Shown in pieces: positions 1-64,000 of a stretch of DNA of 64,000 bases; the stretch's first letter is position 1, and every line of letters begins with the position of its first letter. The stretch covers positions 13,339-77,338 of the forward strand of contig CAWBOU010000052.1 in NCBI GenBank assembly GCA_963790365.1. The letters run 5' to 3'. Origin of the DNA: an uncultured delta proteobacterium (GTDB lineage Bacteria; Desulfobacterota; Binatia; JACPRU01). The notes under the pieces are model-generated. The model was not told where the DNA came from and ran no database searches. It saw only the letters and a list, made by a program, of their open reading frames with translations. The position numbers and the translations under genes were made by a program.

Positions 1-118
1 GCGACGAGAGCGCCGTCTCGGACGCAACCTTTCGGTCCGCGTCCGTAGAGGAGGAGGACGAGCCGCAGGCAACGAGCGCGGCCGCGCAGAAGACCGCGAG
101 GAGCCGGGCGCTCCTCAT
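1..118 (-). CDS. lipoprotein, N-terminal fragment (gene continues past window start)
   Basis: ATG at 118..116 reads MRSARLLAVFCAAALVACGSSSS, a signal peptide with lipobox LVAC. ATGA overlap with the stop of the upstream gene. Confidence 0.5.
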   Translation of the reverse strand, partial: MRSARLLAVFCAAALVACGSSSSSTDADRKVASETALSS

Positions 119-783
119 GGCACGCTGTACGCGAGGATCCGGCTCAGCTGGCAGAGCGGCCGGCGGGTCTCCTTCCGCCAGGCGTTGAACGCCTGCTGAA
201 TCGCCGCGCGCTTCTCCTTCGTCGTCGGCTCACCTTTCAGCACCTTCGCGCGCCGCAGCGCTTTCAGCACGTCGGGCGTGAGGAGAAACGTGTCCTTGCC
301 GACCTCGCGGAGGAACACCGCCCCGGACCATCCGCCGAGCCGCGATCCTTCCTCGGCGAGCGTGTCCCAGAGGCCGAGGATGTCGTCGATCGGCCACGCG
401 GCGATCCACGCGCCGAAGCCGCCGTGAGCCTTCGCCGTCCGCAGGACCCACGCGGCGTTCGCGCGGACGCTCTCGATCTTCGCGCGGTGACGGATCACGC
501 GGGGATCGAGGAGCATCTCGTCGACCTCGCGGTCGCCGAGCGCGGCGACGATCTCGGGATCGAAGCCCGCGAACGCCTCCTCCATCCCCGGCCACTTGTA
601 GTCGACGATCTTCCACACGAATCCCGAGCGGAAGATCTGTTTCGCCATCGTCGAGAGGAAGACGTCGTCGGGCGTGTTCGCGAGCGCGGCGCGGCTTCGC
701 GCCTTCGGCAAGAGCTTCTCGAGCGCCTTCGCACCACCCTTTCGCTTGGCGGCGAGCGCTTCGATGGGAGCGAAGGGCGTCAC
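115..783 (-). CDS. tag: DNA-3-methyladenine glycosylase I family protein
   Basis: 222 aa. The stretch IFRSGFVWKIVDYKWPGMEEAFAGFDPEIVAAL...IRHRAKIESVRANA follows the Tag/HhH-GPD-like pattern. ATGA overlap with the upstream methyltransferase. Confidence 0.75.
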   Translation of the reverse strand: MTPFAPIEALAAKRKGGAKALEKLLPKARSRAALANTPDDVFLSTMAKQIFRSGFVWKIVDYKWPGMEEAFAGFDPEIVAALGDREVDEMLLDPRVIRHRAKIESVRANAAWVLRTAKAHGGFGAWIAAWPIDDILGLWDTLAEEGSRLGGWSGAVFLREVGKDTFLLTPDVLKALRRAKVLKGEPTTKEKRAAIQQAFNAWRKETRRPLCQLSRILAYSVP

Positions 784-1457
784 GATGGCGGGCGGCTCGC
801 TTCGATGACCAGGAGTACCGGTCGATCCCGGTGTTTCGCCGCGGAGGGAATCGCCTCGATGATGCGAGCGTCGACCCAGTACTCGTGCTGGCGGAGGTCA
901 CGGAAGCCGGCGTCGTTCATTGCGTTCAAAAAATCCTCGACGGTGTGACGCTCCGCGCCGAGACGATACTCGATGCCATCGACCTCGAAGTTCGCTTCGG
1001 CGCCGACGGTGGCGAGCTCGGGATGAAACGCGGAGAAGACGAGACGTCCGCCTCTCCGGAGCGCCGCGAAGGCGTCCCGGAAGAGAGCGCGGAGACTCGT
1101 GAGGTGCTCCGAGACGAGCGCGCAGAGGACGGCATCGAATGCCGCAGGATGGACGGGGAGCGCCACGTTCAAATCCGCCTGTGCCAGGGGTACGCCGGGC
1201 ATCGTGCGCCGCGCGACGCGGAGCATGCCGCGCGAGAAGTCGAGGCCGAGCGGCCGCGCGCCGGCCGCGAGGATTCCACGGAGGTGTCCCCCGGTGCCGC
1301 AGCCGGCGTCGAGGATCGCTTCGCCCGTGCGCGCGCAGAGGTGTCGCGACGTGTGCCGGCGGTCGAGCGCGACGAGTGGGTTCGCGGTCGCGTCGTAAGA
1401 CTCCGCCCAGCGGTCGTATCCGGCGCGGACGCCCGGTCTTGAGACTCGCTTCGTCAC
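780..1457 (-). CDS. class I SAM-dependent methyltransferase
   Basis: SAM-binding motif ILDAGCGTGGH. The ORF extends to 1499, but GTG at 1457 gives a GTGA overlap with the upstream stop, so I prefer that start. Confidence 0.8.
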   Translation of the reverse strand: MTKRVSRPGVRAGYDRWAESYDATANPLVALDRRHTSRHLCARTGEAILDAGCGTGGHLRGILAAGARPLGLDFSRGMLRVARRTMPGVPLAQADLNVALPVHPAAFDAVLCALVSEHLTSLRALFRDAFAALRRGGRLVFSAFHPELATVGAEANFEVDGIEYRLGAERHTVEDFLNAMNDAGFRDLRQHEYWVDARIIEAIPSAAKHRDRPVLLVIEASRPPS

Positions 1458-1804
1458 GTCGATCGTCCGTGAGCGCGGAGGAACGAAAGCTTGTCCCAAT
1501 AGCCGCGCTGAAAAATGATCTCGTCATCGCGCACATGGAAGAAGCCGCAGCCACGCAGGCCGAGGGGGTCGCGCCACTCAAGCATCGCCCACTCGCCGTC
1601 CTCGAAGAGGTTCTCGACGATGCAGACCATCTCCGCGGCGGCGAATCCGGCGGCGAACATTTCGCGGATCGCGGCGCGCCCGCGAACGGGCTCTTCCGCG
1701 ACCTGATGATTCACGGCGTCTTCTGCGTAGAAGGCGGCGAGCGCGTCGACGTCGCGCCGGTTGAACGCGGCGACCCAGGCTTCGACGATCTGCTTCGGTG
1801 TCAT
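1454..1804 (-). CDS. SnoaL-like / NTF2-fold protein
   Basis: 116 aa. N-terminus IVEAWVAAFNRRDVDALAAFYAEDAV is typical of SnoaL-like polyketide-cyclase-fold proteins. Confidence 0.7.
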   Translation of the reverse strand: MTPKQIVEAWVAAFNRRDVDALAAFYAEDAVNHQVAEEPVRGRAAIREMFAAGFAAAEMVCIVENLFEDGEWAMLEWRDPLGLRGCGFFHVRDDEIIFQRGYWDKLSFLRAHGRST

Positions 1805-1808
1805 CGCT

Positions 1809-3134
1809 TCAGCTCGCCGCGTAGAGACGCCATTCCCCCGGCACGCCCTTCAGCGCGTGGCTGCCGCGGTCGGCGAACTCGAGGCCCGAGCCGGTGACCA
1901 GATCGCGCACGGTGCTCGACACGAGGATCTCGCCGGCGCCGGCGAGCGAGACGATCCGCGCCCCGACGTGAACCGCGATCCCGCCGATCTTGTCCCCGGC
2001 CATCTCGCACTCGCCGGCGTGAATGCCGGTTCGTACCTCGAGCCCGAGCGCGCGCACGGCGCGGCGGATCTCGGCAGCGCAGCGGATCGCCCGCGCGGGC
2101 CCGTCGAACGTGACGAAGAAGCCGTCGCCGGCGGTGTCGATCTCGCGCCCGCGGAGACGGCCGACCTCGCGCCGGACGGCGCCGTAGTAGCGATCGAGGA
2201 GGCCGAGCCACTCGCGATCGCCCATCGCGGCCGCGCGCTCCGTCGAGCCGACGATGTCGGTGAACAGCACGGTCGCGAGCACGCGGTCGACCTCGGGCCC
2301 ACGGCGCGAGCCGGTGAGAAACTCCTCGACCGTGTCGAGGATCTCGTCGGCGTGCTCGGTCGCGAGCGTGCCGTCACGCCCGGGAATTTCCACGAACCGC
2401 GCGTCCGGAACGTGCTCGGCGATGTAGCGGCCGTGGGCGACTTCGCTCATCGCGTACGCGCTTCGCTGCAGCACGAGCGTCGGGCAACGGATCGCCGGCA
2501 GCAGGCTGCGCATGTCGAGGAGATGCGACATCGGCAGGTAGCTCGCGAGCTCGCGTGGGCGCGCCGCCGCACGCTGGTACCGCGCGAACCAGCGGCGGAA
2601 CTCGGGATCGTCCGATTTGCTCGGCGCGAGCAGCTCGACACTTTCCTCGCGTCCCCAGAGCTCGCCGAGCCGGTTCATCATCGCCTCGATCTCGGCAGTC
2701 GTGAGGCCGATCGGATAGTCGTCCGCCACCGCGTAGCGCGCCGTCGTGTTCGCGAGGACGAGCGCGCGAATCCGCTCGGGATGCGTCGCCGCGTAGAAGA
2801 GGGCCGGGGGTGCCGCATCGGCCCAGGCGAACACCGCGGCCTGCGTGGAGCCGACGGCGTCGAGCACCGCGCCGAGATCGTCGGCCTCGTCTTCCCACGT
2901 CGGCAGCGGCTCGAGCGGGATCGGGTCCGAGGCGCCGCACCCGCGCGGGTCGAGGAGGATCAGGCGGCTGAAGGAGGCGAGGCGATGGAGGAAGCGCGCG
3001 TGGAGCGGATCGCCCCAGCGGACGTCGACGTGAGAGAGCGTCCCGGTCAGGAGCACGAGGTCGGGACCATCGCCGACGACCTGATACGCGATGCGATCCG
3101 CGCCGAGCTCCGCGAATTTCGTCACGCCACCCAC
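1809..3134 (-). CDS. alpha/beta-hydrolase domain fused to class III adenylate/guanylate cyclase domain
   Basis: 441 aa. The N-terminal half is an alpha/beta-hydrolase fold. The C-terminal half has VLFTDIVGSTE...DTAGDGFFVTFDGP...GIHAGE cyclase catalytic motifs. Confidence 0.85.
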   Translation of the reverse strand: MGGVTKFAELGADRIAYQVVGDGPDLVLLTGTLSHVDVRWGDPLHARFLHRLASFSRLILLDPRGCGASDPIPLEPLPTWEDEADDLGAVLDAVGSTQAAVFAWADAAPPALFYAATHPERIRALVLANTTARYAVADDYPIGLTTAEIEAMMNRLGELWGREESVELLAPSKSDDPEFRRWFARYQRAAARPRELASYLPMSHLLDMRSLLPAIRCPTLVLQRSAYAMSEVAHGRYIAEHVPDARFVEIPGRDGTLATEHADEILDTVEEFLTGSRRGPEVDRVLATVLFTDIVGSTERAAAMGDREWLGLLDRYYGAVRREVGRLRGREIDTAGDGFFVTFDGPARAIRCAAEIRRAVRALGLEVRTGIHAGECEMAGDKIGGIAVHVGARIVSLAGAGEILVSSTVRDLVTGSGLEFADRGSHALKGVPGEWRLYAAS

Positions 3135-3167
3135 GACCGTAACGGATCGCGCGCGCGTCCAGCTCCG

Positions 3168-3602
3168 TCAAGGGGAGAGGACGGCGACGAGGAACACGAG
3201 AAACGCCGCGGTGCTCGCGATCGTGCGCACCGCGTGAAGGTTCGCCCACTGGGCGAGCAGCTCGCGGGCCTCGGCCGATCGCGGGTCGAGCGTCGGGTCC
3301 TTCAGCCGATCGTTCGTCGGCAGGATCGCGAACAGCGTGAAGGGAATGACGAACGCGAGGAGGGCGCCGCCGACGAGCCAATGGAGGCCGGCGGCGCTCC
3401 ACCAAGCCCAGAACGCCGCGAGCGAGCCGACGACGGCGAGCGACGCCTGCATCGGCGCGGCGCGCGTGTACATCGGCCGAAAGTACTGAACCGCGATCTC
3501 CGGCCCGAGAGCGAGCACCGCGGGCTGCTGCACGGCGCTGATGTAGATCGCCGCCCCGGCGAACACACCGGAGCTGGCGATGGCGACGAATTCGGCGATC
3601 AC
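3168..3602 (-). CDS. DUF1772 (anthrone-oxygenase-like) membrane protein
   Basis: 144 aa with 4 hydrophobic segments. Layout is typical of DUF1772 (recognised from memory, not searched). Confidence 0.6.
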   Translation of the reverse strand: MIAEFVAIASSGVFAGAAIYISAVQQPAVLALGPEIAVQYFRPMYTRAAPMQASLAVVGSLAAFWAWWSAAGLHWLVGGALLAFVIPFTLFAILPTNDRLKDPTLDPRSAEARELLAQWANLHAVRTIASTAAFLVFLVAVLSP

Positions 3603-3647
3603 GACGTCGCGGATCTTAGACGATCACGCGACGTCGATCACGCGAGT

Positions 3648-4196
3648 CTATTGCCCGCCGGCCATTCCCTCGCGGAGGATGCGCTGCGTTTCCGGCGAGA
3701 CGCTCCGGTAGGCGTCCATCATCTTGTCGCGATCCGCATCCGGCACGTTGCCGAGCTGGCGCACGGCGTCCGGGTTCTCGAGCGCCCACGCGCGCTCTTC
3801 CGGGGAGAGCTTGCCGAGCTCGTCCGCGTTCTCCATCAACTTCTGTTTCTCGCCGTCGGAAAGATTCTTGTACGTGTCGAGAAACTTCTTCCGTTCGCCG
3901 TCGGAGAGCGTTCCGAGCTGCTTCACCGCGTCGGGGTTGTTGAGTGCCCAGCTCCGCTCCGCGGGGCCGAGGTTCTGGAGCTCGCCGGCGTGCTCGCGGA
4001 CCATCGCCTTCTCCTCGGAGGAGAGGCTCTGGTACGTCTGCAGGAACTTGCCGACGTCTTCCTTCGGCATCTCGCCGAGCGCCTTGATCGCTTCCGGGTG
4101 CTCCATCAGCCACTGTCGCTCGGCGCCGTAATCCTGGGCGACCGCGGCGGACGAGAGGCAAAGTGCGGCGGCAAAGGAAATGGTGATCGTTCGCAT
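3648..4196 (-). CDS. secreted tandem-repeat protein (3 x ~54 aa), function unknown
   Basis: Signal peptide MRTITISFAAALCLSSAAVAQ. Three repeats of the form ER.W.L.NPDAVKQLG....D..KF.DTY..LS..EK. Confidence 0.7.
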   Translation of the reverse strand: MRTITISFAAALCLSSAAVAQDYGAERQWLMEHPEAIKALGEMPKEDVGKFLQTYQSLSSEEKAMVREHAGELQNLGPAERSWALNNPDAVKQLGTLSDGERKKFLDTYKNLSDGEKQKLMENADELGKLSPEERAWALENPDAVRQLGNVPDADRDKMMDAYRSVSPETQRILREGMAGGQ

Positions 4197-4336
4197 GGGC
4201 GTCGTCTCCCTGGTTTCGGAGCCTAGCGCGTTTCCCCGCGCTTCGCGCGATGAGACCGGTCACGATCTCGGCGTGACGAAAGTCACGTTCAGAGAATCGT
4301 TGAGCGGCGGCGCGGGCGCGACGTAGACTGGGCGGA

Positions 4337-5632
4337 ATGCGCCTCGCCGCGAGCCTCCTCGCACTCCACGCGCTCGCCTCCGGTGCCTCCGCCGAGCTCC
4401 TGCCCGGCGGCGTCCTCGGCAAGGAGAACTGGGAAGAGGCGAGGAACCTTCTGCCGGACGAGTTTCTCGAGTCGTACCGAAGCGGCGACTTCCGTCACGA
4501 GATCGGCCGCTGGACGACCGAGCGGCTCGACGCCGATCCGATCTTCGCCGAAGCGCTCGCGAAGAATCGCGGTCGCTACGATCTCGACGACAAGGGCTCG
4601 ATCATCGAGAAAGCGACCGGCAAGCCGCCCGGCCCGATCTTCGCGTGGCCGTTTCCCGACATCGATCCGAAGGACTCGAAGGCGGCGACGAAGATCGTCT
4701 GGAACTACTTCTACACGATGTACTACGGCGGCAACGGCCACTACCGCGCGGATTTGCTGTGGGTCCGCCGCGACGGCCTCGACCGCCAGATCAAGGTCGA
4801 CGCGTTCCAGAAATACTACGACGGCCAGCATCCGAAGTTCCGCACGACGGCCGAGCGCGAGGACATGCTCTCGCAGATGTTCTCCGAGGTGCTGTTCCCT
4901 CTCGACGTGGCCGGCATCCTCTCGCTCACGTGGCGCTATCGCGGCGCTGAACAGCACGACTCCGTGTGGTCGTACGTGCCGTCGCTTCGCCGCGTGCGAC
5001 AAGTGTCGTCCGCGAATCGATCGGACGGCTTCCTCGGCTCGGACCTCACGCAGGACGACGGCGCGTACTTCGACGGCAAGGTCGAAGACTTCAACTGGCG
5101 CCTCGTCGGCGAGCAGGATCTCCTCGTGCTTTTCGACAAGCCGTCGTTCACCGATCCGGCGAACCTCCAGCGGCTCGACGACGGTGGCTGGCGGATGGTC
5201 GTGCCCGGCAGCGCGCGCGTCGGCTTTCAGGTGCCGGGCTGGCAGGGCGTCGCCTGGTGCCCGGTGCAGGAGGTGCTCGTCCGGCGGCCGCACTGGGTGA
5301 TCGAGGCGGTGCCGAAGGATCCCTACTACCTCTTCGGCAAGATGGTCTTCCGCTTCGACAAGGACATCTACCTCGGCAGCTACAGCACGAAGTACGACTG
5401 GAAGGGCTCGCTGCTTTCCTCGTACGCCGCGATTCGTACGAACCTCGTGAAGGTCGCGCCCGGCGAGTACTGGGGCTGGGCGGGCGGCGCGGTCGCGCTC
5501 GCCGTCAACTGGAAGCTCGATCGCGCGACGGCGGCCGGCATCGCCGCCGGCGAGGACGTGCCGGCGGACTCGCGCATCCCGCTCTCCGCGGATCTCTTCT
5601 CGCTCCAGCGCCTCATGGCGAAGGGCCGATGA
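4337..5632 (+). CDS. DUF1329 family (LolA-like) envelope protein
   Basis: Signal peptide MRLAASLLALHALASGASA. Hallmark stretch WSYVPSLRRVRQVSSANRSDGFLGSDLTQDD. Confidence 0.7.
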   Translation: MRLAASLLALHALASGASAELLPGGVLGKENWEEARNLLPDEFLESYRSGDFRHEIGRWTTERLDADPIFAEALAKNRGRYDLDDKGSIIEKATGKPPGPIFAWPFPDIDPKDSKAATKIVWNYFYTMYYGGNGHYRADLLWVRRDGLDRQIKVDAFQKYYDGQHPKFRTTAEREDMLSQMFSEVLFPLDVAGILSLTWRYRGAEQHDSVWSYVPSLRRVRQVSSANRSDGFLGSDLTQDDGAYFDGKVEDFNWRLVGEQDLLVLFDKPSFTDPANLQRLDDGGWRMVVPGSARVGFQVPGWQGVAWCPVQEVLVRRPHWVIEAVPKDPYYLFGKMVFRFDKDIYLGSYSTKYDWKGSLLSSYAAIRTNLVKVAPGEYWGWAGGAVALAVNWKLDRATAAGIAAGEDVPADSRIPLSADLFSLQRLMAKGR

Positions 5633-6882
5633 CCCCCGCGATCACCTTCATCTTCATCACGCTCGTTCTCGACATGCTGGCGCTCGGCCTCATCGTGCCG
5701 GTGTTGCCGGGATTGATCGTCGAGTTCTCGGCGGGCGACACGGCGCGCGGCGCGGAGATTTTCGGGCTCTTCGCCACGGTCTTCGCGCTCATGCAGTTCC
5801 TGTTCTCGCCGCTCCTCGGTGTGCTGTCGGATCGCTATGGGCGCCGCCCGGTGATCCTGCTCTCGAACTTCGGGCTCGGACTCGACTACATCTTGATGGC
5901 GCTCGCACCGAGCCTTTGGTTTCTTTTCGTGGGCCGGGTGATTGCCGGAATCACCGCGGCGAGCTTTTCGATCGGCGGCGCGTACATCGCCGACGTGACG
6001 CCGCCCGAGAAGCGCGCCGCCGGCTTCGCCATCATGAACATCGCATTCGGGCTCGGCTTCATCGGCGGCCCGGCGTTCGGCGGGCTCCTCGGCGCGATCG
6101 ATCCGCGGATGCCGTTCTGGGTCGCCGCGGGCTTGAGCCTCGCGAACGGCCTCTATGGGCTCTTCGTGCTGCCGGAATCGCTGCCGCCGGAGCGCCGCTC
6201 GAACGTCTCGTGGGACCGCGCGAATCCGATCGGCTCGATCGGCCTCGTGCGCTCGCACCCCGAGCTCTTCGTGCTCGCGATCGTGACCTTCCTCGTGAAC
6301 ATCGCGCACGAGGCGCTGCCGACGGTCTTCGTGCTCTACGCGACCTACCGCTACGGTTGGGACGCGAGCACGATCGGGCTGTCGGTGGCGGTCGTCGGCG
6401 CGTGCGCGACGCTCGTCGGCGGATTCCTCGTGCGCCCCGCGGTCGCGCGCTTCGGCGAGCGCATGGTGATGATGTTCGGACTCTCGTGCGCCGCCCTGGG
6501 ATTCGCGATCTTCGGTTTCGCGTCGACGCCGGCGGTGTTCTGGATTGGCGTTCCCGTGAACGCGCTCTGGGGCCTCGCCGGCCCCGCGATGATGGGCTTC
6601 ATGTCTCGCCGCGTGCTCGCGACCGAGCAGGGCCAGCTCCAGGGCGCGCTCGGCAGCATCCGCGGCATCGCGTTCATGATCGGCCCCGTGCTCTTCACGC
6701 AGACGTTCTCGACGTTCATCGATCCGCAATTCGGGTGGCACGTACCGGGCGCACCGTTCCTCCTCGCCGGTCTGTTGATCCTCGTCGCTGTGATCCTCGC
6801 GCAGCGCGCGACGCGGCCCGAAGACATGGCGCGCGAGCCCGGCGCGCGATCAGCCGCGCTCGATCCGGTACTCCCGGAGTAG
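5629..6882 (+). CDS. MFS transporter, TetA/tetracycline-efflux-like
   Basis: Internal ATG at 5629 reads MTPAITFIFITLVLDMLALGLIVPVLP...LSDRYGRRPVIL, with 12 predicted TM segments. ATGA overlap with the DUF1329 stop. Confidence 0.85.
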   Translation: MTPAITFIFITLVLDMLALGLIVPVLPGLIVEFSAGDTARGAEIFGLFATVFALMQFLFSPLLGVLSDRYGRRPVILLSNFGLGLDYILMALAPSLWFLFVGRVIAGITAASFSIGGAYIADVTPPEKRAAGFAIMNIAFGLGFIGGPAFGGLLGAIDPRMPFWVAAGLSLANGLYGLFVLPESLPPERRSNVSWDRANPIGSIGLVRSHPELFVLAIVTFLVNIAHEALPTVFVLYATYRYGWDASTIGLSVAVVGACATLVGGFLVRPAVARFGERMVMMFGLSCAALGFAIFGFASTPAVFWIGVPVNALWGLAGPAMMGFMSRRVLATEQGQLQGALGSIRGIAFMIGPVLFTQTFSTFIDPQFGWHVPGAPFLLAGLLILVAVILAQRATRPEDMAREPGARSAALDPVLPE

Positions 6883-8040
6883 CGGCATCTTCGTCGCCAC
6901 GAGCGCGACGACGCCGAGACAGCCGAGCCCGCCGCTCACGACCGCGAAGACGGCGTTCGTCGCCGCGGCGACGAAGCCGGATTCGATCGCGCCGATCTGA
7001 TTCGAGGCGCCGATGAAGATGAAGTTGATCGAGGAGACACGCCCGCGGAGCTCGTCCGGGGTCGTGAGCTGGATGATCGTCGAGCGGAGCACGACGCTCA
7101 CCTGGTCGGCCATGCCGACGATCATGTAGGCCGCGACGGAGAGCGGGAACCAGCGCGAGAGCCCGAACACGATGGTGCCGAGCCCGAACACGGCGACCGC
7201 ACCGAGAAGGACGCGTCCGGCGTTCACGATCGGCGGCCGGAAGATCATGACTAGTGCCGCCGTCAGCGCGCCGAGCTCGAGCGAGGCGGAGAGGAGCCCG
7301 TAGCCGCGCGGGCCTACGTGAAGGATCTCGGCCGCGTAGATCGGCAAGAGCGCCGTCGCGCCGCCGAAGATGACCGCGAACATGTCGAGCGTCATGCACC
7401 CGAGCACGACCTGGTGGCTCCGCACGTAAGCGAGGCCTTCCTTGATCGCGATCCAGCGCACGCGGGCGCCCGGCATCTGCTTCTGCCGCGCGCGCACGAG
7501 CGTCAGCCCAACGACGGCGACGGTGATCAGCACGACCTGCGTGAGGTAGGCCGCGCTGATGCCCCATTCCGCGATCACGAGACCGCCGAGCGCCGGGCCG
7601 GTGACGAAGGCGAGCGCCTGATTGGTCGACGCGATCGTCACCGCGCGCGGGAAATACTCCCGCGAGACGATCGTCGGCAGGAACGCCGAGCGCGACGGGC
7701 TGTCGAACGAGTACGCGCACGACTCGATGAACACCGTGAGGTAGACGAGCCCGAGCGTCACGAGATCGTGCGCGGTGACGAGGTAGAGCGCCGAGCTCGC
7801 GAGGAGCGGCACGCCCTGCGCGAGCATCATCACGCGGCGGCGATCGTACGTATCGGCGACCGCTCCGCCGACGAGCGTCAGCCCGAGCGCGGGAATGAAC
7901 TGCACGAGACCGACGAGGCCGAGATGGAACGCCGAGCTCGAGAGCGCGAACACGTGCCACGAGATCGCCGCCCGGAACATCGTCATGGCGGTGCCGGCAC
8001 AGAACCGGCTCGCCAGATAGAACCGAAAGTCTCGGTTCAA
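6850..8040 (-). CDS. MFS transporter
   Basis: Polytopic, with ...FRFYLASRF...GGAVADTYDRRRVMM. Start is uncertain: TTG at 8040 (TTGA overlap with the DUF1499 stop) or ATG at 7986. The upstream 105 codons of the ORF are a shadow of the DUF1499 gene. Confidence 0.8.
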   Translation of the reverse strand: MNRDFRFYLASRFCAGTAMTMFRAAISWHVFALSSSAFHLGLVGLVQFIPALGLTLVGGAVADTYDRRRVMMLAQGVPLLASSALYLVTAHDLVTLGLVYLTVFIESCAYSFDSPSRSAFLPTIVSREYFPRAVTIASTNQALAFVTGPALGGLVIAEWGISAAYLTQVVLITVAVVGLTLVRARQKQMPGARVRWIAIKEGLAYVRSHQVVLGCMTLDMFAVIFGGATALLPIYAAEILHVGPRGYGLLSASLELGALTAALVMIFRPPIVNAGRVLLGAVAVFGLGTIVFGLSRWFPLSVAAYMIVGMADQVSVVLRSTIIQLTTPDELRGRVSSINFIFIGASNQIGAIESGFVAAATNAVFAVVSGGLGCLGVVALVATKMPLLREYRIERG

Positions 8041-8435
8041 GCCGAGCGCTGCTCGAACGCCGCCCGGATCTCCTCGATCCGCTTCCGGTTGACGCCGAGA
8101 TCGGAGTAGCCGAGCCGCGACGCGGAGCGAGCGTGGATCGTCGAACCGTCGACTTGGAACTCGACGTCGTCGACGAAACCGAGCAGCGCGGTCTCGAACT
8201 CGGCATAGAGGTAGTCCGGTCGGCTTTCGACGATCCGCGTGCGCGGCATCTTCTCGATGACCGTGCGGAGACGCTGCATGGCGGCGGCCGGATCTCCGGT
8301 GAATTTCAACGGCTCGATCGCGTGCGTCGCGTCCGTCGCGCGGCTCGAGACGCAATTCGGCGAGCTCGGGCAGGGTGCGAGCTTGCCGTCGCGGACGCCG
8401 AGATTCGTGGGTCGCTTGCCGGGGAATTTCAGCAT
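8037..8435 (-). CDS. DUF1499 domain protein
   Basis: 132 aa. LAPCPSSPNCVSS...YLYAEF...FVDDVEF...SASRLGYSDLGVNRKR matches the DUF1499 pattern. Confidence 0.65.
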   Translation of the reverse strand: MLKFPGKRPTNLGVRDGKLAPCPSSPNCVSSRATDATHAIEPLKFTGDPAAAMQRLRTVIEKMPRTRIVESRPDYLYAEFETALLGFVDDVEFQVDGSTIHARSASRLGYSDLGVNRKRIEEIRAAFEQRSA

Positions 8436-8451
8436 GGTCGGAGCTCCTCTT

Positions 8452-9294
8452 TCACTCGTACATCGCGCGCGTGGCGCGGCTCATGAAACGCACCTGGGCT
8501 CGCCGCGGCAGCAGGCGGTGCAGCACGAACGCGACGAGCCGATTCGTGCGACCGGCGATCCGCGTCGGGCCGTGGCCAATCGCGGCAAGAGCTTCGGTGA
8601 CGACGTGCGCGGGGTCCGCGAGGTTCCGGGCGCCGGCCGCCCCCTCGCGCGGCCGTGAGCCGAGGAAGCCCGGCGTGCGCGTGGCGCCCGGGCAGACGGC
8701 GAGCACGTCGACGCCGTGATCGCCGAGCTCCTCCCAGAGCACCTCGCCGAGCACGAGGTCGAACGCCTTCGTCGCCGCATAGGTGCCGACCATCGCCTGG
8801 CCCTGAAAGCCCGCGAGCGACGACATCACGATGATGCCGCCGCGCTTTCGCGCGGCCATGAGGCGGCCGAAGTGGTCGGCGAGCACGAGCAGGCCGCGGC
8901 AATTGACGTCGAGCATCGTAAGCTTCTTCTCGAGCGGGACGTCGAGGAAGCGGCCGACGATCGAAGCCGCGGCGTTGTAGACGAGAAGCCCGATTTCGAG
9001 AGCCGCGGTCGCTTCGACGATCTCCGTGAGCCCCCGCGCATCGGCAAGATCGACGACGCGCGCGATCGTCTCCACGCCGTGCTCGTCGGCGAGGCTCCGT
9101 GCAAGCGACTCGAGCGGGTCGGCGGCCTCGGCGATCATGAAGACGTTGAGGCCGCGCGCCGCGAGCTGCCGCGAATATTCGGCGCCCATGCCGAGCGAGG
9201 CGCCGGCCACGAGCGCCCAGGGACCGTACTTGGGAACGACCCCCCTCTCCCCCTTGGGGAGAGGGTCAGGGTGAGGGGGAGACTGTCGCGGCAT
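8452..9294 (-). CDS. SDR family oxidoreductase
   Basis: Rossmann motif ALVAGASLGMG plus an SDR catalytic region. I prefer the start at ATG 9294. The first ~15 codons (PHPDPLPKGERG) are encoded by the palindromic repeat element. Confidence 0.8.
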   Translation of the reverse strand: MPRQSPPHPDPLPKGERGVVPKYGPWALVAGASLGMGAEYSRQLAARGLNVFMIAEAADPLESLARSLADEHGVETIARVVDLADARGLTEIVEATAALEIGLLVYNAAASIVGRFLDVPLEKKLTMLDVNCRGLLVLADHFGRLMAARKRGGIIVMSSLAGFQGQAMVGTYAATKAFDLVLGEVLWEELGDHGVDVLAVCPGATRTPGFLGSRPREGAAGARNLADPAHVVTEALAAIGHGPTRIAGRTNRLVAFVLHRLLPRRAQVRFMSRATRAMYE

Positions 9295-9343
9295 GCTCCC
9301 CCTCACCCGCGCTTCGCGCGGCCTCTCCCCAATGGGGAGAGGC
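9243..9343. repeat. composite palindromic (REP/BIME-like) element of nested hairpins
   Basis: Four hairpins: ccctctcccc/ggggagaggg (9243-9265), gggtgagggggag/ctccccctcaccc (9269-9307), cgcgc-ttc-gcgcg (9308-9320) and gcctctcccc-aat-ggggagaggc (9321-9343). It lies between two same-strand genes. Confidence 0.8.
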
Positions 9344-9355
9344 GAAGACAATCGA

Positions 9356-10114
9356 TCACGGTACCGCGTCCATGAACTCGGCGACCGCGGTGTTGAATGC
9401 GGCCGGCTGATCCAGGTTCGCGGCGTGGCCGGCGCCCGGAATCACCACGCGCCGCGCGCCGGGAATCTTCGCCGCCATGTACTCTCCCGGCTTCACGAAC
9501 GCCTCGTCGCGCTCGCCCCAGAGGACCAGCGTCGGCACGCGGATCTCGGGCAGCGAGTCGATGACGCATGAATCGCGCTGGGCGAGGATTCCGCGCGCGG
9601 CGAGCGCGAGCCCGCGCGGGCCGCGGTGCTGCGCCTCACGCACCTCGGCGCTGCCGCCGAGCGCGGCGAGGCCTTTTTCCTCGAGCCCGCGCGCGTAGCG
9701 CTCGGCGAGCGCGTTCCAGCGCTCGCGGCCCTCGGCGTTCCGATAGCCCGGCCCCGTGTCGAAGAGCATCAGCGCGCACACGCGCTCGCGACACCGGAGG
9801 TGAAAGGCCAGAGACAGATAGCCGCCGAGCGAAAGCCCGCCGACGACCGCGCGGTCGACGCCGCAGGCGTCGAGGATCGCCGCCATGTCGCCGACGGACG
9901 CCTCTTCGGAATACGCCGCCGGATCGTCGGGCGAATCCGAATCGCCGTGGCCGCGGAGATTCCAGGTGATCAGCCGAAAGCGATCGGCGAGCCCGCGCAC
10001 CTGCGGTCCCCACATCCGCGACGTCGCGCCGTAGCCGTGCGTCAGCAGGATCGCCGGGCCGGAGCCGCGATCGTCGTACGAGATGCGGGCGCCGCCGCGC
10101 TCGACCGTAGGCAT
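9356..10114 (-). CDS. alpha/beta hydrolase (enol-lactonase-like)
   Basis: 252 aa with HGYG oxyanion region, nucleophile elbow GLSLGG and C-terminal GAGHAANL. Confidence 0.85.
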   Translation of the reverse strand: MPTVERGGARISYDDRGSGPAILLTHGYGATSRMWGPQVRGLADRFRLITWNLRGHGDSDSPDDPAAYSEEASVGDMAAILDACGVDRAVVGGLSLGGYLSLAFHLRCRERVCALMLFDTGPGYRNAEGRERWNALAERYARGLEEKGLAALGGSAEVREAQHRGPRGLALAARGILAQRDSCVIDSLPEIRVPTLVLWGERDEAFVKPGEYMAAKIPGARRVVIPGAGHAANLDQPAAFNTAVAEFMDAVP

Positions 10115-10161
10115 GGGCGGCGCACTATAGGATAGGAGGAGGGGAGAAGGGAGGGACGACC

Positions 10162-10959
10162 GTGGGGCGACTCGAGAACAAGGTCGCGATCGTCATGGGC
10201 GCGGGCCAGACGCCGGGCGACACGATCGGCAACGGGCGCGCGACCGCGGTGCTCTTCGCGCGCGAAGGCGCGCGGGTGATGCTCGTCGATCGCGATCTCG
10301 ACTCGGCGCGCGAAACGGAGCGGATGATCGGCGAAGCGGGCGGCGAATCGTTCGCCTTCGCGGCCGACGTCGCGAAGAGCGACGACTGCCGCGCCGTCGT
10401 CGAGGCGTGTCGCGCGCGCTGGGGACGAATCGACGTCCTCCACAACAACGTCGGCATCGGCGCCGGCGATTCCGGCCCGGTTCATCTCACCGAGGAAGCC
10501 TGGGATCGGATCCTCGACGTGAACCTAAAGAGCGTGTTTCTCGCGTGCAAACACGTGCTCCCCATCATGCGAGAGCAACAGTGCGGCGCGATCATCAACG
10601 TCTCCTCGATCGCGGCCGTCTGTTCCGTCGGCCTCCTCGCCTACAAGGCGTCGAAGGCGGGCGTGAACGCGCTCACGCACTCGCTCGCGATCGGCAACGC
10701 GGAGCACGGCATCCGGGTGAACGCGATCATGCCGGGGCTGATGAACACGCCGATGGCGATCGAGGGCATCTCCGCGGAGCGGCGCATCGCGAAGGTAGAT
10801 TTGATCCGCGCGCGCGACGCGCAGGTGCCGCTCGGACGGAAGATGGGCACGGCATGGGACGTCGCCTACGCCGCGCTCTATCTCGCGTCCGACGAGGCGA
10901 AGTTCGTGACGGGCGTCGTGCTGCCCGTGGACGGCGGGCAAAGCGCGCGAATCGGCTGA
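10162..10959 (+). CDS. SDR family oxidoreductase (FabG-like)
   Basis: GTG start preceded by GGAGG-type RBS. Contains KVAIVMGAG...NNVG and the YKASKAG catalytic motif. Confidence 0.85.
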   Translation: MGRLENKVAIVMGAGQTPGDTIGNGRATAVLFAREGARVMLVDRDLDSARETERMIGEAGGESFAFAADVAKSDDCRAVVEACRARWGRIDVLHNNVGIGAGDSGPVHLTEEAWDRILDVNLKSVFLACKHVLPIMREQQCGAIINVSSIAAVCSVGLLAYKASKAGVNALTHSLAIGNAEHGIRVNAIMPGLMNTPMAIEGISAERRIAKVDLIRARDAQVPLGRKMGTAWDVAYAALYLASDEAKFVTGVVLPVDGGQSARIG

Positions 10960-10980
10960 GCGCTTCGCGATCGCGCGGCA

Positions 10981-13047
10981 CTACTGGAGCGCGACGCCCG
11001 AGGCGCGGCGCTCGAACATCCTGGCGACGGCGCGCGCGATCTCGTCGATCGCCTCCTCGGGCGGGTTGCCGCGCGGGTGGATCCCGCAGATCGCGGTCGT
11101 CGCCGAGTGGTCGAGCCCGCCGCTCCAGCGGGAGCGACCGTCGGCGTCGCGGCCCCACGTGAGATACGCCGAGAGCGTGTTCCACCCCGTGCCGGGCCGC
11201 TCCCCGATGAAGTGAAGGACGGCGTCGACGTCGAGGACCTCGCCGACGTGATAGCCGGCGCGAACGCGGCCGTTCGTGACGACGATCTCCGCGCTCGCCG
11301 CTTCGCCGAGCCGCGCGCGGAGCGGCGGCAACAGCGAACGCAGATTCTCGTTCACCGCGTCCGCATTGAGCCCGTCGGAGACGATGATCTGGAGGCGCGG
11401 GCGCTGCGCCGGGTGGAGGGCGACGATGCGCGCGACGTCCGCGTCACGAATCCGCTCGCCGGATGGCGGGTGCGCGAGGAAATCGTCGCGGCTGGCGGCG
11501 AGCGTCCGCACCCGGAGAGCGCGCGGCGCGGCGTCGCGGAGGACCGTCGCGTCGATCTCGGCGTAGAGCGCGTGCCGCGCATTCGCATGGATCGCTTCGA
11601 TCCTCCGGCGGATCTCGGGCGGATCCGCTTCCGCGGTGCCGGGGCCGAAGCCGAGATCGAAGCCGCGCTCGGCGAGCGCGGCGATCCGGCGCGCGCCTTC
11701 CGCGCGGAGCGCTTCTTCTCCTCGCGCGTCGCCGCCGGCCTTTCGGTAGCGCGCGTAGAGCGCGGCCGTCGCATCCGCGGCGCCGTCGCCCGCGCCAAGC
11801 GCCTGGAGCCGGCGCTCCATCGCCGTCGTCATCCGCCGGCCGGTGAGGCGGCGGAGCCGCAAATGCTCGCGGAACGACGTCGTCAGATAGCCGAGCATCG
11901 GGTCCGCATTCCCCGCCACCGCCATCAAGTACGCGGGCGCGGCGCGCTCGGTGATGTCCGCCGTCAGCGCCTGGAGCTCCGCAGGCGCGATCCCCATGTG
12001 GAACGTCGAGCAGACGTCGAGGCCCATCGTGAGCCCGTGGAGCTTCGCCATCACCACGTCCTCGAGGCACGCGCGACGGAGCTGCTCCCCCGTGCGGAAG
12101 ACCTCGGGCCCGATGAAGCCCGCGACGTCGTTGACGATCGTCCACTTGCCGCCGCAGCGGCGCCGGATCGCGCGCGCCGCGCCATAGGTGCGCGCTTCGA
12201 GCGTCGTCATGTCGACGCCCTCGGCCGCTCCGTTCGTCACCTCCGAGCCCTGACCGGTCTCGAAGTAGAGACCGTCGAAGCCGGCGGCGAGGTCGGCGAT
12301 CCCGTCGACGTCGAGCCCGACCATGCCCCCGAGCGAGCGCGACGTGCCGGCGAGGCTCTGGAAGCCGACGTCGACGCGGGTCCGGGAGCGCGCGCTCGCC
12401 TGCTTGACGATGTCCGAGAGCACGCAGGTGCGCGTCGGTAGCTCGAGCCGCTCCACTACGGACATCAAGAGATTTTCCAAACGGACAATCGTCTCGAGGT
12501 CGTCGCTCGCGGGGTTCAAGCCGAGGATCACGTCGCCGCAGCCGTGCGCGAGGCCTTCGAGGATCGAAAAGAGGATCTCCTCCTCGTCGTCGCCCGGGCT
12601 GTTCGGCTGGATGCGAGAGCCGAAGTGCGCGGCGGAGCCGATCGCGATCCCGGGCCCGCTCGCGGGCAGCGCATGGAAAAGGCGCCGCGAGATCGCCGAG
12701 AGCTCCGCGTCGCTCGAGATCTTCGCGACCGCCGCGGTGACCTCGCTGCGGAGCGAAGGGGCGTGGCGCGCGACCCAGTCGGGCGCCGCGTCCGAGAGCA
12801 GAATCGCGCGGACGTCGGCGACGGTGTGCGACGCAATCTCGGCTGCGCGCGCGCGATCGACGGAATGGGCGATCGCTTCGGTGACACCGTCGTCGACGAA
12901 CGCATGGCGCGCGATCGCGCCGAGGGTCGTGGCGGCGAGCTCGGCGCGCGCTTCCTGACGGACGTCGTCGTCCGTCGTGCCGCCGATCGAGAGATCGCCT
13001 TCTTTGAACGCGCTCGCGAGAGCGAACGTTCGGCCGAGCTCGCTCAC
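10981..13047 (-). CDS. ethanolamine ammonia-lyase-like, fused large (EutB-like) and small (EutC-like) parts
   Basis: 688 aa. The N-terminal ~450 aa are EutB-like (...NADPMLGYLTTSFREH...). The C-terminal ~230 aa are EutC-like (IVSDGLNADAV...GRVRAGYHVGE...FIGERPG). Confidence 0.7.
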   Translation of the reverse strand: MSELGRTFALASAFKEGDLSIGGTTDDDVRQEARAELAATTLGAIARHAFVDDGVTEAIAHSVDRARAAEIASHTVADVRAILLSDAAPDWVARHAPSLRSEVTAAVAKISSDAELSAISRRLFHALPASGPGIAIGSAAHFGSRIQPNSPGDDEEEILFSILEGLAHGCGDVILGLNPASDDLETIVRLENLLMSVVERLELPTRTCVLSDIVKQASARSRTRVDVGFQSLAGTSRSLGGMVGLDVDGIADLAAGFDGLYFETGQGSEVTNGAAEGVDMTTLEARTYGAARAIRRRCGGKWTIVNDVAGFIGPEVFRTGEQLRRACLEDVVMAKLHGLTMGLDVCSTFHMGIAPAELQALTADITERAAPAYLMAVAGNADPMLGYLTTSFREHLRLRRLTGRRMTTAMERRLQALGAGDGAADATAALYARYRKAGGDARGEEALRAEGARRIAALAERGFDLGFGPGTAEADPPEIRRRIEAIHANARHALYAEIDATVLRDAAPRALRVRTLAASRDDFLAHPPSGERIRDADVARIVALHPAQRPRLQIIVSDGLNADAVNENLRSLLPPLRARLGEAASAEIVVTNGRVRAGYHVGEVLDVDAVLHFIGERPGTGWNTLSAYLTWGRDADGRSRWSGGLDHSATTAICGIHPRGNPPEEAIDEIARAVARMFERRASGVALQ

Positions 13048-13104
13048 CGCCCTCGTCCTACCAGCCGATCGGGGTTCGGACGAGGGCGGTGGATAGGATG
13101 ATCG

Positions 13105-13947
13105 CTACTGCGGATTCTGGCCGGCCGGAGGCGCCGGGTTCTGCGCCGGCTGCGCGTCGGGCTGCGCCGGCTGCTGCGGAGCCGCCGGCTGCTCGGCCGG
13201 TTTCTCCGCCGGTTTGTTCTCCATCGTCGCTTCGTTGCCCACCTTGGCGAGCTGCTCCTGGCGAAGCTCGGCACTCGCCTTGTTCTCCTTGGCGACGAAG
13301 CTCGGGTCCGGACCCTTGTCCTCGGCCGGGGCCGCAGGCGCCTGGGCCGTGTCCGACGCCGCATCGGTCGGCGGCGGCGCGGCGGCGGCCGCGCCCGCGT
13401 TCATCTCGGCGCCAGCGGCCGCGGCGTTTGCCGATCCCGTCGGCGGGCTCGCGGGTGCCGCGACTTCGGCGCTCGCGGCCGGTTTCTGCGCGCTGGCACC
13501 GGCGCTCGCGCCCATGCCCTCGCTTCCGGCGCCGGCCATGCCGGCCGGCATTCCGGCACCTGATCCCTTGGTGCCGCCCTGCGACGTGTCCGTTGCGCCG
13601 CCCGTCACCTGCGGCGCGCCGCCGCTGTAAGGAGACGAGACGTTTGCGCCGGACGGAGCGCCGCCAGCGGCAGCCGCGTCACCGGGCACCGCGCCCGGAA
13701 CCGCCTCCGCGCCCTTGCCCGCGCTCGGCCCCGCATCGAGCGGCTTCAGCTCCGTTTTCGGCGCCTTCGAATTCGATGCGACGGCTTGCGGATTCGCCGC
13801 GGCCGCGGCCGACGACGGCCGCGCCCCGGCGATCGAGCCCGTGCCGGGATTCGGAATCCCACCCTCTTGCGCGCTGGCGCTTCCCGCGACCAGCGAAATT
13901 GCGCCGACGAACAGCGCGGCGCGCGACAGTTTCCTTGCACTAGACAT
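13105..13947 (-). CDS. secreted Ala/Gly/Pro-rich low-complexity protein
   Basis: Signal peptide MSSARKLSRAALFVGAISLVAGSASAQ, then low complexity. The opposite-strand ORF is Arg/Pro-rich and looks spurious. Confidence 0.45.
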   Translation of the reverse strand: MSSARKLSRAALFVGAISLVAGSASAQEGGIPNPGTGSIAGARPSSAAAAANPQAVASNSKAPKTELKPLDAGPSAGKGAEAVPGAVPGDAAAAGGAPSGANVSSPYSGGAPQVTGGATDTSQGGTKGSGAGMPAGMAGAGSEGMGASAGASAQKPAASAEVAAPASPPTGSANAAAAGAEMNAGAAAAAPPPTDAASDTAQAPAAPAEDKGPDPSFVAKENKASAELRQEQLAKVGNEATMENKPAEKPAEQPAAPQQPAQPDAQPAQNPAPPAGQNPQ

Positions 13948-14163
13948 ACGTCGCGTCCTCCTTTCGGATTCCCTCTACAGTTCAACCGCCGACGCCCCGT
14001 CGCGTATCGCGCGCAGAGATTCGGCGGCACGGCCGACGATTTTGTGCCACCGAATCCGGGAGCTTCCGAGACCCGCAAATCCAACCGTCGAGAATCGCAT
14101 CGGAAACGGCCGTGCCATCCACTGCGCAAGACGTGGCCCTCTCCTTGCGATTGACGAGCTGCG

Positions 14164-15582
14164 ATGGCGATTCCGACGGCAACCGCTACGAACGTTCGTC
14201 ACGCGCTCAATCGATGGACGTTCGGGCCGACCGCCGCGCTCACCGCGGAGGTGACGAAGAGCGGTCTCGGCGCGTACCTCGAGTCCCAACTTTTGAATTG
14301 GCGGAATCCCGATCCCGCGGCGGACGCCGCGGTCGCGGGCCTGATCATGTTCCGGAGCTCGACGGCGGAGCTCGCCGCGTATCCGGCCGACGGAGCCGGG
14401 CACGTCGAGGACGAGCTGCAGACGGCCACCATCCTCCGGGCGACGTACGGCTCGCACCAGCTCTACGAGCGGATGGTCGAGCTCTGGACCGACCACTTCG
14501 CGATCGATCTCGGCGCGGACGACCAGTGGTTCTTGAAGCCCGCCCACGACCGCGAGGTGATCCGCGCGCACGCGCTCGGTCGCTTCGAGGATCTGCTGAT
14601 CGCGTCCTCGGCGAGCCCCGCCATGCTTCACTTCCTCGACCAGGCGAAGAGCACCGCGGGCAATCCGAACGAGAATTTCGCGCGTGAGCTCCTCGAGCTC
14701 CACACGCTCGGGGTGGACGGCGGCTACGACGAGACCGACGTCGAAGAAACGGCGCGGCTACTGACGGGGTGGAGCTTCGATCGTCAAAGCTGGGCGTTCT
14801 CCTTCCGGAAGGGCGTGCACGATCCGGCGCCCGCGACCATCCTCGGCAAGACCTACGGTGGCTCCGGTCCCGAGGGCGGGGTCGCGCTTCTGAAAGATCT
14901 GGCGCACCATCCGGCGACGGCACGCTTCCTCGCGCTGAAGCTTTGTCGGCGCTTCGTGTCCGACGACCCGTCCCCCACGCTCGTGAGCTCGGTCGCGGCG
15001 GCTTACCTCGCCGCGGATACCGATATCGCAGCGACGCTTCGGCACCTCTTCAACCACTCGGAGTTCTGGAGCTCCGCCGAGAAGAAACATCGCCGGCCGA
15101 TCGACGCGATGGTCGCGTTCCTCCGCGCGACGTCGACGCGCCCGGTCGTCACTCACGACGAGTACTGGTCGGCGCTCTGGCTCCGAAGATCTTTCGTCGT
15201 CGCCTTCGAGATGCTCGGGCAGGCGCCGATGCGATGGCCGGATCCCGACGGCTATCCGGAGGCGGCGGCGGCGTGGATCCACCCAGTCGGGCTCCTCGCG
15301 CGCTGGAACGCGTTTCTCGCCGTCGTGCAGAGCTGGTACTGGAGCTTCTCGTTCGATCCGACGGCCGTGCTGGGCAGCCGGTTGCCGGCAAGCGCAGGCG
15401 CGTTCGTCGACACCGTCGTGAAGGCGCTCCTCTCACGCCTGCCGACGACCGCGGAGCGAAATGGGTACCTCACCTATCTCGGGCTCACGGCCAAGGCGCG
15501 CGTGGATCCCGCAACGTACGACGTTCGCGCGCGCCATCTGATCGCGCTCGTCGCGAGCTCGCCCGCCTTCCAGAAGCGCTGA
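14164..15582 (+). CDS. DUF1800 domain protein
   Basis: 472 aa. NENFARELLELHTLGVDGGYDETDVEETARLLTGWSF is the DUF1800 core. Confidence 0.75.
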   Translation: MAIPTATATNVRHALNRWTFGPTAALTAEVTKSGLGAYLESQLLNWRNPDPAADAAVAGLIMFRSSTAELAAYPADGAGHVEDELQTATILRATYGSHQLYERMVELWTDHFAIDLGADDQWFLKPAHDREVIRAHALGRFEDLLIASSASPAMLHFLDQAKSTAGNPNENFARELLELHTLGVDGGYDETDVEETARLLTGWSFDRQSWAFSFRKGVHDPAPATILGKTYGGSGPEGGVALLKDLAHHPATARFLALKLCRRFVSDDPSPTLVSSVAAAYLAADTDIAATLRHLFNHSEFWSSAEKKHRRPIDAMVAFLRATSTRPVVTHDEYWSALWLRRSFVVAFEMLGQAPMRWPDPDGYPEAAAAWIHPVGLLARWNAFLAVVQSWYWSFSFDPTAVLGSRLPASAGAFVDTVVKALLSRLPTTAERNGYLTYLGLTAKARVDPATYDVRARHLIALVASSPAFQKR

Positions 15583-15595
15583 AGAGGCACCTTCG

Positions 15596-16801
15596 ATGCA
15601 ACCGACACTTCATCGTCGATCGTTTCTCAAAGGCCTCGGCCTCGCCGGCGGCGCGCTCCTCTGCGACGGTGCGTTCGCCCGTCTCGCGTTCGGCGCGGGC
15701 GGCCGGGATCTTCTCGTCTCGATCTTCCTCCGCGGCGGCCTGGACGCTCTGAACGCGGTCGTGCCCGCCCACGAGGCGGCCTATTACGACGCGCGGCCGA
15801 CGATTGCAGTGCCGGAAGCGTTGCTCCTGCCGCTCGATGGGAGCTTCGGTCTTCATCCGAAGCTCGCACCTCTGCATCCCCTCTACACGTCCGGCCGGCT
15901 TGCGATCGTGCACGCGGCGGGCAACCCCGATCCCTCGCGCAGTCATTTCAAGGCGCAGGCGTCGATGGAGCGCGCCGGTTATCAAGCGTCGCCGGTCACG
16001 ACCGGCTGGATCGACCGCCATCTGTCGAGCACGTGGTCTTCGGCGCGGACGGCGTTCGGCGGTCTGTCGGTCGGCGACACGCTGCCGGCGAGTCTCCACG
16101 GCCCGGCGGCGGAGATCTCGATGCGGAACCTCGACGAGGTTTCGTTGCTCGCGGATCCGCTCGAACGCGCCCGTTACGAAGCGGCGATGTGGTCTCTCTA
16201 CGGGGCCGCCGCGACTCCGCTCCAGTCGGGTCGTGCGATGCTCGACGCGTTGACGGAAGCGGAGGCGGCTGCGGCATTGCCGGCATCGACGGTCGCCTAT
16301 CCGAACGGTGAGCTCGGCGCGAAGCTCAGCGACGTCGCGCGTCTCGTCCGCGCGAACGTCGGTCTCGAAGCGGTCGCCCTCGACTTCTCGCGTTGGGATC
16401 TCCACGTCGACATCGGCTCACCGGACAACGGTCGGCTGGCGAAGAAGCTCGGTGAGCTCGCCGATTCGCTCGCGGCCTTCGTCACGGACCTCGGCAGCGC
16501 CTTCGCGACGACCACGATCGTCGTGATGAGCGAGTTCGGGCGACGTGTCGCTGAAAACGGCGGCGGTGGCACCGATCACGGGCACGGCGGGTGCCTCTTC
16601 GTGCTCGGCGGCGCGATTCGCGGCGGGCAGGTCTACGGCTCGTGGCCCGGCCTCGACGCTTCGAGCCTCGATCGAGGCGACCTCGCGATCACGACCGACT
16701 ATCGCGACGTGCTCGCCGAGATCGTCACGGCCCGTCTCGGCAATCCGAATCTCGCTGCCGTTTTCCCCGGCTACACGCCGCGGCCGGTCGGTCTCGTATA
16801 G
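15596..16801 (+). CDS. DUF1501 domain protein with Tat signal
   Basis: Twin-arginine signal HRRSFLKGLGLAGGALL, sulfatase-like core and ...GTDHGHGG. Sits immediately after its usual DUF1800 partner. Confidence 0.8.
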   Translation: MQPTLHRRSFLKGLGLAGGALLCDGAFARLAFGAGGRDLLVSIFLRGGLDALNAVVPAHEAAYYDARPTIAVPEALLLPLDGSFGLHPKLAPLHPLYTSGRLAIVHAAGNPDPSRSHFKAQASMERAGYQASPVTTGWIDRHLSSTWSSARTAFGGLSVGDTLPASLHGPAAEISMRNLDEVSLLADPLERARYEAAMWSLYGAAATPLQSGRAMLDALTEAEAAAALPASTVAYPNGELGAKLSDVARLVRANVGLEAVALDFSRWDLHVDIGSPDNGRLAKKLGELADSLAAFVTDLGSAFATTTIVVMSEFGRRVAENGGGGTDHGHGGCLFVLGGAIRGGQVYGSWPGLDASSLDRGDLAITTDYRDVLAEIVTARLGNPNLAAVFPGYTPRPVGLV

Positions 16802-16802
16802 C

Positions 16803-18068
16803 TCACCAGCGGACGGGGAGCGCCGTCGGACCGCGGAGGACGACGGAGCGTTTCCAATGACGCGGCTTCGTCTCGCCTTCGAGGTCGGGGAACCGGCGGA
16901 GGAGCGTGTTCACGGCGACTTGGGCTTCGACGCGCGCGAGGGCGGCGCCGAGGCAGAAGTGGATGCCGTGACCGAACGACAGATGATCGTTGTCCTTGCG
17001 GCCGAGATCGAGCCGATCGGGATCAGAAAAGCGACGCGGGTCGCGATTCGCCGCACCGAGAAGCAGGAGAGCGGTCCCACCGGCTCGTAGCGTGCGGCCG
17101 CCGATCTCGCAGTCTTCGGCCGCCACGCGATCGGTGGCTTGCACCGGGCTGTCGTAGCGGAGGAACTCCTCCACGGCCGTGCCGATCAGCGACGGATCGT
17201 CCTGCAGACGGCGGCGCTCGGTCGGATTGCGAAGCAGCGCGAGCACCGCGTTCGCGATCAGGTTCGTGGTCGTCTCGTGCCCGGCGCCGAGGATCAGCAT
17301 CACGAGCGCTTGGAGGTCGGTCTCGTCGATCTTCTGACCCTGCTCTTCGACGGCGACGAGCGCGCTGATCAAGTCGTCGCGCGGCTCGCGCCGGCGCGCT
17401 TCGAACACGCCGCGCATGTACACCGTGAGCTCTTCGTAGGCTCGCTGGCAGGGCTCGAGTCCGTCCTTTGCCTGCAAGGGATCGAGGATCGCCGTCAGGG
17501 TGTCGGACCATTCCTTGAAACGGTCGCGGTCTTCGATCGGGACGCCGAGGAGCGCGGCGATCACGATGACGGGCAGCGGATAGGCGAGGTCGTGAACGAG
17601 CTCCATCTCGCGCCGCGAAGCGACCGCATCGAGGAGCTCGTCGACGAGCGCTTGGACGCGCGGCCGGAGCGATTCGACCACGCGCGGGGTGAACGCCTTG
17701 GTCACGAGGCGCCGGAGCCGCGTGTGATCAGGCGGATCGAGCATCAAGAGGCTCCGCATGATGCCGTGCTCGAACTCCGGCTTCAGATTCCGGAACGGGC
17801 GCATGCGCTGCATGAGGTGTGCGTTCTGGCGGTTCGCCGAGAAGCGCGAATCGCCGAGGACCGCCGCCACGTCGTCGTAGCGCGAGAGCACACAGCCGCC
17901 GGCGAGCGCGCGCGGGAAGTGGACCGGATGCTCCTCGCGCATGCGTCGGTACGTCGGATAGGGGTCGATCCGGTACCGCGGGTGAAACGGGTTGAACGGC
18001 CCGATCAGCGGGCCGAGCACCCGCATCGGCCAGCCCCAGCCGATCACCGTTTGGATGAGTCGCAACAT
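16803..18068 (-). CDS. cytochrome P450
   Basis: Internal ATG at 18068 (MLRLIQTV...). Contains the AGHETT I-helix, the ExxR motif (EFLR) and the heme loop FGHGIHFCLGAALA. The upstream 375 codons of the 796-aa ORF are a shadow of the divergent gene. Confidence 0.9.
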   Translation of the reverse strand: MLRLIQTVIGWGWPMRVLGPLIGPFNPFHPRYRIDPYPTYRRMREEHPVHFPRALAGGCVLSRYDDVAAVLGDSRFSANRQNAHLMQRMRPFRNLKPEFEHGIMRSLLMLDPPDHTRLRRLVTKAFTPRVVESLRPRVQALVDELLDAVASRREMELVHDLAYPLPVIVIAALLGVPIEDRDRFKEWSDTLTAILDPLQAKDGLEPCQRAYEELTVYMRGVFEARRREPRDDLISALVAVEEQGQKIDETDLQALVMLILGAGHETTTNLIANAVLALLRNPTERRRLQDDPSLIGTAVEEFLRYDSPVQATDRVAAEDCEIGGRTLRAGGTALLLLGAANRDPRRFSDPDRLDLGRKDNDHLSFGHGIHFCLGAALARVEAQVAVNTLLRRFPDLEGETKPRHWKRSVVLRGPTALPVRW

Positions 18069-18146
18069 CACGGCCTCCGAATCGGCGCGCCATCTATCTG
18101 ATTTTCCCGCTTCGGCGACAGCACGATCTTTCGGTAAGATCCCCGC

Positions 18147-19553
18147 ATGGGGACGGGTCGAGCGGTCGTCGTCGGCGGAAGCATGGCTGGGCTCTGCGCC
18201 GCGCGGGCGATCGCGCCGTACTTCGACCGGGTCACGGTCGTCGACCGGGACGCGATGCCGACGGGCATCGAAGACCGGCCCGGCGTGCCACAGAGCCGGC
18301 ACGTGCACGCGCTCCTCGCGCGCGGGCTCCGTGAGCTCGACGGGCTGTTTCCCGGCTTCGAGCGGAAGCTCCGCGAGAGCGGCGCAGTCGACGTCGATTT
18401 CGGCATGGACTTCGTCGTGCTCCGTCCGTTCGGGTGGGCGCCGCGGGTCTCGCTCGGCCTGCAGCTCCTCTTCGCGAGCCGTGCGCTCTTCGAGGGCACG
18501 CTGCGTGCTCTCTCTCGCGAGATCCCGAACGTCGAGATCCTCGATCGCACGAGCGCCGTCGGCTTCACGACGACGGACGCCGGGCGGCGTGTGAACGGCG
18601 TCCGCGTCTCGTCGGCCGACGCGAGCTACGGCACGGGGCTCGCCGCCGATCTCGTCGTCGATGCGAGCGGCCGCGGCAGCAAGGCGCCGGAGTGGCTCGG
18701 CGCGATCGGTCTGGAGCCGCCCGCGGAGACGGTCGTCGATTCGCTCGCGGGCTACAGCACCCGCTGGTACGCGGCGCCGGATCGCTCGCGCTGGCCGCGC
18801 GACTGGTGGTGGAAGGGGATCTGGCTCGACCCGAAGATCCCGGAGGATCTCCGCGCCGCGGTGCTCTTCCCCGTCGAGGGGAATCGTTGGATCGTCACGC
18901 TCGGCGGTCTCGGCGGGAACTATCCGCCGAGCGACGAGGAGGGATTCGATGCGGAGCTTCGCAAGCTCCGCTCGCCGATCCTCGCCGAGGCGGTGAGCCT
19001 CGCGACGCCGATCTCCGGCGTCTACGGCAATCGCGCGATGGCGAACCGCTTCCGGCACTACGAGCGCGGGCCCGCGGTGCCCGGCTTCGTCGCCGTCGCG
19101 GATTCGGCGTGCGCGTTCAACCCCGTCTACGGGCAGGGGATGACGGCCGCCGCGATCTGCGCCCGCGTGCTCGAGGACTGCGTGCGCCGCCACGGCGCCG
19201 GCGCGGCGGAGCTTCCCGAGCGTTTCTTTCGCGCGCAGTCGCAGGCGCAGCTCGAGTTCTGGCAGCTCGCGACGGGCGCCGACTTCATGGTGCCGCAGAC
19301 GGTCGGCAAAAGGAGCGCCTCCTCACGTCTCGTGGTGCCGTACTTCAAGGCGCTCCTCGAGACCGCGATGGACGACACGGAAGTGCTCAGGGCGTTCGTC
19401 GAGGTCATCAACATGATCCGCCCGGCGAATTCCCTCTTCGCGCCGTCGACGATGGTGCGGGTCGGCGCCGGCACGGTGCGGCGCTGGCTCGGCCGCGCGG
19501 CGCCGCCGAACGGCGCGATGCCCCCTCTGGGAATAGGTGAGCCGGCGGCGTAG
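18147..19553 (+). CDS. FAD-dependent oxidoreductase/monooxygenase
   Basis: N-terminal dinucleotide-binding motif AVVVGGSMAGLCAAR. 468 aa, divergent from the P450. Confidence 0.75.
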   Translation: MGTGRAVVVGGSMAGLCAARAIAPYFDRVTVVDRDAMPTGIEDRPGVPQSRHVHALLARGLRELDGLFPGFERKLRESGAVDVDFGMDFVVLRPFGWAPRVSLGLQLLFASRALFEGTLRALSREIPNVEILDRTSAVGFTTTDAGRRVNGVRVSSADASYGTGLAADLVVDASGRGSKAPEWLGAIGLEPPAETVVDSLAGYSTRWYAAPDRSRWPRDWWWKGIWLDPKIPEDLRAAVLFPVEGNRWIVTLGGLGGNYPPSDEEGFDAELRKLRSPILAEAVSLATPISGVYGNRAMANRFRHYERGPAVPGFVAVADSACAFNPVYGQGMTAAAICARVLEDCVRRHGAGAAELPERFFRAQSQAQLEFWQLATGADFMVPQTVGKRSASSRLVVPYFKALLETAMDDTEVLRAFVEVINMIRPANSLFAPSTMVRVGAGTVRRWLGRAAPPNGAMPPLGIGEPAA

Positions 19554-19565
19554 CCATCGATCTCG

Positions 19566-20057
19566 ATGGCGCCCTCGACGACCGGGTGTGGCTGTCCCCC
19601 GACCGCGCCGTCCGCGATCGCGGCGACGGGAGCGGTCCACCACGTCTTCCTGACCGTCAACGATCTCGCGCGCTCACGCGCGTTCTACGCGGCGTTGATG
19701 CCGCGGCTCGGGTATCCGCGCGCGTTCGACTACGGTGCGGTGCTCGGCTGGGGCAGCGACGTGAACAGCTTCTGGCTGAAGGCCGCGACGCCCGACCACA
19801 CGGGCGCGACGTTCTCGAAGGACCGCGTCGGCCTCGCCGAGGTCGCGTTCCGCGCCGAGAGCCGCGCGCAGATCGACGCCCTCGCGGCGGACGTCGAAAA
19901 AATGGGCGGCACGATTCTCGATGCGCCCCGCGAGTATCCCGAGTACATGCCGGAGTACTATGCCGTGTTCTTCGCCGACCCCGACGGCATCAAGTTGGAG
20001 CTCGTGCACATTCCGAGCGCGACTACTCACCCCCCGGGCTTTCGCCCGACCCCCTGA
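19566..20057 (+). CDS. VOC (glyoxalase/dioxygenase) family protein
   Basis: HHVFLTVNDLARSRAFY...YYAVFFADPDGIKLELV. The last 10 codons and the TGA stop are supplied by repeat copy 1. Confidence 0.7.
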   Translation: MAPSTTGCGCPPTAPSAIAATGAVHHVFLTVNDLARSRAFYAALMPRLGYPRAFDYGAVLGWGSDVNSFWLKAATPDHTGATFSKDRVGLAEVAFRAESRAQIDALAADVEKMGGTILDAPREYPEYMPEYYAVFFADPDGIKLELVHIPSATTHPPGFRPTP

Positions 20058-20064
20058 GGGGGTG
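20026..20064 (+). repeat. ~40-nt hairpin repeat, copy 1 (CTCACCCC..CGGGCTTTCGCCCGACCCCCTGAGGGGGT)
   Basis: One of three near-identical same-orientation copies; the others are at 32592 and 37380. Confidence 0.85.
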
Positions 20065-21873
20065 CCGCGCCTCTCGAAGGACGGACCCTTGGCGGGCGCT
20101 TTCCTGACGTGCGCCGTGCTCGCGCTGTCGGCGATCTGGCTCCATCGTTATCCCGCCGGCATCGATCTTCCGCAGCACGCGAACGTCCTGCAAATCCTCG
20201 CGAGCTACGGCGATCCGCGGACGAGCTACGGGTTCTACTATGAGCGCAATTTCTTCACCCCCTACGCGCTCGCGTATCTGCTCGGGTGGCCGCTGGCGAA
20301 GATCGGAGGCGCGCTGTTCGCGGTCAAGGTGCTGCTTTCGATCGCAGTGCTCGCGCTGCCGCTCGCCCTTCACCGCTGGATACGCGCGATCGGCGGAGAA
20401 GCCTGGCTGTCGCTGTTCGGCTTCGTCGTCGCGTTCGGCTACGCGTACCACTGGGGCTTCTTGTCGATGATGTTGGCGGCCCCGATCTCGTTCGCGTACC
20501 TGAGCGTCGTCGAGGACCTGCGCCGCGGGGACGGTTGGGGACGCCTCGTGATCGCCTCGGCGCTCGGGCTTCTCCTCTTCTTCTGCCACGGCATCACCTG
20601 GTTCGTGACGATGGTCGTCGGCGGCATCAGCCTGCTCGCGCAGCGAGACGCGCGCCGCATCACGATGCGCGCGCTTCACCTGCTGCCGATCGCGGTCGTC
20701 TTCGCGCTGTGGTTCTTCGACCACGTCGGCGAGGGCCGGGGCGCGATCAGTGAGTGGCCGAACGAGGTCCGGATCATCACGCTCTTCTCCGGTCTGTTCG
20801 TACCGTTCGCCGCGTACGTGGCGGCAGTGGCGGGTTTCCTGGTCGCTGTCTTGCTGTTCGCGATCGGACGCCCGTCGCTGAGCGCAAGGCCCGCGCGTTT
20901 CGCGGGCCTTGCGCTCGCGCTTCTCGGCCTTCTCGCGGTCCCCGAGAGGATTTTCCATACGTGGTTGCTCGGCAGCCGATTCGTTCACTACGTTCACGGC
21001 TTCGCGCTCGGCGCGTTCGACTTCGCGTTGGCCGGCCGCGATCTCGTCCGCTTTCGCCGCGTCGTCTTCGCGCTCGTCGTTCTGAGCCTCGTCGTGCTGC
21101 ATGCCCGGCTCGCGGTGTTTCAGTCGGAGCTCGCCGGGCTTCGCGCCCTCCAGCCGCTCGTTCCGCCGGGCGCCGACCTGAAGTTGTTCCCGGAGCGCGG
21201 CGACAGCAGGGCGTTCGGCGGGGGCGCGCTCGGCCAGGTCGCTGCCTGGATCCCCGCCGATCAGGGCGGCCTCCTCGAAAACGACAGCGCCATCTATTTC
21301 CAGCTGCCGCTGCAGCGACGGCGCGGCGCGGTGCGACCGACGCGCTACCAGTACCTCGTCGTTCGGGGGACGCCGTCGGAGGCGCGATCCGCGGTCGGTC
21401 GAGCGCCGACGCTCGTGGCACAGCGCGGAGACTTCCACCTCTTCGAGGACAGCCCGCCCGACATTCGCGTGCCCGGTCTCGATCTCGTCCGTTACGGCCA
21501 ACCCTTGGGAACACTAAGGCAAGGCACCTCGGTCGCGGGGAAGCGGCTCACCGTCGGAGGCCGCGAGTTCGAGAATGGGCTCGGCACGTGCGCGCGCTCG
21601 GTGATCGAGCTGCGCCCGGCGCCGACGGTGCGCTCGCTGCGAGGCGCGGTGGGGATCGATGACGGTGCCGGTGTCACCGCCGAGGCGGTGTTCAAGATCT
21701 TGGATGCGAATCGACGCGAGCTATGGGTCAGTCGCACTTCGAGCGGGCGTGCTGCGGAGCCGTTCGAGGTGTCGCTCGAGGGCCTCGTGGGGAACGTCTT
21801 CTTGGTCGTCGAGCCCGTTCGTACGATCGAGTCCGCACACGTGGATTGGCTCGAGCTCGCCGCCGCGCCCTGA
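20062..21873 (+). CDS. polytopic membrane protein with C-terminal NPCBM-like (carbohydrate-binding-like) domain
   Basis: About 12 hydrophobic segments. The C-terminal ~130 aa (GLGTCARSVIEL...AVGIDDGAG...FKILDANRRELW) resemble an NPCBM module. Start is uncertain (GTG 20062 or TTG 20089). Confidence 0.6.
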   Translation: MPRLSKDGPLAGAFLTCAVLALSAIWLHRYPAGIDLPQHANVLQILASYGDPRTSYGFYYERNFFTPYALAYLLGWPLAKIGGALFAVKVLLSIAVLALPLALHRWIRAIGGEAWLSLFGFVVAFGYAYHWGFLSMMLAAPISFAYLSVVEDLRRGDGWGRLVIASALGLLLFFCHGITWFVTMVVGGISLLAQRDARRITMRALHLLPIAVVFALWFFDHVGEGRGAISEWPNEVRIITLFSGLFVPFAAYVAAVAGFLVAVLLFAIGRPSLSARPARFAGLALALLGLLAVPERIFHTWLLGSRFVHYVHGFALGAFDFALAGRDLVRFRRVVFALVVLSLVVLHARLAVFQSELAGLRALQPLVPPGADLKLFPERGDSRAFGGGALGQVAAWIPADQGGLLENDSAIYFQLPLQRRRGAVRPTRYQYLVVRGTPSEARSAVGRAPTLVAQRGDFHLFEDSPPDIRVPGLDLVRYGQPLGTLRQGTSVAGKRLTVGGREFENGLGTCARSVIELRPAPTVRSLRGAVGIDDGAGVTAEAVFKILDANRRELWVSRTSSGRAAEPFEVSLEGLVGNVFLVVEPVRTIESAHVDWLELAAAP

Positions 21874-21887
21874 CGAGCGCTCTCCGT

Positions 21888-22956
21888 TCAGGCCCGCGTC
21901 CGCGCGAGCTCGGCGGCCTTTTGCGCCATCTCGAGCACGACCGCGCCAAACAGCTCCATCTTCGGGTTGTCGGCGCCGCCTTTCACGTAACGCGCGTAAC
22001 CGCCCTCGAGGACGATCGCGATCTTGAAGCGCGCGAGGACGACGTAAGTAGTCGATCTCGTCGACGGGAAGCCCGCTTTCGCGCGCGTAGCGCTCCAGCG
22101 AGCTCTTCGCGCGTCGGCATGCCGCCGTAGTCGACGTAGCTCATCGTCGACGCGCCGAGCTCGTCGGGGTTGGGCCAGCCCATCAGCACCCAGCCGAGGT
22201 CGAGGCGCGGATCGCCGATCGTCGCCATCTCCCAATCGACGATCGCCGCGAGCCGCGCCGGCGCGCCGTGCCGGAACATCACGTTCGCGAACTGGTAGTC
22301 GCCGTGGAGGATGCCGGGCACGTACGTGCGCGGGCTGATGCGCGCGGAGCCAGTCGGCGGCTTCGGCGAGCCCGGGCAGCTCGCGGAACTGGAAGGCGGC
22401 GAGATGCGCGAGCCAGCGATCGACCTGACGCTCGTGGAATCCCTCGGGCTTGCCGAAGCCTTCGAGGCCGTTCGCGCGCCAGTCGACGCGCGCGAGCTTG
22501 CGCGATCGCGTCGACGAGCTCGAAGGCGAGGCCGCGCCGGGCCGCGAGATCCGCGTCGAACGGCACGGGCCATCGGTTGCCGGTCGAGATCGGCGACCAC
22601 CCGTCGACGCAACTCCATCACGTAGAAGCACGCGCCGATGACGTCAGGATCGTCGCACGCTCCGAGGAGCCGCGGCGTGCGGCACGTCGGTGTCACGAAG
22701 CGCGCCGAGCACGCGCGTACTCGCGGAGCATCGTCTCGTTTCGGCCCTTCGGCACTTCGCGCGGCGGACGGCGGAGCGCCATCCGCGCCTCGCCGCGCCG
22801 GATCTCGAAGAGCTCGTTCGAGGCGCCGCCGGTGACGAACCGCGCCTCGACCGGCTCGCCGGCGCCGGGAAGCCCGCGCGCGTCCATCCAACGCGCGAGC
22901 CGCTCGGGATCGACGAGGCCGCGCGTGCGCTCCTCGTCGCTCGCGGGCTCGCTCAC
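21888..22956 (-). pseudogene. phosphotransferase (APH/kinase-fold) family gene, at least 4 frameshifts
   Basis: Recognisable pieces sit in different frames: MSEPASDEERTRGLVDPERLARWM...FVTGGASNELFEI; LLGACDDPDVIGACFYVME; DRWLAHLAAFQF; ILHGDYQFANVMF...IVDWEMATIGDPRLDLGW; YVVLARFKIAIVLEG. Confidence 0.7.
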
Positions 22957-24257
22957 GAGTTTTCGATCTCGTGCCCGAGCTTCTCGGCGATCCGCGCCTT
23001 CGCCTCGGCGACGCGCGTCGGCAGGAAGTCACGCGGCCAGAGCCCCTCGTACGGCTTGTGCTGCTTCAGCACCTGCTTCGCGATCGTCACCTTGTGCACT
23101 TCGGTCGGGCCGTCGGCGATGCCCATGACGGGCGCCGTCGTATACCAGTCGAGGAGTGGCATCTCGTTCGAGCAGCCGATCGCGCCGTGGAGGTGCAACG
23201 CGCGACGGACGACGTCGTGCAGCACCTCCGCCATCTGCACCTTGACCGCGGCGATGTAGGTCCGGGCTTCGGTCTTGTGCCCCTGATCGATGTGCCACGC
23301 GGCAAAGAGGACGAGGAGCCGGAACTGCTCGAGCTGGAGGAAGGAGTCGGCGATCGCGCCCTGTGCGAACTGCTTCTCGGAGAGCATCGTGCCTTGAGTG
23401 TGCCGGCTGAGCGCGCGCTCGCACATCATGCGTAGCGATTCGCGCACGAGAGCGACGGTCCGCATCGCGTGGTGAATGCGCCCGCCGCCGAGTCGCGTCT
23501 GCGCGATCGCGAAGCCTTGCCCTTCGCCGCCGAGGAGGTTTTCGCGCGGCACGCGGACGCCCTCGTACTTCACGTAGGGGTGATGCCCGTGCCCGTACGG
23601 ATCACGCCCGACGCCCGGTGTCCGCGCGATCGTGAGCCCCGCTGCATCGCGCGGCACGAGGATCATCGATGCGCCCTGATGGACCGGCACGTCCGGATTC
23701 GTGATCACCATCGCGATCAGGAAGTCCGCTTGCTCGGCGTGCGACGAGAAGTACTTCTCGCCGTCGATCACCCACTGATCCCCATCGCGCACGGCGCGGC
23801 ACCGGAACTCGCGCGGGTCGGCGCCGCCCTGCGGCTCGGTCATCGAGAAGGCGGAGATGATCTCGCCGTCGAGCAACGGCTTCAGGTAGCGCTTCTTCTG
23901 CGCTTCGTTGCCGTAGTGCGCGAGGATCTCGGAGTTGCCGGTGTCCGGCGCCTGGCAGCCGAACACGTTCGGCGCCCAGTGCGAGCGGCCGAGGATCTCG
24001 TTCAGGAGCGCGAGCTTCACCTGCCCGTAGCCCTGGCCTTCGAGGTCGGGCCCGAGGTGACACGCCCAGAGCTTCTGCTTCTTCACCTCTGCCTTCAGCG
24101 GATCGGTGAGCTTCTTGTAGATCGGGTTCTTGCGATCGTACGGCGCGAACGGATCGCGGAACGCGAGATCGAGCGGCTCGACCTCGCGCTTCACGAAGTC
24201 GTTCGCCCAGTCGAGCTTTGCCTGAAATTCCGGTTCGGTCGAAAAGTCCCACGCCAT
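22953..24257 (-). CDS. acyl-CoA dehydrogenase family protein
   Basis: 434 aa, intact. Contains FSMTEPQGGADP..., WVIDGEKYF and a C-terminal ACAD helical domain. Overlaps the start of the downstream phosphotransferase-like gene. Confidence 0.9.
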   Translation of the reverse strand: MAWDFSTEPEFQAKLDWANDFVKREVEPLDLAFRDPFAPYDRKNPIYKKLTDPLKAEVKKQKLWACHLGPDLEGQGYGQVKLALLNEILGRSHWAPNVFGCQAPDTGNSEILAHYGNEAQKKRYLKPLLDGEIISAFSMTEPQGGADPREFRCRAVRDGDQWVIDGEKYFSSHAEQADFLIAMVITNPDVPVHQGASMILVPRDAAGLTIARTPGVGRDPYGHGHHPYVKYEGVRVPRENLLGGEGQGFAIAQTRLGGGRIHHAMRTVALVRESLRMMCERALSRHTQGTMLSEKQFAQGAIADSFLQLEQFRLLVLFAAWHIDQGHKTEARTYIAAVKVQMAEVLHDVVRRALHLHGAIGCSNEMPLLDWYTTAPVMGIADGPTEVHKVTIAKQVLKQHKPYEGLWPRDFLPTRVAEAKARIAEKLGHEIENS

Positions 24258-24307
24258 TTTTCGTGCCTCCTCTGTTTTGCGCGGGCGGATGCTACACGAA
24301 CGAGAAG

Positions 24308-26773
24308 ATGTCGGGCATCGTTCGATGGTTAGTCGCGACGACGATCACCGCCCTGATCGTGGTCGTCCTCTTCGGGGCCTGGCTCGGCTGGCGGCTCCGC
24401 CAGGGGCCCCTGCCGGTGCCGATGCTCGACCCCGTCGTGGCGAGCGCCCTGGCCGGGCCTGACCCCGACATACGCGCGGAGTTCTCGGGCACGGTCCTGG
24501 CCTGGCCGGAGGGCCGGCTGCCGCAGGTACACGTCCTCGGCCTCCGCTTGTCGCGTGCCGACGGGACCATCCTCGCAGACCTTCCGGAGCTCTCCATCCG
24601 GCCGAGCTTGCGCGCACTCCTGGGGGGCCGGCTCGCCGTCGGCACCGTCGGCGTGACCGGCGTGAAGCTGGCGATCACGCGCGATCCGCAGGGTCGGCTC
24701 TCGTTGGCGGGCATGACCCCCGGTGAGGGAGGCGAAACGGCGTCGCCTCTCTCCTGGCTGACGGACACGGGGGATCCCGACGCGCCGAATGCGTTTCTCC
24801 ACCGCGTGACGATCCGCAACGCCGAGATCGCGCTCGACGATCGCGTCTCGACAAGCAAGTGGCGCGCCACGAAGGCGAATCTCGAGATCCGCCGCCGCCG
24901 CAATCGGTTCGAGGCGGATCTCAGCGCCGAGCTCGCCGTGCGCTTCGAAGCGGCGACCCTTCGGCTGCCGCTCCAGGCGCGCGCGACGGCGACGTTCGGG
25001 GAGTCGTCGACGATCGAGACCGTCGATTTCGATGCGACCGCGACCAAGGGCGGGTTCGATCGCGGGGTCGACGGACGGCCGGCCCTCGCGATCCGTTCGT
25101 TCGCGGTGGCCGGCGGCTTTCGCGCCGACGGCGAGACGCTCGAGCTGCGGTCGCTCGAGCTCGGCGCGGGCGGCGCCACCGTGAAGGCGAGCGGTACGAT
25201 CGCCGGCACCTCGCGCGAGGCGAAGTTCCAGGGCGGGGTCGCGGCGTTTCCGGTCGGCGAGCTCGATCTCGCGTGGCCGCCCGGCGTGGCGGACGCGGCC
25301 CGGAGATGGGTGCTCGGGAATCTCCGCGACGGGACGATCACGAAGGCCGAGTTCACGCTGCACCATCCCGGCGCCGACCGCGGACACACGATTTTCCGCC
25401 TGAATGCCGCCCTGACCGGCATGACGGTCGACTATCTCGCGCCGCTCGAGCCGGTCCGTGCGCTCGAGGCGTCGCTGAAGCTCGACGAGAAGCGACTCGA
25501 CGCGAAGGTCGCGAGCGGGGCCGTCGGTGCGCTCCGGCTGACGCGCGGCACGGTCGGCATCGATCTCGCGACGTCGCCGGCCGCGGCGGCGATCGACGCC
25601 GATCTCGAAGGTCCGACCGACGACTTGCTCGCGCTGCTCGATTCCCAGCCGCTCGGGTACCCGAGCCGCTTTGGCGTGCCGACTCGCGGCGTCGGCGGCC
25701 AGACCGCCGGACACGTCGATCTCCACTTTCCGCTCGCCGGGGACAAGACGGCCGCGGAGCTCGACGTCGAGGCGCGCGCCGACCTCTCCGGCGAGGGCGT
25801 CGAGGGCACGTTCGTGGCGAGCGTCACGGGCGGCGAGCTCCGAAAGTTCGAGATCCAGCGGTATCGCTCGGCACGCAACGAGCTCGCCGCCACGATCGAG
25901 CGCGACGGCGACGGCGGCTATCGGGTCGGCATCTCGGGCGAGAAGCTCGATCTCCAGCCGCTGATCGAGCGCTGGCGCTCGGCGGAGAAGTCGACGCCGT
26001 CGCTCGAGCGTCCGTTCGCGATCCGCTTCGACCTCGCGAAGGTGAGCGCGGCGAGCGGCATCGAGTGGTCGGGCGTCCGCGGCGAGCTCTCCGGCGACGG
26101 CAGTCGGCTGCGGCGGGCGATGGCGACCGGCACGCTCGCCGGCGGCGGCGCGACGCGCATCACGGTCGAGCCGGCCGCGAACGGGCGCCGCATGCAGGTC
26201 AACTCCGGCGACGCGGGGCGGGTATTCCAGACGCTCGGGATCATCGAAAAAGGGAGAGGCGGGAGCCTCACGCTGTCCGCGGTCACCGACGACAGCGGCC
26301 CGGAGCCGCACTCGTCAGGCACGCTCGAGGTGAGCGATCTCCGCGTGATGGAGGCTCCGCTCCTCGCGCGGATCCTGAGCCTCGGCTCGTTCGCGGGCAT
26401 CAGCGAGATGTTCCGCGGCGACGGCATGACGTTTCGTCGCGCGCGCATTCCGTTCCGCTGGACGGACAAGGAGATCCGGCTGACGAACGCGCGCGCGATC
26501 GGCGCGATCGGCTTGACCGGCGACGGCACGATCTCCCCGTCGACCGGCGAGATCGACATTCGCGGCGAGGTGATCCCCGCCTACACGCTGAACACGGCGC
26601 TCGGAAAGGTGCCGCTGATCGGCGACCTCCTGAGCGGAGAGGGTGGCGGGATCTTCGGCATCTCCTACGAAGTGAAGGGCACACGGAAGCAGCCGGACGT
26701 TTCCGTGAACCCGCTCTCGGCGCTTGCGCCCTCGAAGCTGAAGGAGATGTTCCTCAAGCCTTTCGGCTTATAG
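24308..26773 (+). CDS. AsmA-like / YhdP-like (DUF3971-type) large envelope protein
   Basis: N-terminal TM anchor MSGIVRWLVATTITALIVVVLFGAWL, then a long beta-rich body. C-terminus PLIGDLLSGEGGGIFGISYEVKGTRKQPDVSVNPLSALAP is typical of the AsmA/YhdP family. Confidence 0.65.
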   Translation: MSGIVRWLVATTITALIVVVLFGAWLGWRLRQGPLPVPMLDPVVASALAGPDPDIRAEFSGTVLAWPEGRLPQVHVLGLRLSRADGTILADLPELSIRPSLRALLGGRLAVGTVGVTGVKLAITRDPQGRLSLAGMTPGEGGETASPLSWLTDTGDPDAPNAFLHRVTIRNAEIALDDRVSTSKWRATKANLEIRRRRNRFEADLSAELAVRFEAATLRLPLQARATATFGESSTIETVDFDATATKGGFDRGVDGRPALAIRSFAVAGGFRADGETLELRSLELGAGGATVKASGTIAGTSREAKFQGGVAAFPVGELDLAWPPGVADAARRWVLGNLRDGTITKAEFTLHHPGADRGHTIFRLNAALTGMTVDYLAPLEPVRALEASLKLDEKRLDAKVASGAVGALRLTRGTVGIDLATSPAAAAIDADLEGPTDDLLALLDSQPLGYPSRFGVPTRGVGGQTAGHVDLHFPLAGDKTAAELDVEARADLSGEGVEGTFVASVTGGELRKFEIQRYRSARNELAATIERDGDGGYRVGISGEKLDLQPLIERWRSAEKSTPSLERPFAIRFDLAKVSAASGIEWSGVRGELSGDGSRLRRAMATGTLAGGGATRITVEPAANGRRMQVNSGDAGRVFQTLGIIEKGRGGSLTLSAVTDDSGPEPHSSGTLEVSDLRVMEAPLLARILSLGSFAGISEMFRGDGMTFRRARIPFRWTDKEIRLTNARAIGAIGLTGDGTISPSTGEIDIRGEVIPAYTLNTALGKVPLIGDLLSGEGGGIFGISYEVKGTRKQPDVSVNPLSALAPSKLKEMFLKPFGL

Positions 26774-26898
26774 CGGGAGGGACACTCCTCGGCGCCTCTT
26801 TCGACGCGATTACCTCGGCGGTCGAGGCGGCGAGGAATGTCCCCCACCCGCGCATAACGCTGCGCGTTCTGCGCGGTGCCTATGCTCTGCGCGGTGGC

Positions 26899-27711
26899 CT
26901 AGGCGGGGCGCAGCGCGATCGCAGCGGCGCCGTCGAGCACGCGGAACGTGAACGACTCGGTGAGGAACAGCTCGACCGTCTTCGCGTCGTGCCGCGAATA
27001 CCCGACCGACACGTCCTGGCCGACCGTCAGCTGGAAGTCTCCGCCGCGCACCGAGAGGAGGAGCGCATTTTCGACGGAGGGCGTCCACAGGATCGGTCCC
27101 TCGAGGATCTGCTGCTCGATCCAGCGCCGGATCGGGTGGCCGGTGAGGGTCGTCAGCGAGACCTTGCGATACCATTCGTCGCCGAGCGCGAGGGCATACG
27201 GCCCGCTCACGCCCGCCTCGCGCAGCACCTGCAGCGCGGCGAGCAGCGCCTCGGGGAAGCGTTCCATCGCGCCCGAGAGCGCGACCGGCGAATGCGGGCT
27301 CGATTCGATGATGCCGGTGATCGCGGCCGCGGCGTAGCCGTTGAAGATCGCGCCGTCTTCGGTGCGCGCGGCACGCTCGGCAGCCTCGACGACAGCTTCG
27401 AGATCGAGCGTCTTCGCACCGCGCGCAACGCCGTCGAGCACTTCGCGATCGAGTGAGAACGGCACGCGCACTTCGATCAGCGGCTGAACGCGCCGCATGC
27501 GGGCTTCGACGCCGTCCGCCGGCGCGCGATCGAGCGGGTCGAGCCTGCCGAGGTTCACGGCCGCGCATTTCCAGCCGTGAGGCCCGTCGAAGTCGACGAT
27601 CTTCCGGCCGATGAGCTGAAGCTTCAAGACCCGCGTCGCCTCGCGGTCGATCTCTTCCCACGCCTCGGGAACGATCGGTGCGAGCTCGCGATGGAGGAGG
27701 TCGGCGCTCAT
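26899..27711 (-). CDS. family 1 encapsulin shell protein (linocin M18-like)
   Basis: Internal ATG at 27711 reads MSADLLHRELAPIVPEAWEEIDREA...GPHGW...FTFRVL. 270 aa. ATGA overlap with the cargo gene stop. Confidence 0.85.
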   Translation of the reverse strand: MSADLLHRELAPIVPEAWEEIDREATRVLKLQLIGRKIVDFDGPHGWKCAAVNLGRLDPLDRAPADGVEARMRRVQPLIEVRVPFSLDREVLDGVARGAKTLDLEAVVEAAERAARTEDGAIFNGYAAAAITGIIESSPHSPVALSGAMERFPEALLAALQVLREAGVSGPYALALGDEWYRKVSLTTLTGHPIRRWIEQQILEGPILWTPSVENALLLSVRGGDFQLTVGQDVSVGYSRHDAKTVELFLTESFTFRVLDGAAAIALRPA

Positions 27712-28079
27712 GACGACGGCCTCAGCGAGCCGATGCCGAGCGAGCGCGCGGGCGCCGCGGCGTCGGGTCCACCCGCGACTTCGCCTTCGTCCGCTTCGAC
27801 CGCGATCGGCCCCTCGCGGAAGAGGATCGTGCGGAGCTGGCGGTCGAACTCGGGATCCGCGCGACGGATCCATTCGAGCGTCATCACTGCGTGCTCGACT
27901 TCCTCGTTCTTGTTGTGCACGAGCACCTCGCGGAGCGCGGGATCGGTGCACGCCTCGGCGCGCTGCTGATACCAGTCGATCGCCTCGAGCTCTTCCATGA
28001 GAGAGACGATCCCGCGGTGGATGTCGCGCGTGAGCGGCGACAATGCCTCGGGCGCCTCGTGGAGGTTCTCGCTCCCCAT
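27708..28079 (-). CDS. encapsulated ferritin-like cargo protein (EncFtn type) with C-terminal targeting peptide
   Basis: EELEAIDWYQQR...NKNEEVEHAVMTLEWIRRADPEF ferritin-like motifs, a flexible Ala/Gly/Pro linker, then the terminal SLGIGSLR targeting-peptide motif. Confidence 0.85.
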   Translation of the reverse strand: MGSENLHEAPEALSPLTRDIHRGIVSLMEELEAIDWYQQRAEACTDPALREVLVHNKNEEVEHAVMTLEWIRRADPEFDRQLRTILFREGPIAVEADEGEVAGGPDAAAPARSLGIGSLRPSS

Positions 28080-28098
28080 CGATTTTCTCCGTGTGCGG

Positions 28099-28308
28099 TC
28101 AGCGAGCCGGCTGACCCGTTCGGCCGGGCGCGGTGTAGGAGGGTGGGTCGCTCGCCGGGAACGAATCCATCGACGCTTCGTCGACGGCCCGGTCGGCGAT
28201 CGTCCAGCGCCGGCGCTTCGTACGGCGCACGATCGCGCCGAGCGCGATCGCGAATGCGCAGAGCGAACCGACGAGCACCGGGAGGGCGGTGGAGGACGAG
28301 CTCCGCAT
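28099..28308 (-). CDS. small single-TM protein with C-terminal SFPASDPP motif
   Basis: 69 aa: MRSSSSTALPVLVGSLCAFAIALGAIVRRTKRRRW...DEASMDSFPASDPPSY. ATG lies 6 nt after the upstream stop. Confidence 0.55.
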   Translation of the reverse strand: MRSSSSTALPVLVGSLCAFAIALGAIVRRTKRRRWTIADRAVDEASMDSFPASDPPSYTAPGRTGQPAR

Positions 28309-28313
28309 GATTC

Positions 28314-29036
28314 TCAGTGTCGTCGATTCCGGTACTCGAGGCCGCGGTCGAAGCCGCGCTGATAGGCCGCGTCGCTGCCTTCCGCGCCGTAGCCTTCGCG
28401 ACTCGAATCGCCGCGCGGCGATTCGCTGGCGCGGTTCCCGCCGCGAAGCGCCGTCTCGAAGCCGTTTCGGAACGCCGCCTCGTCGGCCGCGAAGTCGCCG
28501 CCGTCGTACTTTTCGGCTTCGGCGTCGCGCACGCCGACCCACCAGTTCTCGCGTGCGGCATCCACGGACTCGGCGCCTTCTTCCTTGAGCACCTGGCGAG
28601 CCTGCTCCTCCTCGGTGTCGTCCTCGACGAGCGCGATGAGCACGATGCGGCCTTGCGCGAGCGCATCCTCGTAGACGTACATCTCGTCGATCGGCGGTCC
28701 GTCGTACGACTCGCGGTCGGCGACCTCGCCGAGCTTCCAGCCGGCATAGCCCGCGCCGGCGCCGAGCACGGCCGCCGCGGCCGCCCCGAGCGCGGTCACG
28801 GCGCCGACGCCGGGGATGACGAGGCCGAGGCCGAGCCCGAGCGTGCCCGCGACGACTCCGCCGAGCGCGCCGCCGACCGGCGCCATGTCCTCGGTCGCGG
28901 GTACCTCTTTCGGGATGCTGTGCCCCTCGCCCGGTACGAGCAGGCTCACGTGATCGTCTCCGACGATCGGCACGAGCCGATCGGCGGCATGAGCGCCGTC
29001 TTCGACGGCGCGGAAGATTCCGGTCACCGCTAACAT
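28314..29036 (-). CDS. general-stress (YflT-like) domain protein with central glycine-zipper membrane segment
   Basis: 240 aa. VTGIFRAVEDGAHAADRL and IALVEDDTEEEQARQVLKEEGA modules flank GGALGGVVAGTLGLGLGLVIPGVGAVTALGAAAAAVLGAGAG. Confidence 0.55.
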   Translation of the reverse strand: MLAVTGIFRAVEDGAHAADRLVPIVGDDHVSLLVPGEGHSIPKEVPATEDMAPVGGALGGVVAGTLGLGLGLVIPGVGAVTALGAAAAAVLGAGAGYAGWKLGEVADRESYDGPPIDEMYVYEDALAQGRIVLIALVEDDTEEEQARQVLKEEGAESVDAARENWWVGVRDAEAEKYDGGDFAADEAAFRNGFETALRGGNRASESPRGDSSREGYGAEGSDAAYQRGFDRGLEYRNRRH

Positions 29037-29120
29037 GCCCTGTTAGAACCCCGGGCGGAGGCGAATGTTTCAGCGTCGTCACCCGGTTGTGGACCGGGTG
29101 TTCGAACACCGAGGGGGATC

Positions 29121-30263
29121 GTGTCTCCAATGCGTGTCGGCGTCACCGGATCCTACGGCGGGCTCAATCTCGGCGACGAAGCGATCCTCCAGGTCGTGCT
29201 GAACGAGCTCCGGCGCGTGATTCCCGGGGTCGAGGTGACCGTGTTCTCGCGGAACGCCGAGGACACGCAAGCCCGCCACCCTTGGACGCGTGCGGTCGAG
29301 GTTCGTGAGCTTTCGCGGAGCGAGGTCCTCCCGGAAATCGAAGCGCTCGACCTCATGGTGCTCGGCGGCGGCGGGGTCCTCTTCGACGGCGAGGGCGAGC
29401 TCTTCGTGCGGGAGCTGTTGCACGCGCAGGAGATCGGCGTGCCGACGGTCGTCTACGGTGCGGGCGCCGGTCCCCTCGAGCGCCCGGAGACACGGAAGCT
29501 CGTCTGCACGGCGCTCGAGCGCGCTCGGGCCGTCACCGTGCGCGAGCGGCATGCGCTGCAAGTGCTCGAGGGAATCGGCGTCCGCCGGCCGATCGAGGTG
29601 ACCGCCGATCCTGCCTTCTTGCTCGAGCCCGAGCCGCTTCCGCCGGACACGATGAAGCGCGAGGGCCTCGACAGCGGCCGGCGCCTGATCGGCCTCTCGG
29701 TCCGTGAGCGCGGCGCCGCGGCGCCCGACATCGAAGAGGCGCACTACCATGCGCTCCTCGCGAACGCGGCCGATTACATGGTCGATCGGCTCGATGCCGA
29801 CCTCGTCTTCGTACCGATGGAGCGGAAGGTCCTCGACGTCCAGCAGTCGCATAAGGTGATCGCTCTCATGGCGTTCGCGGACCGCGCGACCGTGCTGAAG
29901 GGCGACTATACGCCGGGGCAAGTCGCATCGCTCGTCGGGAACTTCGACTTCGCCGTCGGCATGCGGCTTCACTTCCTGATCTTCGCGACGCTGCAGAAGG
30001 TGCCGTTCGTCGCGCTTCCCTATGCCGGCAAGGTGATGGGGCTCCTCGAGGCGATGGACCTCGAGGCGCCGCCGATGCAGGTCGTGAATCCGGGCCGCTT
30101 GATCGCGCACATCGACCGCTCGTGGGACATGCGGCGCGACCTCGCGGAACGGATCGCGAAAACCCTCCCCGAGCTCAAGCAGCGCGCGCGCGAGAACACC
30201 GCGATGCTCGTCCGAGTGCTCGAAGAGGCGAAGCCGCGCGGTGACGGCGCGAGCGTGAGCTGA
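29121..30263 (+). CDS. polysaccharide pyruvyl transferase family protein
   Basis: MRVGVTGSYGGLNLGDEAIL N-terminus and overall layout fit the CsaB/WcaK-like family. Purine-rich RBS-like GAGGGGGA lies upstream. Start is GTG 29121 or ATG 29130. Confidence 0.7.
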   Translation: MSPMRVGVTGSYGGLNLGDEAILQVVLNELRRVIPGVEVTVFSRNAEDTQARHPWTRAVEVRELSRSEVLPEIEALDLMVLGGGGVLFDGEGELFVRELLHAQEIGVPTVVYGAGAGPLERPETRKLVCTALERARAVTVRERHALQVLEGIGVRRPIEVTADPAFLLEPEPLPPDTMKREGLDSGRRLIGLSVRERGAAAPDIEEAHYHALLANAADYMVDRLDADLVFVPMERKVLDVQQSHKVIALMAFADRATVLKGDYTPGQVASLVGNFDFAVGMRLHFLIFATLQKVPFVALPYAGKVMGLLEAMDLEAPPMQVVNPGRLIAHIDRSWDMRRDLAERIAKTLPELKQRARENTAMLVRVLEEAKPRGDGASVS

Positions 30264-31675
30264 TGCCGGTCCTCGCCCGGCCCGCAACGGAGCGTTGGAC
30301 GGAGCTCCCGGCGCGACGTGCGCGCATCGCGGCCGAGCCCGACGTGCTCGTGGTCGGCGGCGGGCCCGCCGGTCTCGGCGCGGCGCTCGGCGCGGCCGGG
30401 GTCGGCGCGAAGGTCGTGCTCGCCGAGCGCTACGGATTCCTCGGCGGCAACGCGACCGCCGCGCTCGTGATGCCGCTCATGTCTTTCCACACGCAGCGCG
30501 CCGCGGCGCAGCCCGGCCGCGCCGCGCCGCTCATGCCCTCGGATCACGGCCCGGGCGAGCCCATCGTGAAAGGCGCGCTGCAGACGTTTCTCGATCGCCT
30601 CGTCCAGGCGGGCGGCGCGCTGCCGCCGTCCGAGACGACCGGCTTCGTCGTGCCGTTCGACCCGGAGATCTTCAAGCTCGTCGCGCTCGACCTCCTCGAC
30701 GAAGCCGGCGTCGATCTCCTGCTCCACGCCTTCGCCGCGTCGGTGGTCGGTCCGACAGCGAAGCCCGAAGGCGTCGTCTTCGAGACGAAGTCCGGCCCGC
30801 TCGTCATTCGCGCAGGCGCGATCGTCGACGGCACCGGCGACGGCGACATCGCCGCGCTCGCCGGCGCGTCGTTCGACGTCGGGCGCGAGTCCGACGGGCT
30901 CGTGCAGCCGATGACGCTGATGTTCCGCATGGTCGAGTTCGAGCGCACCGCGTTCGACGCGTACGTGCGCGAGAATCCGGATCAATGGCGCGGAGTGCAC
31001 GGCCTCTGGGATCTCGTGCGCAAGGCGGCGGAGGCCGGCGAGCTCGATCTGCCCCGCGAGGATCTGCTCTTCTTCGCGACGCCTCACGAGCACGAGCTCA
31101 GCGTCAATTCGACGCGCGTGACCGGCGTGCTCGGCGTCGACGTGTGGGATCTCACCTACGCGGAATGGCGGAGCCATCGGCAGATGCGCGAGATCGCGCG
31201 GTTTCTCCGGCGGCACGTTCCGGGCTTTGCGAAGTCGTACATCGCGCAGAGCGGCGTGCACGTCGGCGTCCGCGAGACGCGCCGGATCCACGGCGAGTAC
31301 CGGCTGACCGTCGACGACGTCCTCGGCGCGAAGAAGTTTCCCGACGCGATCGCGCGCGGCGCGTATCCGGTGGACATCCACAATCCGGCGGGGAAGGGCA
31401 CCGTGCTGAGGCGGCTGCCGTTCGGCGAATTCTACGAGATCCCGCTTCGATGTCTGCTGCCGCTCGGAGTCGAGCGCGTGCTCGTCGCCGGGCGCTGCAT
31501 CTCCGGCACGCACGAGGCACATTCGTCGTACCGCGTGATGGCCATCGCGATGGCGACGGGGCAGGCCGCGGGCGTCTGTGCGGCGCTCGCCGCCCGCGAC
31601 GGCAAGCTCGCCCGCGACGTCGCGCCGGCAGCGGTCCGCGAAGAGCTCCGCAAGCAGAAGGCCGATCTCGTTTGA
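30263..31675 (+). CDS. FAD-dependent oxidoreductase
   Basis: DVLVVGGGPAGLGAALGAA dinucleotide motif. 470 aa. 1-nt overlap with the upstream stop. Confidence 0.8.
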   Translation: MPVLARPATERWTELPARRARIAAEPDVLVVGGGPAGLGAALGAAGVGAKVVLAERYGFLGGNATAALVMPLMSFHTQRAAAQPGRAAPLMPSDHGPGEPIVKGALQTFLDRLVQAGGALPPSETTGFVVPFDPEIFKLVALDLLDEAGVDLLLHAFAASVVGPTAKPEGVVFETKSGPLVIRAGAIVDGTGDGDIAALAGASFDVGRESDGLVQPMTLMFRMVEFERTAFDAYVRENPDQWRGVHGLWDLVRKAAEAGELDLPREDLLFFATPHEHELSVNSTRVTGVLGVDVWDLTYAEWRSHRQMREIARFLRRHVPGFAKSYIAQSGVHVGVRETRRIHGEYRLTVDDVLGAKKFPDAIARGAYPVDIHNPAGKGTVLRRLPFGEFYEIPLRCLLPLGVERVLVAGRCISGTHEAHSSYRVMAIAMATGQAAGVCAALAARDGKLARDVAPAAVREELRKQKADLV

Positions 31676-31707
31676 CTCGGCGTCCGCGCGGGGGCAACGC
31701 TCCCGCC

Positions 31708-32559
31708 ATGAAATTCGCCCTCATGTTCGCGAACGTCGGTCCGTTCATGTTTCCCGACAGCCTCGCCCGTCTCGCGCAGACGGCGGAGGAGGTCGGCATC
31801 GAATCGATGTGGACGGTCGAGCACGTGGTGATCCCGGTCGGCTACCAGTCGGAATATCCGTATGCGAAAGGCGGCAAGATGCCGGGCGGCGAGGCGCTGC
31901 CCCTGCCGGACCCGTTGCTCCCGCTCGCGTTCGTCGCGGCCGTGACGAAGAAGATCCGGCTCGCGACGGGCGTGATGATTCTGCCGCAACGGCATCCGGC
32001 GTACGTCGCAAAGGAGGTCGCCACGCTCGATCTCCTGTCGAACGGGCGGATGATCCTCGGCGTCGGGAGCGGATGGCTCGCCGAGGAGTTCGCGACCGTC
32101 GGCGTGCCGTTCCACGAGCGCGGCGCGCGCACGAACGAGGCGATTCGTGCGATCCGCTCGCTCTGGAAGGACGGCGCCGAGCCGTTCGACGGCAAGTACT
32201 ACAAGTGGGCGGCGGTCGAATCGAACCCGAAGCCGGTGCAGAAGCCGGGCGTGCCGATCGTGATCGGGGGACACTCGGCGGCCGCAGCGAAGCGTGCGGC
32301 ACGGCTCGGCGACGGCTTCTTCCCGGCGAGAGGGCTCGCCGAGCTGCTCCCGACACTCCGCGAGGAGTGCGAGAAGATCGGCCGCAAGCCCGAGACGGTC
32401 GAGCTCACGACGGGCGCCGGCAAGACCGACGTCGACGTCGCGCGCCGCCACGAGGACATGGGCGTCGCCCGCCTCACGGTGAACCCGGCCGGCTTCGACG
32501 AGGAGAGCGTCCGCGCCGGGCTGATCGAGTTCGGCGACAAGGTGATCGCCAAACTCTAG
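31708..32559 (+). CDS. LLM class (F420-dependent-type) oxidoreductase
   Basis: Internal ATG at 31708 reads MKFALMFANVGPF...SMWTVEHVV...LDLLSNGRMILGVGSGW. 283 aa. Confidence 0.8.
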   Translation: MKFALMFANVGPFMFPDSLARLAQTAEEVGIESMWTVEHVVIPVGYQSEYPYAKGGKMPGGEALPLPDPLLPLAFVAAVTKKIRLATGVMILPQRHPAYVAKEVATLDLLSNGRMILGVGSGWLAEEFATVGVPFHERGARTNEAIRAIRSLWKDGAEPFDGKYYKWAAVESNPKPVQKPGVPIVIGGHSAAAAKRAARLGDGFFPARGLAELLPTLREECEKIGRKPETVELTTGAGKTDVDVARRHEDMGVARLTVNPAGFDEESVRAGLIEFGDKVIAKL

Positions 32560-32591
32560 TTCTGGCGACGGCGCCATCGGCGGCACGATTT

Positions 32592-32630
32592 CTCACCCCT
32601 CGGGCTTTCGCCCGACCCCCTGAGGGGGTA
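32592..32630 (+). repeat. ~40-nt hairpin repeat, copy 2
   Basis: ctcacccctcgggctttcgcccgaccccctgagggggta, 33 nt downstream of the LLM stop. Confidence 0.85.
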
Positions 32631-32662
32631 GCCGTCGTCGCCGGGGACCGCTCGGGATCTCC

Positions 32663-33349
32663 TCACGCCGGTGCCACGTAGCGCAGCATGAAGACGAAGT
32701 GCGCGGCGCTGCCGCCGAGCACGAAGAGATGGAAGATCTCGTGGAAGCCGAACACGCGCGGGAACGGGTTCGGACGGCGTGTCGCGTAGATGACGGCGCC
32801 CGCCGTGTAGAGGAGTCCGCCCGCGAGTAGCCAGAGTAGCCCGCCCACCGGCACGGCTTGCACCATCGGCACGATGGCGACCACCGCGACCCATCCCATC
32901 GCGAGGTAGATCGCTGCCGAGGTCCAGCGCGGGAGCGACGGGAAGCCGAGCTTCAGGATCGTCCCCGCGAGGGCCGCGCTCCAGACGAGCCCGAGCATCG
33001 TCCAACCCCATCCGCCTCGCAGCGTGACCAGACAGATCGGCGTGTAGCTACCGGCGATGAGCACGAAGATCGCCACGTGATCGATGCGGTTCAACCACCT
33101 GCGCGTCGCGAACGGCACGAGCGCCCAGTGGAGAGCGGTGCTCGCCAGGTAGAGAAGCACGAGGCTCGCGCCGTAGATCGAGAAGCCGACGAGGCGCCAC
33201 CCATCGTCGCGCGACGCGCCGACGAGCACGACGACCGCGGCGATCGAGAGTGCGACGCCGAAGAGATGGGAATAGGAGCTGAACGGCTCGACCGGGCGGC
33301 GGCGCGAGCGCCGGGGACGTCGACGAGTGCTGGCGCGGGCAGGGGACAC
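32663..33349 (-). CDS. hemolysin III / PAQR family membrane protein
   Basis: 7 TM segments, NRIDHVAIFVLIAGSYTP...HEIFHLFVLGG motifs. GTG start at 33349 shares 1 nt with the TetR TAG stop. Confidence 0.8.
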   Translation of the reverse strand: MSPARASTRRRPRRSRRRPVEPFSSYSHLFGVALSIAAVVVLVGASRDDGWRLVGFSIYGASLVLLYLASTALHWALVPFATRRWLNRIDHVAIFVLIAGSYTPICLVTLRGGWGWTMLGLVWSAALAGTILKLGFPSLPRWTSAAIYLAMGWVAVVAIVPMVQAVPVGGLLWLLAGGLLYTAGAVIYATRRPNPFPRVFGFHEIFHLFVLGGSAAHFVFMLRYVAPA

Positions 33350-33975
33350 TAGGAGAGCCCGAGGATGCCGACCGCGAATCGCGTCAGCACTTCGACGACC
33401 GCATCGAGACTCTTGTAACGACCCTCGACGAGGGCGAGCCCGAGCGCCTCGACTTGACCGATCATCGCCTCGGCCGTCATCTCGAGCGCCTCGCGCTCGG
33501 ATGCCGTCGAAGACGGGAGCCCGAGACGAGCGAGGTCCTCGGCGAGGTCGCGACGGAGCTCTTCGCGGAGGCTCCGCGCCTTCTCGCCGAGCGGTGATTC
33601 CGGCTCGTGCAGCTCGCGCGCGTAGACGCGGAAGATCGCCGGGTTCTCGAGGAACGTCTGGAGGGGGATGCGGAACGTCTCGCGCACGGCATCGATGCCC
33701 TCGCCGAGACGCACGCGTTCGCGCGCTTCCTTGAGGCGCGCGCGAAGGCCGCCGATCCGCTCGTCGGCGAGCGCGCGAACGAGGTCGTCCTTGTCGCGGA
33801 AGTGGACATAGAAGGTCGGCTGAGCGACGCCGGCCGCGCGCGAGACGGCGCTCGCGGCGAGGCCGCCGTAGCCGCTCTCGCCGAGAAGCTGCGCGGCGGC
33901 ATCGAGCAGCCGACGGCGGGTGATGAGCTTCGCCTCCTCGCGGCTGAGCGATCGGGCCGGACCGGCAGTCGTCAT
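33349..33975 (-). CDS. TetR/AcrR family transcriptional regulator
   Basis: N-terminal HTH LLDAAAQLLGESGYGGLAASAVSRAAGVAQPTFYVHFRDKDDL. 208 aa. Confidence 0.85.
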   Translation of the reverse strand: MTTAGPARSLSREEAKLITRRRLLDAAAQLLGESGYGGLAASAVSRAAGVAQPTFYVHFRDKDDLVRALADERIGGLRARLKEARERVRLGEGIDAVRETFRIPLQTFLENPAIFRVYARELHEPESPLGEKARSLREELRRDLAEDLARLGLPSSTASEREALEMTAEAMIGQVEALGLALVEGRYKSLDAVVEVLTRFAVGILGLS

Positions 33976-33980
33976 AAGTC

Positions 33981-33998
33981 ACCGATAATACAATCGGT
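33981..33998. promoter_or_regulatory. candidate TetR operator 1 (ACCGAT-N6-ATCGGT)
   Basis: Inverted repeat in an AT-rich divergent intergenic region. 14/16 identical to the core of operator 2. Confidence 0.55.
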
Positions 33999-34046
33999 AT
34001 ATGGAGGCAAGGCGAAGGAAGAAAATACCTGTTGACTTGGATTATT

Positions 34047-34066
34047 CGCCGATAATAGTATCGGCG
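34047..34066. promoter_or_regulatory. candidate TetR operator 2 (CGCCGATA-N4-TATCGGCG)
   Basis: Inverted repeat ending 2 nt before the monooxygenase ATG. A TTGACT -35-like hexamer sits at 34032. Confidence 0.55.
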
Positions 34067-34068
34067 TC

Positions 34069-35590
34069 ATGGAGGACAGAGATTTGGCAACGAGCGACTT
34101 TCCGATCGTGATCATCGGCACCGGCTTCTCCGGCATCGCCATGGGCGTGCACCTCAAGCAGGCCGGCATCGATTCCTTCACCATCCTCGAGAAGGCCGAC
34201 GACATCGGCGGCACCTGGCGCGAGAACACCTACCCGGGCGCGGCCTGCGACGTGCCGTCCCATCTCTACTCCTTCTCGTTCGAGCCGAAGACCGACTGGA
34301 CGTACTCGTACTCGCCGCAGGAGGAGATCAAGGGCTACCTCCGGCACTGCGTCGAGAAGTACGACCTCGCCCGGCACATCCGCTTCGCGAGCAAGGTCGA
34401 TCGGCGCGTCGTTCGACGAAACGGATGGCACCTGGAGGGTCAGCGTCGAAGGCCGCGAGCCGATCCTCGCGCGTGCGGTCGTGCTCGGGAACGGCGCCCT
34501 CCATATTCCCTCGATGCCCGACATCCGCGGGCTCGACGAGTTCGAGGGCGAGCTCTTCCACTCGTCGCGCTGGAACCACGACTACGATCTCGAGGGCAAG
34601 ACGGTCGCCGTCGTCGGCACGGGTGCTTCCTCGATTCAGTTCGTGCCGCGGATCGCACCGAAGGTCGCGAAGCTCCATCTCTTCCAGCGGACGCCTCCGT
34701 GGATCATGCCGAAGGCCGACCGGCCGATGAAGGGCTGGGAGAAGAAGCTCTTCTCGTGGGTGCGGCCGCTCCACTGGCTCCACCGTGCCTTCCTCTACTG
34801 GATGCACGAGGTCCGCGTGCTCGGCTTCCTCTTCGACCCGCGCATCATGAAGGCGGCGGAGAAGATCGCGAAGAAGCACTTGGCTTCGGCGATCGAGGAT
34901 TCCCAGCTCCGCGCCAAGCTCACGCCCTCCTACACGATGGGCTGCAAGCGGATCCTCATCTCCAACGACTACTACCCGGCGGTCGCGCGGCCGAACGTCG
35001 ACGTCGTCACCGACGGCATCCTCCGTGTGACGAAGAGTGGCGTCATGACGCGCGATGGGCAGGAGCGGAAGGTCGACGCGATCATCTGCGGCACCGGCTT
35101 CAGCGCGACCGCGTACTTGGCCCCGCTCGACATCTACGGCCGCAGCGGCCGGAAGCTGAACGACGTGATCCAGGAGAAGCCCGATTCGTATCTCGGCATC
35201 ACCGTCAACGATTTCCCGAACCTCTTCCTGATGATGGGCCCGAACACCGGCCTCGGACACAACTCGATGGTGTTCATGATCGAGGCGCAGGCGCGCTACG
35301 CGCTGAAGGCCATCAAGGCGCTCCGCCGGAACAAGCTCTCCTTCATCGACGTGCGCGAGGACGTGCAGCACGCGTTTTCCGAAGGCTTGCAGGCGCGGCT
35401 CAAGAAGCACGGTGTGGAATTCCGGCTGTCAGAGCTGGTACCTGAAGGACGGCCACAACGCGACACTCTGGCCGGGCTTCACGTTCGCCTACTGGTGGCA
35501 GACGCGGAGCGTGCGGCTCGCCGACTACGAGCTCGTGCCGGAAGAGGCACCCATCGAGCTTCCGGAGGTCGCGCCGGCGCGCGCCGCGTA
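34069..35590 (+). pseudogene. Baeyer-Villiger / flavin-containing monooxygenase, 2 frameshifts
   Basis: Contains IVIIGTGFSGI, DIGGTWRENTYPGAACD and VVGTGASSIQ. Frame changes near 34400 and 35412. The tail WNSGCQSWYLKDGHNATLWPGFTF is in a third frame. Confidence 0.75.
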
Positions 35591-35681
35591 GAACGCGCGG
35601 CGTTCTATGCGGGGAGGGGACGTTCCTCTCCGGCTCGACGATCTCGATCTTCTCGTCGAAAGAGCCGAGGAGGAGCGTCCT

Positions 35682-36068
35682 TCACGACTTCTTCGCGTCC
35701 GCTTCGGCGAAGACTTCCGCGGCGATCCTGAGGCCGCCGACGCCGGTCGGCCAGCCCCCGTAGTGCGCGAGGTGGATCATCATCTCGTTGATCTTCTCCC
35801 GCGGGATGCCGATCCGGAGCGCGCCGCGGAGGTGCGTCTTCAGCTCGGGCTCGCGCGCGAGCACGGTGAGCGCCGCGATCGTGATCATCGATCGCTCTTT
35901 GAGCTCGAGCCCGGGCCGCGCCCAGATGTCGCCGAACAGGTTCTCGACCGTGATCCGCGAGAAGTCCTCCTGAGCGATCGGTCCCTGCGGCTGTCCCGGC
36001 TTCGGCTCGAAGCCGAAGAGCTGCTTCAGGATCGCCGCTCCCTTTTCGAATCGCGTCGCTTCCGCCAT
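35682..36068 (-). CDS. carboxymuconolactone decarboxylase (AhpD-like) family protein
   Basis: Start at internal ATG 36068 (MAEATRFEKG...). Contains RSMITIAALTVL...EMMIHLAHYGGWP. The upstream 17 codons are hairpin-repeat sequence. Confidence 0.8.
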   Translation of the reverse strand: MAEATRFEKGAAILKQLFGFEPKPGQPQGPIAQEDFSRITVENLFGDIWARPGLELKERSMITIAALTVLAREPELKTHLRGALRIGIPREKINEMMIHLAHYGGWPTGVGGLRIAAEVFAEADAKKS

Positions 36069-36096
36069 CTCGTCGTTCTCCTCTCCGCGAGTCTTG

Positions 36097-36141
36097 ATGA
36101 AGGGGACAGATCTATCCACTGAATAGATCCGTCCCCTTCAT
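36097..36141. repeat. 45-nt hairpin repeat, copy 1 (19-bp stem, 1 mismatch, loop CCACTGA)
   Basis: atgaaggggacagatctat-ccactga-atagatccgtccccttcat. A second copy is at 49565. Confidence 0.85.
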
Positions 36142-36191
36142 TGCGAAAGATCGCGCTTGACAGGTCGGCGGTCGCACCGAGAAATCGCCGG

Positions 36192-37376
36192 GTGCGACTC
36201 GGCTACAGCAAGGAACACGAAGCGCTCCGGAAGGAGATCCGCGAGTACTACGACGGGCTCCTCACGCCGGAGATCCTCGACGAGATCCGCCGCAGCGAGG
36301 GCGTCGGACCTCTGTCGCGCAAGGTCGTCCGCCAGATGGGCGAAGACGGGTGGCTCGGCATCGGCTGGCCGAAGGAATACGGCGGCCGCGGCATGACGCC
36401 GATCGAGCAGTTCATCTTCTTCGACGAGTCGATGCGCGCCGGCGCGCCGGTGCCGATGCTCACGGTCAACTCCGTCGCGCCGACGATCATGCACTACGGC
36501 TCCGACGGAGCAGAAGAAGTTCTACCTGCCGAAGATTCTCAAAGGCGAGATCCACTTCGCGATCGGCTACACCGAGCCTTCGGCGGGCACCGACCTCGCC
36601 TCGCTCACGACGAAGGCCGTCCGAGAAGGCGATCAATGGGTCGTGAACGGGCAGAAGATCTTCACGAGCCTCGCCACCGACGCCGACTACGTCTGGCTCG
36701 CGGTCCGCACGGATCCCGCTGCGCCGAAGCACCAAGGGGATCTCGATGATGATCGTACCGACGAGCACGCCGGGATTCCGCTGTGTACCCATCAAGAACA
36801 TGGGCGAGATCAACACGAACCAGACCTTCTACGACGACGTCCGCGTGCCGGTCGGAAACCTCGTCGGCAAGGAGAACGGCGGCTGGAAGCTGATCACCTC
36901 CAGCTGAACCACGAGCGCGTCACGCTCTGCAGCTCGGGGCTGATCGAGGGACCCTACGACGAGGTCGTCCGCTGGGCGAAGGAGACGCGCCTCGCCGACG
37001 GCAAGCGGCCGATCGATCAGCCCTGGGTGCAGCTCTACGCTCGCGCGGATCCACGCGCGGCTCGAGTTCCTGCGGCTCATGAACTTCAAGGTCGCGTGGA
37101 ACGCCGAGCAGGGCGAGCCGCTGAATCCGGCGCACGCCTCGACGATCAAGGTATTCGGCACCGAGTTCTACCTCGAGGCGCTGCCGCAGCATGCTCGAGA
37201 TCCTCGGGCCGGCGGGAACGTTCCGCGCCGGCTCTCCGGAAGCGGCGATCGGCGGGCGCGTCGGCTTTCTCCTTCGCTCCATCCACATCCTCACGTTCGG
37301 CGGCGGCACGAACGAGATGCAGCGCGATCTGATCGCGCTGTTCGGTCTCGGCATGCCCGTCATGCCGCGGTTTTAG
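36192..37376 (+). pseudogene. acyl-CoA dehydrogenase, at least 5 frameshifts
   Basis: ACAD segments sit in alternating frames, with shifts near 36500, 36745, 36896, 37040 and 37185. The C-terminus ILTFGGGTNEMQRDLIALFGLGMP is intact. GTG 36192 is the presumed start. Confidence 0.75.
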
Positions 37377-37379
37377 ATG

Positions 37380-37420
37380 CTCACCCACCCGGGCTTTCGC
37401 CCGACCTCCCTGAGGGAGTA
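37380..37420 (+). repeat. ~40-nt hairpin repeat, copy 3 (variant with compensatory stem change)
   Basis: ctcacccacccgggctttcgcccgacctccctgagggagta, starting 4 nt after the ACAD stop. Confidence 0.85.
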
Positions 37421-37431
37421 AGGCGACTGAC

Positions 37432-38555
37432 ATGGACTTCTCGTTCACCGAAGAGCAGCGCGCGCTCGCCGAGCTCGCGGCGCAAGATCATGACCGACGA
37501 GGCGACGCTCGAGCGCCTGAAGGCGATCGAGCGGAGCGAGGAGGGCATCGACCGCGAGCTCTGGGAAGCGCTCGCCAAGGCGGGCCTCCTCGGCGCTTCG
37601 CTCCCCGAGGAGCACGGCGGCAGCGGCGGCGGATTCCTCGACGCGTGCCTCGTGCTCGTCGAGCAGGGGAAGCGCGTGCCGATGGTCCCGTTCGTGTGGT
37701 CGGTCGTCGCCGGCGCGATGCCGCTCGCGCGCTTCGGCTCGGCGGATCAGAAGGAGCGCTGGATCTCCGGCGTCGCGTCCGGCCAGACGATCCTGACGGC
37801 GCGCTCACCGAGGCGAACGCGGATCCGCGCGCGCCGGAGACACGCGTCCTTCGCGAAGGCGCGGGCTTCCGGCTCGAAGGCCGGAAGACTCGGCGTGCCG
37901 TTCGCGCACCTCGCCCGCGCGATTCTCGTGTCCGCGACGACGCCGGACGGAAACGTCGGCGTCTTCCTGATCGACCCGCAGGCGCCGGGCGTGACGTTCG
38001 AGCGACAGGAGTCGACGAGACTTCGAGCCGCAGGCGCGGATGGAGCTCCGCCGACGTCGGCGTCGGCCCGGAGGCGCTCGTCGGCACGATCTCCGGCGGG
38101 CGTGCGGTGCTCGATTGGATCGTCGACCGCACGATGGTCGCGCTCTGCGCAATCGTCGCGGGCGCGTGCCAGGAAGCTCGTGCGGCTGACGGCGGAATAT
38201 GCGTCCAATCGAAAGCAGTTCGACAAGCCGATCGCGATGTTCCAGGCGGTCGGCCAGAGGATGGCCGACTCGTACATCGACAACGAGGCGGTTTCCCTCT
38301 CGATGTGGGCGGCGGCGAGCCTGCTCGCCGAGGAGAGGCCGGCGCTGAAGGAAGTCGCGATCGCGAAGTACTGGGCCGCGGAGGGCGGCAGCCGCATCGG
38401 GCACGCCGGCGCTCCACATTCACGGCGGCATCTCGATCGACGTCGACTACCCGATCCACCGCTACTTTCTCTGGGTGAAGCAGATCGAGAACACGCTCGG
38501 CGCCGCGACGCCGGAGCTCGTGCGACTCGGCGCGATGATCGCCGCCGAGGACTGA
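37432..38555 (+). pseudogene. acyl-CoA dehydrogenase, about 6 frameshifts
   Basis: Starts MDFSFTEEQRALAELA. Later segments (GGFLDACLVLVEQGK; VGVFLIDPQAPGVTFERQ; RKQFDKPIAMFQAVGQRMAD; IHGGISIDVDYPIHRYF) are spread over all three frames. Confidence 0.75.
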
Positions 38556-38557
38556 CG

Positions 38558-39661
38558 ATGCAGTTCGCGCTCTTCTACGAGATCCCGGTCGCTCGACCGT
38601 GGGATGAGGGGAGCGAGCATCGCGCGTTTCGCAACGTGCTCGAACAAGCCGTTCACGCCGAGGCGTGCGGCTGGGATGCGTTCTGGACGGTCGAGCACCA
38701 CTTCCTCTCCGAGTTCTCGCACTGCTCGAACCCCGAGGTGCTCTACGGCGCCGTCGCCGCGCGGACGAAACGGATCCGCATCGGTTACGGCGTGCGCCTC
38801 ATGCCGGCGCCCTACAACCATCCGGTACGGACCGCGGAATCGGTCGCGGTGCTGGATCTCCTGTCGGACGGACGCGTCGATCTCGGCACCGGCCGCTCGT
38901 CGACCCGGGCCGAGCTCGAGGGCTTCGGCATCGATCCACACGAGACGCGTGCGATGTGGCAAGAGGCGATCGGTCACGTCGTCGGATGCTGGACGAACGA
39001 CGAGCACGAGATCGACGGTCGCTTCTGGAAGATGCCGAAGCGGCGCGTGCTGCCGAAGCCGCTCCAGAAGCCGCACCCGCCGATCTGGGGCGCGACGTCG
39101 AGCGACGACGGACACCGCCAGGTCGGCGCGCTCGGCATCGGGCTCTGCTCGTTCGCCGTCGGTGTCTCGCCGGAAGAGGTGAAGCGGCGGATCGACCTCT
39201 ATCGCGAGGCGGTCGCCGCCTGCGAGCAGTCGATCGGCCGCTTCGTGAACGCGCGCGCGGCGACGTTCTCGATGACCCTCTGCGCGCCGACGCGCGAGGA
39301 AGCGCACGCCGTCGCCCGCGAATCCTTCGAGTGGTACCCGAAGGCGGGCGCGCGCCAGATCGCCACGGTCGCCGAGTGGATGGCCGAGCAGAAGCGCGAG
39401 CTCGGCAACTACGACTACGCGGCGATGATGAAGGCCGCGGACGATCAAGGCGCCCTCGACCTCTTGAGCCTCGAATACCTGACGTCGACGAACGCGTGCG
39501 TGCTCGGCACCCCGGAGGATTGTCTCGCGACGTGCGAGCTCTACCGCGAGGCCGGCGTCGACCTGCTCCTCTGTCTCGTGAACCCGTACAAGATCCCGCA
39601 TGAGAGCGTGATGCAGACGATCGAGCTCATGGGGCGCCACGTGATCCCGAGGTTACGATGA
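38558..39661 (+). CDS. LLM class flavin-dependent oxidoreductase
   Basis: Intact 367 aa. MQFALFYEIP...FWTVEHHFLSEFSHCSNPEV...LDLLSDGRVDLGTGRS. Confidence 0.85.
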   Translation: MQFALFYEIPVARPWDEGSEHRAFRNVLEQAVHAEACGWDAFWTVEHHFLSEFSHCSNPEVLYGAVAARTKRIRIGYGVRLMPAPYNHPVRTAESVAVLDLLSDGRVDLGTGRSSTRAELEGFGIDPHETRAMWQEAIGHVVGCWTNDEHEIDGRFWKMPKRRVLPKPLQKPHPPIWGATSSDDGHRQVGALGIGLCSFAVGVSPEEVKRRIDLYREAVAACEQSIGRFVNARAATFSMTLCAPTREEAHAVARESFEWYPKAGARQIATVAEWMAEQKRELGNYDYAAMMKAADDQGALDLLSLEYLTSTNACVLGTPEDCLATCELYREAGVDLLLCLVNPYKIPHESVMQTIELMGRHVIPRLR

Positions 39662-40077
39662 GCGATGCGAACCGCACTTTCGTCCGGCGCTTCTGGGACG
39701 ACCTCTACGCGCACCGATTCGATCGGCTCGAAGCGTACTTCACGGACGACTGCGTCTACGACGACGTGCCGATTCCGGCCGCGAAGGTCGTCGGCGGGAA
39801 GGCGATCCGCTGGAAGCTCGAGGTCGGGCTCGGGAAGGTGCCGAGCCATCGCGAGGACGTCCACCGAGTCGTCGCCGACGAGACGACGGTCGTCACCGAG
39901 CACACCGAGCACTGGTGCTTCGACGAAGGCGTGGTTTCACTCCCCTTCGTCTCCGTGCAGGAGATCCGCGATGGCAAGATCTCGCGCTGGAGCGACTACC
40001 ACAACATCGACACGCTGATCGGCGGCGCGCCCGCCTGGTGGATGGAGCACGTGACGAGCGAGTGGACGAAGGTCTAA
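39658..40077 (+). CDS. SnoaL-like / limonene-1,2-epoxide-hydrolase-like protein
   Basis: 139 aa. NRTFVRRFWDDLYAHRFDRLEAYFTDDCVYDDVP. ATGA overlap with the LLM gene. Confidence 0.7.
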   Translation: MSDANRTFVRRFWDDLYAHRFDRLEAYFTDDCVYDDVPIPAAKVVGGKAIRWKLEVGLGKVPSHREDVHRVVADETTVVTEHTEHWCFDEGVVSLPFVSVQEIRDGKISRWSDYHNIDTLIGGAPAWWMEHVTSEWTKV

Positions 40078-40255
40078 CTGCGACCTTCGTCAAGATTCTG
40101 ACGCACACTCGCGTTCGAAGGTGGCACAAATCCGGCGCTCATGGCGTCGAGCTGTTTCGAATCGCAAGGAATTCGTGAGCTCCGCCGTCGGCCCGTCTCT
40201 TGCTCCAGGGCTCAGAGGGGACTGAACCCTCAAATACCGAGCGAAGGAGACTCTC

Positions 40256-40771
40256 GTGACGAAGTCTAGTTGGATCGTAACTCTGTCTTTGGCGGCCGTG
40301 ATCGGTCTCGCCAGCGCCGCTTCGGCGAAGACGCCGGTCGTGTGCGACGCGACATCCGTCGGCAACTCGAAGAAGGCGGTCGAAGCCGCCTGCCCGTGCG
40401 ACGGCCAGGTCGATCCCGCGACCGGTACCGTCGTACCGTGGAAGAACCATGGTCAGTACGTGAAGTGCGTGACGAAGGCCCGCAGGGCCCAGGGCAGAGC
40501 GAACGGCCTCGCCAAGCAGTGCTTGAACGCGGTCATGCCGTGCGCGGCGACGTCGGCCTGCGGCAAGTCTGGCGCCGTGGCATGCGTCGTGACGATCGGC
40601 ACGTGTCTCGATACGGACGGCGATCTCGCGGCCGACAGCTGCGACACGGATTCGTCGCCTTGCGTCGATGACGCCGGCTGCTCGCAGTCGCAGTGTCAGG
40701 TCGCGGATTCTTCCGCGGACTGCGCGGCGCTCGGTGGCACCGCGGTCGGCGTCGACTGCTGCGAACGATAA
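40256..40771 (+). CDS. secreted cysteine-rich protein, function unknown
   Basis: GTG start 8 nt after AAGGAG. Signal peptide MTKSSWIVTLSLAAVIGLASAASA. 16 Cys in a ~147-aa mature part, plus a DTDGDLAADSCDTD Ca-binding-like repeat. Confidence 0.65.
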   Translation: MTKSSWIVTLSLAAVIGLASAASAKTPVVCDATSVGNSKKAVEAACPCDGQVDPATGTVVPWKNHGQYVKCVTKARRAQGRANGLAKQCLNAVMPCAATSACGKSGAVACVVTIGTCLDTDGDLAADSCDTDSSPCVDDAGCSQSQCQVADSSADCAALGGTAVGVDCCER

Positions 40772-40783
40772 TCCACGAGAGGG

Positions 40784-40830
40784 AAACGACGAAGAGCGGG
40801 AGCCCGAGCGGGCTTCCGCTCTTCGTTTTG
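40784..40830. terminator. bidirectional rho-independent terminator
   Basis: 16-bp stem cgaagagcgggagccc / gggcttccgctcttcg (1 mismatch), loop GAGC, flanked by AAA upstream and TTTT downstream. Lies between convergent genes. Confidence 0.75.
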
Positions 40831-40840
40831 ACGACGCGCT

Positions 40841-41308
40841 TCAGCGCACCGCCGCTTGGGTAATCAGCTCCCGCCGTGCGCGGCGGTAGACCTGCCACGG
40901 GCTCGGGGTCCTCGGCGGCACCTCGAAGCGCACACGAACGACCCAGGGTACGGCGATCGCTCGACCTTCGATGCGGGCCGGCTCGTAGCGCCAGCGCTCG
41001 GCGGCGCGAAGAGCCGCGCGCGCGAACGGATCCGCGCCGTCGAGGACTTGCGGATCTCGGACCGATCCATCGGGGTCCACCACGAGGCGCAGGGTGACGG
41101 TCTCGCCGTCCTCCGTCGTCCCGGGATGCCGATGGGGATAGGCGGGACGCGCGTTCGTGGCCCACGGGATCGGGGCCTCGGCCCCCTCCGGCAGCGTGAG
41201 CGCAGGCTCGGCCCCGTGGGCGAGGCCGACGAAGGCATGGAAGAGGAAGAAGACGGCCGCCAGCGTCTGCAGCGGGAAAAAGGCAACGGCCTGGAGCAGG
41301 TTCTCCAT
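40841..41308 (-). CDS. TonB C-terminal domain protein
   Basis: N-terminal TM anchor, short Pro-containing linker, and a C-terminal domain PAYPHRH...GETVTLRLVVDPDGSV...PFARAALRAAERWRYEPA. Confidence 0.7.
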   Translation of the reverse strand: MENLLQAVAFFPLQTLAAVFFLFHAFVGLAHGAEPALTLPEGAEAPIPWATNARPAYPHRHPGTTEDGETVTLRLVVDPDGSVRDPQVLDGADPFARAALRAAERWRYEPARIEGRAIAVPWVVRVRFEVPPRTPSPWQVYRRARRELITQAAVR

Positions 41309-41411
41309 GATCGGGTTCCTCCCGATCGAGGGGCGCTAGCTTTCGTGGCGCTTTGCCACGGGCCCGGTTGGCCGAGCCCCTGGCAAAGTCAGATACCGGC
41401 CCGCCGCACCA

Positions 41412-43997
41412 TCAAAACTGGTAGGCGACCTCGAACCCGAAGGCGCGCTGCGGCGCCTGGACCAACGTCGCCGCGCCGAGCAGGGCGCTGACCGCGAAAC
41501 CGCTCGCGTAATACTCCTCGTCGAGGAGGTTGTTCACGAAACCGGTCACGCGCAGGTGGTCGTCGTGTAGCCACGTGAGCCGCGCGTTCACCAGGCTCAC
41601 GCCATCGATGAAGGAGCTGTCATAGTCGATCGCCTTGTCGTCGATGCCGGTGAACAGCTCGTCGCGGTAGTAGTACGCGAGGCGCGGCGCGAACATGCCG
41701 ACGGACGTGTCCCAGTGGTATTCCGCCGCGAGCGACAGCGTCATCTCCGGCACGAGCGCGAACGGCTCCGCGCTCCGATCCGCGACCCCCGAGCCCTGGC
41801 CCGGGATGACGATGGTGGTGAGGAACTCCTCGTAGCGCGCCCACGTGTACGCACCGCTCGCGTGGAAGAGCCATTCGTCGAGGAGCAGCGTCCCCTCCAT
41901 CTCCCCGCCGGTGACCTTCGCTTTGCTCGCGTTGGATAGGAACAGGAAGATGTCGGTGATCATCGGACCCTGCTCCGCGACCCGCACCTGGATGTCGTCG
42001 TAGCTCAGATGGTAACCGGCCCCGTTCAGGCGGAGCCGCTGATCGAGGAGGTCGGCTTTGATGCCGCCCTCGAAGTTCGTCACGGTCTCGGGGTCGAAGC
42101 TGACGAGCACGTCGCCGCGCGGCTCGAAGCCGCCCGCCTTGAAGCCCGTGCTGTATGTGACGTACGTGAGCAGGCTGTCGGCGTATCCTTCGATCCACGA
42201 CTCCGGCGCGTTCACCGAGAGCGTCACCGACGGCGTGAATTCGCTCCAGTTCTCCTCGCGGACGTCCGCCGACTCGTTGATGACGACCGGCAGAGAATCT
42301 GGGTTCTGGCCGATCAAATCGAACTGCGCGAGCGTGATCGGCGAGCAGAGGCCGGTCGTAGCGATCGGCACACCCTGCATTTGCGTGCAGAACGTGTTCA
42401 GGTCGACGTCGATCGTGTCGAGATCACGCGTGCGCTGCTCGTAGGTGTACCGGCCGCCCGCGGTGAGCTGGAGCCAGTCCGTGATGTCGTAGCTCGCCTG
42501 CGCGAAGAACGCGGCGCTGTCGTTGTCGAGATCGCTGCGCGTGCCGAGGAGCGTCGGAAACGGGATGCGGAACGTATCGTCGAGGAGACCGAGCTCCACC
42601 GGGACTCCGGCCATGCCGACGACGGTCGATGGGCGAATGCCGCCGATCCCGTTCGGGCCGACGAGCGTCGTGAACGGGAAGTCGCGCACCCGTTCCATCG
42701 AGCCGAACGCGCCGATGGTGTACCGCAGCTTGTCCCCGAAGGCGCTCGACTGCAGCCGCAGCTCCTCGCTGATCTGAAAGCGCTTCTCGTCCTCGGTCGG
42801 TTGGTTGTCTTCCTTTAGAGTCTGATTCAGCGCCCCCGTGCCCGTGCTGAGGATCGTGATCGCGGTCGCATCCTGGTCGTCGTTCCGGTCGATTCCCCAC
42901 CACGTGTTGAAGCCGGTCACGCTCTTCACGTCGAAGCCGGCGATCGCCCAATCCACGGTGAGCGCCAGGATCCCGCTGCTCATCTGGGTGAAGCTCGTGT
43001 CGGTGTTGAGCGACACCTCGTTGCGGTCCGCGAGCGCCTCGCTCCGCCGGCAGCCGTCCTCGAAGTCGTCTTGCGCCGGCCAGTCGACCTCCGCGAGATT
43101 CGAGGCGGGATTCTGAAAGATGCACGTGATCCCGGTGCCGCGCTCGTCCTGCCGGCTCCAGTAGCCGAAGACCTCCGCGGAGAGAGTGTCCGTCAGGTTC
43201 CAGACCCAGCGCGTGGTCGCGGCGATCCGGTCTTCGTCGCCCCAGTTCTTGTCGTCGAGCTCGTTCTCGAGGTAGCCGGTTTGCTTCGTCACGTTGACGG
43301 CGAACCGCGCGCCCATGGATCCTTCGACGAGCGGCACGTTGCCGCGGAGCGTGAAGTCGCGGCGCCCGAAGCTTCCCATCCGCAGGCCCACTTCGACGTC
43401 GTAGTCCTCGAAATCGGGCTGTCGCGTCGTGATCAGGATCGCGCCGCCCGTGGTGTTCTTGCCGAAGAGCGTACCCTGCGGGCCGCGGAGCACCTGAATG
43501 CTTTCGGTGTCGACCGTATCGAGGAGTTGCGCGTCCTGGCGTGGGATGAAGACGTCGTTGATGTACACGCCGACGCCGGGGTCGAGCACGGCGTTGCCCT
43601 CGCGCTGGCCGATGCCGCGGATGAAGATGGAAGGCGTCTTCGCGCCGCTCTCGCCGAACTGCAGGCCGGGCACGGATTGCTGGAGGTCGGTGATGTTGCG
43701 AACGCCGGCGTTCTGCAGATCCTCCGCGCTGAGGCCGGTCACGGCGACCGGCACGTCCTGCATGCTTTCTTCACGCCGCCGGGCGGTGACGATGATCTCT
43801 TCGAGGGTGGCGGACGGCCGCGCCCGGGGGGCAGGGGCCGTGACCGTGGCCGTTGCGTCGGTCGGGGCAGTCGCCTCCGGAGCCGTCGCCTCGGTCGGCG
43901 TCGCCGGCTCGGGCGACTCTTGCGCCCAACCCGCATCGCCGAGCCACACGGCGAGCGCGATCGTCCCTCCCCAGCTACGGATGAAGCTCCCGCCCAT
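41412..43997 (-). CDS. TonB-dependent receptor
   Basis: Start ATG 43997 with signal peptide. Plug motifs EEIIVTARRREE...VPGL, IRGIG and IQVLRGPQGTLFGKNTTGGAI. Terminal F (...FEVAYQF). 861 aa, intact. Confidence 0.9.
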   Translation of the reverse strand: MGGSFIRSWGGTIALAVWLGDAGWAQESPEPATPTEATAPEATAPTDATATVTAPAPRARPSATLEEIIVTARRREESMQDVPVAVTGLSAEDLQNAGVRNITDLQQSVPGLQFGESGAKTPSIFIRGIGQREGNAVLDPGVGVYINDVFIPRQDAQLLDTVDTESIQVLRGPQGTLFGKNTTGGAILITTRQPDFEDYDVEVGLRMGSFGRRDFTLRGNVPLVEGSMGARFAVNVTKQTGYLENELDDKNWGDEDRIAATTRWVWNLTDTLSAEVFGYWSRQDERGTGITCIFQNPASNLAEVDWPAQDDFEDGCRRSEALADRNEVSLNTDTSFTQMSSGILALTVDWAIAGFDVKSVTGFNTWWGIDRNDDQDATAITILSTGTGALNQTLKEDNQPTEDEKRFQISEELRLQSSAFGDKLRYTIGAFGSMERVRDFPFTTLVGPNGIGGIRPSTVVGMAGVPVELGLLDDTFRIPFPTLLGTRSDLDNDSAAFFAQASYDITDWLQLTAGGRYTYEQRTRDLDTIDVDLNTFCTQMQGVPIATTGLCSPITLAQFDLIGQNPDSLPVVINESADVREENWSEFTPSVTLSVNAPESWIEGYADSLLTYVTYSTGFKAGGFEPRGDVLVSFDPETVTNFEGGIKADLLDQRLRLNGAGYHLSYDDIQVRVAEQGPMITDIFLFLSNASKAKVTGGEMEGTLLLDEWLFHASGAYTWARYEEFLTTIVIPGQGSGVADRSAEPFALVPEMTLSLAAEYHWDTSVGMFAPRLAYYYRDELFTGIDDKAIDYDSSFIDGVSLVNARLTWLHDDHLRVTGFVNNLLDEEYYASGFAVSALLGAATLVQAPQRAFGFEVAYQF

Positions 43998-44093
43998 GCG
44001 CCATGCCTCCCTCGTACAGTTAACGGGAATTAATCTTGCGCGGCGGCGAGGATCAAGGGAAAACATCTCGGGATTCGGCAGGAGGAGGACGAG

Positions 44094-45831
44094 ATGCCTG
44101 CGTACGACCTGATCGTGAAGGACGGCATGGTCGTCGACGGTACCGGCGTCGCAGCCGCTACCGCGCCGACGTCGGCATCCGCGACGGGCGCATCGCCGCC
44201 GATCGGGCGCCTGAAGACGTCGGACGGCGCGGCGCGTGCTCGACGCGAGCGGCATGATCGTCGCGCCCGGCTTCGTCGACCTCCACACGCACTACGACGC
44301 GCAGCTCTTCTGGGACCCGTACCTGACGCTCTCCGGCTGGCACGGCGTCACGTCGGTCGTGATCGGCAACTGCGGCTTCGGCTTCGCGCCGATGCGTCCG
44401 GAGATGCGCGAGCGCGCGATGCTGACGATGACGCGCGTCGAGGCGATCCCGTACGAGTCGATGCGGCGCGGCCTGCCCTGGGACTGGGTCACGTATCCCC
44501 GAGTTCCTCGACAGCGTCGATCGGCAGCCGAAGGCCGTGAACGTGCTGCCGTACGTGCCGATCGCGCCGCTGCTCGTCTGGGTGCTGGGCTTCGAGCGCG
44601 CCAAGGCGGGCGAGCTGCCGACCGACGCCGAGCACGCCGAGCTTCGCCGACTCCTCCACGAGTCGATGGACGCGGGCGGCTGCGGCTGGTCGGCGCAGCG
44701 GCTTCATCCCGACGGACCGGGCGCGGTGCAGCGCGACTACGACGGCGGCCCGATGGTCACCGACGTGATGCACGACGAGACGGCGCTCGCAGTTCGCCGA
44801 GGTGCTCGCCGAGCGCAACGAGGGCTTCATGCAGATGGCGCTCGCGACCGCCGACGGCGCGCACGACTTCCAGCACATCGAGGAGCTCGCCGCGCGTAAG
44901 CGGGCGACCGCTCCTCTACAACGTCGTGCAGTCGTTCGTCCGGCTCCCCGAGGCGCACCGCACGCTGATCGCGTGGCTCGATCGTGCCGGCAGCGCGGCA
45001 TCCGCGTGTACGGCCAGGGCGTCACGACGACGGCGGCGTTCACCTTCACGTTCGAGGACTGGAACCTCTTCGACGACGATCCAGCCTGGCTCGACGCCAC
45101 GCTCGGCACGCACGGAGGAGCGGAAGGCGAAGCTCGGCGATCCCGGCACGCCGCGCAGCGCCTGCGCGCAATACGACTCCGGCATCGTCACCGCCTGCAT
45201 CGCGGACATCGTCGATCCTCGACGCGTTCACGCCCGCGACGAAGCCCTTCGAGAACATGACGATCTCGCGAGATCGCCGACGAAGACCGGCAAGCATCCG
45301 GTCGACGCGATGCTCGACGTCGCCGTCGCCGACGACCTGCGGACGGTCTTCTACGCCGAGCCGGCGAACGTGAATCGCGACTCGCTCCGCGAGATCATCG
45401 ACTACCCCTGGATCCTGCCCGGCGTGTCCGACGGCGGCGCGCACACGAAGTTCTTCACCGGCGGCCGCTACCCGACCGAGTTCATCTCGCCGCATCGTCC
45501 GCGAGGAGAGCATGTGCTCGCTCGAGCACGCGCACTGGCGGCTCTCCGCGCTGCCCGCGCACTGCGCGGGCTTCCAGGATCGCGGCACGCTCGCCGAAGG
45601 CGCGGCGGCGGACCTCGTCGTCTACGACTACGAGAATCTCGCGATGCCTGCCCGTCCGAGGTCGCGCACGACTATCCCGGGCGGCGAGTGGCGCCGCATC
45701 CAGCGCGCGCAAGCGGCTATCGCTTCGTCGTCGTGAACGGCGAGGTGACGATCGAGGAGGACCGTGAGACCGGCGTCCATTCCGGGCGCCTCTTGCGACA
45801 CGGCGCCGCGGGCCGGAAAAAGACTTCGTAA
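44094..45831 (+). pseudogene. N-acyl-D-amino-acid deacylase (D-aminoacylase) family amidohydrolase, many frameshifts
   Basis: YDLIVKDGMVVDGTG; ADVGIRDGRIAAI; APGFVDLHTHYDAQLFWDP...GVTSVVIGNCGFGFAP; later conserved blocks are scattered over three frames. Confidence 0.7.
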
Positions 45832-45839
45832 GTCTTTTT
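45817..45839 (+). terminator. AT-rich hairpin overlapping the amidohydrolase stop (terminator-like)
   Basis: aaaaagactt-cgt-aagtcttttt, a perfect 10-bp stem. The TAA stop lies in the loop/right-arm junction and a T-run follows. Confidence 0.45.
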
Positions 45840-45849
45840 CGCGGCCCGA

Positions 45850-47982
45850 ATGATCCTCCGAAAATACTTCGTCAGTATTTTTTTGCTCGCCGCGGTCTCG
45901 CTCGCTCACGGCGAGGAGGCGAGCCCGGTCCCGGGCGCTTGTCCCGCGGGGAACCTCCTCGCCGGGCGGCTCCCGCACCGTTGGCTCGACCTCCGCGGCG
46001 AGCCGGCGAAGCTCACGGACGGCGCGGTCGGCCCGGAAGGCGCGTTCTGGAGTTCGGCGCCCGCGGTCGCGCTCCTCACCGACGCCGCGAGCGTCGACTT
46101 CGATCTCGGCGAGCCGCGGGCCCTGCGGGCGGTCTGGCTGCAAGCGGACGCGAACGACACGTACGCGATCTTCGGCTCACTCGACGGCGAGAGCTGGCGT
46201 CCCCTCGCGCGCGTCGATTCCGTTCTCGCGACGCAAGGACACGGGCTTCGCAGCCGAACCGTCGCGCTTCCTGCCGGCGAGGTCCGTTGGCTCCGGATCG
46301 GCGAACCGAAGGGCGACGGCGCGTACTCGCTCGCGGAGATCCAGGTCTTCTGTGTCGTGCCGGAGCGTTTCCCGCCGCCCGTCCGCGTCGAGCCGGCGGA
46401 GATGGCGCAGGCTCCTGCACCGAAGGCGTCGCCGTTCTGGAGCGACACGACGAGCGCGCGTTGGGAGCTCGTGCTCGCGGCCGCGATGCTCTGGCTCCTC
46501 GCCAGCCGCCGGCGCATCTCCGAGCGCGGCTGGCAGGCGCTCGCGCTCCTCGCGTTCGCGACCTACTTCAACTTCGGCTCCTTCCACTTCGGCAACTACG
46601 TCCACGGCTGGGACGTCTTTCACTACTACATCGGCGCGAAGTACTTCCCCGAGCTCGGCTACGAGCGCCTCTACGAGTGCGTGGCGATCGCGGATTCGGA
46701 AGACGGCCTTCGCCGGCGCGTCGAGCTCCGGAAGCTCACGGACCTCCGCACGAACGAGCTCGTCGCCTCGAGCTCGGTGCTCGCGGACCCGATGCGCTGC
46801 AAGTCGCACTTCAGCGACGAGCGCTGGGGCTCCTTCAAGGCGGACGTCGCGTATTTCCGGAGCCACGAGAACCCGAAGCGCTGGGACGAGACGCAGACGG
46901 ATCACGGGTTCAACGGGACTCCCGTCTGGACCATCGCGGGTTTCGTGCTCGCGAATCTCGCGCCGGCGAGCGATTCCTCCATTCTCGTCCTCACGCTGCT
47001 CGATCCCGCCTATCTCGCGGCGGCGCTTTGGCTCGTCCAGCGCGCGTTCGGTTGGCGGACGGCGGCGCTCGCGATGCTCGTCTTCGCGACGAGCTTTCCG
47101 TCGCGCTTCTACTGGACGGGCGGCGCGTTCCTCCGCTGGGACTGGATCTTCTACACGGTCGCCGCGATCGCGTGTCTCAAGCTCGATCGGCCGTTCCTCG
47201 CCGGTCTCGCCTTGGGGTACGCGGCGCTGCTGCGCATCTTCCCCGGCCTCCTCGTCGCGGGGCCGGCGCTCGCACTCGGCTGGCACGTGCTCCGCACGCG
47301 CCGCCTCGAGCTGACGTTCTTGCGCTTCTTCGCGGGCGCGGCCGTCTCGGTGGTCCTCCTCCTGGCGCTGAGCCTGCCGATCGCCGGCACGAGCGGGTAT
47401 CGCGAGTTCGTGCAGAACTCCGTCAAGCACACGGCGACGCCGCTCACGAACTACATGGGGCTTCGTACGGTGCTCGCGTATCGCCCGTCGGAGGCCGGCC
47501 GCCATCTGCGCACGGATCAGGACGTCGATCCGTGGGGCCGGTGGAAGAGCGCGCGGCTCCGCGCGTTCGAGCAGGCAAAGCCCGGATTCTACGTTCTCTT
47601 CGTCGGGTACGTCGCGCTTCTCGCGTTCGCGGTGCGTGACCGACCCGCGTGGCTCGCCGCCGCGCTCGGTGCGACCGTGCCGGCGTTCGCGATCGAGCTC
47701 ACCTCGTACTACTACGCGTTTGTCTTCGCCGTGGCGCTCGCCGCGCACGAGCGCGAGGACGTGCCGAATATCCTCCTCGCGATGACGGCGGCGACGGGCG
47801 TGATCGCCTGGGCGCCGCTGCCGTTCTTCCCGACCTGGTGGGACGAGCAATACACGGGGATGTCGCTCGTCATGGTCGTCGGTCTGACGGCGATTCTCTT
47901 CCGATTTGCAGCCCTGCAGCCAAAGCCACGCGACGCTGCTAAGAAGGGCGCTTCACGCAAGAAAGGCGGAGGTTCCCGATGA
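45850..47982 (+). CDS. signal peptide + discoidin-like domain + polytopic (GT-C-like) membrane domain protein
   Basis: MILRKYFVSIFLLAAVSLAHG signal. The ~150-aa domain ending AYSLAEIQVF resembles the F5/8 type C fold. More than 10 TM segments follow. 710 aa, intact. Confidence 0.6.
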   Translation: MILRKYFVSIFLLAAVSLAHGEEASPVPGACPAGNLLAGRLPHRWLDLRGEPAKLTDGAVGPEGAFWSSAPAVALLTDAASVDFDLGEPRALRAVWLQADANDTYAIFGSLDGESWRPLARVDSVLATQGHGLRSRTVALPAGEVRWLRIGEPKGDGAYSLAEIQVFCVVPERFPPPVRVEPAEMAQAPAPKASPFWSDTTSARWELVLAAAMLWLLASRRRISERGWQALALLAFATYFNFGSFHFGNYVHGWDVFHYYIGAKYFPELGYERLYECVAIADSEDGLRRRVELRKLTDLRTNELVASSSVLADPMRCKSHFSDERWGSFKADVAYFRSHENPKRWDETQTDHGFNGTPVWTIAGFVLANLAPASDSSILVLTLLDPAYLAAALWLVQRAFGWRTAALAMLVFATSFPSRFYWTGGAFLRWDWIFYTVAAIACLKLDRPFLAGLALGYAALLRIFPGLLVAGPALALGWHVLRTRRLELTFLRFFAGAAVSVVLLLALSLPIAGTSGYREFVQNSVKHTATPLTNYMGLRTVLAYRPSEAGRHLRTDQDVDPWGRWKSARLRAFEQAKPGFYVLFVGYVALLAFAVRDRPAWLAAALGATVPAFAIELTSYYYAFVFAVALAAHEREDVPNILLAMTAATGVIAWAPLPFFPTWWDEQYTGMSLVMVVGLTAILFRFAALQPKPRDAAKKGASRKKGGGSR

Positions 47983-48776
47983 CGGCAGAACGAGTGACCT
48001 GCGCGATCGAGGGCGGTGTGGCGGACGTCCGGCTGAATCGCCCGGAGAAGATGAATGCCCTCGACGCGGCGATGTTTCACGCCCTCGGCGAGACGGGCGA
48101 TCGGCTGAAGAGCGATCGGTCCGTGCGGGTCGTCGTGCTCTCGGGCGAGGGACGCGCGTTCTGCGCAGGCCTCGACTTCGGCTCGTTTCGTTCGATGGCG
48201 GACGGCGGCTTGGACGGCGGCCTCGCCGAGCGGCGCGAAGGCCGCATCACGAACGTCGGGCAGCACGCCGCCTACGTCTGGTTCGAGATGCCTGTGCCGG
48301 TGATCGCCGCCGTTCACGGCGTCGCGTTCGGCGGCGGGCTGCAGATCGCCGCGGCCGCCGACATCCGCATCGTCGCGCCGGGCGCGCAGCTCTCGGTGAT
48401 GGAGGCGAAGTGGGGTCTCAACCCCGACATGACCGGCACGCAGCTTCTGCCGCGGCTCGTCGGGCTCGACGTCGCCAAGGAGCTCACGTTCACGGCGCGG
48501 ATCGTTTCCGGTACCGAAGCGGTTGCTTTGGGCCTCGCCACCCGCGTCGCCGACGATCCGCGCGCGGAAGCGCTGCGCCTCGCCCGCGACATCGCGAACA
48601 AGAACCCGCACGCGATCCGCGGCTCGAAGGCGCTCCTCAACCTCGCCGGTACCGTGGGCCTCGCGGAAGGGTTTCAGGCCGAGGAGCGCACGATCCGCGG
48701 GCTCATTGGCACGCCGAATCAGGTCGAGGCGGTCATGGCGAACATGGAGAAGCGGGCGCCCCGCTTCGAGGACTGA
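47979..48776 (+). CDS. enoyl-CoA hydratase/isomerase (crotonase) family protein
   Basis: LNRPEKMNALD...VVVLSGEGRAFCAGLD...AAVHGVAFGGGLQIA. ATGA overlap with the upstream gene. Confidence 0.85.
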   Translation: MTAERVTCAIEGGVADVRLNRPEKMNALDAAMFHALGETGDRLKSDRSVRVVVLSGEGRAFCAGLDFGSFRSMADGGLDGGLAERREGRITNVGQHAAYVWFEMPVPVIAAVHGVAFGGGLQIAAAADIRIVAPGAQLSVMEAKWGLNPDMTGTQLLPRLVGLDVAKELTFTARIVSGTEAVALGLATRVADDPRAEALRLARDIANKNPHAIRGSKALLNLAGTVGLAEGFQAEERTIRGLIGTPNQVEAVMANMEKRAPRFED

Positions 48777-48778
48777 CG

Positions 48779-49555
48779 ATGGGCGCAACGGTCGACGTCA
48801 TCGTGAACAGCCTCGCCGGCACCGTCCGCGGCTGGCGGGGCACGAACTCCTTCGCCGCGCCGGACCGCCGCCCCGAGAAGTTTCTCGAGCTCTACGACAT
48901 CGAAGCGAGCCCGTTTTGCCGCCTCGTCCGCGAGGTGCTGACGGAGCTGGATCTCGACGTGCTCGTGAAGCCGTGCCCCGCCGGTGGTACGCGCTTCCGG
49001 CCCGAGGCCGAGACCATCGGTGGCAAGCAGCTGTTCCCGTTTCTCGTGGATCCGAATGGCGGCCGGCATCTCTACGAGTCGGCCGACATCATCGACTATC
49101 TCGAGGAGACCTACGGTCGTGGGAACGCCGCCCCGCGCGGCTGGCGGAGGGGCGTCGGCCTCGCCACCTCGGTCGCTTCGACGGCACTCCTCTGGCGCGT
49201 CGGCGCCGGCTTGACCGGCGTCAAAGCGCGGCCGTCGAAGGGGCCGGCGCAGGTGCTCGAGCTCTACAGCTTCGAATCGAGCCCGTACTCGAAGCGCGTC
49301 CGCGCGCGGCTCTGCGAGCTCGAGATCCCGTACGTGCTGCGCAACACGGGCAAGGGCGCGTGGAGCGACATGGGCCCACCGTCGCTTCGCGACAAAGTCT
49401 GGAAGGCGCCGATGGGCACCAACCGGAACCGCCGCTGGCTCGCCGAGCACACCGGACGCGTGCAGGTGCCGTACCTCCGCGATCCGAACACCGGCGAGGA
49501 CATGTACGAGTCCGACGCGATCCTCGCGTATCTCGAGAAGGCCTACGCGGCGTAG
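48779..49555 (+). CDS. protein with two glutaredoxin/GST-N-like thioredoxin-fold domains
   Basis: Internal ATG at 48779. Two modules: LELYDIEASPFCRLVRE...FPFLVDPNGG..LYESADIIDYLEETY and LELYSFESSPYSKRVRA...VPYLRDPNTGEDMYESDAILAYLEKAY. Confidence 0.65.
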   Translation: MGATVDVIVNSLAGTVRGWRGTNSFAAPDRRPEKFLELYDIEASPFCRLVREVLTELDLDVLVKPCPAGGTRFRPEAETIGGKQLFPFLVDPNGGRHLYESADIIDYLEETYGRGNAAPRGWRRGVGLATSVASTALLWRVGAGLTGVKARPSKGPAQVLELYSFESSPYSKRVRARLCELEIPYVLRNTGKGAWSDMGPPSLRDKVWKAPMGTNRNRRWLAEHTGRVQVPYLRDPNTGEDMYESDAILAYLEKAYAA

Positions 49556-49564
49556 AAATTTGAG

Positions 49565-49605
49565 GAAGGGGACAGATTTATTCACTGAATAGATCTGTCC
49601 CCTTC
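49565..49605. repeat. 45-nt hairpin repeat, copy 2
   Basis: gaaggggacagatttat-tcactga-atagatctgtccccttc, between convergent genes. Same orientation as copy 1. Confidence 0.85.
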
Positions 49606-49641
49606 GTTTGAAGACGGTCGTCGCCGGGGACCGCTCGGGAC

Positions 49642-50064
49642 TTACTCTCCGATCACCTTCACGAGCACGCGCTTCTTCCGGCGGCCGTCGAACTCGCCGT
49701 AAAAGATCTGCTCCCACGGGCCGAAGTCGAGCTTGCCCGCGGTGATCGCGACGACGACCTCGCGGCCCATGACCTGGCGCTTGTGGTGCGCGTCGCCGTT
49801 GTCCTCGCCGGTCTTGTTGTGCGCGTAGCGCTTGGGGCTCGCGTCGAACGGCGCGAGCTGCTCGAGCCAGCGCTTGTAGTCCTCGTGGAGGCCGGGCTCG
49901 TCGTCGTTGATGAAGACGGACGCCGTGATGTGCATCGCGTTCACGAGGCAGAGGCCTTCGGCGACGCCGCTCTCGGCCACGACCTCTTCGACCTCGCCCG
50001 TGATGTTCACGAAGTCCATTCGCGCCGGCACGTTCATCGTCAGGTAGCGAGTGAGCGACTTCAT
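49642..50064 (-). CDS. YjbQ/UPF0047 family protein (secondary thiamine-phosphate synthase-like)
   Basis: 140 aa. ITGEVEEVV...[26 protein letters not shown]...[11 protein letters not shown]...[16 protein letters not shown]. Confidence 0.8.
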
Positions 50065-50153
50065 GAGCCGACGCCTAGCACGGATGTGGCTCCTCCGAAC
50101 GATAGGCGAATGGTCCTTGGATCGGGGCCGCTTCCCGGAGTACCTTCGCCGGC

Positions 50154-52377
50154 ATGGAAGAGACCGTCAGCTACCGCACGTGCCCCCTCTGCGAAGCCAC
50201 CTGTGGGCTCGAGATCCGCGCCCGCGGGCGCGAGGTCGTATCGATCCGCGGCGACGAGGAAGACGTCTTCAGCAAGGGCTTCCTCTGTCCCAAGGCCTAC
50301 GCGCTGAAGGAGCTCGATGCGGACCCCGACCGCCTGCGGACGCCGCTCGTCCGCAAGAACGGCAAGCTCGAGCCCGCGACGTGGGACGAGGCGTTCGAGC
50401 TGATCGAGAAGCGGTATGGCGAGATCGTCGCCGCGCACGGGCGTGACGCCGTCGCCGTCTTCCTCGGCAACCCGAGCGCGCACGTGCTCGCGCTCGGCTT
50501 CTACAACCAGGTCTTCCTCCGCGCGCTCGGCACGCGGAACATCTACTCCGCCTCGACCGTCGATCAGATGCCGAAGCAGGTCTCCGGCGGGCTCATGTTC
50601 GGCACGGTCATCTCGTTCCCCGTGCCGGACCTCGATCGCGCGAAGTACGTGATGATGCTCGGCGCGAACCCGTTCGAGTCGAACGGCAGCTTGATGACCT
50701 CGCCGGACGTTCCCGGGAAGCTCAAGGACATCGTGAAGCGCGGTGGGAAGGTCGTCGTGGTGGATCCGCGGCGGACGCGGACGGCGGAGCACGCGACCGA
50801 GTACGTCGCCCTGCGCCCCGGCACCGATGCGCTCTTCCTCGCGGCGATCCTGAACGTGCTGTTCGAAGAAGGGCTCGCGAATCCCGGCGCGATGGCGGCG
50901 CACGTCGCCGGCCTCGAGGACGTGCGCGCATTCGTGCGTGACTTCACTCCGGAGCGCGTGGCGGAACGCTGCGCGGTTGAAGCAAAAGTCATCCGCCGGC
51001 TCGCGCGCGAGCTCGCGTCGGCCGACCCGTCCGTCGTCTACGGTCGCATCGGCACGACGACGCAGGAGTTCGGCACGCTCGCGAGCTGGCTCGTCGACGT
51101 CGTCAACGTGCTGACGGGAAGCCTCGATCGGCCGGGCGGACCGATGTTCCCGAAGCCCGCGTCGGGCGGTCCGAACACGCGGGGCACGCCGGGCAAAGGG
51201 AAGGGCGTTCGCTTCGGCCGCCGGCGGAGCCGTGTGCGCGACGTGCCGGAGGTCTACGGCGAGCTCCCGTGCGCGTGTCTCGCCGAGGAGATCGAGACGC
51301 CGGGCGACGGCCAGATCCGCGCGCTCTTCACGGTCTCCGGAAACCCCGTGCTCTCGACGCCGAACGGCGCGCGCCTCGCGAAGGCGCTCGACACGCTCGA
51401 ATTCATGGTTTCGCTCGACATCTACGTGAACGAGACGGCGAGCCACGCGGACGTCGTGCTGCCCGGTCTCTCCGCGCTCGAGCAGTCGCACTACGATCTC
51501 TTCCTCCGCCAGTTCGCGGTGCGGAACGTCGCGACGTATTCGCCGGCGATGTTCGCGATGCCCGAGGGGCAGCAGGAGGAATGGAAGTCGCTGCTGCGGC
51601 TGACCGCCATCATCACCGGCCAGGGTGCGAATGCCGATCTCGAAGCGCTCGACGACTTCGTGGCCGCGCAGGTCGCCGAGTCGGCCGCTCGCGCTGCCGG
51701 GCGGAGTCGCCGAAGACATCCTCGGCGCGGTCGCGCCGCGGCGCGGACCGGAGCGGCTCCTCGACATCGCGCTCCGGAGCGGACCCTACGGAGACAACTT
51801 CGATCCCGCGAAGGAGGGCCTCTCGCTCGCCGTGCTCGAGAAGAACCCGCACGGTATCGATCTCGGCCCGCTCGAGCCGCGGATTCCGGAAGTGTTGCGG
51901 ACGCCGTCGGGGAAGATCGAGCTCGCGCCCGCGGAGCTGGTCGCGGATGGCGAGCGTCTGCGCGCGGCGCTGGACCGCGACGCGGATGCGATGGTGCTGA
52001 TCGGCCGGCGCGATCTCCGCTCCAACAACTCGTGGATGCACAACCTGAACGTGCTCGTGAAAGGAAACGAGCGCTGTACGCTGCAGGTCTCGCCGGCGGA
52101 CGCCGAGCGTCTCGGGCTCGCGGACGGCGGGCGCGCGCGGGTGGCCTCACGGGTCGGCGCGGTCGAAGTGCCGGTCGAGGTTACGGACCGCGTGATGCCC
52201 GGTGTCGTCAGCTTGCCGCACGGCTGGGGACACGACGCCGAGGAAGCGCGCATGACGATCGCCGCGGCACACGCCGGCGTGAACTCGAACCGGCTCGCCG
52301 ACGAGCTCGCGCTCGATCCGCTCTCGGGCAACGCGATCCTCAACGGGATTCCGGTGAAGGTCGAAGCCACGGCCTGA
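50154..52377 (+). pseudogene. molybdopterin oxidoreductase family protein, one frameshift near 51690
   Basis: N-terminal 4Fe-4S motif CPLCEATCGL. MopB-type body. The C-terminal segment from ...GGVAEDILGAV to VSLPHGWGH...NGIPVKVEA is in another frame (ORF 51625..52377). Confidence 0.75.
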
Positions 52378-52435
52378 CCACGGCGCTGGGATTCTCGGCT
52401 CCCCGTGACGGGGCACATCTGATAGTTGCCCCGTC

Positions 52436-53395
52436 ATGAAGAAAGCGGTCGTCTGCGGCGCCGGCGGGTTCATCGCGAGCCATCTCGTGAAGCGACTGAA
52501 GCGCGAGGGCTACTGGGTGCGCGCCGTCGACGTGAAGGCGCCCGAGTTCGCGCCTACCGCGGCGGACGAGTTCCGGCTGCTCGACCTGCGCGAGCCACAG
52601 CAGTGCCGCGAGGCGGTCACGCTGGCGGGCGGTGTGCACGAGGTCTACCAACTCGCCGCCGACATGGGCGGCATGGGATTCATCCACACGGCGGAGACCG
52701 AGATTCTCCGCAACAGCGCGCTCGTCAACATTCACATGATCGATGCGGCCGCCGCGGCGCACGTGCCGCGGTACTTCTTCTCCTCTTCCGTCTGCATCTA
52801 TCGCGACATGATGCCGGGCGAGCCGGAGATGACGGAGGCGGAAGCGTACCCGGCGCTGCCCGACAACGAGTACGGCTGGGAGAAGCTGTACGCGGAGCGG
52901 ACGGCGATGGCGTACGGTCGTCGATTCGGCATGGCGATCCGCATCGCGCGGTTCCAGAACTGCTACGGGCCCGAGGGCACGTGGCGCGGTGGCCGCGAGA
53001 AGGCTCCCGCGGCGATTTGCCGCAAGGTCGCCGAGATCGACGACGGCGGCACGATCGAGGTGTGGGGCGACGGCAGCGCGGTGCGTTCGTACACGTACGT
53101 GGACGACATGGTCGACGGCATCTACCGGCTCACGCAGAGCGAGATCGAGGGACCGGTCAACATCGGCTGCCCGGAGTACGTGACGGTGAACGACCTCGTC
53201 GACGTCGTCGCCGCAGTCTCGAAGAAGCGCGTGAACGTCCGTCACGTCGACGGGCCGGTCGGCGTGCACTCTCGCAACTTCAGCAACGCGAGGATCGAGT
53301 CACTCGGCTGGCAGAGCCAGTGGCCGCTCCGGCGCGGGATCGAGGCGACCTATCCGTGGGTCGCCGAGCAGGTCCGAACCGCTCGCCGCGGGTGA
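52436..53395 (+). CDS. NAD-dependent epimerase, GDP-mannose 3,5-epimerase-like
   Basis: GAGGFIASHLVKRLK, LAADMGGMGFI, SSSVCIY and RFQNCYGPEGTWRGGREKAPAAICRK closely follow the GME-type pattern. Confidence 0.75.
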   Translation: MKKAVVCGAGGFIASHLVKRLKREGYWVRAVDVKAPEFAPTAADEFRLLDLREPQQCREAVTLAGGVHEVYQLAADMGGMGFIHTAETEILRNSALVNIHMIDAAAAAHVPRYFFSSSVCIYRDMMPGEPEMTEAEAYPALPDNEYGWEKLYAERTAMAYGRRFGMAIRIARFQNCYGPEGTWRGGREKAPAAICRKVAEIDDGGTIEVWGDGSAVRSYTYVDDMVDGIYRLTQSEIEGPVNIGCPEYVTVNDLVDVVAAVSKKRVNVRHVDGPVGVHSRNFSNARIESLGWQSQWPLRRGIEATYPWVAEQVRTARRG

Positions 53396-53414
53396 CGGTT
53401 CCGTCCGCGCGCCC

Positions 53415-54059
53415 CTAGCCGATGCCGCGCATCCCGTCCATGAACTCGAGCGCGTGCCCGCCGACGAAGAAGACGACCCAGAAGATCAACAGGAAGTAGA
53501 GGACGGTCACCACGAGCAGCACGAGCGCGACGAAGATGAAGCCGCCGTCGTCCTCGAGCTCGGCGATGCAGGCGGCGATGATCACGAGCGCCGGTAGCGT
53601 GTTGTTGAACGGGATCCCGAAGAACGGGATCGCCATGAGGAGGCCGCCGATCGCCATCAAGCCGCCGACGATTCGCGCGCCGCGTGCCCCGGTCACCAGG
53701 TGCGTGTGACGCTGCTTGGTGAAGCGTGCGCAGAAGCGGATCACGCCCCGTAAGAGCCCGATGATGCGCTCCCACGCTTTCGCGCTCGGCGCGCTCGCCC
53801 GCACCTTGTCGGGTAGCCACGGCGCGGGGTTTTGCCGCGCGAGCTGGAAACCAAGAATCGCGAACGTGAGCCCGCCCACCGTCGAAAGCGGGCCGAGCGA
53901 GATCGGCTGCAGGAACGGCAGGCAGAGGATGATGCCGATGAACGAGTAGCTCGCCTCGCCCAGTCGATCGAACGCTTCGCCAAGCGTGAGATTTTCCTCG
54001 CGCGCCTCCTTGGCGCAGGCTTCGAGGGCTTGGATCAATTCGTCGCTGGTCGTGGCCAT
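53415..54059 (-). CDS. exopolysaccharide synthesis ExoD family membrane protein
   Basis: 214 aa. LGEAFDRLGEASYSFIGIILCLPFLQPISLGPLSTVGG...PFFGIPFNNTLPAL. Confidence 0.7.
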   Translation of the reverse strand: MATTSDELIQALEACAKEAREENLTLGEAFDRLGEASYSFIGIILCLPFLQPISLGPLSTVGGLTFAILGFQLARQNPAPWLPDKVRASAPSAKAWERIIGLLRGVIRFCARFTKQRHTHLVTGARGARIVGGLMAIGGLLMAIPFFGIPFNNTLPALVIIAACIAELEDDGGFIFVALVLLVVTVLYFLLIFWVVFFVGGHALEFMDGMRGIG

Positions 54060-54104
54060 TGGAGCGTGCCTGACTAGCGGGGCCAGCGTTCGCCAGCAAG
54101 TAGG

Positions 54105-55121
54105 CTATGCGGGTACGGGCGCCTGCGGTGCGGGGAAGTGGATGTACTCGTCGATGATCACGTCGACGAGGTCGTCGTCGGACGGGCGGGCGTCGATGCG
54201 ACCCCGTGCGCGAAGATCGTCGACGAGCCGATCGACGACCGTCGCGACGTCGAGATCGTGCGAGTGCAGCTTCCATGCACGCCGCTCCTCCTCGTCGGCG
54301 AAGCAGTACGCCTTCCACGAGATCGAGAAGCGGAGGTCTTGCCAGCGGTAGCGGTTGACGACGCGCTCGCCGTCCACGACCGCCCACTCGCGGTCTCCGG
54401 CGAACGTGAGTCGCATGCCGGGCCGGAGCTCGCCGACCAGCTCGGCCGTCTCGGCGACGCGGTCGACGCCGTGAAAGACCGAATCCGTATCCATCAGGAG
54501 CGCGGTGTTGAACTTCACCTGATGGGCGGTCGCGGGCGCGCCGGCGCCGTCGGGATAGAAGGCGAGCTCGCCGCCCTTGCAGTCGTGGAACCAGGCGATG
54601 CCGGTCGCGATCGGCATGCGATGCTCGGCGAAGAGGCCGGAGTGGTGCATCGCGACGATCAACCACTGCGGATGCTTCGTGCGGTTGACGCCGCGGAACT
54701 CGGGCACGTCGGTGTGAATGGCGAGCTCTTGGCCGGGCACGAGGAGGTTCGCATAGACGATCGCGGGCTCGATCACCGGCCGGCCGTGGAGCTTCCGCGC
54801 GGCTTCGACGAATCCCTCGTGATGGAGGAACGGCTCGACGCCGCTGATTCGCGCCTCTTCGCCGTAGGCGTAAGACTCGCGGAAATAGTTCGTGCGCGCG
54901 GCGAGCGTCGCGAGCGACTCGACGCGCCCGAACCGGCCGCCGCTTTTCACGAAGTTGCGCGCCGCGTCCCAACGTGCCGGGCGGCCGGCCCCGAAGCCGG
55001 CGAACGTCGGTTCCTCGGAGTACATCTTGTAGGCGCCGAAGCGCTCGCAGAGCGAGACCATGGACTGCGCGACGTGATCCGTGAGGAGCGGATCGAAGAC
55101 GGCGTACCAGGCGCGAGGCAT
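54105..55121 (-). CDS. hypothetical protein, possible Fe(II)/2-oxoglutarate-type oxygenase
   Basis: Start at internal ATG 55121 (MPRAWYAV...). Candidate HxD...H triad (LAIHTDVPEF ... SVFHGV). No family recognised with confidence. Confidence 0.45.
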   Translation of the reverse strand: MPRAWYAVFDPLLTDHVAQSMVSLCERFGAYKMYSEEPTFAGFGAGRPARWDAARNFVKSGGRFGRVESLATLAARTNYFRESYAYGEEARISGVEPFLHHEGFVEAARKLHGRPVIEPAIVYANLLVPGQELAIHTDVPEFRGVNRTKHPQWLIVAMHHSGLFAEHRMPIATGIAWFHDCKGGELAFYPDGAGAPATAHQVKFNTALLMDTDSVFHGVDRVAETAELVGELRPGMRLTFAGDREWAVVDGERVVNRYRWQDLRFSISWKAYCFADEEERRAWKLHSHDLDVATVVDRLVDDLRARGRIDARPSDDDLVDVIIDEYIHFPAPQAPVPA

Positions 55122-55187
55122 GGGGTTGCCCTTAGCATTTCCCCCTTGACCCTGCGACGCGTCACCCCGTACGGAGTTGGACAGACC

Positions 55188-55886
55188 GTGACGCGCGCCG
55201 ACCTCCGGAAACAGATCCCCGGCTGGTACCGCTGGTGGCTCCATGCCGGCCTCATTGCGGCGTTCTGCCTCGGCGGGATCGCGCTCTGCCTCTGGCAGCT
55301 CGAGTCACCGACGATCGGCGAGGGGCTCCTCTTCGTCGGCATGCTCCTCTTCGCGAACTTCGGCGAGTGGGCGATCCACATCCGCTCGCTTCACAGCCGC
55401 GTGTTTCCCTACGCGCCGTTCGAGCGTCACACGCAGCACCACACGTTCTTCGGCTACGAGACGATGGCGGTCGACCGGCTCGCGGACATGTACTGGGTGA
55501 TCTTCCCGCCCTGGGCGCTGCCGCTCATGACGGTGACGCTCGTGCCGATCTTCCTGCTGATTTCTTTCCTCGTGTCTGCGAACGCGGGCTGGATCTTTCT
55601 GCTCGCCGTCTTCGTCTACTACGGCGTCTACGAGATCTTTCACTCGTTCGCGCATCTCCCCGAGGGCCACGCGGCGGCCGGCATTCCCTGGGTGCGCGGG
55701 GTCACGCACCACCACCGCGTGCACCACGACCCGCGCCTGATGAAGCGGTGGAACTTCAACTTCGCGATCCCGATCTTCGATCGGTTGTTCGGGACGCTCT
55801 ATGTGGCTCCCGCGGTCGAAGAGATCGAAATCCCGAGCGGTCCCCGGCGACGGGATCCTTTGCCGCCGATGTCGCCGTCGCCTTAA
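55188..55886 (+). CDS. fatty acid hydroxylase / sterol desaturase superfamily membrane protein
   Basis: GTG start 55188, 4 TM segments, His boxes HIRSLH, HTQHH and HHHRVHH. Confidence 0.7.
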   Translation: MTRADLRKQIPGWYRWWLHAGLIAAFCLGGIALCLWQLESPTIGEGLLFVGMLLFANFGEWAIHIRSLHSRVFPYAPFERHTQHHTFFGYETMAVDRLADMYWVIFPPWALPLMTVTLVPIFLLISFLVSANAGWIFLLAVFVYYGVYEIFHSFAHLPEGHAAAGIPWVRGVTHHHRVHHDPRLMKRWNFNFAIPIFDRLFGTLYVAPAVEEIEIPSGPRRRDPLPPMSPSP

Positions 55887-55899
55887 AAAATCGCCCGGC

Positions 55900-56370
55900 T
55901 CACTTCGCCGCCTGGAGCGCCTCCAGAACCTTGTCGGGATGCTGCTCCGCGCTCGGCACGCGCGCCCAATGCTTCTTGACCTTGCCGTCGGGGCCGATCC
56001 ACACCGTCGAGCGGATCACGCCGACGGTCTTCTTGCCGTAGAGCATCTTCTCGCCGTACGCGCCGTACTTCTCCATCACCTTCCGGTCGGGGTCGGAGAG
56101 CAGCGGGAACGGCAGCTTGTACTTCGACGTGAACTTCTGGTGGGACTCCGCGCCGTCCGCCGACACGCCGAGCACGACCGCGTTGAGCTTCTGGATCTCC
56201 TTCCACGAATCGCGGAAGCCGCACGCTTCCTTCGTGCACCCGGGGGTGTCGTCCTTCGGGTAGAAGTAGAGGATCACGTTCTTGCCGGCGAAGTCGGCGA
56301 GTGAGACCTTCTTGCCCGTGCCGTCCGCCAGCGTGAACGCGGGCGCTGCCTTGCCTTCCTGAATCGCCAT
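55900..56370 (-). CDS. bcp: thioredoxin-dependent thiol peroxidase (Bcp-type peroxiredoxin)
   Basis: Internal ATG at 56370. NVILYFYPKDDTPGCTKEACGFRD contains the peroxidatic Cys motif. 156 aa. Confidence 0.9.
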   Translation of the reverse strand: MAIQEGKAAPAFTLADGTGKKVSLADFAGKNVILYFYPKDDTPGCTKEACGFRDSWKEIQKLNAVVLGVSADGAESHQKFTSKYKLPFPLLSDPDRKVMEKYGAYGEKMLYGKKTVGVIRSTVWIGPDGKVKKHWARVPSAEQHPDKVLEALQAAK

Positions 56371-56390
56371 CGACTCCCTTTCTCCGAAGG

Positions 56391-57320
56391 TCAGATCTCG
56401 AGCGCGGCGCGGGTCGCAGGACCGACGATGCCGTCGACGAAGAGACCGGCCTTCTTCTGGAACGCGCGCACCGCGCGCGCGGTCGCCGCATCGTAGACGC
56501 CGGTCGCGCGGAGGTCGATGCCCCGTTCGCGGAGCGCGCTCTGCACCTTCGCGACGTCGGGGCCGCGTAGCGGCGGGCTCCGCACGAGAAGCGTGCGCTC
56601 GTCGAGCTCGGCGGAGGCGCGAATGGGATCTCCGCCTTCGATCGCGACGAGGTCGATCCGCACGCCGCGCACGACGAGCGGGAGACCGAGCTCCCAGCGC
56701 TCCTCCGCGATCAGGCGCCCGAGCTCGTCCATGCGGTAGACGGTCTTCCGGAGCGGCGGGACCGGGCTCGTCGAGAGCCATGCGCGACGCTCCGAGACGT
56801 AAGCCGCGATCCAGCGACGCTCGCCGATCGACGCCGCCTTGCCGTAGCGGAGGTCCGTCCGATCGCACATCGCGCGCCAGGAGCCGTGCACGTGTGAATC
56901 GTAGACGACGGTGACGCCGAGCGCCGAGCTCACGCCCACGCGGTTTGCGGCGAGGATGCTCGGCGTCCACCAGAGGCGATCGAGGAGCGCGTCTTGCACG
57001 TCGTGCATCACCGGATCGTCGCCCGCGGTGTCGAGGAGCCCGCGAAGGCGGACGTCGCGGTCGAGCGCGAGATCGCGCGCGGCGAGCTTCCGGAGGTAGC
57101 GGCGGAGGTCCTTCGCGAGGCGCGCGCGCGGCGCGCGGCAATACGCGTCGACCAGCAGATGGAGGTTGCCGCTTGCGAGCGTCGCCTGCGGGCGACCGTA
57201 GCTCAGGTGTCCCTTGTCGCCGGCGACGAGCGTGACTCGACCATAATCACCGCGTGCTCGCCCGGTCTCCAGGACGTCTACGATCGCCTGCGCCGCGCGC
57301 TTCGCCAGGTCACCGAGCAT
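56391..57320 (-). CDS. peptidoglycan-binding-domain protein with N-terminal glycosidase-like (chitosanase/muramidase-like) domain
   Basis: Start at ATG 57320. C-terminal PG_binding_1 pattern GPDVAKVQSALRERG...TGVYDAATARAVRAFQKKAGLFVDGIVGPATRAAL. The N-domain assignment is tentative. Confidence 0.6.
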   Translation of the reverse strand: MLGDLAKRAAQAIVDVLETGRARGDYGRVTLVAGDKGHLSYGRPQATLASGNLHLLVDAYCRAPRARLAKDLRRYLRKLAARDLALDRDVRLRGLLDTAGDDPVMHDVQDALLDRLWWTPSILAANRVGVSSALGVTVVYDSHVHGSWRAMCDRTDLRYGKAASIGERRWIAAYVSERRAWLSTSPVPPLRKTVYRMDELGRLIAEERWELGLPLVVRGVRIDLVAIEGGDPIRASAELDERTLLVRSPPLRGPDVAKVQSALRERGIDLRATGVYDAATARAVRAFQKKAGLFVDGIVGPATRAALEI

Positions 57321-57426
57321 GTGGACCGGAGCATCGAACGTTGGGCACTGGTTCCGCAACCCGCGCGGTGTCCGATTGGACGGCCGGCCGGGTAAGGGAT
57401 AGATCCCCTCGCCGGAGGAAGAGCCC

Positions 57427-58515
57427 ATGCGCGCCGCCGTCATGCGTCGAAAGAAGCTCGTCGTCGACGACGTCCCGACCCCGGAACCGGGGCCCGGGCA
57501 GGTCCTCGTCAAGACGCTCGCCTGCGGGATCTGCGGCTCGGACCTCCACGCGCTGAAGCACGCGGAAAAGCTGGTGGACGTCGCCAAGCGGACGAGCGGC
57601 GCCTTCATCATGGACCCCGACCGCGACGTCGTCATGGGGCATGAGTTCTCGGCGGAGATCGTCGACTACGGGCCCGGCGCGATGAAGGCGTTGAAGACCG
57701 GCACGCGCGTATGCTCGATGCCGGTCGTGTTCGGCGGCCCGAACGGCATCTCGACGGTCGGGTATTCGAACGAGAACCCCGGCGGCTACGCCGAGTTCAT
57801 GCGCCTGTCGGAGATGCTGCTCCTCGAGATTCCGAACGGGCTCTCCTCCGAGCATGCAGCCCTCACCGAGCCGATGGCGGTCGGGCTCCACGCGGTCGAG
57901 AAGGCGCGGCTCGAAAAGAATGACGTACCGCTCGTCGTCGGCTGCGGGCCGGTCGGGCTCGCGGTGATCGCCGCGCTCAAGATCCGCGGAGCCGCGCCGA
58001 TCGTCGCCGCCGACTTCTCGTCGCGCCGCCGCGAGCTCGCGGTCGCGATGGGTGCGGACGTCGTCGTCGACCCGGCGGAGCGCTCGCCGTACCAGCGCTG
58101 GGCGGAGGTCGCCCCGTGGCCGAATCCGGACGATGCCCCGATGCAGCCACCCTGGATGCCGGGCCCGCCACTTCGGCCGCAGGTCGTGTTCGAGTGCGTC
58201 GGCGTTCCCGGCGTCATCTCCCAGATTCTCGGCTCGGCGCACCCGCAGGCGCGGATCGTCGTCGTCGGCGTCTGCATGGAGAAGGACTCGTTCGAGCCGA
58301 TGTTCGGCATCAACAAGGAGCTGAACGTCCAGTTCGTGCTCGCCTACACGCCGGCCGAGTTCGCCGAGACTCTTGGGCACATCGCCGAGGGCCGTATTTC
58401 GGTCGAGCCGCTCGTCACCGGTAAAGTGGGCGTGGAGGGCGTCGCGGGCGCGTTCGAGGAGCTCGCTTCGCCCGAGCGCCATGCCAAGATTCTCGTAGAA
58501 CCCTGGCGAAGCTGA
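57427..58515 (+). CDS. zinc-dependent alcohol dehydrogenase family protein
   Basis: GQVLVKTLACGICGSDLH zinc motif and GCGPVGLAVI Rossmann motif. 362 aa. Confidence 0.85.
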   Translation: MRAAVMRRKKLVVDDVPTPEPGPGQVLVKTLACGICGSDLHALKHAEKLVDVAKRTSGAFIMDPDRDVVMGHEFSAEIVDYGPGAMKALKTGTRVCSMPVVFGGPNGISTVGYSNENPGGYAEFMRLSEMLLLEIPNGLSSEHAALTEPMAVGLHAVEKARLEKNDVPLVVGCGPVGLAVIAALKIRGAAPIVAADFSSRRRELAVAMGADVVVDPAERSPYQRWAEVAPWPNPDDAPMQPPWMPGPPLRPQVVFECVGVPGVISQILGSAHPQARIVVVGVCMEKDSFEPMFGINKELNVQFVLAYTPAEFAETLGHIAEGRISVEPLVTGKVGVEGVAGAFEELASPERHAKILVEPWRS

Positions 58516-58546
58516 GCTGATCGACCTACGGAGGAGCTGAACCCCG

Positions 58547-59634
58547 ATGGACATCGGCGTCTTCATGATGCCTTCGCACCCGCCGGAGCGGCCGCTCCGC
58601 GAAGGCTACGAGTGGGATCTCCGTCATCTCGAGCTCTGTGACCGCCTCGGCTTCTCGGAGGCGTGGATCGGCGAGCACTTCACCTCGCCGTGGGAGCCGA
58701 ATCCCGCGCCCGGATCTCCTGATCGCGCAGGCGCTGCTTCGCACGCGCACGATGAAGCTCGCGCCCGGCGCGCATCTGCTTCCGTTCCATCATCCCGCCG
58801 AGCTCGCGCATCGTGTCGCCTTCCTCGATCACATGGCCGAGGGGCGGTTCATGTTCGGCGTCGGCTCGAGCGGGCTTCCGAGCGACTGGCGGCTGTTCAA
58901 CGTCGACGGGATGAAGGGCGACAACCGCAAGATGACTCGCGAGGCGCTCGACATCATCCTCCGCCTCTGGGGCGACGACGAGCCGTTCGAGTATCGCGGC
59001 GAGTACTGGAGCGTGAACAGCATGGAGCCGATGTTCGACTTCCTGAATCGGTATCTGAAGCCGTTCCAGAAGCCGCATCCGCCGATCGGCATCGCCGGGC
59101 TCTCGCCGAACTCGGACACGCTCGTGATCGCGGGCGAGCGCGGGTTCATGCCGATGAGCCTCAACATCAACGCCGCGTACCTCGCGAGCCACTGGGCGTC
59201 GGTCGAGAAGGGCGCCGAGTCGGTCGGTCGCACGCCGAATCGCGCGATTGGAAGCTCGTCCGCGAGGTCTACGTCGCCGAGACTGATCGCGAGGCGCGCC
59301 GCAAAGCGATCGAGGGACCGATCGGGCGCGCCTATCGCGAGTACCTGCTGCCGCTCTTCGGTAACTTCGGCTTCCTCGGTCTTTTCAAGCATGATCCGGC
59401 GGTGCCGGACTCCGACGTCTCGCCGGAGTATATCTGTGAGTATGGCGGTTGGCTCGTCGGCTCGCCGTCGACGGTGCGCCAGCGTCTCGCGGACATGGAA
59501 GGCGACGCTGGCGGATTCGGCACGCTCCTCGTTCTGACGTTCGATCACCTGGACGACGACGAGGGCTGGGCCGCGTCGCAACGGCTGATGATCGAGGAAG
59601 TCATGCCGCACTTCCGAGATCGCAAGGCGCTTGA
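58547..59634 (+). pseudogene. LLM class flavin-dependent oxidoreductase with two compensating frameshifts (3' end uncertain)
   Basis: MDIGVFMM...LGFSEAWIGEHF is in frame 1. DLLIAQALL...GRFMFGVGSSG...HPPIGIAG...RTPNRA is in the ORF 58638 frame. It returns to frame 1 at DWKLVREVYVAETDREA...VMPHFRDRKA. As read, frame 1 runs on to 59776 with a non-native-looking tail. Confidence 0.7.
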
Positions 59635-59768
59635 GCGCGCGCCGCAAAGGGAGCCCTCAAAGGGCGCTGGGTCGTGGCCGGCATCCTCGGGATCGGTCTG
59701 TCCGCGCTCGCGATCCTGTGGTTCGTCTCCCTCCGGTTCCACTCGGGTCGGGGCGGTGGGTGATCTCC

Positions 59769-61147
59769 ATGGCTGATCCACTTCTCGACCTCGAACGGAA
59801 GATCGCGACCGGCGAAGCGATCGTCGGCGTGATCGGGCTCGGCTACGTCGGGTTGCCGCTCTCCTGCACGATCGTCGAGCGCGGGATCCGCGCGATCGGC
59901 TTCGACGTCGACTCGACGAAGATCGGCAGCTCGCGCGCGGCGAGACCTACATTCGCCACATCCCCGGAGAGCGGTTGGCGAAGATCGTCGTCCCGGGGCG
60001 GACTCCCGCCGCGCTCGCGGCGGCGCGCGAGCCCGGCTTCGTGCCGACCGCGGACTTCGACGAGCTCCGCCTCTGCGACGCGATCGTCATCTGCGTGCCG
60101 ACGCCGCTCACCGAGGGGCGCGAGCCCGACTCTCGGCGTCGTCATCGGCACCGCGGAGCGATCGCGACGCGGCTCCGCGCCGGGCAGCTCGTGGTGCTCG
60201 AGAGCACGACCTATCCCGGGAACGACCGACGAGGTCGTGCTGCCGATCCTCGAGGAGAGCGGTCTGCGGCGTCGGCCACGATTTCTTTCTCGCGTTCTCG
60301 CCCGGAGCGCGAGGACCCGGGCGATCCGACGCCACGTCACGCGCAAGATCCCGAAGGTCGTCGGCGGCGTCGACGCCGCGCTGCGGCGAGATCGCGGCGG
60401 CGCTCTACGGCGCAGATCGTCGAGCGCGTCGTGCCGGTCTCGAGCGCGCGCGTGCCGAGATCGGCAAGCTCCTGGAGAACACCTTCCGCGGCGTCAACAT
60501 CGCGCTCGTGAACGAGCTCAAGATGCTGTTCGAGCGCATGGGCATCGACGTCTGGGAGGTGATCGACGCCGCGGCGACGCAAGCCGTTCGGCTTCATGCC
60601 GTTCTACCCGGGCCCGGGCCTCGGCGGCCACTGCATCCCGATCGATCCGTTCTACCTCACCTGGAAGGCGCGCCAGTACGACTTCGACCACGCGGTTCAT
60701 CGAGCTCGCCGGCGAGATCAACACGGCGATGCCGTACTGCGTGGTGGAGCGAGATCGTCGCCGCGCTCGACGACGCACGGCAAGCCGCTCAAGGGCGCCG
60801 AGATCCTCGTGCTCGGCGTCGCGTACAAGAAGGACGTCGACGATCTGCGCGAGTCGCCCGCGCTGAAGCTGATCGAGATCCTCGAGGCGCGCGGCGCGCG
60901 CGTGGCATATCACGACCCGTACGTGCCGACGCTCCGGACGCGGCGCCTGCGCCGGTACGACGTGCTCGAGCTCGACTCCCTGCCGATCGACGCCGCATCG
61001 CTCGCTCGATTCGACTGCGTCGTGGTGGCGACCGACCACTCGGCGTTCGATTGGGATGCGATCGTCGCGGCGAGCCGGCTCGTCGTGGACACGCGCAACG
61101 CGACCCGCCGTGTGACGAGGAATCGGGAGAAGATCGTCGCCGCCTGA
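59769..61147 (+). pseudogene. nucleotide-sugar dehydrogenase (UDP-glucose/GDP-mannose dehydrogenase family), left copy, multiple frameshifts
   Basis: [17 protein letters not shown] motif, [42 protein letters not shown] and [18 protein letters not shown] lie in different frames. Confidence 0.75.
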
Positions 61148-61205
61148 AAGGAACGCGCGGGGGCGTTCCGTGGAAATCGCCGATCGCGCTCGGTATGGTC
61201 CGCCC

Positions 61206-61856
61206 ATGCGTCGCGCCGTTCTCGCTTGCGCAATCGCGTTGGCGCTTTTCGCCGCCTGCCTCCGCATCGCCGAACGCCCTCGGCCGTCGCGCGCCGTGAC
61301 GGAGCCCGCCGTGACGGCGGATCCCGCCCGGCTTCAGGATTTCCTGGCGACACGACGGACAGCCGGGATCGCGAAGGACCCCGAGATCCACTCCGGGGAC
61401 GTCATCCGCGTCGAGGTCGCGGACCTGGCCGAGGCGAGTCGGGAATATACGGTTTCTCGCGAAGGGACGATTCGCGTGCCCTACGCCGAGGAAGCCGAAG
61501 TCGCGGGAATGAGCGCCAAAGAAGCCGCGGCGGTATCGCACGCCAGCTCGATTCCGTCGTGATCGATCCCGATGTGAAAGTGGAATTGCGGAAAGGCGGC
61601 GGGAGCGAAGTCGTCGTCGTCGGTGCCGTCGAGCGGCCCGGCAGGGTGCCCCTCGGGATGAAGGGCAAGACGCTGCTGGAGGCGATCGCAGCGGTGGGCG
61701 GGCTCAGCGCGGACGCAACCGGCGTGATCCGGATCCTACCCGCCCCGGGGTCCTCCGGTCCGCCCGGTCTCTTCGCCGAGGGCGTTCCCGGGGCACCTCG
61801 CGAGAAGCCGCTCGAGATCGCGGCCGCTGACGTCCTGCGCGGCGGAGCGAATGGCC
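61206..61856 (+). pseudogene. Wza-like polysaccharide export lipoprotein, left copy, frameshifted and truncated at the palindrome centre
   Basis: MRRAVLACAIALALFAAC lipobox. GDVIRVEV...YTVSREGTIRVPY (Poly_export-like), then VVVVGAVERPGRVPL...TLLEAIAAVGG (SLBB-like). The reading stops making sense at 61857. Confidence 0.65.
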
Positions 61857-61857
61857 G

Positions 61858-62511
61858 GGCCATTCGCTCCGCCGCGCAGACGGCTCGACGGCCGCGATTG
61901 TCGACGGCTTCTGGGGGTGCCCCGGGAACGCCCTCGCGAAGAGACCGGGCGGACCCGGAGGAGGACGGGGCGGGTAGGGATCCGGATCACGGCGGTTGCG
62001 TCCGCGCCGCTGACCCAGCCCGCCGGTACGAGGGGGGGCAGCGTCTTGCCCTTCATCCCCGAGGGGCGCCCTCCCGGGCCGCTCGACGGCACCGACGACG
62101 ACGACTTCGCTCCCGCCGCCTTTCCGCGATTCCAGTTTCACATCGGGATGCATCACGAGACGGAATCGAGCTGGCGGTGCGACGTGGCCCGCCGCCGGCT
62201 TCTTTGGCGCTCATTCCCGCGACTTGCGCTTCCTCTGCGTAGGTCACGCGAATGGTACCCTTCACGAGAAACCGTATATTCCCGACTGGCCAACAGGTCC
62301 GCGACCTGCGACACGGATGACGTCCCCGACGATCTGAAATGCGCGATCCCGGCTGTCCGTCGTTTGGCCAGGGAACCTGAAGCCGGGCGGGATCCGCCGT
62401 CACGGCGGGCTCCGTCCCACGGCGCGACGGCCGAGGGCGTTCGGGCGATGCGGAGAGAGGCGGCGAAAAGCGCCAACGCGATTGCGCAAGCAGAACGGCG
62501 CGACGCGAGTG
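61858..62511 (-). pseudogene. Wza-like export lipoprotein, right (mirror) copy, more degraded
   Basis: Reverse complement mirrors 61206..61856. The ATG is replaced (ccc-actcg), the lipobox Cys is changed to Ser, and there are several frameshifts. Confidence 0.6.
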
Positions 62512-62560
62512 GGCGGACCATACCGAGCGCGATAGGCAATTAAGCCCCCGCGCGTTCCTT

Positions 62561-63919
62561 TCAGGCGGCGACGATCTTGTCTCGATTCGTCTTCACGCGG
62601 GCGGTCGCGTTCCGCGTGTCGACCACGAGCCGGCTCGCCGCGACGATCGCATCCGAATCGAACGCCGAGTGGTCGGTCGCGACGACGACGCAGTCGAATC
62701 GCGCGAGCGATGCCGCATCGATCGGCAGGGAATCGAGCTCGAGAACGTCGTAGCGCCGCAGGCGCCGCGTCCGGAGTGTCGACGTAGGGGTCGTGGTATG
62801 CAGCGCGCGCGCCGCGCTCCTCGAGGATCGCGATCAGCTTCAGCGCGGGCGATTCACGGAGATCGTCGACGTCCTTCTTGTACGCCACGCCGAGCACCAG
62901 GATCTCGGCGCCCGAGAGCGCCGGCCTGAGCCGAGCGCGTCGACGATCCGCTCCACCACCCGAGTACGGCATCGCCGTGTTGATCTCGCCCGCGAGCTCG
63001 ATGAACGCGTGGCGTAAGTCGTACTGCGCGCGCCTTCCAGGTCAGATAGAACGGATCGATCGGGATGCAGTGCCCGCCGAGGCCCGGGCCCGGATAGAAC
63101 GGCATGAAGCCGAACGGCTTGGTCGAGGCGGCGTCGATCACTTCCCAACGTCGATGTCCATCCGCTCGCAGAGCATCTTGAGCTCGTTCACGAGCGCGAT
63201 GTTCACGCCGCGGAAGATGTTCTCGAGGAGCTTGGCCGGCTCGGCGACGCGCGTCGACGACACCGGGACGACTCCTCGACGATCTGCCGTAGAGCGCCTG
63301 CGCGACGTCGGCGCATCCGCGGCGTGACGCCGCCGACGACCTTCGGGATCGTCTCGGTGACGTAGCGTCGATTGCCCGGGTCCTCGCGCTCCGGGCGAGA
63401 AAGCGAGGGCGAAGTCGTCGCCGGCCCGAAGACCGCTCTTCTCGAGCATCGGCCGGAGGACCTCGTCGGTCGTGCCGGGATACGTCGTGGACTCGAGCAC
63501 CACGAGCTGCCCGGCGCGGAGCGTCGCGGCGATCGCTCGCGCGGTAGTGACGGCGGCAGATCGGGCTCGCGCCCCTCGGTGAGCGGCGTCGGCACGCAGA
63601 TGACGATCGCGTCGCAGAGGCGAAGCGCGTCGAAGTCCGCGGTCGGCACGAAGCCGAGGTCGCGCGCCGGCACGAGAGCGGCGGATCCGCCCCGGGACAA
63701 CGATCTTCGCCAACCGCTCTCCGGGGACGTGGCGAATGTAGGTCTCGCCGCGCACGAGCTTGCCGATCTTCGTCGCGTCGACGTCGAAGCCGATCGCGCG
63801 GAGCCGCGCTCGGCGATCGTGCATGAGAGCGGCAAGCCGAGGTAGCCGAGCCCGATCACGCCGACGATGGCGTCGCCGGTCGCGATCTTCCGTTCGAGGT
63901 CCCGAAATGGATCGGCCAT
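62561..63919 (-). pseudogene. nucleotide-sugar dehydrogenase, right (mirror) copy, multiple frameshifts
   Basis: [31 protein letters not shown]..., [37 protein letters not shown] and [19 protein letters not shown] lie in different frames. Shift positions differ from the left copy. Confidence 0.7.
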
Positions 63920-64000
63920 GGAGGTCACCCACCGCCCCGACAAATCGAAGGGAGAAGAAGTAAGGTCGCGAGCGCCGACAGACCGATCCCGAGGATGCCC

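Follow-up and report, generated by a model that had tools for sequence, protein, structure and literature searches.

A lineage-specific membrane-protein unit as a putative accessory of an EncFtn encapsulin locus in uncultured Binatia-like soil bacteria

The 64,000-nt stretch of DNA analyzed in this work (hereafter the window) encodes a family-1 encapsulin shell protein together with an encapsulated ferritin (EncFtn), and this pair is preceded by a tightly packed membrane-protein unit consisting of two genes, here named g1 and g2. We judge it fairly likely that g1 and g2 constitute a lineage-specific accessory pair of an otherwise known nanocompartment, occurring in one sub-clade of uncultured Binatia-like soil bacteria.

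Gene organization of the locus

The locus comprises four open reading frames on the minus strand in the order g1, g2, EncFtn and shell. All four were recovered where the initial annotation had placed them: g1 (28314..29036) encodes a protein of 240 aa with a Gly-zipper hydrophobic hairpin, g2 (28099..28308) a predicted single-pass membrane protein of 69 aa, the cargo gene (27708..28079) an encapsulated ferritin of 123 aa that carries SLGIGSLR as its C-terminal loading peptide, and the last gene (26899..27711) a family-1 encapsulin shell protein of 270 aa. The tight packing that had been described for g1 and g2 was also found, with the correction that the spacer between them measures 5 nt and not 6 nt. 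The spacer between g2 and EncFtn is 19 nt long and carries a GGAGA Shine-Dalgarno sequence, and the EncFtn and shell genes overlap by the 4 nt of an ATGA (−4), in keeping with the coupling noted earlier. GC3 lies between 0.85 and 0.87 in g1, g2, EncFtn and the shell gene alike.

Immediately 3′ of the stop codon of the shell gene, between it and a convergently oriented YhdP-like gene, lie two strong hairpins (26780..26898, minus strand). The RNA fold of this region reaches −68 kcal/mol (z = −5.1), and 0 of 200 shuffled sequences fold as well. The hairpins contain no T-run and were for that reason missed by a simple terminator scan. Within the four-gene unit, strong hairpins were found after the shell gene only, and they probably represent the end of the transcription unit. 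At the opposite end, the promoter of the four-gene unit presumably lies in the 84-nt divergent intergenic region (29037..29120) common to g1 and a pyruvyl-transferase gene. Scanning for sigma-70 promoters and intrinsic terminators gave no sites in the g2–EncFtn spacer or the rest of the unit, nor a sigma-70-like site in this divergent region, and a search of positions 26600–29300 against Rfam gave no matches. The initial annotation had pointed to the gap between g2 and EncFtn (28099/28079) as the position where a promoter or terminator would separate the two pairs of genes; this gap was clean in the sequence scan, and its 19 nt are too short for a terminator. The four genes are thus probably carried on one transcript extending from 29037–29120 to the hairpins behind the shell gene, with the reservation that a promoter inside g1 or g2 is possible.

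The divergent region also contains the sequence TGAAAC-N17-GTTCTAA, which ends 7 nt before the ATG of g1, is identical in a 94%-identical metagenome copy (L026) and has the same spacing in the related locus L033 (TGACAC-N17-GTTGAAA). An ECF-like promoter of the form TGAAAC-N17-GTTC was considered in view of its presence in three related loci, but with 10 genome-wide matches, which is approximately the number expected by chance, a corresponding regulon is unsupported and the idea is speculation.

L026 also served as the reference for estimating pN/pS. The genes encoding g1, EncFtn and the shell are under purifying selection, with pN/pS values of 0.12–0.16 (0.12 for g1). With only 10 differences between g2 and its counterpart in L026, the pN/pS of 0.56 is insufficient to demonstrate selection.

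The encapsulin shell and its ferritin cargo

The shell protein matched the encapsulin models PF04454 (2.2e-85, 286 bits, cut-off 24.3) and NF041155 (2.4e-88, 296 bits, cut-off 100), and it aligned over residues 4–269 with the shell from Haliangium ochraceum (7ODW, E = 9e-85); the shell of T. maritima (3DKT) was matched at E ~1e-52. It is the one encapsulin found in the genome. The cargo protein was matched by PF22277 (7.4e-39, 131.9 bits, cut-off 27) and TIGR04535 (3.7e-40, 136.5 bits, cut-off 125), and by EncFtn from H. ochraceum (7OE2, E = 3e-42), in an alignment that includes EELEA..DWY, NEEVEH and the C-terminal GSLGIGSLR. The Glu/ExxH blocks of the ferroxidase center (EELEAIDWYQQR and NKNEEVEHAVM) match the H. 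ochraceum EncFtn residue for residue. The protein ends in ...SLGIGSLRPSS, so that SLGIGSLR is found 3 residues from the C-terminus, as had been observed in the initial annotation. A genome-wide search with the regular expression [LIVT]G[IVL]G[SNGD]L[KR] detected a canonical loading peptide at an ORF end in EncFtn only.

The earlier description of EncFtn and shell as an established iron-storage pair is fully borne out by these HMM and PDB matches, which identify the core as a canonical family-1 encapsulin shell with EncFtn cargo, predicted to form an ordinary iron-storage nanocompartment. EncFtn decamers would oxidize Fe(II), the C-terminal SLGIGSLR peptide would direct the loading of EncFtn into the HK97-fold shell, and the ferric mineral would be kept within the shell. 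Among solved systems, the pair is closest in sequence to the one from H. ochraceum (7ODW, 7OE2, 5N5F), which has the same two-gene core of cargo followed by a shell of ~270 aa, and an EncFtn with a common fold signature, the ferroxidase blocks and the C-terminal GSLGIGSLR. The present locus differs from this system and from the classical encapsulins of the Flp class (Andreas & Giessen 2021, PMC8346489) in that the core is preceded by the g1 and g2 membrane-protein unit in a tight string of genes; the same survey mentions no such unit or accessory gene for Flp/EncFtn operons.

The upstream membrane proteins

The g1 protein consists of an N-terminal beta-alpha-beta module, a Gly-zipper hairpin (residues 54–96) and, towards the C-terminus, a conserved domain (DEMYVYEDAL...VDAARENWW) followed by a helical end finishing in ...EYRNRRH. 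Searches against Pfam and NCBIfam, in the case of Pfam also at E ≤ 10, gave no usable matches. Of its earlier designation as a YflT-like protein with a glycine zipper, the Gly-rich hydrophobic stretch can be retained (residues 54–96, KD19 ≤ 2.0). The order of an N-terminal beta-alpha-beta module and a Gly-rich hydrophobic segment is shared with YflT/general stress protein 17M (PF11181) and with Gly-zipper membrane proteins, but g1 itself has no match to PF11181. This family was reached by homologues of ~40% identity to g1, in 3 of the 13 family members tested, and the best matches (P0091 and P0104), which covered residues 4–69, barely exceeded the 26.2-bit cut-off with scores of 26.3 and 27.0 bits. 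With g1 lacking a match and its homologues borderline over this short region, the likeness to YflT is remote and confined to the N-terminus. One g1 homologue is labelled ‘SlyB’ by one database source, owing to the Gly zipper.

An AF2 model of g1 (pLDDT 68.6, pTM 0.65) was confident in the soluble parts and had low confidence in the Gly-rich part, and the membrane hairpin is therefore predicted from hydropathy only. When the model was compared to the PDB using Foldseek, no matches were obtained at E ≤ 0.001, and searching the PDB sequences with a profile built from 86 aligned g1 sequences returned only noise from de novo TIM barrels. The 130 conserved C-terminal residues (DELYVYEDAL, VDAARExWW, FRRGYERG) belong to no described family and have no relative in the PDB by sequence or fold. 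The g1 family is large: over 554 loci were counted in GTDB species, and the protein collection gave 282 matches.

The g2 protein was described at the outset as a 69-aa single-TM protein ending in DEASMDSFPASDPP, and this description stands. The predicted TM segment covers residues 8–27 (KD19 maximum 2.4) and is followed by a basic stop-transfer stretch, RRTKRRR, and by the tail VDEASMDSFPASDPPSYTAPGRTGQPAR, predicted to be cytoplasmic, with ...GRTGQPAR as the last residues. Searches against Pfam and NCBIfam, including at E ≤ 10, gave no usable matches for g2. Its conserved part is VDEASMDSFPASDPP, and across the split loci the protein ends in VDEASMDSFPASDPP..GRTGxPxR. These split loci, from four related lineages (the locus described here, L026, L203 and L033), have g1 followed by a separate g2 with TM segment, basic stretch and tail, and in the fused form, seen in four further lineages (P0004–P0007 and L202), the tail is found on the C-terminus of g1. 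This comparison shows g1 and g2 to be real genes and two halves of one unit, a relationship that had escaped the initial annotation. The possibility of g2 being a spurious ORF was rejected: L026, L203 and L033 all conserve the TM segment, the basic stretch and the tail, and other loci carry the tail as a fusion to g1.

No family-1 loading peptide was found at the terminus of g1 or g2 in the genome-wide regular-expression search, and neither protein is thus regarded as a cargo. Co-transcription and membrane topology of g1 and g2 are what their spacing and hydropathy, respectively, suggest. The Gly-zipper hairpin would anchor the two soluble modules of g1 at the membrane, and the tail would be held at the cytoplasmic membrane face either via the C-terminus of g1 or on the single-pass anchor of g2 itself. 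The tail is predicted to be membrane-tethered in both architectures, which suggests that its position is under constraint.

Conservation of the gene order

In a phylogenetic tree, the tail-bearing g1 proteins form one clade (support 100/99), and in every member with enough downstream sequence g1 is encoded 13–50 nt upstream of EncFtn and the shell gene, on the same strand. Nine such contigs were found, from independent samples (L026, L203, the P0126 contig, L027, L202, L028, L029, L199 and L034). The g1–EncFtn–shell block is kept down to ~54% g1 identity and ~65% shell identity, corresponding to a path of ~1.3–1.5 substitutions per site in the tree, while the outer flanks vary, with a pyruvyl transferase in some loci and an SDR with or without a dodecin in others. 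The sister loci L027, L028 and L199 have the SDR on the upstream side, and the dodecin lies 4–6 nt from g1 in L028, L034 and L199; the SDR orthologue of the window genome is on another contig.

Outside this clade the association was not found. None of the 88 other g1-family loci adjoins an encapsulin, and g1 is missing at 12 other EncFtn–shell loci, namely L200 and those of 11 same-class relatives; g2 is likewise missing from all 11 of these relatives. The nearest EncFtn–shell loci outside the clade, L200 (63% shell identity) and G004 (61%), both lack g1, and the g1 homologue of G004 is on a different contig from its EncFtn–shell pair. A SOD gene adjoins EncFtn in relatives. The expectation that the upstream genes are kept beside encapsulins in related genomes therefore holds within the tail-bearing sub-clade, and fails in the 11 class relatives and for most genes of the g1 family.

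The initial annotation had offered two readings of the upstream genes, as part of a variant operon or as neighbors. The clade-restricted synteny agrees with the former, and the unlinked genes outside the clade do not. If g1 and g2 were mere neighbors, separately transcribed and functionally unrelated to the core, the synteny would stem from the recent common ancestry of a few lineages, and both the confinement of all linked loci to one clade and the state of L200 and G004 agree with this. We nonetheless regard it as unlikely: the same-strand spacers of 13–50 nt recur in every locus with no intervening hairpin or promoter-like site, the strong hairpins come after the shell gene only, and the block has been kept at the above levels of divergence while the flanking genes were replaced. 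As the association has a single evolutionary origin, the synteny may still reflect inheritance rather than function.

The FPASDPP tail motif beyond the locus

The FPASDPP motif of the tail (VDEASxxSFPASDPP...GRTGxPxR) occurs in a single copy in the genome, in g2, and was found in 0 of 40 same-class relatives. A role as a genome-wide sorting signal was considered and rejected for the window genome based on this one occurrence. In other genomes the motif is widespread, as an undescribed tag at the C-terminus of Fe/Mn SOD, a ClpB-type ATPase, and BON, DsbA, ChrB_C and YgaP-like membrane proteins; many small metagenome proteins, soluble or with a single TM segment, also finish with it. Of the 80 best motif loci, only one had an encapsulin nearby. 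When 80 metagenome loci were inspected for a recurrent gene beside FPASDPP proteins, the clusters obtained consisted largely of the motif-bearing proteins, and a common partner was not found. In the literature searched, no paper on the FPASDPP motif was found, and a search for encapsulins in connection with dodecin, YflT or glycine zippers gave nothing relevant. Hints of a connection to stress were seen in the presence of the motif on SOD, ClpB, BON and DsbA proteins, in the borderline YflT homologues, and in the SOD gene beside EncFtn in relatives.

Discussion

The explanation that we favor, with reasonable though limited confidence, is that the membrane unit added on the 5′ side of the family-1 pair is a stress component co-expressed with the nanocompartment, rather than an obligatory part of the compartment, which is less likely. 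In one sub-clade, the core pair would have been joined by the g1/tail unit, and g1 and g2 would act as a stress-response membrane component co-expressed with the nanocompartment under oxidative, iron or general stress. We infer both this stress role and the lack of a direct contact with the shell. Several points weigh against this explanation: the ‘stress’ label rests on borderline YflT matches in homologues while g1 itself has none, EncFtn–shell pairs work without g1 in the 11 class relatives and L200, 88 other g1-family loci have no encapsulin beside them, and the linked loci go back to a single origin.

Another explanation is that g1 and g2 are a third component of the system, in which the membrane-held FPASDPP tail or the cytoplasmic domain of g1 would either dock the shell onto the inner membrane or mediate the delivery or release of iron; the flavin-binding dodecin and the SDR, which sister loci encode upstream, may be involved as well. 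The gain of the tail and the placement of g1 beside EncFtn fall on the same branch of the tree, the block of three or four genes persists through the replacement of both outer flanks, the membrane tethering of the tail in split and fused forms suggests a positional constraint, and the dodecin gene of three sister loci is encoded within a few nucleotides of g1. There is also a precedent in the DUF1345 accessory membrane proteins reported for DyP encapsulin operons (PMC8346489). Those operons and the present locus both include conserved non-cargo, lineage-restricted accessory genes (here also the SDR upstream in three loci), but the cargo is EncFtn here and DyP there, and g1 and g2 belong to no Pfam family and are not DUF1345 proteins. 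We find a third component improbable, given that the motif lacks specificity for encapsulins and tags unrelated stress proteins, that EncFtn systems in relatives lack g1 and g2, that g1 and g2 contain no sequence resembling a loading peptide or known to bind shells, and that the association arose once. Least probable of all, taken jointly, is that VDEASxxSFPASDPP is a portable tag drawing SOD, ClpB, BON and DsbA to one partner and that the FPASDPP tail with g1 is a docking or control module joining the EncFtn compartment to the inner membrane, for example in order to position the compartment or to gate the entry and exit of iron.

The iron-storage nanocompartment itself is known and nothing new. 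If the partner that precedes it in this clade, the co-expressed membrane unit favored above, is merely co-regulated with the core, the locus would be one more stress operon with a known iron store. The analysis has further brought to light FPASDPP, a short and highly conserved motif found widely at the C-terminus of stress proteins, and the clade-conserved membrane partner offers a concrete candidate for how EncFtn compartments may receive or release iron and for where they may be positioned in the cell.

Gene organisation and the encapsulin core

The locus lies on contig C52 of a metagenome-assembled genome (66% complete, roughly 70% G+C), to which 'Candidatus Binatia' MAGs are the nearest relatives with a name. 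An ORF check on the window reproduced exactly the coordinates that the initial annotation had given for four minus-strand genes: g1 (28314-29036, 240 aa), g2 (28099-28308, 69 aa), the EncFtn cargo gene (27708-28079, 123 aa) and the shell gene (26899-27711, 270 aa). The spacers measure 5 nt between g1 and g2 and 19 nt, including a GGAGA ribosome-binding site, between g2 and EncFtn, and the EncFtn and shell genes share an ATGA overlap. Third-position G+C is 0.85-0.87 throughout the four genes, and pN/pS relative to the metagenomic locus L026 was 0.12-0.16 for g1, EncFtn and shell.

The proposed identity of the cargo and shell pair was confirmed by HMM searches, in which the shell protein matched PF04454 (2e-85) and NCBIfam encap_f1 (2e-88) and the cargo matched PF22277 (7e-39) and TIGR04535 (4e-40). 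The nearest solved structures are both from Haliangium ochraceum (shell 7ODW, E=9e-85; EncFtn 7OE2, E=3e-42), and the ferroxidase blocks and GSLGIGSLR loading peptide of the two EncFtn proteins align residue for residue. The genome holds one encapsulin gene; at this locus only EncFtn carries a canonical loading peptide at its ORF end, and no convincing further loading-peptide ORFs were found in the rest of the genome. EncFtn sits directly upstream of the shell gene in all same-class relatives having one (11/11), and the core is a canonical, already known system. In relative G002 (L024/L025, C13:115083-115873), the shell match consists of two abutting pieces in different frames (residues 3-137 and 138-269), which suggests a frameshift or assembly error in that genome. 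In several same-class relatives an Fe/Mn superoxide dismutase gene adjoins EncFtn-shell, either immediately upstream or in divergent orientation (L017, 474-1088; L019, 385-1047; L016, 396-1055), in keeping with an oxidative-stress setting of the compartment.

The g1 family and its fused or split tail

Neither g1 nor g2 matched any Pfam or NCBIfam model. Homologues of g1 gave 282 matches in the protein collection, and the family occupies more than 554 loci in GTDB species, mostly Acidobacteriota, with the invariant blocks DELYVYEDAL, VDAARExWW and FRRGYERG. The description of g1 as YflT-like survives in a reduced form: g1 itself has no Pfam match, but a handful of family members at about 40% identity barely reach the YflT model (26.3-27.0 bits, cut-off 26.2, residues 4-69), and the likeness is therefore remote and restricted to the N-terminus. 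The AF2 model of g1 (pLDDT 68.6, pTM 0.65) has a beta-alpha-beta N-module, then a Gly-rich segment that is poorly resolved, followed by an alpha-beta-alpha module and by long helices; no PDB counterpart was found by sequence search or by fold search of this model. By hydropathy, residues 54-96 are a single extended hydrophobic segment that could form a two-helix hairpin. The database protein P0002 (323 aa, 79% identical to g1) continues past the g1 stop codon and, across the g2 region, carries an Arg-rich extension in the wrong frame; it comes from a contig of 1.2 kb, and an artefact of gene calling or sequencing is the probable cause.

Hydropathy places a single TM helix at residues 8-27 of g2. 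The g2 protein ends in VDEASxxSFPASDPP...GRTGxPxR, and the same tail forms the C-terminus of longer g1 homologues (P0004-P0007, 287-304 aa, and L202). Four loci carry the tail on a separate small gene with its own TM helix and an Arg/Lys run: that of the window, L026, L203 (a Ca. Binatia MAG) and L033, the g1 proteins of the last three being 94%, 75% and 65% identical to that of the window. The P0126 contig (shell 83% identical; gene calls only) carries a 242-aa gene, a 231-nt gap without a called gene, EncFtn and the shell gene, a layout that fits the split form. Both upstream genes are real and make up one unit; with the tail fused in some loci and split in others, a 'Rosetta stone' argument has g1 and g2 acting together. 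Under the positive-inside rule, the basic residues that follow the g2 TM helix predict a cytoplasmic tail which, considering also the fused form, would be membrane-tethered at the cytoplasmic face in both architectures.

Linkage of tail-bearing g1 to encapsulin

Nine contigs of independent sample origin (L026, L203, the P0126 contig, L027, which is identical to L118, L202, L034, and the near-identical L028, L029 and L199) have a tail-bearing g1 placed 13-50 nt ahead of EncFtn, and the shell gene follows EncFtn wherever the contig continues; the L033 contig ends inside the g2-like gene and was left out of this count. The outer flanks vary, with a divergent pyruvyl-transferase gene in split forms and an SDR, in some cases joined by a dodecin gene, in fused forms. 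The dodecin (flavin-binding) gene (L028, 1385-1591; L034, 661-867; L199, 2109-2315) abuts g1 by 4-6 nt in the order SDR-dodecin-g1tail-EncFtn-shell. In the window genome, the SDR orthologue (68% identical) is on another contig (C51) and the dodecin-like genes lie elsewhere.

All tail-bearing proteins formed one clade in a maximum-likelihood tree (100/99), with split and fused sub-clades inside and the tail-less, encapsulin-unlinked P0008, P0010 and L038 as sisters. The further g1-family loci compared, 88 in number (the best 80 of more than 554 GTDB loci, viewed within ±4 kb, plus four class relatives and four P0010 contigs), had no EncFtn or shell gene nearby, and g1 is absent from 12 EncFtn-shell loci outside the clade. 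Among the nearest outside loci, L200 (63% shell identity) has an unrelated SDR upstream and no g1, and G004 (61%) has its g1 homologue on another contig. Conservation of the upstream genes beside encapsulins, whose absence the initial annotation would have taken as a refutation, holds within one clade but in none of the loci compared outside it. Judged from these comparisons, the association has a single evolutionary origin and the compartment does not depend on it to function. With a predicted membrane-tethered tail on one side and g1-free EncFtn-shell loci on the other, it is conceivable, if doubtful, that the g1 and tail unit physically links the compartment with the membrane or with iron traffic.

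Transcription signals

Neither a sigma-70-like promoter nor a T-run terminator was found in 26500-29400, nor any Rfam match at the locus, and a terminator between the genes is not accommodated because the spacers are only 19 nt and 5 nt. The convergent gap that separates the shell stop codon from a YhdP-like gene (26780-26898) contains two strong hairpins (z = -5.1; -68 kcal/mol over 126 nt), and at the corresponding place in L028 there is a long perfect hairpin unrelated to these. On the minus strand, TGAAAC-N17-GTTCTAA (29044-29072) stops 7 nt short of the g1 start codon (ATG), is identical in L026 and keeps its spacing in L033. We take it to resemble ECF-type promoters, in which case it would imply a near-leaderless mRNA; genome-wide there are only 10 matches, about chance level. 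A perfect palindrome in the divergent promoter region, GTGTTCGAACAC (29098-29109), is not kept in the 94%-identical L026, which has GCGGTCGAACAC. The single clade speaks for separately transcribed neighbours kept together by shared ancestry and the short spacers speak against; this reading seems improbable.

The FPASDPP motif

The VDEASxxSFPASDPP motif of g2 (28129-28170, minus strand) is the one copy in the window genome and was found in 0/40 class relatives. The short motif is nevertheless widespread: in the JGI metagenome collection, 540 stretches matched VD[ED]AS[MR][DQE]SF. Among the best 80 of these loci (L118-L197), the proteins that carry it vary greatly, many being 50-100 aa and soluble or single-TM, and the motif mostly sits 17-54 residues from their C-terminus. 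Other hosts, stress-type proteins among them, include an Fe/Mn superoxide dismutase (L138), a ClpB-type ATPase (L136), a BON-domain protein (L125), ChrB_C (L137), a YgaP-like membrane protein (L176), a DsbA-like thioredoxin (L169) and a Luciferase-domain protein (L152). Only one of the best 80 loci has an encapsulin nearby (L118, the L027 contig), and no common partner gene emerged next to the motif proteins in this set. In the literature collection searched, no paper mentions the string 'FPASDP'.

Significance

The reading we favour, and consider fairly probable, is that an EncFtn nanocompartment of known type has, in one Binatia-like sub-clade, gained g1 and the FPASDPP tail at the 5' end of its operon; together these would be a membrane unit of stress type, co-expressed with the compartment and neither its cargo nor required for its function. 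The part of the survey by Andreas & Giessen (2021, PMC8346489) that treats operon content names DUF1345 membrane proteins, SDRs and cupins as lineage-specific accessory genes of DyP operons and lists none for Flp/EncFtn operons; the accessories here are instead g1 and g2, without a Pfam family. The conserved g1/g2 extension would be the new element beside a known core, and of modest interest. The most intriguing by-product is the uncharacterised FPASDPP tag.

Follow-up and report, generated by a model that had tools for sequence, protein, structure and literature searches.

The window, i.e. the whole 64,000-nucleotide stretch of DNA analysed here, ends in an inverted repeat of about 4.3 kb, in which positions 59679-61857 are matched by the reverse complement of 61858-64000 with no spacer. 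Most probably this palindrome is a sequencing or assembly artefact that arose close to or at the end of a metagenome contig assembled at low coverage from error-prone long reads; the host would be a Candidatus Binatia-like bacterium, and the long-read platform was most likely Nanopore. The initial annotation had offered three origins for the structure, namely (i) an artefact at a contig end, due to a fold-back or chimeric long read, (ii) a covalently closed hairpin telomere and (iii) a real inverted duplication with both copies decaying. It is the first that is favoured, by the pattern of errors and by the single-copy state of the locus in relatives.

The spacer-less inverted duplication with a 45-nt palindrome at its centre, as initially described, is borne out by the repeat search, by alignment and by direct reading of the sequence; no second long repeat was returned by the repeat search in the 64-kb window. 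Global alignment of the arms end to end gives 1941 matches, 166 mismatches and 108 gap columns, i.e. 87.6% identity, which is far above chance level. In length the arms differ by 36 nt, the right one being the shorter, with 72 gap columns due to bases absent from the right arm versus 36 from the left, and about 75 indel events versus the 166 mismatches; the left limit of the left arm is fixed solely by the right end of the window. As in a fold-back, the two halves match one locus on opposite strands with only the central base, 61857, between them. The palindrome (table 1) is perfect except for this odd central G, its core being TGGCC-G-GGCCA, with the self-complementary GGCC/CCGG. At 87.6% identity a run of 22 perfect columns, as at the centre, is unremarkable (0.876^22, or about 0.05), and other parts of the arms contain longer ones, so that the perfect centre was dropped as a sign of a recent junction. 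A search with ONT and SMRTbell adapter sequences found no adapter remnants.

Table 1. Features of the inverted repeat and of the gene preceding it (window coordinates).
Feature	Position	Strand	Remarks
LLM/Bac_luciferase oxidoreductase, single copy	58547..59632	+	just upstream of the repeat; assembly-error marker
Left arm	59679..61857	+	2179 nt; global alignment to right arm
Small conserved TM ORF, 3' part (ending in GILGIGLSALAILWFVSLRFHSGRGGG and the stop)	59679..59763	+	three-way alignment with L001
Nucleotide-sugar dehydrogenase, UDP-N-acetyl-D-glucosamine type, left copy	59769..61147	+	14 frameshifts, 11 of them +1
Error-dense patch, left arm	60134..60772	+	13 of 15 frameshifts; frameshift positions and four-way alignment
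Wza-like exporter fragment, left copy	61206..61857	+	signal peptide with lipobox (LFAAC), Poly_export, truncated SLBB
Turn-around point	61835..61879	.	perfect 45-nt palindrome centred on G61857; direct sequence reading
Right arm	61858..64000	-	2143 nt; mirrors left arm, reaches window edge
Wza-like exporter fragment, right copy	61859..62508	-	12 frameshifts and 7 codon gaps in 650 nt
Nucleotide-sugar dehydrogenase, right copy	62561..63919	-	12 frameshifts, evenly spread, mostly -1 or -2

The gene order first read in both arms, i.e. the tail of a small transmembrane (TM) ORF, a nucleotide-sugar dehydrogenase and a Wza-like gene, was recovered by gene and domain searches. The mirror copy of the small ORF runs from 64000 to about 63925, with gaps of 2 and 7 nt, and in the three-way alignment it carries the variant 'TACTTCTTCTC', which is L001-like, while the left copy reads 'TGGTTCGTCTC'. 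As written in the window, both dehydrogenase copies are frameshifted. The stitched left protein contains the N, central and C domains of UDPG_MGDP_dh, is 89% identical to its best match, P0001, and matches thousands of family members, which carry PF03721, PF00984 and PF03720, over 99-100% of its length; it is, therefore, a full-length member of the family. The count of about 13 differences initially given for the first 160 nt of the dehydrogenase is the same in the alignment.

The exporter gene is broken in its SLBB-like part and neither copy is complete, as had been noticed from the start: both stop at the centre of the palindrome inside the first SLBB domain (positions 2-45 of the 79 of the Pfam SLBB_2 profile), and the later SLBB domains are absent. 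In the left fragment PF02563 (Poly_export, E=4e-11) and PF22461/PF10531 (SLBB) are recognized; it comprises about 217 codons, versus 389 aa in the syntenic relative and 300-343 aa in distant homologues, and contains a single frameshift, near 61531. Protein database matches of the exporter fragment are distant relatives only, with at most 40% identity. According to the alignment with homologues, the cut falls just ahead of their conserved 'N..L..GD.I.VP' strand, as expected of a random fragment end. The loss of the ATG and of the lipobox Cys from the right fragment, also claimed in the initial annotation, is seen in the alignment of the arms, where CCCATGCG is replaced by CCCACTCGCG and TGC by TCT.

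Frameshifts were mapped by frameshift-aware alignment, plain tblastn having merged frames at the local GC content. That each arm has frameshifts of its own holds for the dehydrogenase and for the exporter fragment alike (table 1), and the load is unequal. The right arm contains 24 frameshift events and 9 codon gaps in about 2 kb, and is raw-read-like throughout, deletion-biased and at its worst directly past the turn, where its exporter fragment accumulates 12 frameshifts and 7 codon gaps versus one frameshift on the left. In the left arm, most of the 15 frameshifts fall inside one patch of about 640 nt, outside which the sequence is of consensus quality. Since real arms of equal coverage should polish equally, the unequal quality of the arms, taken as a proxy for unequal read support, counts for an artefact. 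In nanopore reads, the passage of an inverted junction is followed by low accuracy and missed bases (Spealman et al. 2020, PMC7229812), and both are found in the right arm, past the turn. One +1 insertion is common to both arms (60301 and 63395).

The window as a whole is an error-prone long-read assembly in which the density of frameshifts climbs toward the repeat. At least four genes upstream of the repeat are split by frameshifts, among them an FMO-like gene (34069-34410 and 34403-35509) and a molybdopterin oxidoreductase (50154-51689 and 51625-52377), and the tail of an amidohydrolase is stranded in a separate frame (45494-45733). The LLM gene just upstream of the repeat contains a +1 at 58709 and a -1 at 59245 with respect to its L001 orthologue, to which its protein is 96% identical, and its stop codon has been removed by the loss of 1 nt, as seen in the DNA alignment with L001; the adjoining ADH gene has zero frameshifts. 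With a GC3-phase HMM, no candidate frameshifts were obtained in 1-34 kb and about nine in 34-59 kb, and no frame was held in 59227-64000; the HMM was simple and home-made and its strand calls are unreliable, only phase changes being used and a subset of them checked with Pfam. Thus, the frameshifts of the arms behave like sequencing errors, as upstream single-copy genes are frameshifted too and the ratio of indels to substitutions is of the order of 1:2 to 1:6. Natural decay would not produce nearly so many indels per substitution as are found between the arms.

The substitutions, on the other hand, are of two kinds. Those that distinguish the two dehydrogenase copies are distributed 27/34/62 over the three codon positions (p=2e-4), and 1/7/22 in 60834-61147 (p=8e-6); swaps between G and C dominate, and the encoded proteins are nearly identical. 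The two copies, therefore, are functional alleles, the right differing from the left, with substitutions that bear the marks of purifying selection and not of decay. Third-position or synonymous divergence between the dehydrogenase copies amounts to 16-21%, with the upper value reached in part of the gene, and in the C-terminal block the right arm differs from L001 by 22% and from the left arm by 21%. In the exporter fragment, instead, mismatches are spread uniformly over the three codon positions (14/14/17), and 7.8% of third positions mismatch, versus 16% in the dehydrogenase (Fisher p=0.003). The uniform distribution and the halved third-position rate place the differences near the centre essentially at error level, in keeping with strain variation on which a junction of recent, technical origin is superimposed. 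The uniform pattern would also fit dead pseudogene fragments, but those should diverge more than the dehydrogenase.

Sequencing error alone does not account for the third-codon and G/C-swap bias of the dehydrogenase, on which ground the arms were rejected as two strands of one molecule; this argues decisively against both a hairpin telomere and a recent duplication. Part of the divergence, to judge from the same biases and from its mosaic distribution, is real allelic variation, such as is expected between two co-occurring strains. The test proposed at the outset, whereby arms that become identical on polishing would speak against a diverged duplication, is too simple, as real strain variation would survive polishing even with an artefactual junction.

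Three related contigs carry a colinear, single-copy native locus. In L001 the order is ADH, LLM, dehydrogenase and the start of the exporter, and in L002 an exporter of 494 aa or more comes after the dehydrogenase. In the P0121 contig, compared through its gene table alone, Redoxin, GH46/PG_binding, ADH, Bac_luciferase and the dehydrogenase precede a Poly_export/SLBB gene that is complete, at 389 aa, and is itself followed by one more gene; this is also the order of the window in 55.9-61.8 kb. No near-identical genome with a correctly assembled locus was found, the best dehydrogenase match being at 89%; JGI loci reach at most 67% identity, and GTDB representatives at most 78% for the neighbouring ADH, none of them being syntenic. 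Nor did the source record turn up when two intact proteins of the window were looked up by exact match, or when collections of genome, metagenome and viral contigs were scanned for exact 45-mers. The N-terminus of the exporter is 38-51% identical to those of the relatives, and the polysaccharide locus is strain-variable.

How an artefact could give rise to such a structure can be outlined. In a fold-back read, a strand and its complement are read in immediate succession; one such read would overlap the contig over the dehydrogenase/exporter region, with its second half overhanging the end of the fragment inside the exporter gene. The assembler would then extend the contig with the overhang, so that the sequence turns at 61857 and returns along the other strand, while the true locus would be single copy and continue into the remainder of the exporter gene; the contig itself probably ends soon past 64000. 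The left arm would be a consensus dominated by one strain, and the right arm would be essentially one read or a very small number of them, left unpolished and derived from a co-occurring strain, which would explain why the arms differ by both errors and real allelic variants. Such reads are not rare. They make up about 0.55-0.6% of ONT genomic DNA reads, mostly with at most 11 bp between the halves (Heinz, Meyerson and Li 2026, PMC12870357), and inverted-repeat reads represent 0.18-7.33% of reads in ligation libraries, microbial standards included (Xie et al. 2026, PMC13141652). The arbitrary position of the junction and the less accurate second half with missed bases are features shared with known fold-back artefacts; unlike them, the structure described here is an assembled contig, from which the existence of the fold-back read is deduced, and its arms carry real allelic variants that require mixed strains in the consensus. 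Indeed, a plain fold-back of one molecule predicts differences due to error only, and the allelic divergence needs the added assumption of mixed strains, one per arm. Furthermore, neither the error-dense patch of the left arm nor the shared +1 insertion is specifically predicted by the artefact model.

It is regarded as unlikely that the genome contains a real inverted duplication, lacking a spacer and comprising the small ORF, the dehydrogenase and the 5' portion of the exporter gene, that arose long ago by fold-back or template switching at the GGCC/CCGG micro-palindrome. The dehydrogenase copies would have diverged under purifying selection, consistent with their partly real, synonymous-biased divergence, and the truncated exporter fragments would be dead, consistent with mismatches that have no codon bias, as in pseudogenes; the short self-complementary motif at the centre could have primed a snap-back, and arms that are 12% apart would no longer form a long cruciform. 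Such a structure must, however, begin as a perfect multi-kilobase palindrome and persist for long without a spacer. In bacteria, perfect palindromes are quickly deleted or made asymmetric (SbcCD-mediated instability, remodelling of symmetric tandem inverted duplications, TID), and the symmetry is here exact, against the expected remodelling. Symmetric TID of Salmonella and Escherichia coli and ODIRA products of yeast, which arise where short quasi-palindromes allow snap-back or template switching, do resemble the repeat in their short self-complementary junction motif and mirror-symmetric copies, but they are young, with identical arms, and rapidly remodelled, while the arms found here are 12% apart and up to 21% apart at third codon positions in part of the dehydrogenase. 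Neutral exporter fragments should, in addition, match or exceed the synonymous divergence of the dehydrogenase, and their third positions remain at about error level, well below it. From the similar distances of the right arm to L001 and to the left arm, the duplication would predate the split from L001, yet the locus is present just once, in colinear order, in L001, L002 and the P0121 contig. Nor is an unequal error load expected of equally covered real copies. The decay of both copies, as initially suggested, finds no support in the frameshifts, which are error-like, or in the dehydrogenase substitutions, in which purifying selection is apparent.

A linear replicon whose covalently closed hairpin telomere forms the turn, with long reads running round it, is very improbable indeed, although Nanopore assemblies do show real hairpin telomeres, such as those of Borrelia, as terminal inverse duplications without a spacer (10.1101/2025.07.18.665644) and the repeat reaches the window edge. 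The likeness to the hairpin ends of Borrelia, Agrobacterium tumefaciens and phage N15 is confined to a spacer-less inverted duplication that extends up to the end of the available sequence. Being the two strands of one duplex, hairpin arms share the same variants (10.1101/2025.07.18.665644), whereas different natural alleles are found here; the turn lies inside an SLBB domain and not at the end of a replicon, the syntenic relative having a complete gene followed by another one; and read-through should give arms of symmetric quality, whereas they are asymmetric. It is on the different alleles and the mid-domain turn that this second proposal of the initial annotation founders. The context is chromosomal as well: about 30 window ORFs scanned with Pfam belong to ordinary chromosomal genes, with no telomere resolvase (ResT/TelK/TelN/TelA), plasmid or phage gene detected among them. 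To our knowledge, no hairpin-ended linear replicon has been described in the phylum of the host. Quite improbable, and in practice a sub-variant of the artefact explanation, is an inverted mis-join of two strains made by the assembler with no fold-back molecule involved (e.g. from a mis-resolved graph or bubble), or an inverted chimera from multiple-displacement amplification (MDA). Either would suit arms that carry two alleles and a noisy contig in a strain-variable polysaccharide locus, but nothing in a graph error would make two strains meet at the identical base of a gene in opposite orientation, exact mirror symmetry being the hallmark of a fold-back molecule or read. In MDA chimeras, the inverted segments are usually offset from one another and derive from a single template, unlike the exact symmetry with two alleles seen here.

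If the palindrome is an artefact, as favoured here, its significance is one of data hygiene alone: at least the last 2.1 kb should be removed by cutting the contig at 61857, neither the duplicated dehydrogenase nor the 'broken' exporter should enter the annotation as a pseudogene or the tally of paralogues, and the frameshifts over 34-64 kb would be assembly errors. In a metagenome, diverged arms are no proof of a real duplication, because co-occurring strains can contribute different alleles to the arms of an artefactual fold-back. Were the structure real, for which the chances are slim, a Binatia-like soil bacterium would contain a diverged spacer-less palindrome of more than 4 kb as a long-lived duplication that evades surveillance or, less likely, as a hairpin end, i.e. 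a rare stable spacer-less palindrome, or a hairpin telomere, in an uncultured phylum.

The arms of the inverted repeat align from end to end (59679-61857 forward, 2179 nt, against the reverse complement of 64000-61858, 2143 nt) at 87.6% identity, with 1941 matches, 166 mismatches and 108 gap columns, and join without a spacer at base 61857, in a perfect 45-nt palindrome (61835-61879). The spacer-less inverted duplication described in the initial annotation is thus present in the sequence, as are the approximately 13 differences between the arms over the dehydrogenase's first 160 nt and the loss of both ATG and lipobox Cys from the right exporter copy. The repeat search found no other long repeat within the window. 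Two pairs of short hairpins (see table) could represent dispersed elements, terminator-like or REP-like.

Each arm contains the tail of a small transmembrane ORF, a nucleotide-sugar dehydrogenase and the 5′ part of a Wza-like exporter gene. The best match of the stitched dehydrogenase translation, at 89% identity, is a UDP-N-acetyl-D-glucosamine dehydrogenase from a forest-soil metagenome; the database matches that bear a name are Candidatus Binatia. The left exporter copy proceeds from a signal peptide with lipobox Cys through Poly_export to an SLBB domain that breaks off at position 45 of the 79-position Pfam profile, directly before the 'N..L..GD.I.VP' strand conserved in homologues of 300-343 aa. 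A terminator-like hairpin (GGAACGC-GCGG-GGGCGTTCC) lies 3′ of the dehydrogenase stop in the left arm (61148-61175); 8 nt of it are missing from the right arm (62563-62543).

In related contigs, the locus is found without inversion. L001, a 3.5-kb short-read contig from the closest relative, has the gene order of the window (ADH, LLM/luciferase-like oxidoreductase, dehydrogenase, exporter start), and in L002, a second outgroup, an exporter gene of 494 aa or more comes after the dehydrogenase. On the contig of P0121, a dehydrogenase that shares a 90% cluster with the best match, the genes run Redoxin, GH46/PG_binding, ADH, Bac_luciferase, dehydrogenase, the complete Poly_export/SLBB exporter (389 aa) and one more gene of the same strand, in the order of window 55.9-61.8 kb. 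These gene orders indicate a native locus that is single copy and colinear. The exporter locus itself is fast-evolving and strain-variable, since exporter N-termini are 38-51% identical among relatives with dehydrogenases 80-90% identical; in L002 (1733-3214), the first SLBB is followed not by the second SLBB domain of other homologues but by a tail, at least 280 aa long, in which Pro, Ala, Glu and Arg are abundant. The small ORF that separates the LLM gene from the dehydrogenase (59640-59763, ending in GILGIGLSALAILWFVSLRFHSGRGGG and a stop) is conserved in L001 (about 1760-1858, uncalled there) with mostly third-position changes, and therefore probably represents a real small membrane protein gene.

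Frameshift-aware alignment of the L001 proteins with the window, together with Pfam, revealed breaks that also affect upstream single-copy genes (see table), and a 1-nt loss additional to the LLM frameshifts removes the stop codon of that gene. A GC3-phase HMM detected no frame break in the first 34 kb of the window, about nine in 34-59 kb, and no sustained reading frame from 59227 to the window end. From the broken single-copy genes and this distribution it follows that indel errors are a property of the contig, denser towards the palindrome end, and that the long-read assembly behind the window is noisy.

Coordinates and properties of features in the window
Feature	Position (strand)	Observation	Basis
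Alpha/beta-hydrolase and cyclase ORF	1809-3134 (-)	alpha/beta-hydrolase fold combined with adenylate/guanylate cyclase catalytic domain	
EutB-EutC ORF	10981-13047 (-)	688 aa; ethanolamine ammonia-lyase large and small subunits together; may be a natural fusion	
REP-like hairpin pair	20017-20063, 32583-32629	~45-50 nt, 90-91% alike	
REP-like hairpin pair	36094-36142, 49560-49608	~45-50 nt, 90-91% alike	
FMO-like monooxygenase	34069-35509	frame-split, break near 34400	Pfam
Amidohydrolase	44495-45733	frame-split	Pfam
Molybdopterin oxidoreductase	50154-52377	frame-split, break near 51690	Pfam
ADH gene, last 209 codons		0 frameshifts	alignment with L001
LLM/luciferase-like gene	58547-59632 (+)	96% identical to L001; 2 frameshifts	alignment with L001
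Dehydrogenase, left copy		14 frameshifts	alignment with L001
Dehydrogenase, right copy		12 frameshifts	alignment with L001
Dehydrogenase N-terminal block		third-position divergence 9.5%	arm to arm
Dehydrogenase C-terminal block	60834-61147	third-position divergence 21%	arm to arm
Exporter fragment adjoining the centre		third-position divergence 7.8%; mismatches uniform over codon positions (14/14/17)	arm to arm

The arms also differ by genuine variation, as appears when L001 and L002 are used as outgroups. Dehydrogenase substitutions between the arms favour third positions (27/34/62 by codon position at clean sites, p=2e-4) and are mostly G/C swaps, like those that set both arms apart from L001, which rules out that the arms derive from one molecule and differ by errors alone. 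The C-terminal block, free of indels, shows the bias too (1/7/22, p=8e-6) and the encoded proteins are almost identical; with third-position bias and nearly unchanged proteins, the two copies are functional alleles. Divergence is a mosaic along the arms: the third-position rate in the dehydrogenase is twice that in the exporter fragment (Fisher p=0.003), the right arm is, in the C-terminal block, equally near L001 (22%) and the left arm (21%), and an L001-like variant of the small ORF is present in the right arm and absent from the left. Such a mosaic is consistent with two strains that co-occur and recombine, each dominating one arm.

Quality is unequal as well. The right arm is noisy throughout, net shorter and deletion-biased, and the 650 nt after the turn (the exporter fragment) contain 12 frameshifts and 7 codon gaps, as against a single frameshift in the left exporter fragment; left-arm errors are mainly insertions, and 13 of 15 frameshifts fall in one 640-nt patch (60134-60772). 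Nanopore reads lose accuracy and skip bases past an inverted-duplicate junction (Spealman et al., PMC7229812); the right arm bears this signature and is thus without ordinary-read coverage, its quality being that expected of an overhang from one or few fold-back reads. Such reads account for ~0.55-0.6% of genomic reads from ONT, most of them having ≤11 bp between halves (PMC12870357), and for 0.18-7.33% of the reads from ligation libraries, microbial standards included (PMC13141652), and are therefore frequent enough for the history proposed here, in which platform and nearness of a contig end are presumed. A fold-back read would have overlapped the contig, and its second half would have extended it past the point where the sequenced fragment physically ended, by chance inside the exporter gene; polishing reads would then have favoured the better, left copy, leaving the overhang unpolished, while the strain mixture of the metagenome would have placed different alleles in each arm at polymorphic sites.

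With unequal arm quality, a noisy assembly and single-copy, colinear relatives, a fold-back artefact, one of the origins initially considered, here arising in a strain mixture, is in our view the highly probable explanation. An assembler-only inverted mis-join or MDA chimera, a variant of the artefact, is improbable. Slightly less so, though still unlikely, is a real inverted duplication: two real arms at equal coverage would be expected to match in quality, so that unequal polishing would be required; the synonymous divergence demands an old age, partly predating the split from L001, yet relatives are single copy; an exactly symmetric, spacer-less palindrome would have had to persist; and dead exporter fragments would need to have diverged less than the synonymous sites of a live gene. 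Nor does decay of both copies, as had been suggested, agree with the ~75 indel events against 166 mismatches, a ratio that fits sequencing error. Read-through of a hairpin telomere, also put forward initially, is very unlikely indeed: real cases in Borrelia assemblies share variants on both sides (10.1101/2025.07.18.665644), whereas the arms here differ, the turn sits mid-domain in a gene that continues in relatives, and no resolvase occurs among about 30 window ORFs, all ordinary chromosomal genes.

The fold-back model gives no detailed account of the left-arm error patch, of the rise in frameshift density as consensus quality declines along the window, or of a +1 insertion common to both arms (60301 / 63395; CC to CCC in TCTCGCCCGGAG, relative to L001 and L002), which is attributable either to systematic homopolymer miscalling on both strands or to a real change shared by the arms. 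Most likely, the palindrome is not a real genomic feature, and the contig is to be cut back to 61857.
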